Assembly: GCA_904063045.1 (NCBI GenBank)
Contig: CAJFCJ010000018.1
Coordinates: 62,001-126,000 of the forward strand
Length of the DNA: 64,000 nucleotides
Source of the DNA: Dimorphilus gyrociliatus
Lineage: Eukaryota > Animalia > Annelida
Direction: 5' to 3'
Below are positions 1 through 64,000 of this stretch, one piece after another. Within the stretch, counting starts at the first letter, position 1. Each line of letters begins with the position of its first letter. The notes beneath the pieces are model-generated. The model was not told the origin of the DNA, ran no database searches, and saw only the letters and a program-made list of their open reading frames with translations. Both the position numbers and the translations under genes were made by a program.

Positions 1-71
1 CAACATTTTTTAAAGCTTAATACTCTTCACTTGACTAAAATACGAGCTAATAAATCATTCTTTCCACTCAC

Positions 72-1876
72 AGCATTATCAGGATGAAATAAGTAAGATG
101 CCGGTGAATTATCGACAATAGCAATCTGTTCAATTTCTCGTCCTAAACGACTTAAATCTTTAACGTAGTTTCCGCGATGAAAGACACAGGATTCGCGGAA
201 GAGCCTGGTTCTAAATACATCCCACTTGTCTAGCAGATCAGCAACGGGGTCAGCGTACTGAAACGAAATTTAAAGATTTATTAAAGAGATAAGACCAAAA
301 GCCCTTGATTGGTAATCAAATTACTTTAGCTAGAGAGGCGGTAAAGAGGACACATTCGAAAAGTTGTCCCATTTTTTGCAAGAATTCATCCACATATGGT
401 CTTTTAAGAACATAAACTTGGTGCACTGTTCCTTCGATATCTACAGGTACAATGAAATCCGCATCTTGTACGGGCTATAAACAAATATCTTGTTAGAAAA
501 TTTCAACAGTTGATTCAGAGATAAAATTTATAGGAAGAAATTTTATACTTTAAAGGAGCTATGAACTAATGTCTCGTCCAAGTCTATAATTACACACTTC
601 TTATTCGTATCATCTCGTCTCGGAGGTCCAAGAAGGGGCCGAATCTGACTCGGCTGTAAAATACGAAAAATCCCAGAAGTACAAACTGCAAAATATTTTG
701 AGTAAAAACACCTACTGCTGCATGTCCATTTGGTTGATGTGTAGCCGGGTCGGGCGTTTGATTACGGCCCGTGCAGCAAGTAAATAGAGAACGCCAGAAA
801 CTTCTACTTCTTGGTTTTGTCTGCTTTGGTGTTGTAGTAGAAAGTGGCACTATTAAAAAGAAAAACGGGTCATGAAGATAAAAACGAAGCATTTCTATTG
901 TTTATTTATTAAACAATAGAACAATTTTTTTTATTTTAAAATATTCATAAAAATAATATTAAAAAAACAACATTTATTTTTGTATAAGATGCCTGCTGTT
1001 AAATAAATTAGAAGGGAAGGCCTAGTCTTGTATTTCATACTTTTGAAAGAAAACATCGCCTTAAAATTGTAAGCCTGCTCCTGACATATATATATATATA
1101 AGAATATGTGTCGCATAAAATAGATATTTGAATATATTCAATTGTTAAACTGTCGCGCAGCTAACTTAATATAAAGCCAATCGCTTTTATCGATTCTGGT
1201 GAACCTTCAAATATGTAGGCTCAATTTTTCACTGTGTTTATTCAAAGCGGCAGAATTTTTGCAAATAGCCTATAAACTTTTCATCCTAACTAATTAACGT
1301 AAGGAAAGCCATACATCAAACAATGATATGATAGTAATAAAATATAAAAAGGAAATAAGAAATTCGGCAAATTGCTATAGATCAAATAAAACTAATTATC
1401 TAATAGAACAAGCTATTGTTAGTGGTTAAATAAAATGAATACAACGTACATATGCTATTCGAAGATGGGCGTGGCGACGTTGCAGTAAAAGTTGGATATA
1501 ACTTAACTGGTGCGCTTAACATTTTAGTTTGAATTGCTAAATTGCAAATTCTAGCAATGCACCTTTATCATCAATCGAGTGTTATCTCAAAAAAGAGCTG
1601 TGAAATCAATAAATTCTTTCCTATCAGGTTCAAAATTCACTTCGACTGCCAGTTGATTGGCGCCTATTTTTGGAAAATTTTAATGAAAATACCCGATTTT
1701 CACTGCGAGAACGTATATTACGATTGAATTTTACATCTTATTTACACTTCTTAGCAAGTCAAACACTCCTAGTGCTAGGGTACGAACAAAATTAAGAAAA
1801 ATTTACTTGAACTTCCATATGGTCCGAACTGCTCCTCATCCCTATTCACCTGCGTTATAATGGACGTATTGTCCAT
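72..1876 (-). CDS. CTDSP: Small CTD phosphatase (SCP/CTDSP family, HAD), 3' end continues beyond position 1
   Basis: Phase-consistent exons 1876-1807 ([15 protein letters not shown]), 849-716 ([14 protein letters not shown]), 653-549 ([17 protein letters not shown]; DLDET at 584-570), 474-325 ([31 protein letters not shown]), 257-72 ([10 protein letters not shown]...[21 protein letters not shown]...IVDNSPASY). All introns GT-AG. Confidence 0.95.
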
Positions 1877-2310
1877 TTATTCGATTATATCCGTTAGTAA
1901 ATTAATCAGTTTCCGAGCTATCAAAACAAACCAGAACGAAATTCAATATGGAGAAAAAATGGCGCATAAAAGTCTCCAGTCGATATGAATATTCAGTATT
2001 TCAAAATTTTCCATAACTTCACTTAATCTACAAGATTACGAAGGGATTATTCGAAAAATATATAAACGTATTTGGATAGTCCAATTTTTCAGCACAAATA
2101 CGTTCTGTCACTATAATGTGTACTTTGTTTCAGAAGTGTTTAAACCAAAATGCGCGAGACTTAGATACTTCCGGTTGTGTCTGGTCTTTAAAAAAGAGAA
2201 ATACAAAAATAATTTTTTTTAACTAAACATAGTTTTTTTTAAAATAAAGGAGAAAATGTTCATTTACAAATTATGTTATAAAATCCGAGAATGCGGTACT
2301 TGTCAATAGC

Positions 2311-2322
2311 GCGCCCTCTGCA
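2311..2322 (-). promoter_or_regulatory. CTCF-like motif between divergent CTDSP and SLC15 genes
   Basis: Reverse complement TGCAGAGGGCGC resembles the CTCF core (CAG[A/G][G/T]GGC[A/G]C). An ETS motif ACTTCCGG lies at 2167-2174. Confidence 0.4.
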
Positions 2323-2550
2323 TTAGGCCTAAAAGGGTTAATAAAAGGCCAAAATTTATTATTAAATTTCTGATTGGTTTATGGAATCTAATTAACACTA
2401 GTTTCATTCTGAGATAAAAGTATTCAGGTGTCTAAGTAGTTTTTTTCAATTTTTAAACTATAATAAAGCTACTACGGGTTACAACAAGAGGAAAATATGT
2501 GATAAATGCAATCACAATAGCGTTGTAAACATTTGGTTCTTTATTTGGAT

Positions 2551-5500
2551 ATGACAAGTAGCGACGATACAGATGACGAAATAGCATATAGGTACAGAAT
2601 GGAACTAGAAACGAAGAAAAAAGAGGCAAAAAATTTAATAAAAGATAATAATAAAGTAAGGGAATTTTTTTACTGTTTTAACATGCTTCTTAACAATAGA
2701 AAGAAATGATTGTCCTGAAATATAGTCTAAGCTTGAAATCTGAGAGAAAAATTTAGGATCTTTCTTATTTATTTCAATGCATAAGTCAATTTCAATGAGA
2801 GAAAGAGAGAAAGAGAAATTGAAAATAAGTGATAAAAATATTTAATCTAATTAACTTAACATTCTTAATAGGATTCTAAAGGACTATTCAAAGGTTTTCC
2901 AAAGTCTATACTCTATATTTGCGGAAATGAATTCTGTGAAAGATTTTCTTATTATGGATTAAGAGGTAGTGTTCTTAAGAATATAAAGATCTTCCTTTCT
3001 AATGGAGGATAAACCTTAAAATTTTCCTAATTTTTTTTTATTATAAATAATAAATATAGCTATTTTGGTAATCTACTTGAAAAATTTTTTACACCTAACT
3101 GAGAATAGTGCAACTGCAATATATCATACATTCGTCATGGTTTGTTACTTTTCTCCCCTCTTTGGTGCCATGCTAGCTGATGGATGGTTAGGAAAATATA
3201 GGTAAATGTGGAAAGATGTTCTAAAAATATACTTCTATTAAGGGTTATTAATCTTTTAGAACTATATTATATATGTCACTTTTCTATGGAATTGGAAATG
3301 CTGTTCTTGCCCTTACAGCTATTCCTCCCTCAGAAATGTAAGTTATCAAAATGAGATGATATTATTATAGATAAATATTATAAATTATTCATTTCAACCT
3401 TAAAAAGTCCTGGTCCGATAGTGGCATTATTAATTATCGGTGTAGGAACGGGAGGTATAAAACCTTGTGTATCGGCATTTGGAGGAGATCAGTTTAGCGA
3501 ATCCCAACAACAACAAAGACAATTATATTTCTCCATCTTTTACTTTTTGATAAATGCGGGAAGTTTCATAAGCATATTTCTTACGCCCATCTTACGAGGT
3601 TGGTTTCTTCCTAACTATCTTCTCTTACATACTCATTAAAACCGAATTAAATTTCTCATGATTTTATTTATTTTTACAATCTTCTTTGTTTATAGCCAAC
3701 GTTTCGTGTTTTGGTAAAGACTGTTACCTTTTGGCTTTCGGTTTGCCCGCAATTCTAATGTTTTTATCAATAAGTGAGTTACAACACTCTAATGTTAAAT
3801 GAAAAACAATTTTAATACAATAGGGATAAAATATTCATTCATGTTTATTTAATTCTCTTTTATTAGTACTGTTTTTTGCTGGGGGTAATTATTATAAAAA
3901 ATTCCCACCATCTGGAAATGTTATTGGCCAATTAATAAGTATAAGTTGGGTTAGTTTGTTATAAAATATGACATTTATTCATTTTATATAATATAATTTT
4001 TATAAATCAATCTCTTTTATTGTCTTTTTTCCCTCATTCCCCCTTTTCTCTATAGAGGGGCTTTCGTAATCGAATTCGAGGGAAACAGGAAGGAAAGAAG
4101 CATTGGTTAGACTATGCCGAAGACAAATACGAGGTTGTTTGAAAATAATAATGAAATATATGATTATTTATTTAATAAAATACTTTACAGCCAGAGCTAA
4201 TTTCCGATGTTAAAGCTGTGTTGAGAGTGGGATTTTTATTTCTACCCTTACCCATTTTCTGGGCTCTATACGATCAACAAGGATCGCGATGGACATTCCA
4301 GGCGGCCAGAATGAATTTAAGCTTAGGTCCTTTAGGCAATTTAAAACCTGATCAAATCCAAGCAATCAATGCGTCGTTAATACTAATGTTTATTCCATTT
4401 TTTGATTTGGTTATATATCCATTGCTGGATAAATTAAAGATTCCAAATAGGTTTGACATAATTTTAACTAATTTTTTTTAGTAATCGTAATATTATATTA
4501 ATGAAATATTGATAGACCTCTTCAAAGAATGTGCAGCGGTATGTTGTTGGCCGCTGTAGCCTTTTTCGCAGCTGGATTCCTGGAGATCCACTTACAGGTA
4601 TTTATCTCATTATATCCAGTAATAAGCTTTTTGAAATAACCTCTCCGAATAACCTTTGCTCTCTATCTCTCCCTTTAATTATTAGAAATCATTACCGCCA
4701 AAGATTCCAAACAACCAAACAAATGTCAGATTTATCAATACAGCACCCTGCTCAATTTCAATAAACGGGATTTCTAGTGAACCTTTCAATATGACTGGAG
4801 GAATCAATAATGTAAGCTTCTTAGCAAAAAAGATGGTAAAGGTTTATCATAAATGAAAAGTTTATACTTTTTTCATTATATAAAGCTAAGAGACGCCTTC
4901 CTACCAGCTGGGAATTATTCAATGATTATCGAAGCGGCTCCAGCATGTAAAGCTGCGGAATCCCGATTTTCAAGTATGTTTGAGGGAGGCGAAAGATATT
5001 ATGTTATTATTGGAAAAAACGATTCTCAATCATTAGCAAAATCGGTAGGGATTATGGAATTTTCCATCCAACCGAAACACTTGTGTTAACAAATTACTTT
5101 TTTTTTTACCGCAAAAGTTTCTTCAATCAAAAGAAAAACCAAAAGACGGAGGTGCTGTTGTAAAGTAATATAGTCAATTTTTACTTGTTTACCTTACATC
5201 AATAGTTTATTTAACCTTGATATTTTATTAATTAAATAGCAAAAGCTGTTTGATTAGGGTGTAAGTGTAATATTATTAACGAATACTTTTATTCTATATA
5301 GGATAATCGTGTTTGATTTTAAAGTTAATCCCGAAACGGAGGTAATATTAGAAAAAAACTCCCAAATGGATCAGTTTAACGTGACTGCTTTTGAGCCTTC
5401 ACCCAATAGGGAAATCCAGCCCGGAGAGTTAGTTGTTTATATTCATTTATATAAGGTTATCAATTTAAGGTAGAAAGCTATATTTTTTATTTCCTTAGGC

Positions 5501-6542
5501 ATAAAATAAGAATTTATGGTCTAGACAACGAGACAATTATTATTCCAGAAAGTATAAACCTTCGAAATGGGGGTGCTTACACAATTCTACTATTTAGAAG
5601 TATGCTGAATGAATCAGATAACAAGGTGAGAGATCAATATATACATGTGAAATATTCTAAATATGTAAAACATCACAGCCATGCTTTAGGCATTGATTAG
5701 ATTTCAGTTCTTTTTTATTTCTTTAATTTTTTTTGTACATTGATCATAACGCGTCAATATCTGTATGCTTTCTGATCAGAAACTAGAATGCGAAGTAATT
5801 ACTCTCTGTGTAGATTGTATATAAATTTATATATATATATATACTGTAATTAATAATATAGTAATATTCCTCTATGCCATACTGCACTTATTAATTGAAA
5901 AAGATTATAATTATAATTATTTGCATATTGGAAATTTTCTAATTTTCCTGAGTAAAGAAATTATATAGAAATTTTTAATTAACATTTTAGAATCATTGAT
6001 AAAAGCTTCTATTTATATACAATTTATATATACTTTCATATTTATATAGTATTTTTTCTTCACTCTCTTTTTTCAATATAGATGATAGCTGAAGTTCACA
6101 CTGACTTGGAGCCAAATGAGTTATCAATTGGGTGGCAAGTACCACAATACGTTATCATAACTGCGGCTGAAATATTATTCTCTATTACGGGATTATCTTT
6201 CGCCTATTCTCAAGTTAGTTTTTAAAGCATTATTAAAACTTTATTGAAAATACTCCTTTCCTTTTCTCTCTCTCTCGTCCCATACTACAGGCGCCATCTA
6301 GCATGAAATCAGTCGTTCAAGCTCTCTGGCTGTCCGCAACTGCATTTGGAAACTTGATTGTAACCATTGTAGCCGAAGGAAAATTTTTTGAGAATCAAGC
6401 TGTTGAATTTTTCTTTTTTGCCTTTGTGATGATTTTTGTAACCTTATTATTTGGTACACTTGCATATTTTTACAAATATGTGTCTTACGATCAAATTGAA
6501 AGTGAACGTCATGAACTTTTGGATTCAACGAAAGGCGATTAA
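2551..6542 (+). CDS. SLC15A1/2-like: Proton-coupled oligopeptide transporter, PepT1/PepT2 (SLC15A1/2)-like, with large extracellular domain
   Basis: Exon 2551-2655, then 2872-2965 with ICGNEFCERFSYYGLR (ExxER motif). Later exons give LADGWLGKY, GTGGIKPCVSAFGGDQF (PTR2 signature), LPIFWALYDQQGSRWTFQA, WQVPQYVIITAAEILFSITGLSFAYSQ|APSSMKSVVQALWL. Stop at 6540-6542. Extracellular-domain exons lie at about 4680-5630. Confidence 0.95.
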
Positions 6543-7374
6543 AAAACTCTTAAATTTGCTATTAACTTTTCTTCTTCTTTTTCTTCTTCTAACTGCAGAA
6601 TTTTCAATCGCTCTTTACCAGCAAATATATAAATAATCAAATAACTTTTAATTTACTCATTAAAGTAGTTTTTAATAATACGCACTTTTATTTCGCTTGA
6701 AAATGCTATTAGTAGTGTCAACTTTTTTAAGTTGCTCTTCTTTCTAAAACTAAGTGAAAATTTAGCCAGAGGAAAACAGATGAAAAAACTGTACAAAGAA
6801 AGGAGAAAGAAGAGATTTAAATCGAGATAAAAATGACATTTAAATGTATAGGGTGCATCAATAAAAATTACAATCATTAATTGAGGTGAGCACCAATGAA
6901 CGTTTCAAGTTATAATAAAAAATATATCAACAACATAAATATAGCATAAATAAATCTGCATAGACAATAACAATCTAAACATAGAATAAATAATAAACAT
7001 CTACTGCACAATAGAAATACCGAGTAAATGAAAATTTTCTTCTTAAATAAAAATGACGTCGATTATCGATTAACTCAAAAAGTAAACATAAAGAACGATA
7101 AAAATCCTTTCTTGTATAGCAGTTAATACAACATATTGCCATTTAACACAAAATCTTTTTTGTCATTATTACCAATCAAGTATCAATAATCGAACGACAA
7201 TTTACAAAGCCTTTTATTTGGTATCTATAATTAAAAAAAAAGTATTCAATCCTATATAGCAGTAGCGTAAAGAAAAATTATCGGTAAAAAAAATGAAAAA
7301 AGTTAGTAAACTAACTAGCTCACTTATAGCTCACTTTTGAAAGTATTTTTATACTTTCGCTAGTTTTATTGGTT

Positions 7375-10300
7375 CTAAAAAGCATCTTTTAGAGGAACTA
7401 TGTCGGGAACTCCCGTAGAGCGTTCATCGCCGGCCTCTCGCTCCAAAGCGGCCAGCAAATGACGTAATCGTTCATTATACGGAGCAATGGATAATGCCAT
7501 TTGGACATCGGCCACTGCTGCTTGCAAGTGTCTTGCGTCTCTGTAAGCCCTACAGCGTTCTTGATAAGCTTCAAAGCTAGACGGTGAGAGGTGGGCAGCT
7601 TTCGTTGCATATTCAATTGCCGTTTGGGGATCCTGTTGAAATGATATTTCATTTATACAAAAGACTTTTGCATTATTTATTTATTCTTACATCCATTTTC
7701 CTTCTACATCTACTTAGATTGAGTAATATCTGGAAACGAAGTTCATGGAGTTGGCTATTATCCTCTTCAGCCGTAGCAGGGGTAGCCTTTTTAAGGGCAT
7801 AGTTGTAGCGATGCTCAGCTTCCTCGATTCGCCCTTTCTGTAATCAGGGAGATTAATAAGAATCAGCTGCATGGGTTATTATTTTCTTCTTATTTCATAT
7901 AATCTACCTTATATAAAATGTGAGCATCTTGCAGTAATTTGTGTAAGAGGAGCAGAGTAGCTTCGCCATCTGCTAAAGACCAAGTAACACTCGATAACTT
8001 AGCCCCCTTCCTTAATAGAGCTACAATTGCTGACACATTCTTTTCTTTTACAGCAACATCAAGTGGTCGTAGATTTTCGTTATTTGACTCTTCCATATTA
8101 CAATTTTGTTCCAACAAGTAATCCATCTAAACACAAATTAGAATATGAATAATGTTAAATAGTTTATTCTCTTGTGAATATGGAAAAATTAAATGAAAAA
8201 TATTACCATCTCAGAGGAAGGCGTTTTTGTAGCGGCCGCTAAATGTAATAAACCGCAGCCATTGTTATCAACGACATCTGAGTCAACTTTTGCCTGAATA
8301 AGTTTTCTCAAAGCCGATACTTGATTGTTACGGCATGCATGAATCAGACATGTTTGTCCTTTGAGATCCTTGGTTAGTGTTGATGCGCCTTTTTCTAAAA
8401 GAACTTCAACAACTCCAACATGTCCGTTTGCAGCTGCGAGCATAAGAGCAGTCTCTCCTCTGTTATTTCTTTCCTCGATGGAACAGCTAGAGTCCATCAG
8501 AAACTTTTCTAATAGTTGCCAATGCCCATTTTTGGCCGCTACAAGGAGAGAACTCTCACCATCACCGTTTAGAACGTCTATTCGGGCTCCTTTGCTCAAA
8601 AGAAGATCAACAAGAGCATGATGCCCATACTGGCAGGCACTGGATAAAGCAGTGCTTTGTTGTAACTGATCAGTAGCATTGATATCTAATACTTGACCCG
8701 GAGGTAGGACTTTGCAATTTAGTACATATTCAACTATTTTGCGATGACCTCCAGAAGATGCTGAGACTAGAGCACACTGAAGTCTCTGTAGGAGAATATC
8801 ATTACCGAAACTGGACCAATCACATTGTAACAGCAGTGAAACTGCATCTAAGTGTCCATTAGCTGAAGCATGAACAAGGGCACAATAATTTTTATCGTCC
8901 TTGTGGATCAACTGTTGGCATAAAGAAATGTAATTTTACATGCATTTATTCGAAACCAATTCAACATACCCTAGCATTCTGACTTAATAACAATCTTAAA
9001 ACGTCAACGTGACCATTACACGCTGCTAAACAAAGAGCACTTTCTCCAGTATCTGTGCTAGAATTGATGGTAGCTCCAAATTCCAAAAGAGTTTTCACCA
9101 TCTCAAAATAGCCCAATGCTGAACAAATGCACAACATAGGCGATCCGCTTATCAGGGCATCGGGATTAGCTCCTGCCAAAAGTAGCAGCCGAGAAACCTT
9201 AACATTCGGAGCATAGACATTTGAAAGATGCGATAAGGCGGCCGTTAAGGATTCGGAGCTTAATGTCAACCAGAAAGCTTGGGTATCCCTAGTGTTAAAC
9301 CCTAAGGATTTACTTAAATTTTTATAAATATGAGCTTTTAGAATATGATGCCCTAATTCAAGGGATAGAGCAGCTTTCAGAGGTAAGGCCTTTGCGCACC
9401 TACTTAACCTCAAAGCATGGGCAGCATGGCCTTTCCTGTTTTGAAAAATGAGTTATATTATTATATTCATCAGCTAGTAGCGTTTTTTACTACTTACTTT
9501 AAATCCAAAGCAAAGCGACTAGGGTTCGATGAGTCGGATCTAAGCGAAATTAGCCATTCTTTGAAACTCTGATGAACGAATTGTAGTCTTTCATCGCACT
9601 TTCGACTAACAATAAATTCACCAAGATCTTGAATAGCTTGAAAAATATCCTCTAATCCAACAATTTTATTGTACAAGCAACTATTAATACACTCCCTAAC
9701 TTCTTGAACAGTCAGCGGGTAAAGAGAGGTTGAACAAGTATTTAATATCATAACAACCCTTTCGTAGGCTCTAACTGTTGTAAATTTAAGATTAAATTGT
9801 AACTGATATATTTCAGTGATAGTTTGAGGTAGAGTTCTATACGAAGATGCTTTTACAGTCAATTTTCCACACTGTATCAAGTCCAATATCATTTTTGCAT
9901 ATAGCATACAACCTTTTGAAACAACCGCAATGTGATTTATAAAGGGTTCATAATTATTCATATCTTTGCAATCTAACTGAGCGCCACTCAAAATGTTTTG
10001 CTGTAGACTAGTAGCATGCTGAATTCTATAAGAAGTATAGGCAAAAGTGTCTTTGTACAAGTGTTCCATCGCCTTATCCATATGAATTCTAGTATATGGT
10101 AAATCTTTACCAATTTCCCCATAATTTGTCCTTACAGTTACTATAACCTTTAGCCAAACAGGAAAATCAAAAGCATGTTTTACCAACAAACTAGCAATAG
10201 TTTGGCCATAATCAGGTTTGTAATATTCTGCCTCAGAGAGAGAATCAATTATTATTATATAATAGTTATCAACGTTTATCTTTCTTCCAACAGCGAGCCT

Positions 10301-13300
10301 CTTGAGGGGCTCTAGTATGCCTTGCAGCAAACTTTTGGATGGATTTTTTGTACAAGATTCTAAGGAGAGTATGTCCTGGTTTTTTGATTCAGCTAATAAG
10401 TAAGACTTATAGGCAACCAGGTGTGGCGAACTAGATAATTGACTGGCTAGAGTATGCACAAATTCAGGAACCAGGCACGTTGGACTATTATCAGCCTAAA
10501 AAAGACAGTAGAAAATAAGATACATCAATGGAGCCGTTTTCTTTAAAAGTATTTAGATGTTTTATTTTAAAAGGCCACTAACCTGACAGAAATGATATCC
10601 TACTAAACGGCTGGCCAGGGAATGTAAAGGATCGAAGGATGTAGCTAAACTTAAATTAGAGGCATGTATCGCTCCCCTTGATGATAAAGAAAGACTTGAT
10701 GAAAGTATAGAAGTACTGTTCTTTAAAGTTCCCGTGTGATTATGCTCTTTGTCTGTTTAGTAAAAAAAAATAAACGTTTAAAATGGCACACTTTGCAAGG
10801 CACGAGTATTCAATAAACAAACCATTCAAGTGGACTAGCATTGGCAAATGCGACCCACTACAGCTGTAATTTACCAGCACTTCTGCTAAACTCGTCTTCC
10901 CCACCCCAACGCTAGCTGTTATCATTACGCCTCGATTCTTTGACAGATCCTCATTTGTTAATGCCTATATGTGGTTAAGCGAATCATTAGTGTGATTGCA
11001 TTGAAAAGTCAGCTTGTAACACGCAAAATCCCATTAAAAATGTAAGCCTACCCCGTCGATGTCTCTGAATAGCCATTCCCTTCCGATAAAGTTCGAAACC
11101 CTTTCCAGTTTGGGAACCTGAAAGTTTTAAAAGAATTAATTACAAATAGCTAGGAAATGATTGATAAAATTAAATTAGATTGTTAAATTGATATCCGAGA
11201 AATAAACAGCTTACTTCGAAAGCTAATGGTCTAAACGGCAATTTCCCTTGAGGAATTCGATTTCCGTAGATGTTCGACGACCTTTCAGAATTAAATAGCG
11301 AATTCTGCATCGATTGCATCGAAAACATAGAGGGTGAGGAAAATTTTGAGCGGGTCGGTGAAGCGGATCTAAAAGTTGGATTAAAAATCTCTCGGGGGGC
11401 GGTTGGGACGGAAGTTGACATCATATTAGCTTGCACTTCCATGTGAGCGAAATCTGTGAATATTAATGATAAGATTATTTAAAAACCGAACTTTATTTAT
11501 AGATATTCTAATTAGGATTACGAAAGTGTATTTCAAATGGAAGTAGACACTCGTAGTAGGCTAAATTTAAATTTAGTTTATAAAATCCAGAAAGAGGCAG
11601 GTAACGATTGAAAGGTATTTGAAAACTGGAATTAAACGAGCAATGCAGACTATTTTTTGTTCCAACTATGTTCTAAATTCGAACATCTGCCTCGATATGT
11701 CAAAACGGGAAGGAAGAAAACTAGAGAAAGAGACTTGAAGAAAAACCGACTAGGCGAATTATTTTCCTAGATCTAATTACGCCTACTTCAATCAAGCTGA
11801 GGCGGGCAATGAGTTTATTTATATTCTCCGCTTTTAAAAGTACTTAAAGCAGCTATTAATCAGTACAGTAGACTGATATAATTACTAGGCGCTAAATCAC
11901 CATTGACCAGTATACAATACTGCTTAACAAATAAATACTAACCATGTAAAGTAGAGCCAGGGCTAATATCACAAACTCGACCTTTCTCCGATTCTGCACT
12001 TCCGTATGAACTCGAGGATGTGAAGGAATTATTATGGTTCATTATTGCAGTCGTTCTTTCACAATTTTTAACAGGCTTTTTTGATAAAACAGCATCCAAT
12101 TGAGTCATTAAATCATGATGAGCTACGTCTGGAGGTGGAGGATCATGAGGTGGCGTTCCCTCGATTAAGAAATTATTACTTCCACCAACTCCAGGATAAT
12201 TCCTTGAAACTCCCATGACTGTTCTAGGACTGCTTGTATGAGATCTTTTAAAGTAGTTCGAAGTGGGAATCATCGAACTTAGGCTATTCCGCCCACAAGT
12301 GGAATAACCCCCTTGAGACCCCGTCATTATTCTTGGCCTGGTTACGTCTTGTATGTTCATAGGTCTATAAATGGAGCGTTGACCAGTCAGTTGTAGATTA
12401 TACAGCTCCATGTCTTTTTCGGGTTCCGTGTGCATGGTTCTTGCTTTTGTTAGCTTTCCTCTTTTCTTCTTCGTACCTTTCTCACTTTTTGGAGATTCTA
12501 CTCTATCATAGCAAATTGGTCTAGCACCATAAATATTTCTATTAGAAGAAGCCTCTAAATCGTTGTACCCAGCCAAGTATCCTTCACGATATCCTGGAGC
12601 CGAATAGGCCATATCGAAAGAAGGGCTTTTTGTATGTTGGAGATGAGGGTAGCGGTGACCCAAAGATGCATCACTGTTATCAATCGAAGAGGTCTTATAA
12701 TGACCAGTTGGTAAGGTTACGGGTATTGAAGTAGGTGCAAAGTGATAATAATCTCCTGTTCCGGAACTGTATTTTGTTGGAATGTCTGTGGCTAATTCTG
12801 CAGGGTAAGGAGGTACTGGAGGAGGCGGTTGTTGTTTAGTAGCAGGATTGGGCTTTGGTGGTAGTTCGGGTGGTTGCTCCTTCTTCTTTTTTGAGGTTGC
12901 TAATAATAAATATATATAAGGCAAAGTAATGTAAATAAATAAAGTGTATGAGGTCTGATATGGAACATCTGTTCATGTTCTGTTTCAGCAGGGAATCGGG
13001 TAAACTGGGGTCAAACACTGCTTGTACATGCCAATTTAGTTTTTTTTTCTCTTTACAAGATCCAGTCATAAAACATTTAAATAGATAAAACAAGTTTTCA
13101 GCAAAGGTCGTTAATATAAATCGTAACGAGGATGCAGGAAATCAAAGGGAGAATAAGTTTCTTATTTTTATGATGGATTATTCAGATAAAGAACATCTGC
13201 CTATATTCAGCCCAGTGCAAAGTCAGACAAACAAGGGTCAAGTGTTTGTCATTACTTCACAAACTTACTTCAAAAAATGTCATTTACTAAATTCTGTATG

Positions 13301-16300
13301 GAATAATATATGACTTGCTTTCACTAAAGAGTGATTTTTAAAGTAATAAGCTTTTATTAGCAGATTATAATTGCTTTGATTAAAATTTAAGCGACAAGAA
13401 AATAAATATATCCTCTATCTAATTTGACACTAGGTGTGGCTCTTTTTTCTTTTTTTGGCAATTTGTCAATCGACAATAAAGCATAATATTTACTTTGTAC
13501 CGATTCCAGTTCCGGTCAGTCAATAACACATTGACCAGCGTAGCTGGGAAAAGAAAGAAAAGGTCACGTGACAAAAGGAAAACAAGTAAAAACATTCCCT
13601 GCAGATAAGTACATAAACAGGGTAAAGAAAGGAAGGGAAAAGGGTAAGGTTAGTTGTTGAGGTGAAGAAAGATACGGTGATAAAACGTAACAAATTAGTT
13701 TAATAAAGTTAAGGACGATAGTAGATTTTTAAAACTGTCAATGAGACCACACAGAATAAAGCTCAAGTCAGTAGGCTGTCCGTATGACAACAAGTGCTGG
13801 ATAAATTCGCTTAAATTGTTCATTAGGTAGTGGCTGGGCGGCATAAGAAGTATTGGTAGTCGGAAAGGGAATTTCGATTACGATGACGCATGTAAAATAT
13901 TGATGAAATAAGAGTGTGTTTGCAGTATTGTGAACCGCCAAATCGTATTGATAAGTGTTGTGCAGCCTTACTTTATTATAAAGCGATTAAATATAAAAAT
14001 TCCGTAGACGATTTGTCTACATTTTTACTGACCAATAGAGATAAGATTATCTTACCATTTATCAGTTAACCGCTCTAGCTTACTTATTACTATAGATAGA
14101 TAGATAGGTAGTTAGATAGGTATTGCAGTTTGGTAGCCCACCCTCTAGCCATTCTGTACTACAAAAATAACTTTGGAAGCGTTAACAATTTAAACGAAAA
14201 TAAATTTGACTCCTCTTTTTCGTTCTACCTCACTTATTTATAGCGCATAGTCAAAAAATGATGTGTTCTGCCATACTGCTTATCTAGGCCAAATCTTTTG
14301 GACACGTGATTTATAACAAAATGCAAGTTTATCATTATGAATTCTAAGAGCCCCAATGTTAAAGAGCTATATTACTTAAATTCGGTAGCGATTCTGCAGA
14401 GGGCGTTACAAAACCCTAATATCTATTTATCTATATCCCAAGCGCGCTTTATTTGCTCTGGCTTTTCCGTCTGACCTTTTTACCTTTTCTCAACATCCGG
14501 ACTTTTTTTTATTATCGTAAAAATACCGCTCTTTTTTTGCTTCGAACCGCAGAATTTTTCGGCTTCCTGCATATTTGTATTCAAACCATAGAGCAGTTAG
14601 AAGTCAAATATTAAACAAAATATAATTCACAACAACGATAATTATTATCCTGATTGTATATAATAAAGCTGTTCTCTTCTTTATGTATTGGCGGCACGAT
14701 CGTATTTATTGACAAACAATATTTGTAATCAATCCAGCTCATTGAAGCCGGGAATAAGATTAGCAAGAAGTGAAATCAGGCTATCTGTGAATTTGCTATG
14801 AACTCTTGCTAAGGTTGTGGGACGTGTTATATTAAATTGACGCGTTTAAATGTTTTATGTGTATTGTACGCTGACATTTTCTTGCACTTGTTAATTGCCA
14901 TTCCGCTGTGACAAAAAGAAGAAACACACTTGTCTCATTCATGCATTGAAATACTTTTATATCATATACACTTATCTCTCAAGTGCACTCTACAACACAT
15001 TTGAACAACCAATGTAGATGTTAGACGCTCAATGTATGATAAATGATGTACACTCGTATGTTAATTATTATTCTATTTACTACTAGTATAAGACTTAGCG
15101 TACATTCCAAGAAATTATTCTAATTTAACAATGTAGAGTAAAACGAAGCTTTGAGGTGTAGAGAGACGCCTCTAGGGTTTTGAGTACAGTCCGAAATAAA
15201 TAAGAGGCTGCGTTTAAAATTTCACACTGATTGATCGCAGAAGTGCTAGAGCTCACTTGCAAAATCCATTGTACATACTGAGCAAGCATATGCGCTTAAA
15301 TCCATAGTATACTAAATATTTTATATTCAAATATATAAAATATATAAGTTTAGCTAAAAACTTTATGCATAAATCCCTCGACAGTAAGAAATAATCGAAA
15401 GTTCAAAGTTTATACTCAGTTAAGTATAAGTCTCGTCATCTGTCACAAAGTGATTTTTCAATTTATCTAGATTTAAAAAATCATTCGCTCCTATTCAACA
15501 ATATTTTCTAGTTATAGATGCGGTTCGCGGCTTCTGTATAGGGTGTTCACCTAAAGGTCGTCAACGATTGTGCATCTATCGAAATAATATATTAATTCTA
15601 AAATGATATTGAAAATATAGTCGATTGAAAACGTATCGAGCAATAAAGTCATAAACTGCAGAAGTATAAGGATAATCAATGTCAGAATTGCACTAATGCA
15701 ATTAACAACCATAATTGTTATAATGGTAAGATACCTATGTATCAGTCTCGTTAGTCAAATGGAAACGACCTACTGTAGAAATATTCAACAGCTTTTTTTC
15801 ATTATCTATATTTCGAACGAAAAGAAATTGGAAACTATAATTTGAAAAAATTAGAACTAGCAATATTTTACGTTGACAGAAGATAATAGATAATTTTCTA
15901 AAATTACATTTTTTGTCCGATGATAGAAATGTAAAACCGATTTTTTGCAAACAATTAATAACTGAAATACTATTGGGAATTATACACTTTAACCTTCAAA
16001 ATGTAGAACATGTGAAATAAATATTTATATAGAATTTTGTCGTACTTTCAATCAAAGGTAGTCATACCTTTGGAATGTTAAACATTTATTTATTTTATTG
16101 ACTCCCACGTTTTATTTGAGAGTTTAACTGTTCCTTTCGTAAATTATCTGTCAAAGAAATTTGTTTTCCTTTTATGCACCCTTCGTCGTGTACACGAAAA
16201 ATATTTTATGACAAACGATAATAGGAAAGCAGTCACGCTATTTGGCTATGAAGCGTAAGAGAAATTTAGTGCTTTAATACATTAGAGATGGGCTTAAGAT

Positions 16301-16423
16301 ACTTCGGTAAATCCTCTTAAATGTCATGTAACTTTTAGATAATAGATAAAAATAAATTAGAAAAGAAAAATAAACAGTACCTGAACTGAACTGCTTCTTA
16401 AATTTTTCGAGTTTTGATAGCAT
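7375..16423 (-). CDS. TANC: TANC / rolling pebbles-like scaffold (P-loop NTPase + ankyrin repeats + TPR)
   Basis: KLPFRPLAFEV precedes the P-loop. Walker A ASVGVGKT at 10916-10893, Walker B-like YYIIIIDSL, ankyrin-repeat ORFs at 9413-7890, TPR KGRIEEAEHRYNYALKK...LLNLSRCRRKM, stop TAG at 7377-7375. Pro-rich exon 12899-11943 splices in phase to exon 11453. The first exon 16423-16381 (MLSKLEKFKKQFSS, phase 1) is inferred and less certain. Confidence 0.9.
13563..13572. promoter_or_regulatory. Palindromic E-box (CLEAR/USF/MiT type) in TANC intron 1
   Basis: Exact GTCACGTGAC. Confidence 0.3.
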
Positions 16424-16854
16424 ATTTTTCGCTCAGGTTGATCGGATTCACTTTAAGAAACAATTAATCAGCTTTGAATATGAGAAAACATATTATCGCT
16501 CAGCCATCAAAAAGATTATAGTATGAAAAGACGCATTTTCCATTTATATGATATTATCAATTGATTCTGTAATATATTTTCACTAACATAATCCGTTGAA
16601 AATTAACAGAATTGGTGTAATTCCCGGCTAATTTGCAAGGAAAAAACAGAGAAGATGTTCGTTAGATTGCTACTTCTATAATGGACAGTGTAATTCGTTG
16701 TCGACGAATATTCAAACCGCAGGGCCATCTGGAGGGTTATAGTTTGGCGCCTAATTTTGAATGTTTAGTTTCCAGAGCTCAAATAAGAGTATATTTTGAT
16801 TTCATAAGTAGTGCACTAAAATATCCAAAACAGTATGTATGACAAATTTTAATA

Positions 16855-18272
16855 TTAGGCAATTAATATATGATTCTTGGTTATTTCGCAACCATACAGA
16901 GGGCTATAATGAGAAAAAAAACAATTAATAAGGGATAAGTAGTAAATGATTAGTACCATAATGTTTCAAATAGAGAGTAGGCCCAACGGCGAACTGAAAC
17001 AAAAAAATAGCTATTAGTGTATACAAAATTATAGACATTAATGCTTTGTTATTAAACCTGATCCGAGTGCACAGTGAATTGTATCTATTTCACAATGATA
17101 GTAACAATAAGTATCCGGCTTGTATTCGTATTTACTATCAGACAATTTAAAAATACAATCCTGAACTGAAGGTTTTAAATGAGGTTCAGCAAAGGTTATT
17201 AGAAATTGAAAGAGTCGAGCCAATTCTTTTAGGTTACCCAGCTGAAATAAATACAATTGATTTTTGAGATTTAGACAATAACAATAATATCAAGTTAAAG
17301 ACTACGTTTTCCTGATTCACTTGCTGAAAAATCCAATTGAGCGAATTTTGAACGCTTCTGAAATCCCAAAATTCGTTTGAAGCCAGAGTAAATATCATAT
17401 CTTTAGATTGGACCATGTTCATAATTTTCTCAGTAATTTTTTCGTAATTGCTGGTTCCAAATTTACATGGGAGAATCGGTATTTTGTGAATTTCACTATG
17501 TGCCAGTGCTGAAACAATGTATGTGCCAACGTATCCTTATGATAAAAAGTTACACTATACCATATGAACTAATTCCATAAGGTATATCCTCCAATTTGAC
17601 GAATTGATGATATTGATTAGTAATTCCGTCTTTCAAAGTAAATTCTAGTAAGCCAATTTCCAGAGGTATATGTCCTGTTTGATGTGATTCGTGGGCTTCC
17701 TCCATGTGACAGAGAATTTGGAAATTAATTAAATAGAATTTTGTCATCATAACATCAGTTTTAGAGGTGAATTTATCTCCCATATCTGTTATATCTTGCA
17801 CGAAAGTTTCTTGGATTACTTCAAATGGGTCTCTCCTCTTTTGAAATTCTGCCTCTCGTTTGTTTCGTTGACGCTGTTGCAGAATTCTACGTGACTCCTT
17901 CGCCCGTTCTTCATACTTTTCTTTTTCTTCTTCTGATAGCTTCTTAAATTCAGATAGCAGGATTTGTATAACTTCCTCTTCGGACATTCCTCCGTCCTTA
18001 AGGCTTTGTCTTTTATCTTTTAAAAATTCTCCAAAACTGGTAACAGATCTTTTCTTTCTGTAAAAAATTAGAAGTAAGCTATTATTCCCAACCGAATGAT
18101 GAAAAAACATTCTAAAACAATTTGCAAGAGCCGCCATGTTTTTGCTATATTTTAAAAATTGGTTTATACACTAAAAATTAATGTTATACTGCATTTATGA
18201 ATTTATATGCTATTCCCATGGACAAATTATATAATATTTAATATAGAATTAAAGTTACTTTGAGTTTGGCAT
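16855..18272 (-). CDS. MAEL: Maelstrom (HMG box + MAEL domain), piRNA pathway, about 327 aa
   Basis: Phase-consistent exons 18272-18259 (MPNSK), 18057-17561 (HMG box ...EFKKLSEEEKEKYEERAK; HIPLEIGLLEFTLKDGITNQYHQFV), 17508-17306 (HSEIHKIPI), 17241-17058 (YCYYHCEIDTIHCALG), 16993-16957 (VRRWAYSL), 16903-16855 (CPLYGCEITKNH..stop). The E-C-H-C zinc residues typical of MAEL are present. Confidence 0.9.
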
Positions 18273-18324
18273 ATTTGTTTGGGTTTAACAGTATCAACCA
18301 CGTTTTTACTAGTTTCAAAACTGT

Positions 18325-18340
18325 TCAGTGGCGCCACTGA
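18325..18340. promoter_or_regulatory. Perfect 16-bp palindrome in the MAEL/TBCK bidirectional promoter
   Basis: TCAGTGGCGCCACTGA is its own reverse complement. It is GC-rich in an AT-rich background, and an ETS-like ACTTCCTG lies at 18351-18358. Confidence 0.55.
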
Positions 18341-18613
18341 CAAAATTCCAACTTCCTGTAAGATATATTTATTCCTGATTCGTTCAATTTCAACTTTTTT
18401 CTATCTCATCCTCTAGATAGACTTATCAACTTATATTACAATTCTATTTAATTATAAAACATTAGTTGCTTAATCTAAGAGCACTTCAAAGTATATTTTA
18501 TTGCTTACTTAGAAAAATCAATGTTTTTTATCTCAATCAACTTAATATCGCTCTCAGAAATAAATCTTTAACTTGAATGAAAACACAGCTGAGCGCTCTT
18601 CTCCAAATATAAG

Positions 18614-21600
18614 ATGAAATGTCCAAAACTAGGTAAAGCTCTTCTTGGGGCTCAAACCTTTTGTGGTATTAATTATTCGAATGATGAATGTGGAGCAAAT
18701 GGACTACCATTAACGCCCACTTCAATAAAAATTTTAGGAAGGTTCAAACATCAATTACTTAAGTTACGACATCCAAACTTATGCAAGTATATTTCTCTTC
18801 ATCGAAGTAAACATGGTCAGTAGTTAAAGATTTATTAAGAATACTGTAAATCAAAAAAATTTGCAGAAAGAGTGGTAGTTGTAGCAGAATATTATGAGAA
18901 AAATCTATTGGAGATAATCAACAACCAAAGTGAATATTTTAGAGAGTGAGCATGTTAAATTTTATCAAACATATAACTATATGTTGAAAACTTTTTCTTG
19001 ATTTTCAGTTTTGAACTTTTGAGCTGTCTTGCTAATGAAATAGTTGGTTCTCTGGTTTATTTAGATAAACACGATATTGTAAACAGAAATTTGTCGCCAA
19101 GCGTTATTTTATTTGATGAAAACGTATTAAGCTAGTGATCATTTTAATTTATTATCTAAAAATGATTTTTTTTCAGAATAGGGTAAAGCTTTTTGAATAT
19201 GGGCTTTTTTATGTTACTGGTTGGGGTCAAGACGTTAAATTTCCTATAGGGTTTAGTATTCTGTCTGAAATATATTGATATTTGAAATAACTATATTTTG
19301 TTATCAATTCAAATAGACAGTTGAAATATATGTCACCAGAAGTAATTGCAGCTGGTCCAAAAGCCAAGTTTGGTATATGTAATTTCTCTTCGAAAGTGGA
19401 TGTTTGGTCTGTCGGTCTCATTCTATTGGAAGCTTATATAGTACGTAATATAAGTACTTTTTTCATTGTTTGTAATTAGTATGTTAATTTGTTTTAGGGT
19501 ACAATATTATGGAAAGAGCTTACGACTGCAAAAACTATTAAGAAAATTTTATCTTATTTGAAATTTGGTATTTAATAAAAATTTTTAGTAGAAATTCTTA
19601 GAATATTATTGTAAATACTATTTCAGATGGAAGTGCCTTCGACATTATCATCAAAGAAGATCTTAATGAAAATCAACAGAAGCAGATTAAAGTAAACTGA
19701 AAACTAATTAAGTATATACAGCATATTAATATAATGAGAATTTTTACCAGCTCTTACCTTCCGAAATATATACGCTTATACGTCAATGCCTGCTAATATC
19801 AGCAGCTGACAGACCGAAAATTCAGGCGTTATACAACTTTAGACTATTTAAAAACTTTTCTAAGGATGTTGTGAGTTTACCATATAATAATTAAGGAAAA
19901 TGTATATATTTTTCATTTTAAGGAAAAATTCGATGTTCGTGATGACATGTTCGCTTCGACTTCACGCATGAAGAACTTTGACTTTAAATGCAACGCTGGA
20001 AATGAATGTATGTCGGGTAATTATTGTTTATGCTTTTTGTTATATTCCAAACAAATACAAATTTTTTATATTTATTAAATCATAGATTTTCTGCTGGAAG
20101 AAAGAACTTTAGATGAGATTTATTATCTGTGGTGTATAGCAGGTGGAGACGCTATTAATTCTTTCAAAAAAGCCTTCTTAGTTAGGCCAGAACCACCAGT
20201 GACAACTCTGCCTAAGTAACTTATTTTTACATAATTTTGTTATCTGTTAATTCGATTTGTATTATCAGATTCATTTCATTAGAAGGTGAAAGTGCTGGGC
20301 AAATGAGAGACAAATCAAATTTATATGACGGATCAGTTCTAATATTATCTCAGGATCAGCTACGAAAGGTTTCCTTTCAGTTTGATAAATTATATTTTTA
20401 TTTTCTTTGAAATCTCATATTAAAATATTTTTTAGAGATTGTCAAATCTAACAGAAGAAGATTTTTTCCCACTTTTGAATTCTGAGTAAGACGTTAAAAC
20501 ATTTAAATGAAATTGAATTATAAATTATTTAATATAGACTAGAAAAAACTGGAGTTTCAACAAATCGTTCAAGAAATTCAAACGAGTTCAATCAGTCTGA
20601 GTCTTTACCTAGAATAATAAGAGAGGCAGATGTTGAATATCAAGTTTGTTTTTAGATGCAAAAATAATAACAATTCATAGTGTTCTAATATTCCTTCATT
20701 ATTATAGTTTCGAAGAATTATACTTTTTGACCGGCTTCTTTTGGCTTATCCTTCAAAGCAGAGGGATTTACAGAAAGAAGCTAGAATTGATATACCGCCA
20801 TTTCTAAGAGCAAAAATTTGGTCTGCATTACTTAACGTGAAAGTAGGAATTATTCGCATTCAATTCGCCATCATAAGACTTTTTCCATTTAGGGTGATAT
20901 TCAAGGTCACTTTGACTCAATTGACAAAGAAACTACTATTGCAATCGACCGACAAGTAAGATACCATGATCTTTTTAGAGATTCTAAAGGACATTTATCG
21001 ACAGATTGAAGTTGATATACCTCGTTGTCATCAATATCATGAGCTGTTATCATCACCCAGCGGTCATCAAAAGTTACGCAGAGTTCTTAAGGCCTGGGTT
21101 GTAAATCACCCTGAATATGTTTATTGGCAAGGATTAGATTCTTTGGCTGCCCCATTTGTAGCTCTAAATTTCGATGATGAAGGTTTGTTTATTATTGCTG
21201 CAATTAATATAAAAGATCTCAGCTAGCTGGAGATAAAAGTATCTTCTATTCTTTAGCTCTGGCTTTTTGCTGTTTAGAAAATTTCATACCAAAATATCTG
21301 CATAACTTTTTTCTTAAAGATAATTCTGAAGTTATTCAAGGTACGTGAGAATTTTTTCGTTTAAATATGAATAATTCTTGTATTTATAAATACTTTAACT
21401 TATAGAGTATTTGGCAGTATTTTCGCATCTAATATCATTTCACTTTCCTGAACTAAGCAATCACTTAAATGAGATTGGCTTTGTCCCTGATGTAAGTTCT
21501 TTTAATTAAATCAAGTAATAGAAAATAAATAATTACAAGAACTTCTTTGCTAAATAGCTGTATGCTATACCGTGGTTTTTAACAATGTTTGCGCGTAAGT

Positions 21601-23215
21601 TGAATTTCATACTGATGGTGCCACTAAATTTAAGTTTCTTCTAACGATAATATTTTCATACAGACGTGCTACCATTAACTTCATTATGGCATATTTGGGA
21701 TACTCTTCTGCTTGGTAATTCCAGCTTTCCGTTGTGTCTTGGAGTAGCTATCTTAGAACAATTATCCCCAAGATTACTTCAGTGTGAATTTAACGAATGC
21801 ATTCTATTATTTTCTGATTTACCAGGTTTGTTAATTTTATTTCATCAGATATCATCGTCATCAGCACATTTTATAATTATCATCTCTTAATAAATACTGA
21901 ATTCGAAAGATTGCATAAACTTAAAAGGAAATAATTTTGTAAATTACTAAAAAGAGATTAAACATAACTTTACTCTGATAAATAACACTGGAAAAGTTTA
22001 AAAGATAGATCAGTGCCTATGTTAGTTAATATTATTTCTGTTTAATTTCAACTACTTAGAGAGCATTCCATAAAAGTTCCGAAAGAGATTTCTTTGATTT
22101 TTATAAGTAAAGTACTCGGATGTATATTATATATTGAATAGCTTTGATGATGATAACCAGACTTTAGCTTAAGGGCTGGCTTGTTGGTGAAATTGTTATT
22201 AGTTTACCTAATTTATTGTATTGATGCTTCAGAGAATAGCGAGCACCATGAAAGTGTTAATATAGTTATGTGAAATATTGATCATCATGTTCCATTCGCT
22301 ATATTTAAAAGCGCCTTAAGGGCAGATTTTAATTAATTTTTTATATTGATAACATTCCTAGATACTTTTAGTATTTCAAATCCAATCAGAACGCATTATA
22401 ATAATATAATATGTCTTAGTAATTTAATACGACTTTTAGCTTAAAGGAAAGACAACTTGTGTCTGTATAAAAATCCTCATATAATTGTTATACTGTATAT
22501 TAGGCCTTCGCTTTTTGTGAACTGGCTAGTAAATGCAAACACAATTTATTTGATCTTACAGAACTCGACATCGAAAGAGTTGTCAACAACGCCATAAAAA
22601 TTTTCCGGTCAACTCCAAAAACAGCTACATATCGACGTCATGCGCACGTCAAAACAGATGAAAAAATGAAAGATACCTACTACAGTGAAGAGTATTCTTT
22701 GAAAAAAGAGTGCCTAATTGCGAATGACCCAATATCCCTCTCTGAACTAAAGAGAGAGAAACTGCCTAGAATATGCTCGCAGGACTTGCTAGAGTTATTA
22801 GAATTTCGCAAGTCTTCTCCTTCTTCTTCTCCAACAAAAGTTAATGGATCTGACACTTCGAAGCCCAAAATGCTGATTATGGATATAAGGAATCCAGAGG
22901 AGTAAATAATTTCAAATTAATAATTCACTTTTAGTTGGTTATCTCTTTGAATATTCTAGATACGCTAAGGGAACTATACAAGGATCCATAAATATCCCAT
23001 TTCAAAATAGACCTAATGAACTTAAACCTGAATCTATCACTAACATTCGTCAGTCTAAGTTGATCAAAGTAGTGTGTGGTTCGTACGACGTCAACGCTGT
23101 TTCCTTTGCTGAGAAGCTATTAGAATATGGATGTTCAGGAGTTTGCGTTTTACATAGAGGATTTGAAGGTGTTAAGGGTACTGGCATATTAAGCGTTCCA
23201 ACTCCTCAGTTGTAA
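18614..23215 (+). CDS. TBCK: TBC1 domain-containing (pseudo)kinase with rhodanese domain
   Basis: N-term [18 protein letters not shown]...HPNLCKY. TBC domain [19 protein letters not shown]|[58 protein letters not shown]. Rhodanese IMDIRNPEE...[13 protein letters not shown]. Stop at 23213-23215. Many short GT-AG introns. Confidence 0.96.
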
Positions 23216-24346
23216 ATATTTATGCTATAGTTAGACTTTTAACATGCATAATAGTTTCAGTGTTCTTAAAATATAAAATTTCGATTTGTGTATAGTTTTG
23301 TTTTTATGAAAAATCTGATATGAAACAATTTCCATTTATATAAAATATGTTAAAAAACCTTCGAAAGGGAAAATATAATAAGAACAAATTTCTAAGTTGA
23401 TTGTTAGCATAATTTAACAGTATCGAACAGAACAGCTGATACAGAATATTTCATTAAAATATATCATTAGGCGTGCCAACATCCATGAAATTTATTCAAA
23501 TTTAGATGTCAATAGAGTATATCCAGACTTTTTGGATCACAAAAGTATATAATAAATCTTTTGCACACGTTAATACAGTTTTAAATAAAATGACTAAATA
23601 AATGAAAAACTTGTACAGACGCTAAAATTTTAGTAAAAGGTTGTAAAGGATAGACTATAAAATTGATAAAAGTTTTGCTACAATCTGCTTATTCGATATC
23701 ATCTTTATAATTACCATGTTATAGTGGAAAGTGGAGAGAAAGAGAAGCTCGAAGCTCCATAGCAACAATGCCATGAAAAAAGAAAATTATAATTATAAAA
23801 AAAGTTTAATTAGGTTTATCAGGAATACTTATAATTGGGAAGTACAGTAAGACAGGCTTTCTTAAAACTGTTATCTTTGAAGGATGAAGGGGAATTGACC
23901 TAAATCCTATTAGGAGTTTTATTACATCTATCCCAAAATAGGCGTATTGTTTATATTGTCAAAAAAGAAAAATATTTAGCAAACACTCTTTTGAAGACAA
24001 TATCATATTGTATACACTATTATACTAATATATGAATAAACGTTTGCAGCATTTTATCTTTACTTTCCTAATTTGTGCAATATTACTTATTCATGATAAA
24101 AAATGTTCTTAAGTATATCCCTTTAGGAACTCAGATTGAAACCCAGTTGACAAAGTCAAAAAATAAATCTGATTTTATGAATGTTGTTTTGAACCGGTCA
24201 TGATTATAGTAACCGGTTTTACGTCAAAGATGGAGGCAACTATTTGAGTACATGCTGAATATTGCTTCATCGTTCTTTGCATAAGTCAGGTTAATTTAGT
24301 TTTAGTTTATTTAAATCAACATATTATATTAATTAATCGCCTAAAC

Positions 24347-25945
24347 ATGGAGAACAATCAAGAGACTCGTCAAGGCAACACTAAGCTAAAAGCTGGAAAT
24401 AATTTGTGCAGAAAGTGTAGAATTATTTTAGATAAAGTACACATATCATGCGTAGACTGTGAAAGAGATATCAAACTCTGTCTGAAGTGCTTCTCCAGTG
24501 GAAAGGAAATTCCAGAACATAGAAGGACTCATGCTTACAAGATTGAAATACCAAAAACCACTGGTCCAGGTCAGTGGTCCATAGAAGAACAGGAAGATCT
24601 ATTAACAGCAATGGAAAATTTTAATTTTGAAAATTGGGAGGAGATCGCTAAGGTTATGAAGAATAGGACAAAAGAAGAATGCAAAGAATTTTACATGGGA
24701 AACTTTATTAAATATCCGAAAGACAGAGAGCTTCAGAGCCTTGTCTCAAATTATGCTGAACCTCCAAGGACAACTATTTTAAGTTCTACAGAAGACAATT
24801 TATTTCTGGAAGAAATACGCCCGAAAGTCGATAGCTGTTTACATAATTATTTGGCCAAGTATAATCCTCATAGAAGTGAATTCGAGTGCGAATATAAAAA
24901 CAACTCCGAGAAAATTCTCATAAATCTAAAAACAGATGATAATTGTGAAGATTGGGAAACCGAAGTGAAAGTAATTCTGAAGTCTTAACTCATTATTTTA
25001 TTTTAATTATATCAATTTAAACACTTCATACTCTATAGTATGAATTGTTTAATCCATAATAAGGAGACTTCGTTTTACTTTTAAGATTGCACTAATAGAT
25101 ATCTATAGGGACGCTTTAAGGAAAAGAAGACAGCGCCATCGATGTGTTAAAAGATATGGACTGTTAAGGAACAAAGAAATAGATGATGCTGTTTCGGAAG
25201 AATTATCTAGTACAGGATTCAAATATTATCAAAAATTAAAGGTTCTGGCTCAATTTATGAATCAGGAAGACTTTGATAAATATTTCTCGCAATTGGATAT
25301 TTGCTTTCGCTTAAAAGACGATGTTAAAAAATTACAAAATCTTAGGCAATTAGGAATAAAAACTCTAGAAGGAGGACTTATGCATGTTGATTTGTATAGG
25401 CAGCGAAGAACTGAAGAGAAAAGAGTTGATGTCAGCAAAAGTCGTAGGACATATTTGCAACTATCAAACTGTCGTAGTAAGAGGATTGTTAGTCCAATGA
25501 AAGCGAGGTCATTTACAAGATTTGAAGTAGTCGATATGTTTTTTGGAAGCCAACACAAACCAGAGAATCTTACTTTGGAAGAAATTGTACGGGATGTTAG
25601 TCAGATTTTAGACATAAAGGTAAGCTTTTTCAAACATTATGAATCATACCACAAATAAAGACTTGAATCATTTTCTTTATGTAGGATATGCCTAGATACG
25701 AAGAACTAAACTCGAACGAAAAATATCTGGCTTCTTTATTACGCTTTTCTCCCGAAAAATATTTGTCAATGAAGAAGAAATTAGTGTCCTTAAGTGATAA
25801 ATATGGTGGAATCAGATTATCTCATGCACGTAGTGCCTGTAAAGTCAACGTTAATAGTGTTAAACCTGTATATTTCTATTTGCTTCATACTGGTATTATA
25901 AAACAGTTGCCTAACGATGTGCAAATCGATCTACCCTTTAAGTAA
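24347..25945 (+). CDS. TADA2A: Transcriptional adaptor ADA2 (TADA2A-like): ZZ finger, SANT, SWIRM
   Basis: Exons 24347-24970, 25086-25619, 25685-25945 (all phase 0). ZZ finger CRKC..CVDC..CLKC..HRRTH, SANT WSIEEQEDLL..NWEEIA, YNPHRSEFECEY, IALIDIYRDALRKRRQR, and C-terminal SWIRM LNSNEKYLASLLRFSPEKYL..GGIRLSHARSACKVNVN, which resembles ADA2a. Confidence 0.88.
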
Positions 25946-26429
25946 CATGAAAAGAAGAGAGAATGGGATTCACTTCAAAAACTGCAAGTATCTCGTTAAA
26001 GCTGCAAAATAAAAGATAATCTATTCAGCTTAAATTTTTCAATAGTGTTTATTCTATTGAATTTACATCTTTTCCAATGTCGCTAGTTCTATAGCTTGAT
26101 ATTGGCAAATCGTAAAATAAAATGCTATACTCTTAAAAAATCTATGTTTTCAATATCTATTTTTATGTTAAATATTTCAAATAGCTTAAAAGAAACAAAA
26201 ATATAAAACAAAAACATTCCTGCAAAATCCAAAGTTATACTATGATTCTTAATACTATTAAAATTGACTGAAACAGAAAAACTATTAAAAATAAAACTGA
26301 TCAGTGTCGAATCACGGTATTAATATATAACAAAAGTTGAATTTTTATGAAAGAAACGGGTGCATAATAAAAATAAAACAAAACGCCAAAAATACAATCT
26401 TAAACCAAAAATTTGAAATACAATTGAGT

Positions 26430-28390
26430 CTAAACAAATATTGGAGTTCGGTTATCATCACCAAGCTGTTTCCGCTCTATTTTCTCAATTCGATGTTGTA
26501 AAATACTTTTCGTTTGAGCGTATTTATTTTTTATTTGAATTCTATATTCTAGCTCCTCTCTTTGAAGAATTTTCAAGAATGACTCCAGCTCAGGAATGGA
26601 AAAAGCGTCCCACTGTTTTACTTAAATATTACTATGTGTGTAATAAATTCAACTATCTCACCTGAATATCATTTGTATCGTTCTCCCGTAAAATAAAACT
26701 ACGTTTGTTTAGTCCATCAACTGACCAGTTTAGACATATAACTAGAGGATATTCATCATCTGATAATCTTCTTATAGAAGCTGCCAAAAATATCAATTAT
26801 ATAAATCATAATAGAAAGCCGTGACTCATTATTTTTATTGAATTCTTTACTATGTCTTATATTGTGAACTGACTGTCAAAATTCTTACCATGTCCCTCGC
26901 CCTGATCTATACTTTCGTATAAGGCGAATTTGCAGGGATTATCGATTATACGATATTTTTTCAAAAATTTTTTTATAACATCTCTCGTCCTCGTTTGGCT
27001 GTTAATCCGTATCACGAGACTTGTGCTTCGAGGGAGATGAAATGAAATTGTTTTTGTTGTGCTGTCTGTTTCACTTTCTGATTCTTCAGAATCGCTGAAA
27101 TTGGATTTCATTAATAGAAGAGTTAAGCACGAAGGTCGATAAAGCAATATAGTCGGAGTAATACGATAATGTTTCCATCTCATTTAAGACTTAATAGAAA
27201 AAAATATTTACGCTCTATTTACGAAATAGTCTTTTATTTTACCTCGATCGCTTTCCTCCTCTCAAGTGATTTTCCAAAATCATTTTAACCGGCCTAAACA
27301 AATTCAAATAAATTCTTATTGAACCTGAGAAACGATTATCATCCTCCTGCAATTTCAAGATTTTATAGACACTATTTATTCAATTTCAAATCTGATAAGA
27401 ATGACAAACCATGCTCATAGAAAGCCCATGCTGATTATTATTAAATATTTGAATTTGTGAATGAATATCATCACTTGTTAAAGTAGTTTTACTAGGGGAA
27501 GCGCTAAAAAGATCATTATCGTCCTCTTCAAAATGTTCCTCAATTCTTTCCTAAAACAAGCAGGTAAATTTGCTGAATTAAACCAGCACAAAAAGAATTC
27601 GCCACATGAAGGTCATATACTAAATTTACACTTATAAAAATAGCTAAGCCCACGTAAATAGTCTGATATAAAGCCAGTTAAGAGATATCAAGGTTAACTT
27701 ATTAATGTAAAAATCGTTAATGCGAATTAATTGCTCAGAATAGAAATAGAAGGAAAATGTGAAAATGCTAGCCGACATACTTTTTGCTCTGTTCCAAAGT
27801 TATGAGACCCTCCGTTGTGTTGACATTCGATTGCAATTTCACTTCGGCATTTATAATGGCAGACGTAATCGCAATCTGGAATTGAGTAACCTTACAAGCA
27901 CTCCTTATTAGAAAACAATAAGTCTTTATGGAAAGAAGAGTTATTTTTAAATTAATTAGTGCACTGACAGACTCAAAGAGGGTTCACATATGGCATAAAT
28001 ATGTTATTATATAAAAAAAAGAGTCTTACTATGGCATTTGAGGCAATCTTTATAAGCTCCCCAAATAAAATCCCCACACTGATCGCACCAAGTCGGTTTA
28101 TTTAATTGAGTTCTTTCAAAAGTATGCCCTCTATTCTCTTCCTTTTTTGGAATTTGACAATTGCTGAAATGTGATAATTCTATTTGCTCAACGAAAACGA
28201 AACCATCAATTTCTGATGGGCATCTTTCTACAGGTCTTTGCACTCTGTTGGCATTACTATCAGAACAAACAGGACTCTGAGATCGTTTAAGGAACGGTCC
28301 TAAATAACCATTTAATATCTGTAGAATGGATTTGGTCTTGTCACCATTTAGTTGAGATGTACTTGATTGTGGAGTTACTCTCTTTTCCAT
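26430..28390 (-). CDS. RASSF1/5-like: C-terminal RASSF (RASSF1/3/5-type) with C1, RA and SARAH domains
   Basis: C1: GHTFERTQLNKPTWCDQCGDFIWG..CLKCH|NCDYVCHYKC. RFSGSIRIYLNLFRPV. RA: SFHLPRS..INSQTRTRDVIKKFLKKYRIIDNPCKFALYE. FILRENDT|WDAFSIPELESFLKILQREE (SARAH). Stop at 26432-26430. Confidence 0.93.
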
Positions 28391-29231
28391 TACAATTTTT
28401 GTACTCTATCGTTTTAAGGTTATTTTACTACAACATGTGTGTAGAGTTTGTTGTTGATGATCCAAAATAGTCGTAAAGAAGCCTAGTACTTGAGAAACCA
28501 ATAGTTATTAAGAGAGTGATTCTCCTAAATAGATACTTACTTTGCTATGCGAATATCTTGTTAACTTATATCGATAATTACATTTTGAAATTACCAGAAA
28601 GGGTAAAAAGTGGAAAGATGCCCAAACCAAAAAATGACTCATTAGGGATTCCCACTGTAGTGCTATGTAGTCGATTTCTGCGACTCGATTCGATCTTATG
28701 CGATATGAGTAGAAAATTAATTTCAACGATTAGAATTAGCATTTGGAATTAAGTATTTAGACTAAAAAAGTAGAATAATTTTTTATGTATTCCAAAACTT
28801 GTCATTATTTTAGGACAAAATAAATCATTGATTGTTCATGACCACAAAGTAAGTAAACCTCACATAATTTATTTCTTAAAATGTCGATTTTGTATTATTC
28901 TTACACTAATTTCCTCGAAAAAATCTTTTATTTTCTAATGCCCAGGATATTCATGTCACTCAAACCAATAAAAGTAGCTGTTACATATTTTGATAGAGAT
29001 TTTTATCTCTTTTTGAATATTTTATTGATTTACAGAAAATAGATGTAAATTGCGGCTCTATTAGAGAGTTTAATTCTTTTAAATTTATTAGAAATGTATA
29101 TATGTATATGGAAATAAATATATTGTATTCTTGCTGATTTACACATTTTCAACACATAAAGAATCGATCATTTCGATCTGTTTCGATTCGATTTTCGAAT
29201 TCTAATCCTAACATACATACACTGCAGTACA

Positions 29232-29244
29232 GTGCATTATGGGA
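29232..29244 (-). promoter_or_regulatory. ZNF143/Staf-like site in the RASSF/SLC4 divergent intergenic region
   Basis: Reverse complement TCCCATAATGCAC matches the Staf/ZNF143 consensus CCCANAATGCA. Confidence 0.35.
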
Positions 29245-30798
29245 GTTGGTTCTTTTCCGGTGGAGTTGAATAGAAGATTTTAAGGTTATTTTATTTCAAA
29301 TTTAATATTTTTACGTAGTAACATCTAATTATTTCGCGTTTGCAATTTTGAACTAATGTAAATAACCGATTCTATCGAAAGTTATTGATAAAGTTGGCGA
29401 TTAGTAAATGCCCGGTCATTAAACTATTCGAACGTATATATACGTAAGTATAGCTGGCGCTTAGTTCAAGGGCTTTTCGACCTTCATCAGGAATATTTTT
29501 CGGTATTCTAAAACGACATCGTATGAACAATTTTCTTTATGAAAGAAGCTATATATTACCAATCAAAATTATAATAATAATAAACGTTTAAAAATAACTA
29601 CCCGTTTCCTTTGAAGGAGAATACTCTAGTTGATTAATTCAAAAAACTCCTTATTAAACTGTTGATGTTTATTTTAAAGCATGAACAATTTCACCTTTCC
29701 CTTAGAATATTAGGACACTTAAACGAAAATTTATGAACTTTTGAGAATAGTTTTTCTTCAATCATTGCACCAAAAACTTCAGCTTTAGAAGAATTATTTA
29801 GGATTTATTTAAAAATAAATGGAACTCAAAAGAATTTTAGTAGAGCCTTTCGGTTGAGTTAGGAATGTTTCATGAAAAGTATTGTGTTGTCAAGTATACA
29901 CGATTTTCACCTATAAATCGTGTAAAATCCGCAGAAATTAGACTGGTAGATAATTTTTTCGATTGATATTGATTTATATAGCGTCAAGATGTAAGCCTAT
30001 AGAGTCTTGTACGACCATGCAATGGTATTTGAAACTCCAGATCAATTAATCGTCTTGTCTACAACCGTTTATTTGTCGCTTTGTGTTTATTTATCAATCT
30101 AAAACCAATAAGACCTATAATGCAGGTGAAACACCGACATTGGCTAATTATAGATACTGTATAATGCATTTATTTCGATTTAGAAACAAGGCTTTTTACG
30201 TCAATCAGTGCGATGATTGGTTACAGGCCTATTTATGTACTCCTCTGCAATAGCTAACTTCCTAGTAGGCTAAAACAGATCCAATGTGAAAACGTCGCTG
30301 TTTCGGTTGGTAGGAAATGTTGTATTGATTTTGTTGTGAGGTTTTGAGTATCACGTGATATGAGACCTTGTTAAAATTTCCATTTATTGTGTAAAATCTC
30401 AGTCTTTCCCAATCCAAGAACAACAAAGAGACTTTGTTTTTTTCGCTCTCCCATATGTTTCGTAGATGTAAAGAAAAATGGGATAGTTTTCTGTTGCAGA
30501 GGACAACAGATATGTCAAAAAGAGAACAAGTAGATTTTATGATTAATGTCGACTATAGGACTTATAGAACATTCTTGATTGCATATCCTTTAAATCTGCG
30601 AAAATCATCTAAAAGCCAATTACCTTCTTTGTAATGCATTCAAAAACCAAGAGTGTTTATAATCTACTTGATGAAAAAGAGAATATATACAAATAAAGTT
30701 TCCTATTGAAACTTGATGCTTGATATTATTTCTGTGCCTGTTTGTAGCATTTTTATATCAATGATTCAAATTCAATTGTTATTTATTCTTTTAGGAAA

Positions 30799-30822
30799 AT
30801 GGATGATGACGACTTAATCTAA
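30799..30822 (+). other. In-frame uORF (MDDDDLI-stop) 9 nt before the SLC4 start codon
   Basis: ATG GAT GAT GAC GAC TTA ATC TAA TTA GAA ATA ATG(30832). Confidence 0.55.
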
Positions 30823-30831
30823 TTAGAAATA

Positions 30832-33800
30832 ATGGACGATACAAAAGGAGGTGCGAATAGTCCCGACGTGCCGGTCAAAGATCATGGTTCATTTAGTCAT
30901 GCACCCATAGAAGATCAGGACATTGCTGGTTTGTAATTTTAACATAACTCTAACGTCTATAAGTCCCATATATTTAAAAGTTTACTTGAGAATAAGATGC
31001 ATAAACTACCTGCTAGATGAGAACTCGCTGCTGAACATTTGCTAACACCTGTCTATTTCTTTCTCTTTAAATGCTGCTGACCTAAGGCAGCACATTTATT
31101 TTAATATAAATGACGTCGTATGGAAAATCAATGCTATTTTTAATGTCCTATTTTCTTGTTTTTCCTCAGCTCATCATACGGACAGATGGCAGCACCAAGC
31201 TATGTACACCAGTCTTCACTTCCCAAGGAATCGTGATAAAAGAAGACATAAGCATCATCGTCACAAAGGGTAGGTTAAGTGTGGTTACCATCTATATAAT
31301 AGAGAAAAGTTAAAATGAAATTGTTGCAGACCATCATCAAGCAAGAAACGGGAAGAGACTGATAAAAACCAAAGCAATGCAAACAAACCCCGTTCGTATA
31401 ACTTTTTATCGACTCTTTTCCTTATAAACACTAGTTTTTGAGTTACTCGTGCTATATTCTGTATGTGACGCTGACTTTGCAGAGGAAGAAGAATTGAAAG
31501 AAGGTTCAGTTCGCTTTCGGTTTACATAACTGCGTGTTATATTCGCATGTTACTTGTTTCTATGGTATTAATATACTATATATATATATGTATGCAAGAA
31601 GTCCATAACATCTGGTTGATTAAATGAAACAAGGGCTTTCACCTCAGAGCTTTGAGAGCTAATTTCAATCATCGTTTAAAAGTTTCCTAACTATCATGCT
31701 AAATATCTCGGATCGTTTTAAACCAATAATCATATTAGAAAGATCACAGCTTATTCAAGAGATCTTTCAGTTTTGATAATTTAACTGAATAAGAGTGTCT
31801 TGTTAAATATTTGTTTATAGTGAAATTTATATTAAACTATAATCTACTATAGTAGACCTTTTGATAACTTACAGATATACTTATTGTATAAAACCAAAAA
31901 GTGGAAAAAAACTAGTTACCGAGTGAAAAATTTTGTGGCTTTTTTTATTGCATGGCATCGTTGAACTTTTTAGTATAATAGATGCAACAGATTGAATAGT
32001 TTTGCTTATTACTTACAGCAACACCACCAGCTCAAAAAGTCCAATTTATAATTGGTGAAAACTACGAGGATGAAGATCACAGACCTCATGATATTTTTTG
32101 TGAGATGGATGAACTTAGAGGAGTTGAGGGGGAAAGAGAATGGAAAGAAACAGCCAGATGGATTAAATTTGAGGAAGATGTAGAGGAAGGCGCTGAGAAA
32201 TGGTCTAAACCCCATGTAGCCACTCTATCTTTGCACTCCTTGTTCGAGTTAAGAAAACAAATAACCTCTGGAACAATTTTATTAGACATTTCGGGAGAGA
32301 ATCTAAAAGATGTTATACAACTAGTATTGGAGTCCATGGTAAATAATGACTTGGATCCTAGCCAGAAACAGGCGGTTTTTGATGTATTAATGAGCCGACA
32401 TAAGCATCAACACGAAACTAATTCCGGAATTCCTATAATACGTTCACTTGCTGATATAGGAAAGAAGCATTCCGAAAAGAAATTAGATGATAAAGGTATG
32501 CAAATTTTACATTCGCTTTATGGCATATAGGCTTTCAAAAATCATTAGACGGGGAAAAACATCTTGGAGATGAACCGCAAAATGGTGGTCACACAGGTTT
32601 GTTGTACATTGCATGTTGTCTTTCGCGCATGACCAAGAAGTGTCCACAATTACTGTTACTTCAAAACAAAAAAACTAATAATTATAAGGTAGCACTATAT
32701 GTGCATGGAGTGTTCAATGTTTTCTCTTAAAGATAAATTACTTGTTGTTTTTTACTGCACTTACACAATTAATAATAAAAGATTTTAAAAAACACCTTAC
32801 TCATCAGATTCATCGTGTCATTTGGCTACCGGAAGAGAGGGTGATCTTCCTCACGCAACATCGACATCTAGCCACAAGGTAATGAATCTTACCTTCGAGA
32901 TCTTTTAGTTTATTAAAACGAATTATTTAAAAGTAAAACTATGCAAAGAATGTTTAAAATGAAAATTTGATTTCAGGCCAATGCCCATTTTATGAAGAAA
33001 ATACCTCCAGGATCTGAGGCTTCTAACATTCTTGTTGGAGAAGTTGAATTTCTAAAGAGCACAATTATCGCCTTCGTTCGATTGTCAAAAGCTGTCTTGC
33101 TAGGAGACCTGACGGAGGTTCCCTTACCGACTCGATTCTTATTTATCTTGCTTGGTCCTGAAGGAAACCAGTCAGACTATCATGAAATTGGTCGTTCTAT
33201 AGCTACACTTATGTCTGATGAAATCTTTCATGACGTAGCGTACAAAGCAAGATGTCGGGAGGATCTGTTAGCTGGAATTGATGAATTTTTAGATCAAGTA
33301 ACAGTTTTACCTCCTGGCGAATGGGATCCCAAAATACGCATTGAACCACCAAAAAGTATACCTTCTCAACAAGGTCGAAAAGGTCAATTACCTAATGGAG
33401 CAACAAGCCAAGGAGATGATGAAGACGAAAGCCATACCGATCCCAGCTTAATGAGAACGGGGAGATTGTTTGGAGGATTGATAGCGGATGTGAGACGTAA
33501 AACCCCGTTGTTCGTGAGCGATTTCAAAGATTGCCTGCATATACAATGTATAGCTTCATTTTTGTTTATGTATTTCGCTTGTTTGGCACCAATTATTACT
33601 TTTGGAGGGCTACTAGGCCAAGCAACGCATAGTAATATTGTAAGCAACCCTCTCCCAAACTCTTAGTTATCACAATTTTTTCAATAAACATTTTTTGTGG
33701 TTATACAGGCAGTAATGGAGAGTATTTTGGCAGCTGCAGTATGTGGAATAACTTATCACCTGTGCTCTGGTCAGCCCTTAACAGTAATAGGATCTACAGG

Positions 33801-36146
33801 ACCTGTTCTGATATTTGAAACAGTGGCGTTTACGCTTTGCCAGTAGGTTCAAAATCGAAATTTGAAAAATTTAACTATAAATATTGCATAAACAGGCAAT
33901 GGGGTCTACACTATCTAAGCTTTAGATTTTGGATTGGTTTGTGGTCCTGTCTTTTCCTGTTGATAATCGTGATGTTTGATCTATCTGCTCTCGTTCGATA
34001 TATTACTAGATTTACTGAAGAATCTTTTGCTGCTCTTATTGCTGCAATTTTCGTCTATGAAGCATTTCATAAAGCCATAAACATCCATTCGGAGTATCCC
34101 GTAAATTATGACTCTATTAATCGGTTATGCGAATGCAATTTGGCGGAAAATATAAGTAGGAAAAACAACAGCCAAAAGTTGATATCGAATTTTGAATCTG
34201 GTTATCTGAAGAACAACTCGCTGGCAACCTATGACGAGCTATGTAAAACACTAAACGGAACTCTAGTTGGGCCTGGATGTAAATCCACAGATAATATATT
34301 CTTTTTTTCAATTATATTGTTTGTTGGAACATTCGTAATAGCGATTACTTTGAAGAACGTGAGAAATACAAGATTTTTCCCAACGAAAATTCGCTCGATT
34401 TTAAGTGACTTTAGTGTCATGATTGCTATTGTATCCTTCTGTTGTCTTGATATATATATGTCATTGGACACGCCAAAGTTAGTGGTACCACCTACTTTTA
34501 AACCAACGCGAAATGACAGAAATTGGTTTATTCATCCTTTCTCTGGAAATCCATGGTGGACGTCCCTGGCAGCAATTGGCCCGGCTTTACTAGCTACAAT
34601 TTTAATATTTATGGATCAACAAATTACAGGCGTTATTGTAAATCGAAAAGAAAATAAATTGGTTAAAGGTGGTGGATATCACTTAGATTTATTCGTTATT
34701 GCTATTCAAATTGGCTTATGTTCGATTATGGGTTTGCCATGGTTTGTCGCAGCTACAGTCTTGTCAATAAATCATGTACGTAGCTTAAGTAAAGAATCGA
34801 AATGTTCAGCTCCAGGAGAGAGACCAAAATATATAGGGGTAAGAGAGCAGAGGGTAACTGGTATTATAGTATTTTTGTTAATTGGATTGTCAGTACTTAT
34901 GACACCTATTTTATTATATGTTCCCATGCCTGTACTCTATGGAGTTTTTCTTTATATGGGTGTATCATCTCTTAAAGGAGTACAATTGGTTCAAAGAATA
35001 ATGATAATTTTTATGCCTCCTAAGTACCAGCCAGATTATATGTTTTTGCGAAAGGTTCCTCTATGGAGAGTTCATTTTTTCACTCTCATCCAAATCATTT
35101 GCTTTGTTTTGCTCTGGGTTATAAAGAAAACACGTTTTTTGGCAATTACTTTTCCCCTTATGGTCATGGCGATGTGCTTCATTAGAAAGTTGCTGGATTA
35201 TGTCTTCACAAGACATGAGCTAATTTGGCTCGATGACATAATGCCAGAAAGTCACAAACGTGAGAAAGAAGACCAGAAAAGAGAACAGGTATGTTACAAA
35301 AATTGATTAGTTGACATAACATGAAAAGTTAAAACATACCAGGAAATAATACAATGTAGTAAGGTGACTTTACCTAGTGAAACAAGAGATTTGATTCATG
35401 CTGAGCTAGAAAGAAATGTATTAGATAAGAAACACAAAAATACTTCAGCAACTCTTTCATCAACTAACAATGAGGTCTTATTTAGTTAAATAATTTCATA
35501 AGAAAAATCTAATATTCAACATATAGCTATTAAATGTGTTTTAAACTCAACTATGAATGCAATTTCCCAGATTAAGCAGTCGCACTCTAAATTACTAAAG
35601 TATAACGTGTTGCCAAACTTTTCACCTATGAAATATAATTTAAAACAAAGCCATAGGGAGACATCCTCTGAAATATCAAAATCTATAACAAACATGTTTA
35701 ACTTTGAATTATCCACTGAAGGAGACTCCAATGAAACATATTTATCACGGTTTTTTTTTTAAGCATAGCTCAGCACCAAGAATGTATACTAAAAAGTGCT
35801 CCATTACAATTTCAGATTGAAATGAGCTGCGCTCCAGAAGCATCATCTTACGCAGAAAAAGCTACTTTTGATACCAATCCGGTTTGTCTGTCATGTTGCT
35901 TTTCGTTAGTTGTATTTTTATTTCCTATTATAGATCGAAGAAAACACGGAATCATGGAAGCCAGTATCTGAGGATCCGGCTGATAGGGCTACTGTTGTGG
36001 GAACGTTTCGCAAACGAGTTTCTTTGAAAGAAAAGAGACCTCAAACGAAACCATCAGGAGACGACCCGGAAGCCCAAAAATTAATCGACACCCCCTCAAT
36101 TATCGTCAATGCACCAGATTCTGGAAATGATCCTGTTCCCGTTTGA
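30832..36146 (+). CDS. SLC4A8/10-like: Na+-coupled bicarbonate transporter (SLC4A7/8/10, NDAE1-like)
   Basis: [138 protein letters not shown]. The last exon ends ...NDPVPV, stop 36144-36146. The C-terminal exon arrangement is uncertain. Confidence 0.95.
31483..31503 (+). other. Candidate 21-nt frame-preserving microexon of SLC4
   Basis: gctgactttgcag|AGGAAGAAGAATTGAAAGAAG|gttcag, phase 1 to phase 1 within the intron preceding the TPPAQKVQF exon. It would insert QEEELKE. Confidence 0.5.
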
Positions 36147-37310
36147 AAACGCAAATATTAGTACATTTATATTAAAAATTTTGAAAGTCTTCTCTCGTTA
36201 ATATTATGAGATATATATTTTTACCCATTTTTGTCTCTTGGCTTTGTGGATCTGTTTTCCAATCTCACTTTCTTCTTTCTATAATTATTTTTGGTGGAGT
36301 ATTTTATTTTGCTGTAATTCGAGTCTCATAATATGGTATTCTTTAAAAAGCAATTTGTCTCAAAATTTCTATGTCATTACTATGTCTCTATTGTTACAAA
36401 GTTATTTTATTGCTATTTTCTATCCTCTTTTAACGGATTATGTCTAAGAATATGGTCCCTAATTCAAAACCTTTAGTTGCTTTTGCTGTCTCAAAAAGTT
36501 TTATCTGATATTCTGTTAGTTATTGATTGCGTTTTCGCTTTATTTTTAAATTTAGTGTTATTTTGTTCAAGTAGGTAATGACTGTACATAAAAACTATTA
36601 AGTATACACATATATATATATAAATATATATGTTTGCTTATCACTATCACAAGTAGTCTACAAGATACCTTTAAGAGAATCTCCGTCAGCAAGCAAAGAT
36701 ATTTAGCTAAAGAAAAGATGCACTTTTGTGTGACAGTTAATCCTGTATTTTATTGTACTTATACAAAAGAAAGTTTAAGTGTTTTTATATTGAATGGAAA
36801 TTATTTAGGCGATATCGCGCTCTGGTGTAAAAGGTATGTTGATAAATATTGTGAATGATTTATTTGTTGATTATAGATCATGCGTTATACACCATAAACT
36901 TTATTTTTCATGGCATTAGGCACTGTCTAATATGTCATTGAGGTCTGTCTGTTGACCTGATATCGTGCAGTGTTTGTTCGCGTTATTATGCTACGTTACT
37001 TGTTTTTGCTCTTTGCTCTACTTGTTGCCATTTTGAGTTAGGATGGTGAATGTTGATTGTGTATTCAAAAATATATAATGAAATCGGGGATGCGCCTGCA
37101 TATATTAAACGTATATAAATGTATACATTAGACATTGTTTGCTGAAAAGAATTTCAAAAATACAATTTTGCCCTAGTGGTTGGACACAAGAAATTTCTAT
37201 TTTATTGTAATTAATTAGCTAGTTATATACAGTATACTTTAAGTTCATCTTTATGAATTAAGTCAATTAAATAATTTATTCAATAGTCCAATATGAAAGA
37301 ATCTTCGAAA

Positions 37311-39635
37311 CTATTTTCGTCTTTTAGCCAATCGAGTTGTTTGGAGTAAATTATATTTAATGTATTTTACTTTCTTGCTCGTTAAAAATGGGACATAAAG
37401 AGCCCGAAAAAGTGATGATGATCCAGAAGAGAAGAGAAAATCGCCTGAGTACAATACTTTCCATTGCTTCGTCTGTAATGAGTATCTTGGTTCTAATTTG
37501 CTCTCGGTTGGTACATCTAGATCAACCAAGTAGTGGCATTTTGAAACATTGATCTGAAAGAGTTGAATAAACTCTCTAATTTTTAATACATTAAGAAAAT
37601 TATTAACGTACGTATCTAGTAGGTTCTTCTAAATTCATATCATTCATATGACTTGGTATGGAGCTAGTAGGATTCTCAGATTCAAAATATTTAGGTAATT
37701 GTCCCTTAAATTCTGACTTGACAAACATTAATTTCCAATTTTCTGGTAAAAAGAAAGATGAAGGAAACCTATACCATTCTTTTCCAACGCACAAGTTGAC
37801 TTGAACATACGATGATAAAGGATGAAGACTAGAATTATGAGCAACTTTCATTAAATCTCCATAAACATGTAACGGAGCTTGATAATTTTTGTATAATGCA
37901 AAACATCTTGAAACACTTCCGCTAGCGTGTAACATTAATAGGCCAATAACGAACCATTTATTTAGGATATACTGTGTATAATGAATAGCTTTTCGTCCAT
38001 ATTTAGCCCATGAAATCAATCTTTGCAAATGATCAATGCAAATGGCAGCAGAAAGACAAATTAAAGTGTATATGGGAAAGAGAAATCTCTCTTCTTTGTG
38101 AGGTTGCAAAATGAAAACAGTTAGCCATAAATAAAAAGGTGCTAAACAAAAACATAACACAGCCGTAACATTACGGTTGGTATCATCAGCTGAGACTATC
38201 AATTTGGAGAAAAACTGCAAAAATAAATTTGATATATTACAAATAGTAAAAATATAATTTATTATACTAGCTTACCAATATTGGCAGTGATATAATTGCT
38301 AATGGGAATGCTATGTTAAAATTTAAGAATCCATTTATTATATAATAATACCAAGGTTCTACACCTATTGAATTGCAAAAGTTTATAAGAGCAATAAGCA
38401 ATAATAAGTTATTAAAAGTTTACCATATAAATCTGGCCCATGCTCTGTAAATATGTTATAGAGAACAATATTTAACGGCGCAACAACCCATTTTCCGTAA
38501 AAGTGCGAATCTATCAATATTACAGGAACCTAATAAATTCATTAAAAAACGTAAATTATAGTCTTTATTTTTAAAGTATATTACCAAAAAGAAAAGTCCT
38601 GATATTATAGTCCATTGAACGAAATATAATATTCTTTTTCTTCGAATTACGATATCTATTGCTATTCCAACACCCAACAAGGCTGCAAATGGCCATGCTA
38701 CGATTGCAGAAACAGCTATAGCAAAAATAGATAATTGATTCTGATTTTGTAGCCATGCTGCAATTGCCACCGATGTCAAGTACATTGAAAAGCTTGAAGG
38801 AAGTAGAGCTGTTGAGGAAATAAACATTCCAGGAGAAAATACTAACAAAGAAAGGAGAATCCGTCCTGTATTTGCTCCAAACCGTTTGCTTACAGCTCTA
38901 AAAAATTTAAATTAAATTGTACTTTTGCAGATTTTGTCTAAATATTATGCTCACTTATATAAATATATATCGCATAAACTACAAAAGAGTGCCAAAGTGC
39001 AACGAAGGAAGTAAAAGTGTAGAACCTAAACAGTTTTTTGAAATAGATTAAGTATTTTATTGGTAAATATCAAAAGAAATGAACATACCTTCTGAAATGA
39101 AGACAGGAACAAATTATAAAACTTTACCGGTATAAAGTGTAACCAGATGTATGAATATGATCTTAACGCATAGACAGGTGAATATTCCCATGTTTGAAGA
39201 CCTTTTCCGTAAATCAATAAATGTAACTGTGTAAGAACAAGGCTAGAAAATAGATTTTTCTGCAATATAATATCTAACCGGTTCCCAGTAATTAAAAGTC
39301 TCGTCACAATCAGATATATTACTCCATATCGCCGCACATAACCTAGCAGATAACAACAATTTAAAGGCTGTAAATCCAACAGGGGTCCAAACACGAGCCG
39401 TTTCTACTCTTTTATTAGTACTCTCAAGTAAAGTTTCATTCCTGAAAAGAATACCTCATTATCGCTCGACAGAAAGTACTTAATCTTTTTAATCATTTAG
39501 CGAAGAGTTGAACAATCATAAGTTCAGTTCGATTTCCCCAATTATAATTCTACTATATAAGTCGCATCATATTACAAATTAAAAAAAAAAAGTTTACTCG
39601 GCTTTAGGTTTGCTTTTCACACCGCGGCTGGCCAT
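37311..39635 (-). CDS. ALG9: Alpha-1,2-mannosyltransferase ALG9
   Basis: Exon 39635-39598 (MASRGVKSKPKA), then AFKLLLSARLCAAIWSNISDCDETFNYWEP, GKGLQTWEYSPVYALRSY, QPHKEERFLFPIY, VCVGKEWYRFPSSFFLP, FVKSEFKGQLPK, FRALYVPFL. Stop at 37313-37311. Confidence 0.96.
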
Positions 39636-39834
39636 TTAGCTTAGATTGTTATTAGTTATTTTCGTACTATTGTAAAATTCAACAAAAAATTTCTTTGTTG
39701 TTGAAATAAAAATATTCAGTTCTTAAAAGTGATGAAAGATTATTATTAGAAAATCAGACCAGAAACAAAGGTCGCCAAGGTCACGAGAAGGACGTCGATA
39801 GGCAGATCTTGAGGTCGAGGATAAAACCGGAAAG

Positions 39835-41703
39835 ATGTGGCAATCTCTAACAAAGTCTAACGGCGTAAATTGTATTAAAAACAGCTTGAAATCTCAGTTA
39901 TATCTAAGGGATTTTGCTAGCAAGAGATGGAATACTGCTCAACATACATTGGCAGTAAGAAAGAAGATAGAAGAACTGAGGAAGAAAGCTCTGCTTGGTG
40001 GAGGAGAGAAAAGAATTGATGCTCAACACAAACGGGTATGCACTATCTCTTTTGACGTTTTTGCAAATAATTGAATGTCGTTGCTTTAAAACAGGGAAAA
40101 CTAACAGCTAGAGAGAGATTAAATGTTTTGTTAGACAAACAGTCTTTCATTGAATACGATGCTTTTATGGAACATGATTGTGCAGATTTTGGTATGGAAA
40201 ACCAGAAGGTAAGTAAACGGTTTTGTAACTATGAGTCTATAAAATTATAAATTAATTTTAAAAACTCAGTATGCGGGAGATAGCGTAATAACTGGTAGAG
40301 GCAAAATCAATGGTAGAACGGTTTTCGTCTTCAGTCAAGATTTCACCGTTTTTGGAGGTAGTTTGTCTGGAGCTCATGCCAAAAAAGTTTGCAAGGTTTG
40401 GGCAATTTTTGCACTATCATAAATTATAACAAATGTAATCGTCTTCTTGCAGATCATGGACCAAGCAATGTTGGTTGGCGCTCCGGTTATTGGTTTGAAT
40501 GATTCAGGAGGAGCAAGAATCCAAGAAGGTGTTGTGTCGTTGGCTGGATATGCAGATATCTTTCAGGTTTTATTAAAATATTTTCAAGCAATGAAAATAA
40601 AACTAATATCTGAATTACGTCCTTAATAGCGAAACGTTATGGCTTCAGGAGTTATTCCACAAATTTCTTTGATTATGGGACCCTGTGCCGGGGGTGCCGT
40701 ATACTCGCCAGCTCTTACCGATTTCACTTTTATGGTTCAAGACACTTCTTATCTTTTTATCACTGGTCCTGATGTTGTAAAAGCTGTAACTCAAGAAGAA
40801 GTTACTCAAGAAGAATTAGGTGGAGCCAAAACTCACACTACATTGTCTGGAGTTGCTCATAATTCATTTGAAAATGATTTGGATGCTCTTCTTCGTTTGA
40901 GGGATTTGTACAACTTTCTTCCCCTGTCAAATCAAGATGAAGCCCCTGTTAGGAAATGTTCTGATCCATGGGATGTAGATGTTCCGGGACTGGATACTGT
41001 TGTACCTCTTGAGTCAACGGAAGCATATGATATTAAAGACGTCATTAAAGGTGTAGCCGATGAGGGTGAATTTTTCGAAATTATGCCAAGCTATGCGAAA
41101 AATATTGTAATTGGATTTGGCAGAATGAATGGCAGAACAGTTGGCTTTGTTGCCAACCAACCGAAGTCAGCAGCTGGAACATTGGACATTAACTCATCTG
41201 TCAAAGCAGCAAGATTCGTTAGATTTTTGGATGCTTTTAACATTCCCATTATAACTTTTGTTGACGTTCCCGGTTTTCTACCAGGAACCCATCAAGAGTA
41301 TAATGGAATTATTAGACATGGAGCCAAATTACTGTATGCTTATGCTGAAGCAACCGTACCGAAAATCACAATAATCACAAGAAAAGCGTATGGAGGAGCT
41401 TATGATGTTATGAGCTCCAAGCATTTAAGAGGAGACATAAATTACGCTTGGCCGTCTGCAGAAGTTGCTGTCATGGGGGCCCAAGGTGCCGTTAAGATTA
41501 TATTCAGAGGCAAGGATGTACAAGAAAAAGAAGCGGAATACATTGACAAGTTTGCTAATCCGTTCCCTGCAGCCACTAGAGGATATGTTGATGATGTTAT
41601 CGAGCCGAGAACAACTAGAAGGAGAATCTGTCTGGACCTGGAAATGTTAAGAACAAAGAAATTGAAGAACCCCACGAAGAAACATGGAAATATTCCTCTG
41701 TAG
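39835..41703 (+). CDS. PCCB: Propionyl-CoA carboxylase beta chain, mitochondrial
   Basis: Presequence-like N-terminus, [16 protein letters not shown]|[85 protein letters not shown], ending KKHGNIPL-stop. Confidence 0.98.
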
Positions 41704-41851
41704 ACAAATGTTCCTTTTCCCAATTGTAATTTAGTGGAAGAATTTAGAATACACTTTATTATCAGTCTCATCATAATGTACAAATCATTTTAAAGGCAAA
41801 ACAATTGATTCCAAATAGTAAAAAACTTCACAAAAATATCTATAGTTTTCG

Positions 41852-42752
41852 CTATCGTCTTTCCGATGATTGAGGTTGAGTTATACGAGTTGTTGGCGGA
41901 TACCCCGAATAACCTGGGTTTTGGTAGCCACTTTGATTATATCCTTGGGTTCCCGTATTGAATCCAGGCCGTTGTTGCCCATAACCATGTCCCGGTTGAT
42001 CATATCCTCCGTAGCCTTGTCCGTAGCCACCACCATAGTAGCCACCTTGAGGAGGCGGTTGACCATAGCCACCTTGAGGAGGGGGTTGACCATAGCCACC
42101 TTCTGGATGAGGCTGTTGACCGTAACCTTGAGTATGCCACGTTCCAGAATTAGGAGGTGGTGGATTTTTCATGTTCAATGTGAAACAGCAGCAATCTACA
42201 ACCTGACAATCTGGAGAAGTACACTGACAAAACGAATCTCCACACTGATGGGGATAAAGAGAATGATAACTTAAACCACATTGCATAAGCAGAGTGTAAT
42301 ATTTAACTTACCGAACATGTTCCACCAGCACAGCACTTTTGACAGCATCCTTCTTCATCGAAACAACATTTACACATGAGAAGATCTTGACAAGTAAAAC
42401 GTTGTCTTTCGCATGGACAAATCCTATCTAAGCAAGCATTCAAGTTTGGCGATTGACAACAATTTGTGCATTGTGCACATTCAATGCAACATTCACAACA
42501 TTGGGTATTTCCCTCTTTTCCGAGACATGTACATCCGCATTCAGGGCAGCATCCCCTCCTTTGACATAATTCTTTAACAATGAACAAAATTATAATCAGA
42601 ACTAAAAATCCACCAATTGAAACGCATAGGATGGCAGGCAAAGGAAATGAATCCTCTGTAACCGGTGCCCTTGTTGCTATCGGCTGCAGGAGAAATTAGT
42701 TATTAAACTGCAATGAGTCTATTAAAACATATCTATCTATACGAACATTCAT
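41852..42752 (-). CDS. Orphan single-pass membrane protein with Cys-rich region and Gly/Tyr/Gln/Pro-rich tail, about 256 aa
   Basis: Exons 42683-42312 and 42244-41852 join in phase 0 across a gtaagt...cag intron. A putative first exon ATG AAT lies at 42752-42747 (uncertain). TM segment ILCVSIGGFLVLIIILFIV, about 33 Cys in about 113 residues, then GYGQPPPQG repeats. Confidence 0.8.
42039..42102 (-). repeat. 27-nt tandem repeat (about 2.4 copies) encoding GYGQPPPQG
   Basis: + strand TAGCCACCTTGAGGAGGCGGTTGACCA (42039-42065), TAGCCACCTTGAGGAGGGGGTTGACCA (42066-42092), TAGCCACCTT (42093-42102). One mismatch between the two full units. Confidence 0.9.
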
Positions 42753-43233
42753 CCCAAGCTTCAAAAGGACATTTGAGTCTTAAAAATTTAATCAAATAAC
42801 ACTTCGACACAGTTTATAATATTTACATAGAATTTAAGTTAGGAACAATCTCTTAATAAAGCATATTTAACGGAAGAATTTTAGAGAAGTTGTTGCCTAG
42901 TAAACTATTTGCACCACGTGACCTATGCGGTTCGTGTTCTGTTCTATATTGCTTGATGAATTTGCAATGGTGTTCAGTGAACCAGGCAAAAATATTATAG
43001 ATTTGGTTACCTGTCTTATACAAAAAGTCTAATTCAAAGTTAAAAATATCACCAACTAAAAAACTGTATTCTAAAAGCCTTTAAGCACACCACGTCAGTG
43101 TTTTCTTCACAAAAATATGATATAAAAAATAAGTCGACATGAACGTGTTCTCATGGGAACATTTTTATCATACACTTGTAATTTATTGCTTTCAGTTCCT
43201 AAAAACTTTCGTAGAAAAAGAGCAGATTCGCGT

Positions 43234-46200
43234 CTAAGTTTCACTATGTTTTGTTGTTGCACTATCTGAATGATACCCTTCACTGTTCTGGAATTCAACA
43301 GATGGAGCTTTTGATTCATCCAATAATGGTTCACTTTTACCCCCCACAGCTGTCATTTCATACTCATAGAGCGGATTGTTTTGAATAGTCATTTTGCAAG
43401 AGGCACTTGGTAAAGGAAGAAGGCTTGGGGGCCGTCGGTTAGACGTTGGTGATGATGAGGGACTGGACAAACTTGAGATGGGAAGAGGAGAATAAGTCGA
43501 GTATGGGGGTGGAAGTGATAAGGGTGCATAGATAGGACTTTGAGACCTTCGCTTTGGACTGCGGTGGGGGTGAAGAGACAGTCTTGGAGATTCTTGCCGC
43601 ATTTGGGAGGGATTTTCATAAATAGGGTTTGGTGACCTCTTGCACTTTTTGTTTGGATGTAGCTTAAGGGAGCTTTCTGCGTCACCACTGGACGGGGAGA
43701 GTTGCTGAGCTTTGGCTGTAGCTTCAGCTAGATTTCTCGCTGCGACGTCAATCTGTTTTAGCAAATTTTCAATGTTATTCGATGATCGATTCGGGTCAGT
43801 TTGAGGAGGGGGGGGAGTTGGCGTTGACAAGGATCCATTGCATTCAGTAGAATCAGAATCAGACGACGAATCACAAGAATCGGCTTCGGCAGTATCAAAT
43901 GTTTGTTTGATCGATTGAAGTTCTGTATCAAGCATATTTGCTATATTATTGGGTCCTTCACTTTCCTGTACTGTATTAGGAGCAGAATTTTTTAAAATGC
44001 CTCTATCAGGCTTACGAAGGAGGCCATCAACAGCTAATTGCTTTTCTTCTGTGTTTTCACTTTCGGCTTCACTTAGTGATGGAGTATCTCTACGTTGTCT
44101 TCTATCTTTTTTCTCCTTTCTGTAAAATAAAGTAGTCACTTAATAAGATGATTTAAGTGTTAGCTATTTTTTTGCAAACCGGTATGTAGGCATGCTTCCA
44201 AAAGATATAATTCTGTTCTCATTATTAATTGCTTCGTAGAAAGAGCCATTCTGGGTGGCATTTAAGAGTTGTTTATTAAAGTATAACTTTCGTTGACTCT
44301 TTCTTTGAAGTCTCTTCGGGCTACGACGCCTAGGTAATAAATATTTAATTTTCAATTAATTCAGTTCACGTGTTGATTTCCTAATTGTAAAAGACATTAC
44401 TTACCTATAACAAACGATAAAGATAAAACAACAAAGAAAAGCTCCTCCAGCACCGCATGAAAGAACGATAATAAGCCATAATAAAGAATTCTTCTTTTCT
44501 GTTAAAAATCAAAAAAATGTCAAAAGAAAATGTTTAGAATGCCAGGATTTAATATGAATCTAATTAACCTTTCGAGCTTTGCAGTAAATCATCGGCCTGA
44601 GTCGTATCAGGTCGATTATTTAGACTAAAAATTTCACCCATCGGCATTTTGTCAGTCGGTCTGACGTACTCACAGCTTTCTCCAGTATATCCCTTGTTAC
44701 AGAAACATCTACCTTGGTTACTGCATATTCCATTTCCAGAGCAAAGTTTTCTATGTAAACCTCTTGGGCAATCCGAAACACGCAATTCTTTTAAATGTGT
44801 ACATTTTCCTGATAGGCAAATTGATGATTCGTCACACTTTGTGCCATTTCTTACTAAAGCCTGACTGCTTTTCTTCATGAGGCTCCTTGAGGAGTAAATA
44901 GTTGCTAGCAAATCGTCAGTTAATAGATTAAAGAAAAATAACTAACTTGCAATGTAAACTTCCAAGAAATGACTCTACAGCTTCCGTGTGATAAGTCATT
45001 TTTTGTGTGTTTCCTCCACGGCAATGTAACAGGCCGCATCGAACATTTCTAATTTGATGGGATTAAGGAGAAGAACAAATATATTCTTATAAACTGTATA
45101 AGAGTTTATCGCTACTTACTCTTCGTCACACTTTTTATAATTTTGACCCTCTACCCCACAATGACCTTGGAAGTTACCATGTACATTATATATTCTAAAA
45201 CATTCGTTATCGGCCGCCTCAGAATCAGGACCCCAGATGGCGCGGCACTGATCCGTGGAAGTGATGCATTCCCCAGCGTAGCAATAGCTTCCTGTACAGA
45301 TTTCGCCATCTCTTACATATTCATTGTGTGGACACTAAAATAATAAATAAATAGAGAAAATTCAAATTTATGACATCTAAATGCAGACCTCGCCGCTAAC
45401 ACCGTTACAGTATTCCGGTACATCGCATTCTCCTATCGCTTCCCTGCACACGTGCCTATTAGAGAGAATCTGACAAATAGGTAGAAAAAAAAATAAAGCG
45501 TTAGAGATCGCGTAACCTAAGTAATAGGAAAATTACATATAAACTTACTGTGCAATTCCGACAGCAACTTCCCGACCTACACGTGGCCCACGATTGCAGC
45601 AGGCAAGTGTTATGATCACAGCAAGGGTCAGAATTGATGCATTCCTATTTGAAGAAAACTTTAAGCAAAGAGAAAGAGAAAGCCAATATTCTCTATCTTA
45701 TCGATAGCAGCAATAGGGCTGACCTAGATTATTTTATTATTCCCTTACCTCTCTACTACGGCAATCGCATTCTTCACCTCTTTCCACGATTCCGTTACCG
45801 CAACGTTGAGGAAAGGATATCTGTCGACATAGTCTCTTTTATTTTCATCGAAAAGTTAAAACAAACAGATAAGGTCAATTTATCAAAACTTACGGAGGAT
45901 TCGTAGGGAAATAAACAATGAGCATGGACTTTTAAAAACTTTTCCTTCTGGATATTTTCCCAACAGAATCTAAAATTCGTTCCTCTTTCTATCATACACT
46001 CTGAATCGCCACAGCTGCAATCTGTATAAGGAGTAAGTTTTTTCTAAGGATTAAATGTAAAAGTCTTACCAGATTCATTAAATCCAATTAAATTAAGAAT
46101 AGAATGGAAGGTTGAATCGATTCTTTCATGGACGTTGTCCGAATACTTTACAACAGCTAAAGCCCTTGATGTGCACAATGAGTCGGGTAAAGCAATGTGT

Positions 46201-48696
46201 TGCTTATCATCTGAAAAATCTTTCGCTCTTCAAGGAGAGAAAGTAAATGTTTTTTTTAAACTTATTACGAAAAAGTAAATAAGAAAGTGGGTGATAATTT
46301 ACGTGTAAAGTATGGCTATTCTTGCCCTGGGAGGTCGTATGCTTTTTGTCCAATATCCAACCAGATTGTGCAAAGTTTCCCTAATTGACAATGTTATCGG
46401 TATGTGATCTCGTTTATTCCACATTTCCATATAAGCGACGCCCAACTTAATATTGATTTTTCCCAAAAGCTGTACGAACAAAGGAAGTGAATAGGGGATA
46501 TCTTAGACAACACAACCAAATTTCTTTCGCTTGTGGTAAGAAATCTTGCTCACCTTATCAGCTACAGCCGCCGTTAGCAAAGTCTCACCGACTATCGGTA
46601 GGTTAACTTCGTTTAGGGAAGTAAGCTAAACGAAAAATATATCTTTAAACTTTATATTCATGCATATAAAATCAATAAATAGTTTATTTAATTTGTACAG
46701 AAAGCTTTCTGATTTATAGTGAATAAATGTTATCTAACTTACTAGGGAATGATCAAGTAATAAAGCAACATTCAGAATGTCAGGCTGTCTGTTCTTCATC
46801 CTATCTTGTTTGATCAACTTCAAATTCCGTTTATATAAAGCTCCATTAAGTTTCTCCAATGACTTCCACATTCCCGATTGACAATTACCTAAAGAAAATT
46901 AAATTCTTTTTATTCGAATTTCGAACTCTAACAGTATTTGAGAGAAAGCAAATAGGCCTAACCGCAAGATTTGGAAGTGATAGAGCTAGTTAGTTCCGTC
47001 CAAACGTATACAGTTGATCCATCCGTCTGTTAACATATAAAAATCTGGTTTGAATTAACCGGAGAAGAAAGAAAATTGGATGAAAAGGGTGAAGATAATA
47101 AAACGTGCCCAATTGCAAACAAAATAACGAAAAAAACGACAACATAAATAAATACTAGTACACATAAGCACCTGGTTATTCGGATTGCGTGTTTGATGCA
47201 AAAGGTATATGCGTTCTCCTATTCCCAAAACGCCACTGTACATAAACAATAATTACTCATAAGTAACAAAATCGTGGAGAATATGGGGTTTTATTGAAAT
47301 TGGCAACGAAAATATACTCTCTAAAAGTTATTACATTTGGTCGCCAAGTAAGAAACTAACCGTAAAGGATGGCAGACGCTTAATACTATAAATCCACCAT
47401 CTTCAACGTCTCCTTCGTAAAAGCAATTTGGTAAACGCTCTTTTACGAGTATGCTTCGTTTTCCGGCATCGTCGTACAATCTACTAAAATTTTCAGATAT
47501 AAATTTCCTTTTTAAACGAATTTTTAAGGAGAGAAGGCGACTGTTGAAAGATGCTTCAAAAAGAAGGCGTTTCGGCAGCTGAAAACACAAACGAAATCCT
47601 TGTATTATTTACATAATGCGAATAAGAGAAGAGGATAAAGTAATTTTTAATTTTGACTAAGTTAAAAAGCTTGTTATGGCGGAAAATTTTTGCTAGGCAA
47701 CCGATTTTTTTAACTTGAAAATAAAAGAGAAATAAACAATTATTGAGAAAGAAAAGCTGTAAAAGTAATAAAACAGATAATATAAACTGTACAGTGTATC
47801 ATTCGCTGAACTGTTTACAAGATGTACGGTTTACATACCTTTGCAAGGTTAATAAATCTGACGGGTATTTTTCTAGTCGCTTTATTTCGTTTCCATTTAT
47901 AAAATCGAGGAAGCGTGAGAAGACCTCTCGTTTCGCCCCAGCTAGAGGTCGTTAAGTTCATGCCAGACGCGTTTTCAAAGGGCGTCTCGGTGTGGTTATT
48001 CTCACGACTAGTCGTCTCAATTGACTCTGACAGCAGAAATTAAAAATTGAGTAAATTGATTGCATATATGTAAGTGGGCCATGCTCTTTTCTTTTAAGAT
48101 ACAGATTGATAAATGGTATTAACAAAATGACTCATTATTCTTCTGTCAAAATACAACAACCCAATATTATTTTTTTTGCTTTGTTCAACACTAAATGTCA
48201 TTTTCGATAGTAATATCTATCGTTAAAAGATTAGAATGTAAACAATAACATTTAAATGTTTATTATACAGTTAAATTGTATTGAGTATTTTTAACCTATA
48301 TTTTAATGACTTTAATGGTTTCAAATCTATTTAAAACAAAGGCGAGTGAAAGTGTGCTGGTTTAGCATTTTCCAAATGCTGATAACGCTTTGAAACATGA
48401 TCCGTACTAGCCCAGTTTTTTTGTTGGCTTTAAATGAAGTTTCCATATCGATCAAAAATATTCGCAATATATAATTTTATCAATTGTTCTTTTAATTTCT
48501 ATTGTTCTTTTTTTTCTACTCTCTAAACTACGTAAATGACTGGTTTTGCAAAAAAATTAAAGTAGGCGCCAAAATGGGCGATAATACCTAAGACCATATT
48601 TAGACAAAGTACATTTATCTTACCGAAATCCGTAAAATTCTGACCACATCCAAAAGAATAAACAAAAGTTAAAATATATAATATTAAAATCCACAT
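43234..48696 (-). CDS. Non-proteolytic ADAM (ADAM11/22/23, UNC-71/mind-meld-like)
   Basis: Signal-peptide exon 48696-48624 (MWILILYILTFVYSFGCG). Prodomain CFYEGDV..LSVCHPLR, degenerate reprolysin domain, disintegrin CGNGIVERGEECDC..CREAIGECDVPEYC, Cys-rich region, EGF CSGNGICSNQGRCFCNKGYTGESC, TM LLWLIIVLSCGAGGAFLCCFIFIVCY, RIISFGSMPTYRK, long cytoplasmic tail, stop at 43236-43234. Confidence 0.92.
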
Positions 48697-49270
48697 GCCG
48701 ACTTCTCAAGGAAGTTTGGCGATGGCCAAGTTAGAGCGATGTAAACTTTGTTTGGTATTAGCGCTTTTCATAGGCGTTTACCAGTTTTCTCGTGGTACAT
48801 TTTTGCTATATATGCTGACTTTGCTGCCATCTGTTGACAAAAACATAATCATAACAATATTTTTATCTCTGCGTAAGATTTTTATCGTATAGCTTCTTGC
48901 ATTCGTCTGATTTTCTTACTGAATTTCAATTTATAACAAAATAAAGTAGTTGTTCCTTTTCGATGTGATAAGATTAACCGGTTATTTAACATTACGGATC
49001 TTCACTTAGTAAAGTAATAGCTTTAACTTTTTAGTTTACTACCAAACTTTTAAAAATAGGCACATTAGGTACAACAAAACATTTTTTTCAAGTAAGTCCT
49101 ATGTTAATAAAGGTATGTTATGTTTAATTTTCACATTTCAGATATTATATATGTGAAATTTGATTTCACTGCTTTCGATATTCTCAAAATATTTGTTGTT
49201 TTAATATAATATGAAAAAAACACTTTAATAACGATATTAAAAGTATTAATATTGTTTATGCTTAATTTAA

Positions 49271-51046
49271 TCAAGAGTTCGCCATTTCTCTTTCAATAGT
49301 TGCTCCTAACCAATCAGGAAAAGCAGATGTAATTCTTTCAATTATGTTGTTAACTTGGAAGCATAAACCATGTATTTGTTTATCCCAACTAGGTAGTGGA
49401 TCACTCGCTGAGATTAAATAACAAATAATAATTAACAACTTTATTGGTCTCTAAGGAAATTCAACTTACATCCAAAGTAAACAATCATTGCAATTTGATC
49501 AATGTGCCCATTCATTCGACCTTCGCTGATCATCTGAGAAGCTATTTTTTCAGCTCGTAAAGGATCTGATACGAAAGAAAAGTTAAACTTGAATATTATT
49601 TTATATTTTTACTAACCAATTTCTAACAGAGCTCCCAGCTCTTGAAAAGAAATATTATTATATAACTTTGAGGCAGAGAGAAGATTATGCTCAATTATAG
49701 CTCTTTCTAAGATAGTCCCCCCATCAGATGCAACAGCTTTCTGATGTGGTAATAGAAGTTTCTCAAATTCTGTTACGTCTGTTGTTTTGATAATATGTTC
49801 CAGATGCATTTTTTCTAGAATGGATATAAAAGTAAACATTTGACACCTTTCATCTTTGAATAAAGTGGCCAACATTCTTGATCGCACTTGTCCAGCCTTT
49901 GCCAAAATTGTACAAACTATTGCATTCCTCAAAGCCCTCATTCTTTCTGGTTCATCAACTTCTGTCTTATAAGACAATTCATTATACTTTTGGGCGGCTT
50001 CAATAAATTTTCGACGATAATCCAAAACTTTTGCATAGCATGCTTTATAATAAATTTGTAAGTCATTCCTACTGCTGTCTGTGACTAACATAGATGCTCT
50101 CTTGATATATTGTTCGGCTCTACCAGGATCTTCATCTTCCAAATATAATCGTGCAATTTTCAAGTAAGTTTCTAATTTGTAATCGTTAGAATATTGCTTT
50201 TGAGCAGTTTCTAGTGGTATTCCGACTAAGGTTGTAGCAGCACTCTTCCATTCTCCACATTTTTCGTAAACTTCAGCTAAGTATTGTCGAATATTAGCAA
50301 CTTGTTCTTCGAATGAGATTACTCGTGGATTTAATCTTTCCAGAGTATAGCGAGATACAGTGATTACGTTGTCGTCTGGTAATTTTTTTAATTCCGTACA
50401 AAATTCAGATAGTAGTTGTCTAGAAATCACCAAACTGACATTCTCGTTGACCACTGAAAAAAAAAGTTGCCGTTAAGTCAAGCTCGAATAAAGTTTAGAA
50501 AGCAGCTATTTCAAAAAAAGGAAAATTTTTGATAACTATAAATTTTATCTGAGTATTTACAGGCATCAACAAAGTCTTTAAGGCCTTCAGTACGATTTTT
50601 TTCTTCGTTCTTTAGAATTGATGAGAGTATGGCTTTAAATCTAATTTCGAAGATATGATGATTAATAGTTAAAAAAGATATTAGCGTTTAATAATGTTTA
50701 CCTATCCGTTTTCTCCTTATGAGAAGAGGAACTCGACGAATTTGATAACGTATGGAGTAGTTGTTTCCAGTTTTTCTGTCAATAAAAATTAAAGGATAAA
50801 TAAATTATATTTCTGTACTGTTGGAATTTGATACGAGAATTATAGAGGTTCTGCAAATAATCGGGCTTTTTTTGAGATGGGTTTTCAAGTTGATAGTTAC
50901 ATTTTACATGTTATATTACTGCTAAACTCTCAAATAAAGAATTAGGTAGAAAAGTACATTTTATGTAATGTCAATCGATGTATTCATTAGAAATATAAGC
51001 AAATAGAAAATTATCTAGCTGAACTTACCGAATCCATGTCCGCCAT
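49271..51046 (-). CDS. COPS4: COP9 signalosome subunit 4
   Basis: Exon 51046-51029 (MADMDS). [121 protein letters not shown]. Stop at 49273-49271. Confidence 0.98.
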
Positions 51047-51270
51047 ATTATCTCTTGATCGGTTACCGAAGTAAAACACACTTACCGGTTCAACGTACCA
51101 GTTTTTTTTAAAGAAAATAAAAAGATTTTTCATTATATTCAGTTGAAAGTTTTAGAAATAGGTTATACTTTCGAAGAATGATATAATATGAAAATTCAAT
51201 TTAATAAAATTTGAGGGTGTGATATTATTTTAGCACTCGTAACGTTTGATAATTTAAAATCGATAGGCTC

Positions 51271-51287
51271 GAACTGAAACCGAAACT
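51271..51287 (+). promoter_or_regulatory. ISRE / IRF-binding element upstream of the RIG-I-like gene
   Basis: GAACTGAAACCGAAACT contains an exact GAAANNGAAACT core (51276-51287), 39 nt before the RLR ATG. Confidence 0.6.
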
Positions 51288-51326
51288 TGGAATTTTTTAT
51301 CTTTTATCTATTAGTAACAGACGACT

Positions 51327-54300
51327 ATGGAAAATTTTTCTGATCGAGAATTTCAATTATTTTTGCTAAAAATTCAAAATTTATTGAAAAAACAAAGTAC
51401 AGAAATATTGGCTGAATTTAAGGAACATGTAGCAAGTATTACAGAGGAGGATACAGATAATCTAGACCCTAGACAGTTGATCAAGCTTTTAAAAGACACA
51501 CAACTTATCCTTAAGACTAATGTTGAAATACTAAGAGAAATTTTTATTGGAATAAATCTGGAACATTTATATAAAAATGTCATCGCCCAAGTTAAATCTC
51601 CAAGTACTGAAGGTGTGTTTGTGCTCCTAGGTAACTAATTTATAAGTATAGTTTTCCACAGAACCACCTCCACTAAAAACCTTTCGGAACGCGGCAAAGG
51701 AAATTTTATGGGATTATGTTGAAAGTGATCCGCAACAAATACGCCATGAAACAATCAAGAAGGATCATGATGTACCTTCAGAAAGGACACATTTTACTGA
51801 AGAGGAATCAAGTGAGCATGAATCAACCGAGAGTACATCACACTCTAACGATATCGTGTTAAGAAATTATCAACTTGAATTGGCCGAAGAAGGATTATCT
51901 GGTGAAAATACTATTATATGCGCTCCTACTGGTTCTGGCAAGACCTATACTGCTGCCCATATATGTTCAGAGAGATCACGCAAAATTACAAGTACAAAAC
52001 ATAACGGCGTAAGAATTGTATTTGTTGTTCCATTAAAAGCTTTGAAAGACCAGCAAAGAAAAGCTTTTCGTGCATACTTTGAAAATGTTCATTCTGTCGG
52101 GCCTGATAACACTCTGAGGGAACTTTTAAAGTCTCCAAATAAAGCTGCTGTCGTAGTTATGTTAACCGCTCAGAATTTAGTTAATGCTATAGAAGAACCG
52201 AGCAGTTCTAACAGAAAAGTGGCACTAGAGGAAATAGACATTTTAGTTATGGATGAATGTCATCATACTAAAAAAAACCATCCTTATGCTAAAATTATGC
52301 ATCACTGTATGCAAAATACTGTGGCTAACAAGCAGATTCCTCAGCTGATTGGACTCTCGGCTTCTCTGGGTGCTGGGAGTAAAGGTGAAGAGTTTGTGAC
52401 TTCTGAAGAGTCCATAACTTTCAATCATTACGTAAATTTATGTGCATTTTATCATGCCCATAAAATTTCGTACGTTGTGAACTATAGACAAGAAATAGAA
52501 CAATTAATTAATAAATCAGAAGAATTAATAAAACCTGTACCTGCACGAAAACAAGGAGACTATATATCTGTTCTTCGAGAAATAAGTGAGAGAATAATGA
52601 AAGATGAGGATGCTCATTTTGCCGAAATCGGTTTTGATATAACATCCTCACAATTTGAAAATTGGATTGTTGATCAAAAAAACAAAGCTATTTCTAATGG
52701 TGAAGCAGTTACGAAAGATGCCTGCTTTTATTTACAACACCTACGAAAGGCAGTAATGTTTTATGAAGATTTTCAAATAGAGGATTCTTACTTATATTTG
52801 AACGAAATATTTAGTAATTGTCATGATGTTACATCACCCAATCGTACAAAATGGATAAGAGTCTTTCATGAGTATATTGACAGAATAGACATTGCACGCC
52901 ATCAAGATTTACTTGAAAATAATCAACTTGTAGAAATTCTCATAAAAGAAATTAAGGAAATTTACAATAAAAATCCAAAATCCCAAGGTAAATGTAGTTC
53001 TGTATATAAACTCTATAGTCAGATCAACACCTTAGTAATCTACTACTATGAGTAATAATTATTTTATAGCTATATTTTAAAATTAGCTGTGTAGTTTAAT
53101 TCAAAATTCTTATATCAGGATTAATCCTCTGTCGAACTGTCTATGGAACAAGAGCCCTTCATAGAATAATTACAGAACAGATGCCTAATTACAAAGTTTC
53201 TCAGATATTTGGGACAAATCAATGCGACGGAAAGATTCAGATGACGGAAAAGTCACAACAACGAATTTTAAATTGTTTTCGAGACGGCAAACTACAAATA
53301 TTAGTAGGAACGGATATTCTACAAGAAGCCCATGATCTACCTGCTTGTAATTTCGTTATTCGTTATAATTTTGTTAGTAATGAAATTGGATCTGTTCAGG
53401 TTGTATTCCTTTAGAGTTTTAAAACTTTCTATTTAAGATTAAATTTCCACTCTTTAAAAAAAATATTTAGGCTCAAGGCAGAGCAAGAGCAAAGGATAGC
53501 CAGTGCGTATTAATCGTTCGTGAAGACTCTAATGAGTTAATGCGTGAGCAGCGAAATCGAATACGTGAAATTAAAATGATTGAAACTTTGGATGAAATAA
53601 ATAGCGATCCAAGTCGTATTCGTATGTTAGTTGACAAAGCTATAGTATGTTTGTAAATTAGTTAAAACAAAGTAATTAAAATACATGTATATTTTCAACA
53701 GAATGAAAATATAGAAGAGGAAATTAGAAGATCCAGAGTTACGCGTGAAGATTCTGAAGTTGATTTATCAACGTTTGTCTTCTGTTGTGGATCTTGCGCG
53801 AGAGGTGATCATTTAAAACATTAATTAGTAAGAGACAGTAAAACAGTTTATATATTTTAGAATTGTTTACTGCTGATCAACTAAGAAAGAATGGTCAACA
53901 ATACATTTGCATAGATCCAGAATTTCCCAGCAAAATAGATATTACTAACTACTCCACTCCTATGCCATTTAGTAGGGATGACCATGAAGGTAAAAAACTG
54001 AAAATGTTATGTTGATTCACTTTGAGTAATATTTGGGGTATTTAACAAACTTTTTGTTTATCTATTATCACGTGAAAAGATAGCAAAACTCAAATAATAT
54101 ACAACTAAAATGGATCGATTAAAGACTTTCTTTAGAACCTAGTTTAGATCTATTGTTTTCTTTTTTTCATAGGTAAATTCTTCTGCAAGGCTGCCGAGTG
54201 TTCGGATCGAAAAGAGAAGAGAGATAGTTTGGGAACTTTAATTAGATATAAATGCCCTTATCCACGTGAAATAGGATATGTCATGTCTATAAGAGCTTTA

Positions 54301-54393
54301 AGTATGAGGAAAGTAGATACTGCAAGACCTTCCCCACTGAAAAAATGGACAAAACTTCTATTTCCTGAAAATTGTATTATAAGAGATGAATAA
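51327..54393 (+). CDS. RIG-I-like receptor DExD/H helicase with single N-terminal death-fold (DED-like) domain and zinc-binding CTD
   Basis: Intact and phase-consistent: exon 1 51327-51612, exon 2 from 51662. Walker A APTGSGKT, Walker B MDECHH, motif III GLSAS, Hel2 and QAQGRAR, CTD FCCGSC...FFCKAAEC...KKW. Stop at 54391-54393. Confidence 0.92.
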
Positions 54394-54685
54394 AAACTCT
54401 TCTTTAGGATTCGTTATTAAAAGAGTTTTGAAAAACTTAGTAACTACTAATGCCATCTACTTAGAAAATTTCAGCTTTATTCATTTAGTTTAATTTTTTT
54501 GAGGAAAATAATAAATGTTTTAAATTAATAAAATAAAATTGTCTGAAAACAAGGCAAGCAAAAAGAAGGTGCAGGAAATTTTACTCCCTGGGCATCGCCT
54601 TAAAGGCCTAAATATCAACGCTATTCTGCATTCCATTAACGTTAAAGAGAGACGAGTTGAAATTTGTTTGGTCGTCCATCATGGT

Positions 54686-57600
54686 TTACAACATTGAAAT
54701 ATGGGTAATTTGTGATTTTTCAGTTTTTCGTAAGTCTAATTCAACGATTACGTAAAGACAAATCGCAAAAAGCGTAGATGAACCAAGGAAGAGAACTTTA
54801 ATCCTTGTGCACAAAAAGTAGGAGAAGGCAAAGGAGAGGGCAAACCCCAGTGTTTGGAAGAGACGAAAATTAGCAAAAGCTGCATGTTGTTCGTTGGAAA
54901 AAAGAAGAGCGAAGATAGCTGTTTGAAAATAAGTATATATAGTATATGTACAGTATATATATTTTATATATATGCACCGGTATACATTAATAGTTTTATA
55001 ATAAATATATAAAACTTCGAAAAAGTCAACAAGGGGATTTATTGTAGAAGTATGTAATTTATTATAAAAGCTTTATAGCTACAGAAGGCCCTGAATTGAC
55101 CTTTTCAAGTACTCAAATTGGATAAAATAAAAGCCTATAGCCTCCTATTCAACATATTTGGTCCATGCAACGAATGTTTCATTGGCTTGATTAGATAAAC
55201 CTTTCAAAAATAATTATATAAGTGCTTGTCTGCTGCTTATCTGCTCCTTTTTGTCCTGGGATTATAAAATGTCAATTTAACAATCCCAGTGTAAAGAGAA
55301 AAGGATTCCTTCTTTGCTGTCAATGAAATTTCCTTATCTATTTAAAGTACCGATTTAGCTAGACCTTGCCGAAAAGAATAGAAAATTCCGTCTTTTCAAC
55401 AGCGAATCTCTCTTGTTCTTATTTCACAGTCAGTTGAGTGACGGATCAATTTATAATATGAGTATATTTGCGGTTCTATCGGTAGTAGTAGATTTGAGTG
55501 AAGAAAAGTCAGTTTTCTGCAGTAGTTAGTTTCTAAAAACCTATCTGCAGTTTTCCTTTAACATTTCAAGAAATTAGTAGTGTTGGCGGAAAATAATAGA
55601 TATTTAACTTTACCCTTCTTCGTCTCTAAAGTCTTCCCTTATATGTTATTTTTAGGTAACGTCCTTTAGTTATTAATTTTACTTTTTTCTTAATTCGATC
55701 TTTCACACGTCAAGATACACCTTTTGGCGTTATTGTAATAGGAAATGACAAAATTGACTCCTTATATTACCGTCCATTTATTAATATTTACTAAAAATAG
55801 AACTTGAATAGGAAAAATAAGGATTAGATAGTAATTTATATAAATTTATATGAAATAAGAAATTTCTAGAAATAACAAATAATAGAATTTTTCTTCATAA
55901 AAAATGATAGGTGGATAAAAACAAGTTGAAATATGCTTGTTGTTTTTTTTTCTTTTCATTTTTCTCCATCGTTGTTTATCTTATTTAACTATTTGTGTTT
56001 AGTAATGATCGCCCTTCACTAGGAATCAGTGTCAGACTTGCATCAACTATACCCTATAATTATTAGGTTTACAAGAGCCACAGTAAACTATTGCTTATCA
56101 AACGAATCACGTAAAGTTTTTAAAAATAAGATTACTATTACGATTTTTGCAGTTTTCTTCAAGGGTAAAAGGGGATTAGGTAGATGAAAGACGGAAAATG
56201 AAAAAATTGTTTATGAGATAAAAAAAAAGGGCAAATGTGAAGAAGTCGGAGCGTGAGTGAAAGAGACAAGAGAAGACGTAGGGTGATAGATAGAGAGAAG
56301 AGGAGGAAAAACAAGTTTTCCATCGATTTCTGTCAAACGCATATTTTTTGTCAATACTTACTTTTCGTGTGAGTTTGCCAAATAGCATCGCACAAACCGA
56401 AAGCTGCTGCTACAACGTATACAACGGCGCGATCATCGGCAGCTGGACGCCAAAAGAGCAACACAATTAGCAATAAGAGATTAAAGACCGTCGCTGCTGA
56501 AACCACTGCTAATCTGGGTACGTGTTTATTCACAGGACCAAGGCCTATGGCTGTCAGACAGTTGACTAGGCCAAAACTTATTGTTGCAAGCCCGATGTGT
56601 TCCTCGCCCAAGATACAGCCAGCATACCACTGTTGGGAAAAGAGTAAAAAAAACAACTTATATGAAGTAAAAGTAGGAAAAAGACTAGAAAATTTTATTA
56701 TCGTGAGGAATCGATACGAAAATTGGAGTTGGTAAAACCTTCCCGCCAGAAAAACATGAATATTAATTAGGAATTTAAAATTGGATTTGGAGGCACCTAT
56801 AGTCAAGTTGACTGCTGCCTATTTACAGTTGTAAATTTTTTATATTGTATGAATTTATTTCGAATTTGACGATTGATTGCCATAACCGAAATACTGTATA
56901 TTAGTTTATCCTCCTATATTCTTGATATTTTCCTTTCATTTCTGCTGTTAGCCAAGACTACTGACAATTTTCTATTGCCAAATGATCTTTCTCATTCATC
57001 TACCATGACTTATTAAGTCATGTGTGTGCACACATTCCCAGGCATTTCAAACACGAACTAGTTTTTTGTTATAATTCATTAGAATCACTATACACATTTC
57101 TATTTATATAAAATATAGCCGTTAAATGTCAGTAATCAGAAAAATATACTTCAATTTTACTTTTGTTTTCTTTCAGTCAAACGTGTAGTAAACAAATCTA
57201 AAGCAATGCATAATCAGTAAGTCTGAAAAGTAGGCCTATTCACCATTTCCTATTTGTTTCTTCTTAATAATCTAAAATGTTTTTACTAGAACTAGTTCTA
57301 ATCGATATTCGACTGAAAAGATATATCAATGGCTTCCACTAGTTAATTGCACTATATAATTAAGTAATAAAATCAAAATATTAGAAGGAGATAGTATATA
57401 GTATATTTTCTTCTGGGAATTAAAGGACCCACGATATCAATGATATTCATCCGAGATTTTGCGATCGCGAAGATAAATGTCGGCAGCTGAATTGGTCTTC
57501 GATTTACAACGTTTTCCGAGAAAAACCGTAAAAATAATAATATCCGTTTCCAATCACAGATTTCAATATCATATTAATAATTAAAGTAATTTTATTTTAC

Positions 57601-60600
57601 TACAAAAGAATCTGAGTCATCAATCGGAATAAAATTCTGTGATGCACAATCTAAAGGATAAAGATATGACCTTAATAAAGAGAATTCTTTTTATTTTTTA
57701 TTTACTCTCAGTACCTGCTATCAAAGTTCTGATAATATTCTTCAGAGTATGCAAATATATGGTGCACTGCATCACTGGGCGTCACTGGCTATTAGCGACA
57801 AACTAAACTGACGGCCTATTTTACTCAAGAAAGAGTAAGCAGAAAATTTATTTTTTTGTTTTTTTTTATCCTCTTTCTGTAAAGACATTTCAGTGTCGAC
57901 ATATTTTAAATAGGCCATTAGTCACAGCCGTTACAAATGAACAGTAGTTTAGAAGGACCTTAATTTTGCAGATTAATTGAGTGTAAGCTTCTCTTTTCAG
58001 ATTGGGCCTAATGCCACTTTACTAACCGAAAACAATTGGTCTGACGCTCAGAACTAAAAAAAAACAACCTTTCAATAGATATACTTTACAATAAGGATGT
58101 AAATTATACATATTGCGTATGTGGAGAGAAACTCCCTTGAATAAATCATTAGGTAAATAGAATAGGCCATAATTTACCTGCAGGCCATTAACGAACTTTT
58201 AAATTAACTTTTTTTTTATCATTGTCCCTAAATAATCTAATACTAGATCTTTATAAAATCCTATAGCAATTTCCCAACGGCAAGATATTTTTTTTCGTTA
58301 CTAAAAACAATAAACAAATTTTTAAATATCAGTCTGAAACTAAAGGCTGAAGAAAGAAGACGCGACTAAACGAAAAGGAATTAAATTAAATTGAACTATT
58401 CTTACGCCTTTAATCATCTATAGTTAAGATAGAACCGAAATTATCTTATTATCATATAAATTAGTAGCGTAAACGTATATCCTTTGAATTATCACTTCGT
58501 AAATTTATCATTTAACGATTGAAAAAAAAGTTACGTAATGAAGAGTTATGTAAGAGTAAAATTCTGTTTAGTATGCTTCAAGCGTTTTCTCATTTCCGAA
58601 CAGTTGGCTCCCAAATTCCTTTTAAGAACCTTAGATGCAGTTTCCAGCACCATTTGTTACCATACACTGCACATAAAAATATAAAATTTTTGTGAGATAG
58701 ATCTATTCTATTGAGATATAAGATTTCCAGGTCTAAGAATAAGGCAGCTAGAACATTGCAGCAGAATCGTTCCCGTATAAATGAGGTCGTCTAAGTGCTT
58801 CTTGTCATTAGTGTTTGCTTTTTCTTTTATATGCTTTCCTTTTTTTTGCATGCAACAATTCTTCTCCGATTTCCCCGTTTAGCTAGTAAAAACCTTTTTC
58901 ATTTCACAGATTGATGTTGCATTGCGAATGAAAGAGGAATCATAGGCCTTTGCGTCCTCAAAGATTTAATGTCCAGTGAAAGGACATCATTTTTAGAAAA
59001 CACTACCATTTCAAAGAAGAGAATCATAGAGAAACTAGTAATAAATAAAGCGGAATATGAAATGAATCTTCCGTTTAGACTATCTACTTCTGTGTTAAGA
59101 GAATCTATTATGCGGAAAATTTTACGTTTCTTGCAAGATTGCGCTATTCTAGGATATAACTTAATCGGATTGTATATGTTATATGGCGTGAGAGAGCGGT
59201 GTTAGAAAAGACCTTTTCTCACAAAGTTAAGGGCTTTTTGTGTAAGGCAATTGGCAAAATATAGAATTGAGTAACAAATAGTGTGAAAAAAAAACGGAAA
59301 AAGGAGCAGACTTTCCCCTTAAACTCTTCAATGAACTTCCTTTCTTTTAACACATTTAGTTTCTTTTCTAAAGTTAAAAGATTTTCCAGCTCCTTTTCAA
59401 GGGTAAATGGTAAAGATATTAAGATATTAAACTCACTTTGGCAAAGTCCCCAACAATAAAGGCTTGCTCTATACCAGTACAAACAATCAAGGGTAGAAGA
59501 AGCAGTAATCTACGATTCATCAACAAACGAACCGTATCCAATAGGGCTTCTCGGGTACTACAACGTCCACAAGAGTTCTCTTTTAAATCATCTAAAAAAG
59601 AAACTAATAAAAGTACTCCAATAAGGACACAAGCAGCACTGAATATAGTAATGAATTTTTGAGCATTGTCTGTGATTTGCGGTAGAAGCAATGAATAGCT
59701 GACTGGATTACAGTTGGTCGCTCCACATTCTGGTATTATAGTAGAGTTGCCTGCAGCTGTTGAATTTGAATGCTTAAGCAAAAATGTTGCAGCCAATCCG
59801 CTAAAAATTCTCGATGTTCTTGTTGTTGACTCGAACAGTGAGACACTACGACCAACTGCTTGTTCTGCTGTCTCTTTCGAATTTTCGATTGATCTGTAAC
59901 GTTTTTTTTTACATTAGAAAGCTTTATTGTAAGAATATATGAAAAAAAATTCCCTTATTGATTTTTATTGTTATTTTTCTTTTAATTCGTATGTACTGTG
60001 TATGTTTTATGTGTAATAATTCGATATAGGGTTGGAGAAGATAATTCATTTATGACTGAGTTTCTATTATTTTTGACCCTTCATATATTAATATAAAGTA
60101 TATATATATACTGTATATATATTACATAAAATAAGGTTTAACCTGTGGTAATAGAAGCTGGCGCTTAGAAACATTACTTATTCATTGTTTGTAAAGCTAT
60201 TTCCTTGATTTTTTTTAAGCGAAAAAGCTTACTAAATGTACAAGAATATATATTCAATGTTATAATTGAATTTTTTTTGCTGCATACGTAATGCACTAAC
60301 GAATAATAAAAACTCTTTATTGGCTTGCTTATTCATCTATAGATTTTGAATGATGCAAGCAAATTCATATAAACTATTTAACAAGTTGTTTGTTACAGGT
60401 AAAACGCCTACAAGTTTAATCTTCTCATTTTATCAAATATCTAGTATGTTTTAAAAGTCAATCTCAATTCTTTCTACGTTTAATTTCCTTCTCCATTTTA
60501 TTGTCCTTGTTGATTTCATTACATTATATCCTTTTTAAAGTTATTCTTCCTATAATAGTTAATATCGAAAATCAATCCAAATGAAGATCATTTGCCATTT

Positions 60601-62767
60601 TAATACGATGTATATGTTCGCTAACATTAATCATCTCAATTGTAGGAAAATAGAAACATTTTTTTGGTTTTATTTTTTCAGGCTGTATAAATAAGACTTA
60701 ATGAAATTTGCTAGAATAGCGAGAAATTTTGATAAAATAGACTATTCATCCTTGGGGATAACTGATAGAGTATAATTAATAAAAAACGATGAGAAAACCT
60801 TGTACATATAAACCAAAATTACAATGGACAAATAATATTATATGATTTAAAGGATTATTCCCACTAAGCAGCTTACTACATTGACAAAAGAAATTAAGAA
60901 TAGACAGAACGATCAAGAATTATAGTTTATTGACTCGGAAAAGGGATATTAACTTTCTATGCTACTTTATATTTCTACAATCTTGGATATTTCTCGAAAA
61001 ACAGAATCATTTAGTTTGATTGAAATAGATTGAAAACACTCTATTGATTCACTTCTCTTTTGTTCATACTTTTAAAGGCTCAGGCGCACTCATATTAATT
61101 TCTATCTTTCGTAAGAAAACAGTAACAATCCTAATCATCATTACTATATTGCTAATCACCTGAAAGCAACATGTGAAGAAAGACCTTCTACATTATTTAT
61201 TGTCAAGGACTATCTCTTTTCTCGCTTCTTTTACATTAGAAAGCTTCTAAAAGCTCTATAGAACGCTGTAGAGGGTCCAAAAGGGTTAGTTATAAGAGAA
61301 TATCAATTAAATGACAGGGAAATTTAAAGTAGACCGTTCAAGCCAAATGTATTAAACTTGTCTATATTGTGAGTTAGAATAGAGTTTGTCAGCTTTTGTA
61401 TATTAATTGTTACAGATGCTTTTCAAATGCTTCGTTTCAATAGCCAATTTGGTCCAAACGAAATAGACTATATGATTCATACGAATAATTTTATATATTT
61501 ACATGTCAATATAAATATATTGTATATACACTATATACGTCTTTTTTGTATGTTGTACATTGTATATCTGACTTAAATCTATCGTTTAGAAATCTGAAAG
61601 AGAAATTTTATACAAGACATAAGAATAACGCAAACAGTAAATTTTGTCACAGAGGCAATAAGCTAAATGCATATTTCGAAGAGACACAATTCGCCAAAAT
61701 TAGTAATATCTTAAGGATATTGCACATATTTTTAGATGAAAATATAAGAAGCTGATAAATTATAGAAAGGATAGCTACTTCTTAGAATCCAAAATCTATG
61801 TTGATTGCTTTTAATTATTAAATCTTAACTAGATATTAAAGTTTGTCTGACGCTAATCTTAGGACATTTGCGTATTGATGATGTCAAGAAATATATGATA
61901 TAATAGTTTGTACACCATTTTCTAGTTCATATTTTAATCAATGAATCAATTTACAATTGGTTGTTTAAGCCCTCTTTTAACTTTTAAAACTGCTGATTTA
62001 TAAACAATTTTTACGAAAAAATCTATCGATTGCGCCTGTCATAGAAATGCAATAGACTGCAATGATTTCTCCAATCTCCATATAAACTATAATTATTTTG
62101 CGTGTTGTTTAACATGATATACATTCACAATATGTATAATGTATATACTGTATATGTTCACTTGTATAATTAAAAACAAAGAAACCTGCTAGGAACCTGG
62201 AATGAATTAAATATGAATGTTTTCTTGATTACAATCATTTTTAAATAAATACCAGCTTTGTATTAAACTTTTTTCAATCTCATTACTCTACTTCAAAAGA
62301 AAATCAAGCTAATTTCTATATTTCTCTCATAAAGAGATTTTACAAGTTGATGTTTCAATATATTTATATATAACAGTTTTGATCCGATAATAAGCTTACC
62401 TATAGGTTAATGTTGTCAAGTAAGAGCATTGTGCACTCCAAAGAGGGGCCGTAATTAAACCCAAGAGAATAGCTGAGGGAAGTAAGACTTGATGTGATGG
62501 AACTGAGGAAGATGTTGCATAAACCAATAGAAGGATACCGCTAATTGCCATCGTTTTTTTCAATCCAAAAGTCTTCAGAAGAAGGGGTACCAACAAACAT
62601 GAAAAAACTGTTACTCCATGCAGAACACCTAAAGATGCTATACCCTCAGAGGATTTGTGGCCGTAATGGAGAATTTGAAGTAGGTCGAGTGCGGAATGGA
62701 AAAGTAGGAAAGAGACAGATAGAATAAAGAGGTTGCATTTCGTTTGCCTTTGACAGCAACGCTTCAT
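54686..62767 (-). CDS. UNC93A: UNC-93 family MFS-like membrane protein (UNC93A-like), about 441 aa
   Basis: Phase-consistent exons 62767-62400 (FGLKKTM..APLWSAQCSYLT), 59893-59437 (LLLLLPLIVCTGIEQAFIVGDF), 56629-56362 (YAGCILG..FGLCDAIWQT), 54918-54686 (AAFANFRLFQTLGFALSF..stop). Confidence 0.93.
57206..57811 (+). CDS. Candidate nested antisense small gene (about 70 aa) inside UNC93A intron 2
   Basis: Putative exons 57177-57216 (strong acceptor, donor gtaagt, ATG at 57206), 57426-57527 and 57712 onward (strong acceptor) join in phase, giving MHNQTHDINDIHPRFCDREDKCRQLNWSSIYNVFREKPTCYQSSDNILQSMQIYGALHHWASLAISDKLN-stop. A 50-nt gtaagc..ag intron follows at 57835-57884. No homology recognised. 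Confidence 0.35.
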
Positions 62768-62811
62768 CGTTACGAATGGAGAGAGAGAGTGTGTTTAGGT
62801 TTAATGCGTTT

Positions 62812-62827
62812 TAGCGCCATCTCGCTG
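62812..62827 (-). promoter_or_regulatory. CTCF-like / YY1-like motif just upstream of the UNC93A start
   Basis: Reverse complement CAGCGAGATGGCGCTA, about 45 nt upstream of the ATG at 62767. Confidence 0.4.
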
Positions 62828-64000
62828 CCTTTATATAATTTACTTTTCTTTTCAGCAATCATTAAAATGACTGTATTTACGAATAATTAATACTATATTC
62901 AAGCAGTAGTCTTCAAATATTGGTTCTTTACATTGATTTTTGTACTTAATTCTCAAAGTAACACAAATAACTCTGTTTACGTGAATATGTCTATGCATAA
63001 CTCCCGCCTCCTCTACTTTTTTAACCTTGTCGCGTCCTTTCTAGTCATTAAGTCTATCTTACCTTCGTGCTGGAGAGATCATTGAGCGAAGCATGGAAAA
63101 TTTTTACGTCTAAATCTTATCTGATTTATTTAACTAAAAAAGAGTAGATCTCTCAGTTTCCTAATTTTTTATCACTTTTTATATATAAAAGATTTTTAAA
63201 TTTCTTTAACAGATATTAGTTTATCTTTTTTTCGAATCTTGTCAATTTCTTGCATATTTTCCCTACAAAGTACTGCTAATCTCTATTTATCTCATCATCT
63301 CTGAAATTTCAAATAGCCAATTTTGAAAACTGAGTTGATAAGTTAATTTTATAGAACTAATGTTTAGAGTCTTTTTATCCTATACATTTTGTATTTTACA
63401 ATTAAATAATTAAGGGCATATTATTTATTTCTTACATTTTTCATATCATACGTATGAGATGTAGATTGTTTACTGAAGAATAACCTATTCAAAATCGTGT
63501 TTTTCCTCCTTTTCCTAATCTTCTGATTATCATTTCACCTCCCGTTACTACAAGGCAGAATGATCGAGTTTTTCCTTGTGTCAGATACGCCATCTAGTGA
63601 TTACTTCATATCGCAAAAATTCCAAACTCTTCCAAAGAATTTACATTTGAATAAGCAGAAGAAGGATAAGTAGAATACACAAAAAGCCAATATAGTGAGA
63701 AACTAATAGAATAATTCTTAAAATAAGATATAAAAGAGAGTTAAATAAAAACAATAATTCGTGTATATTATTGTTTATTTTCATATTTTAAGTCTATTTG
63801 ATAGTAATATCAAAGATTTATTCTACTGAAATGCTAAAAATTTGATTAGCGATTAATTATTGTCACTTTTTAATGAAAAGTAATATTTACAAATGACTTA
63901 CCCCTTTGTAATCTCTCAACGATCCAGACCTCTTTACTTTAAAAAGACTACTTACCTTGCTTATTTGAGGAGACCTCAAATAGTTGTTTTCTCTTAAGAA

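Follow-up and report, generated by a model that had tools for sequence, protein, structure and literature searches.

The window analyzed here, a 64,000-nucleotide stretch of the genome of the tiny annelid Dimorphilus gyrociliatus, contains a seven-exon gene on the plus strand at positions 51327-54393, as read from the letters together with a public transcript. Its parts, and the elements immediately upstream of it, are listed below in window positions.

51094..51326, plus strand: 5′ untranslated stretch, covered by the transcript contig without a splice, with an in-frame TAA at 51315
51267..51291, plus strand: ISRE-like element, core GAAACCGAAAC at 51276, 40-60 nt 5′ of the ATG
51327..51612, plus strand: exon 1, with the start codon and a predicted single, divergent death effector domain (DED; residues 1-95)
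51662..52987, plus strand: exon 2, with a linker rich in Ser and Glu, then helicase domain 1 with its motifs I, II and III, and the insertion-domain region
53119..53399, plus strand: exon 3, with helicase domain 2 (Helicase_C, motifs IV-V)
53471..53644, plus strand: exon 4, with motif VI (QGRAR) and the stretch running up to the C-terminal domain
53702..53804, plus strand: exon 5, with the start of the RIG-I-type C-terminal domain and its first zinc pair (CxxC)
53861..53989, plus strand: exon 6, with the middle part of the C-terminal domain
54173..54393, plus strand: exon 7, with the second zinc pair (Cx4C), the KKW motif and the stop codon

We found the gene to be expressed, and its model is backed by a spliced contig and an upstream in-frame stop. 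All six GT..AG junctions were present in one spliced contig of 3278 nt from a transcript assembly (X1, 2017), the sole public run containing the stretch, confirming the seven-exon model. From 51094 onwards, the contig continued without a splice through all of exon 1, which ends in intron phase 1; as an assembled contig, it cannot fix the true transcript start. The in-frame TAA at 51315 lies four codons 5′ of the ATG, and the reading frames that begin at two upstream ATGs are short, at 2 and 8 codons. Head-to-head with the gene, on the minus strand, lies a CSN4/PCI-type gene (49612-51046), the two start codons being ~280 bp apart, and this gene pair is conserved in a related species (locus L031:3686-5340). 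Given the unspliced contig, the stop at 51315 and the proximity of the CSN4-type start, there is no room for, nor any trace of, a further CARD exon upstream, which the sequence-only reading had named as one of the findings that would speak against its proposal.

The public counterpart of the gene is DgyrCDS11011 (CAD5122599.1, A0A7I8W4J9; P0021 in our set), a protein of 840 amino acids that carries no functional name. Its first 95 residues are those of exon 1, starting at the same Met. Where exon 3 joins exon 4 (53399-53402 / 53471), its annotated donor lies three bases further on and adds one Val, which found no support in the transcript contig. The exons were searched singly and not joined, and DgyrCDS11011 was used as the full-length reference.

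Downstream of exon 1, the sequence identifies the protein as a RIG-I-like receptor (RLR), with the acidic linker, intact SF2 helicase and zinc-binding C-terminal domain that had been read from the letters. Helicase motifs I (GSGKT), II (DECH), III (SAS) and VI (QGRAR) are all present, and in DgyrCDS11011 Pfam recognized DEAD/ResIII, with DEAD at 75.9 bits, and Helicase_C at 51.2 bits. Residues 162-779 aligned in one stretch to solved structures of RIG-I, LGP2 and MDA5 with E-values of 1e-57 to 1e-50, and the match to Dicer structures (E 1e-23) was confined to helicase domain 1. The insertion domain Hel2i (PF18119), which is present in the relatives, was not reported by Pfam here, and its region falls within the continuous match to the PDB structures. 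RIG-I_C-RD (PF11648) was found at residues 717-831 at a sub-threshold score (19.9 bits versus a cut-off of 25.6 bits, E 9e-4); upon alignment with relatives, this domain was seen to keep the four zinc cysteines (CxxC and Cx4C) and the KKW motif. The Ser/Glu-rich linker that connects the exon-1 domain to the helicase measures ~65 amino acids.

The closest relatives of residues 150-840 were RLRs that bear a Pfam-recognized DED (E 1e-82 to 1e-68), from the annelid Owenia, the echinoderms Acanthaster, Patiria and Amphiura, and three other assemblies. Each of the eight related DED-RLRs carried exactly one N-terminal DED (31.6-71.6 bits). In an unrooted tree built from the helicase and C-terminal domain only, with the N-terminal domains removed beforehand, the query and all eight DED-RLRs fell into one clade of 12 rows with UFBoot/SH-aLRT support of 100/100, separate from the CARD-RLRs and from nematode helicases. 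The terminal branch of the query measured 2.08 versus a median of 0.41, i.e., five times the median, which is a caveat on its placement. Among the clade members are the echinoderm proteins P0032, P0035 and P0042 and the Owenia proteins P0033 and P0037. With echinoderms and annelids both represented in the clade, the fusion of a DED to the helicase is, as far as an unrooted tree can tell, probably older than the "lophotrochozoan-specific" label of Yao et al. 2022 implies, in agreement with Tassia et al. 2021.

Exon 1 encodes an all-helical module of 95 amino acids that we assign, from its sequence and predicted structure, to the DEDs and not to the CARDs, with five lines of evidence in agreement. 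DED (PF01335) was the only Pfam family matched by exon 1, over nearly its full length and with an E-value of 0.05, below the gathering cut-off (14.3 versus 35.9 bits). The first exon of the syntenic orthologue matched the same family at E 3.4e-4 (21.2 bits), that of a third orthologue gave no Pfam DED match, and no match to CARD, Death or PYRIN (PYD) was obtained at E≤1 for exon 1 or the syntenic orthologue. In language-model features, the three closest named clusters were all DED clusters (0.89, 172-175 shared features). Upon modeling the domain with AF2 on an alignment of the three orthologous first exons, we obtained a confident structure (pLDDT 89.5, pTM 0.78) with helices at residues 6-21, 25-39, 48-57, 67-75 and 79-90, in which helix 3 is not clearly formed (residues 40-47); a single-sequence model with long merged helices (pLDDT 66.7) was discarded. 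DEDs made up nearly the whole list of the best 50 Foldseek matches of the model, which also included some PYDs but not a single CARD. The E-values (≥0.9) are weak, as expected for a domain that is short and helical. VIA-align placed nine DEDs on top (from PEA-15, caspase-8, MC159, vFLIP and FADD), with Z-scores of 10.0-11.7 and rmsd values of 2.1-3.1 Å over 78-86 aligned residues, followed by PYDs (Z 8-9.9), death domains (6-8) and CARDs (6-7), where the margin of DEDs over PYDs is just 1-2 Z units and helical bundles generally score high. For residues 1-95, the structural comparison among DED, CARD and death domain that the sequence-only reading had called for thus came out on the side of the DED.

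Profile comparisons pointed the same way. Because a word search gave only FADD and one orthologue, we took the comparison DEDs from the sister RLRs and from the FADD and caspase-8 of the same genome. With hhalign, the three-orthologue profile matched the sister-RLR DEDs at 94.4% probability (E 9e-8, 78 columns), versus 0.17% against CARD-type RLRs in their first CARD region. Against the genome's own FADD/caspase-8 DEDs it reached 63% (E 7e-5) in a partial alignment, and the sister-RLR DEDs themselves matched these at 98.7%. A two-sequence profile run against PDB sequences retrieved no DED; its only matches, at E≥0.7, were one protein from yeast and one designed protein. Besides the gene itself, the profile search of the whole library brought up nothing but the first exons of two orthologues and a pair of proteins with internal repeats (P0024 and P0025), the pair being treated as spurious. 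Overall, Pfam, the AF2/VIA-align comparison, hhalign and the tree bear out the single death-fold module, DED rather than CARD, that had been proposed for this exon. We hence consider the gene to be a divergent, fast-evolving member of the DED-RLR orthogroup of annelids, brachiopods and echinoderms, with a probability of about 0.8.

Judged by its sequence, this is the most divergent DED-RLR copy that we have seen. In helix 6, the RxDL motif that contributes to the charge triad reads LEHL here, as had been noticed from the letters and is seen in the alignment with orthologues and DED-RLRs; it reads KEKI and REKI in the orthologues. The hydrophobic K-F-L patch of helix 2 is lost as well, although the L031 orthologue retains it as KFL. 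Between D. gyrociliatus and the related species, identity is 22% in the DED, 52% in the helicase exon and 59% in FADD, and a search of the genome found no paralogue of the exon-1 domain. Because both hallmark DED motifs are lost, a coupling to FADD or caspase-8 is something that we still only infer. The fast change of the DED is as compatible with the change or loss of a partner as with an arms race, and together with the motif loss it raises the question whether the partner has changed. The N-terminal domain may, for instance, be derived from a DED and no longer engage FADD or caspase-8, leaving the protein as an LGP2-like regulator or RNA-binding factor, or as a receptor with a new, lineage-specific partner. 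The loss of both motifs, the low identity of the domain relative to helicase and FADD, the very long branch and the lack of a paralogue in the genome would all suit such a history. Against it, three orthologues that have diverged still yield a high-confidence model of the fold, and the domain resides on a conserved first exon with the same intron phase in both species. Furthermore, RxDL is also variable among the DED-RLRs that Pfam does recognize, and its loss alone is therefore no proof of a loss of function. We regard such a loss or change of partner as unlikely, although it is a prospect to be taken seriously.

That the domain instead belongs to another death-fold subfamily, PYD-like or new, is improbable. 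The PYDs of AIM2 and NLRP proteins come close to the DEDs in Z-score (8-9.9), the model has no clear helix 3 at residues 40-47, the Pfam DED score is sub-threshold, and the two-sequence profile found no DED among PDB sequences; yet neither orthologue has a PYD, Death or CARD match in Pfam at E≤1, the hhalign probability against true DEDs is 94%, and all of the nearest helicase relatives have Pfam DEDs at the same position. A canonical CARD-type RLR, with a divergent CARD in exon 1 or CARD exons upstream, is barely credible, as no point was found in its support and it is opposed by the 0.17% hhalign probability against RLR CARDs, the lowest rank of CARDs among the death folds in VIA-align, the contig that is unspliced 5′ of the ATG with its in-frame stop at 51315, the start of the CSN4-like gene just ~280 bp away on the other strand, and the public annotation that begins at the same Met.

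RLRs with death-fold domains other than CARDs have been reported from amphioxus. The sequence-only reading had gone further and ranked the present gene as the best candidate for an undescribed system, a claim that does not hold: Tassia et al. 2021 (MBE 38:5806, PMC8662601) described a maximally supported orthology group of RLRs with N-terminal DEDs, including one from Patiria miniata, and proposed DED-dependent apoptosis for them, and Yao et al. 2022 (IJMS 23:3415, PMC8998645) described DED-type RLRs ("L2") in Lingula anatina and Eisenia. RLRs are absent from placozoans (PMC6321704), which, together with a protein record that names Dimorphilus, led us to reject a placozoan origin of the stretch. 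Both the architecture and the hypothesis are thus already known, and what is new is an unusually divergent member in D. gyrociliatus. Yao et al. 2022 (PMC8998645) do not mention Dimorphilus in their main text, a full-text literature search with the species name and RIG-I returned no relevant paper, and in the literature searched we found no test of the published apoptosis hypothesis (PMC8662601). Because its DED and its C-terminal domain both score below the Pfam cut-offs, standard domain scans miss DgyrCDS11011 as a DED-type RLR; a protein that had no name so far now appears as a DED-type putative sensor of viral RNA.

Like the other members of the orthogroup, the protein combines one N-terminal DED, a linker, an RLR helicase and a RIG-I-type C-terminal domain, the latter with the Cx4C second zinc pair of the clade. 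It differs from them in the sub-cut-off Pfam scores of its DED and C-terminal domain, in the loss of RxDL and K-F-L, and in its size, as its linker is the shortest (~65 amino acids versus ~130-600) and the protein, at 840 amino acids, is among the shortest in the group. With vertebrate RIG-I and MDA5 it shares the helicase motifs, a region of the size of the insertion domain and the zinc-binding C-terminal domain; unlike them, it has no tandem CARDs, and therefore the CARD-filament mechanism of MAVS is not directly applicable. MDA5-type C-terminal domains, moreover, have a Cx2C second pair where this protein has Cx4C. LGP2 (DHX58) has a similar core of helicase and C-terminal domain, and echinoderm relatives of our gene are automatically named DHX58, but LGP2 lacks an N-terminal death-fold domain. 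The likeness to FADD lies in the lone DED, which could upon clustering nucleate the tandem-DED filaments of caspase-8, and the exon-1 model matched FADD DED structures at Z 10.0-10.2. In contrast to FADD, the motifs typical of FADD are lost in the exon-1 DED, and clustering is predicted to occur via a fused RNA-binding helicase rather than via a receptor-bound death domain.

At stake is the published idea that DED-RLRs tie RNA sensing directly to cell death of the caspase-8 type. In such a route, the helicase and C-terminal domain would bind viral double-stranded RNA, oligomerization on the RNA would cluster the DEDs, and the clustered DEDs would nucleate assembly, by DED-DED contacts, with FADD, with the genome's own caspase-8-like protease (which has tandem DEDs), or with both, so that caspases could be activated without a CARD adaptor of the MAVS type. 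As a whole, from double-stranded RNA to caspase activation, we hold this route to be possible, at a little short of even odds. The survey for FADD and caspase-8 that had been suggested along with the proposal found both: the genome encodes one FADD, with a DED and a death domain in 202 amino acids, and one clear tandem-DED caspase (caspase-8-like). Going by sequence matches, the only recognizable homotypic partners for the DED-RLR in this genome are DED proteins. A predicted complex between the exon-1 DED and the FADD DED, run without alignments or controls, scored 0.00 and counts neither way. Our searches found only two RLR genes in D. gyrociliatus and, combined with the small genome, the one FADD and the one clear tandem-DED caspase that they saw, this makes it a simple animal for testing the link between DED-RLRs and caspase-8-type death.

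The ISRE-like element upstream of the gene has a near-identical counterpart in the related species (L031:5548-5576), situated about 40-85 nt 5′ of the ATG in both, and the remaining intergenic DNA aligns poorly between the two. As the element lies inside the contig beginning at 51094, it may be located 3′ of the transcript start. The genome has at least three IRF genes that score over the Pfam cut-off, and the conserved element suggests control by IRF factors. On the broadest reading, an IRF/ISRE-controlled DED-RLR would nucleate FADD/caspase-8 filaments in a MAVS-independent route from RNA to apoptosis that has existed since the protostome-deuterostome ancestor, a date that follows from the annelid and echinoderm members of the clade; taken together, we consider this chain doubtful. 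The DED-RLR has been retained in a miniaturized genome of 78 Mb.

The second RLR gene of D. gyrociliatus lies on contig 8 (L030, G000:C8:633500-643499, minus strand, about 2600-5900) and has a canonical RIG-I_C-RD of 54 bits. Its two N-terminal exons matched no Pfam family, showed no similarity to the exon-1 DED and gave no useful lead in the language-model atlas. A CARD route may serve this second RLR, as the genome contains CARD_2-type proteins that include a MAVS-like candidate. The latter gene (L019, G000:C7:3761712-3764942, minus strand) carries two to three tandem CARD matches (CARD 43.7 bits, CARD_2 36.3 bits), and a hydrophobic, putative membrane helix is encoded by an ORF further downstream in the same orientation; with exon joins that are predicted, it is a possible MAVS-like adaptor. 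Another locus (L011, G000:C1:2783830-2787084), in the minus-strand ORFs at 943-1776 and 657-878, encodes an N-terminal CARD of the CARD_2 type (46 bits) together with a Bcl-2 domain of sub-threshold score (28.4 bits) and, at the C terminus, a hydrophobic tail; such a tail-anchored mix of CARD and Bcl-2 is unusual.
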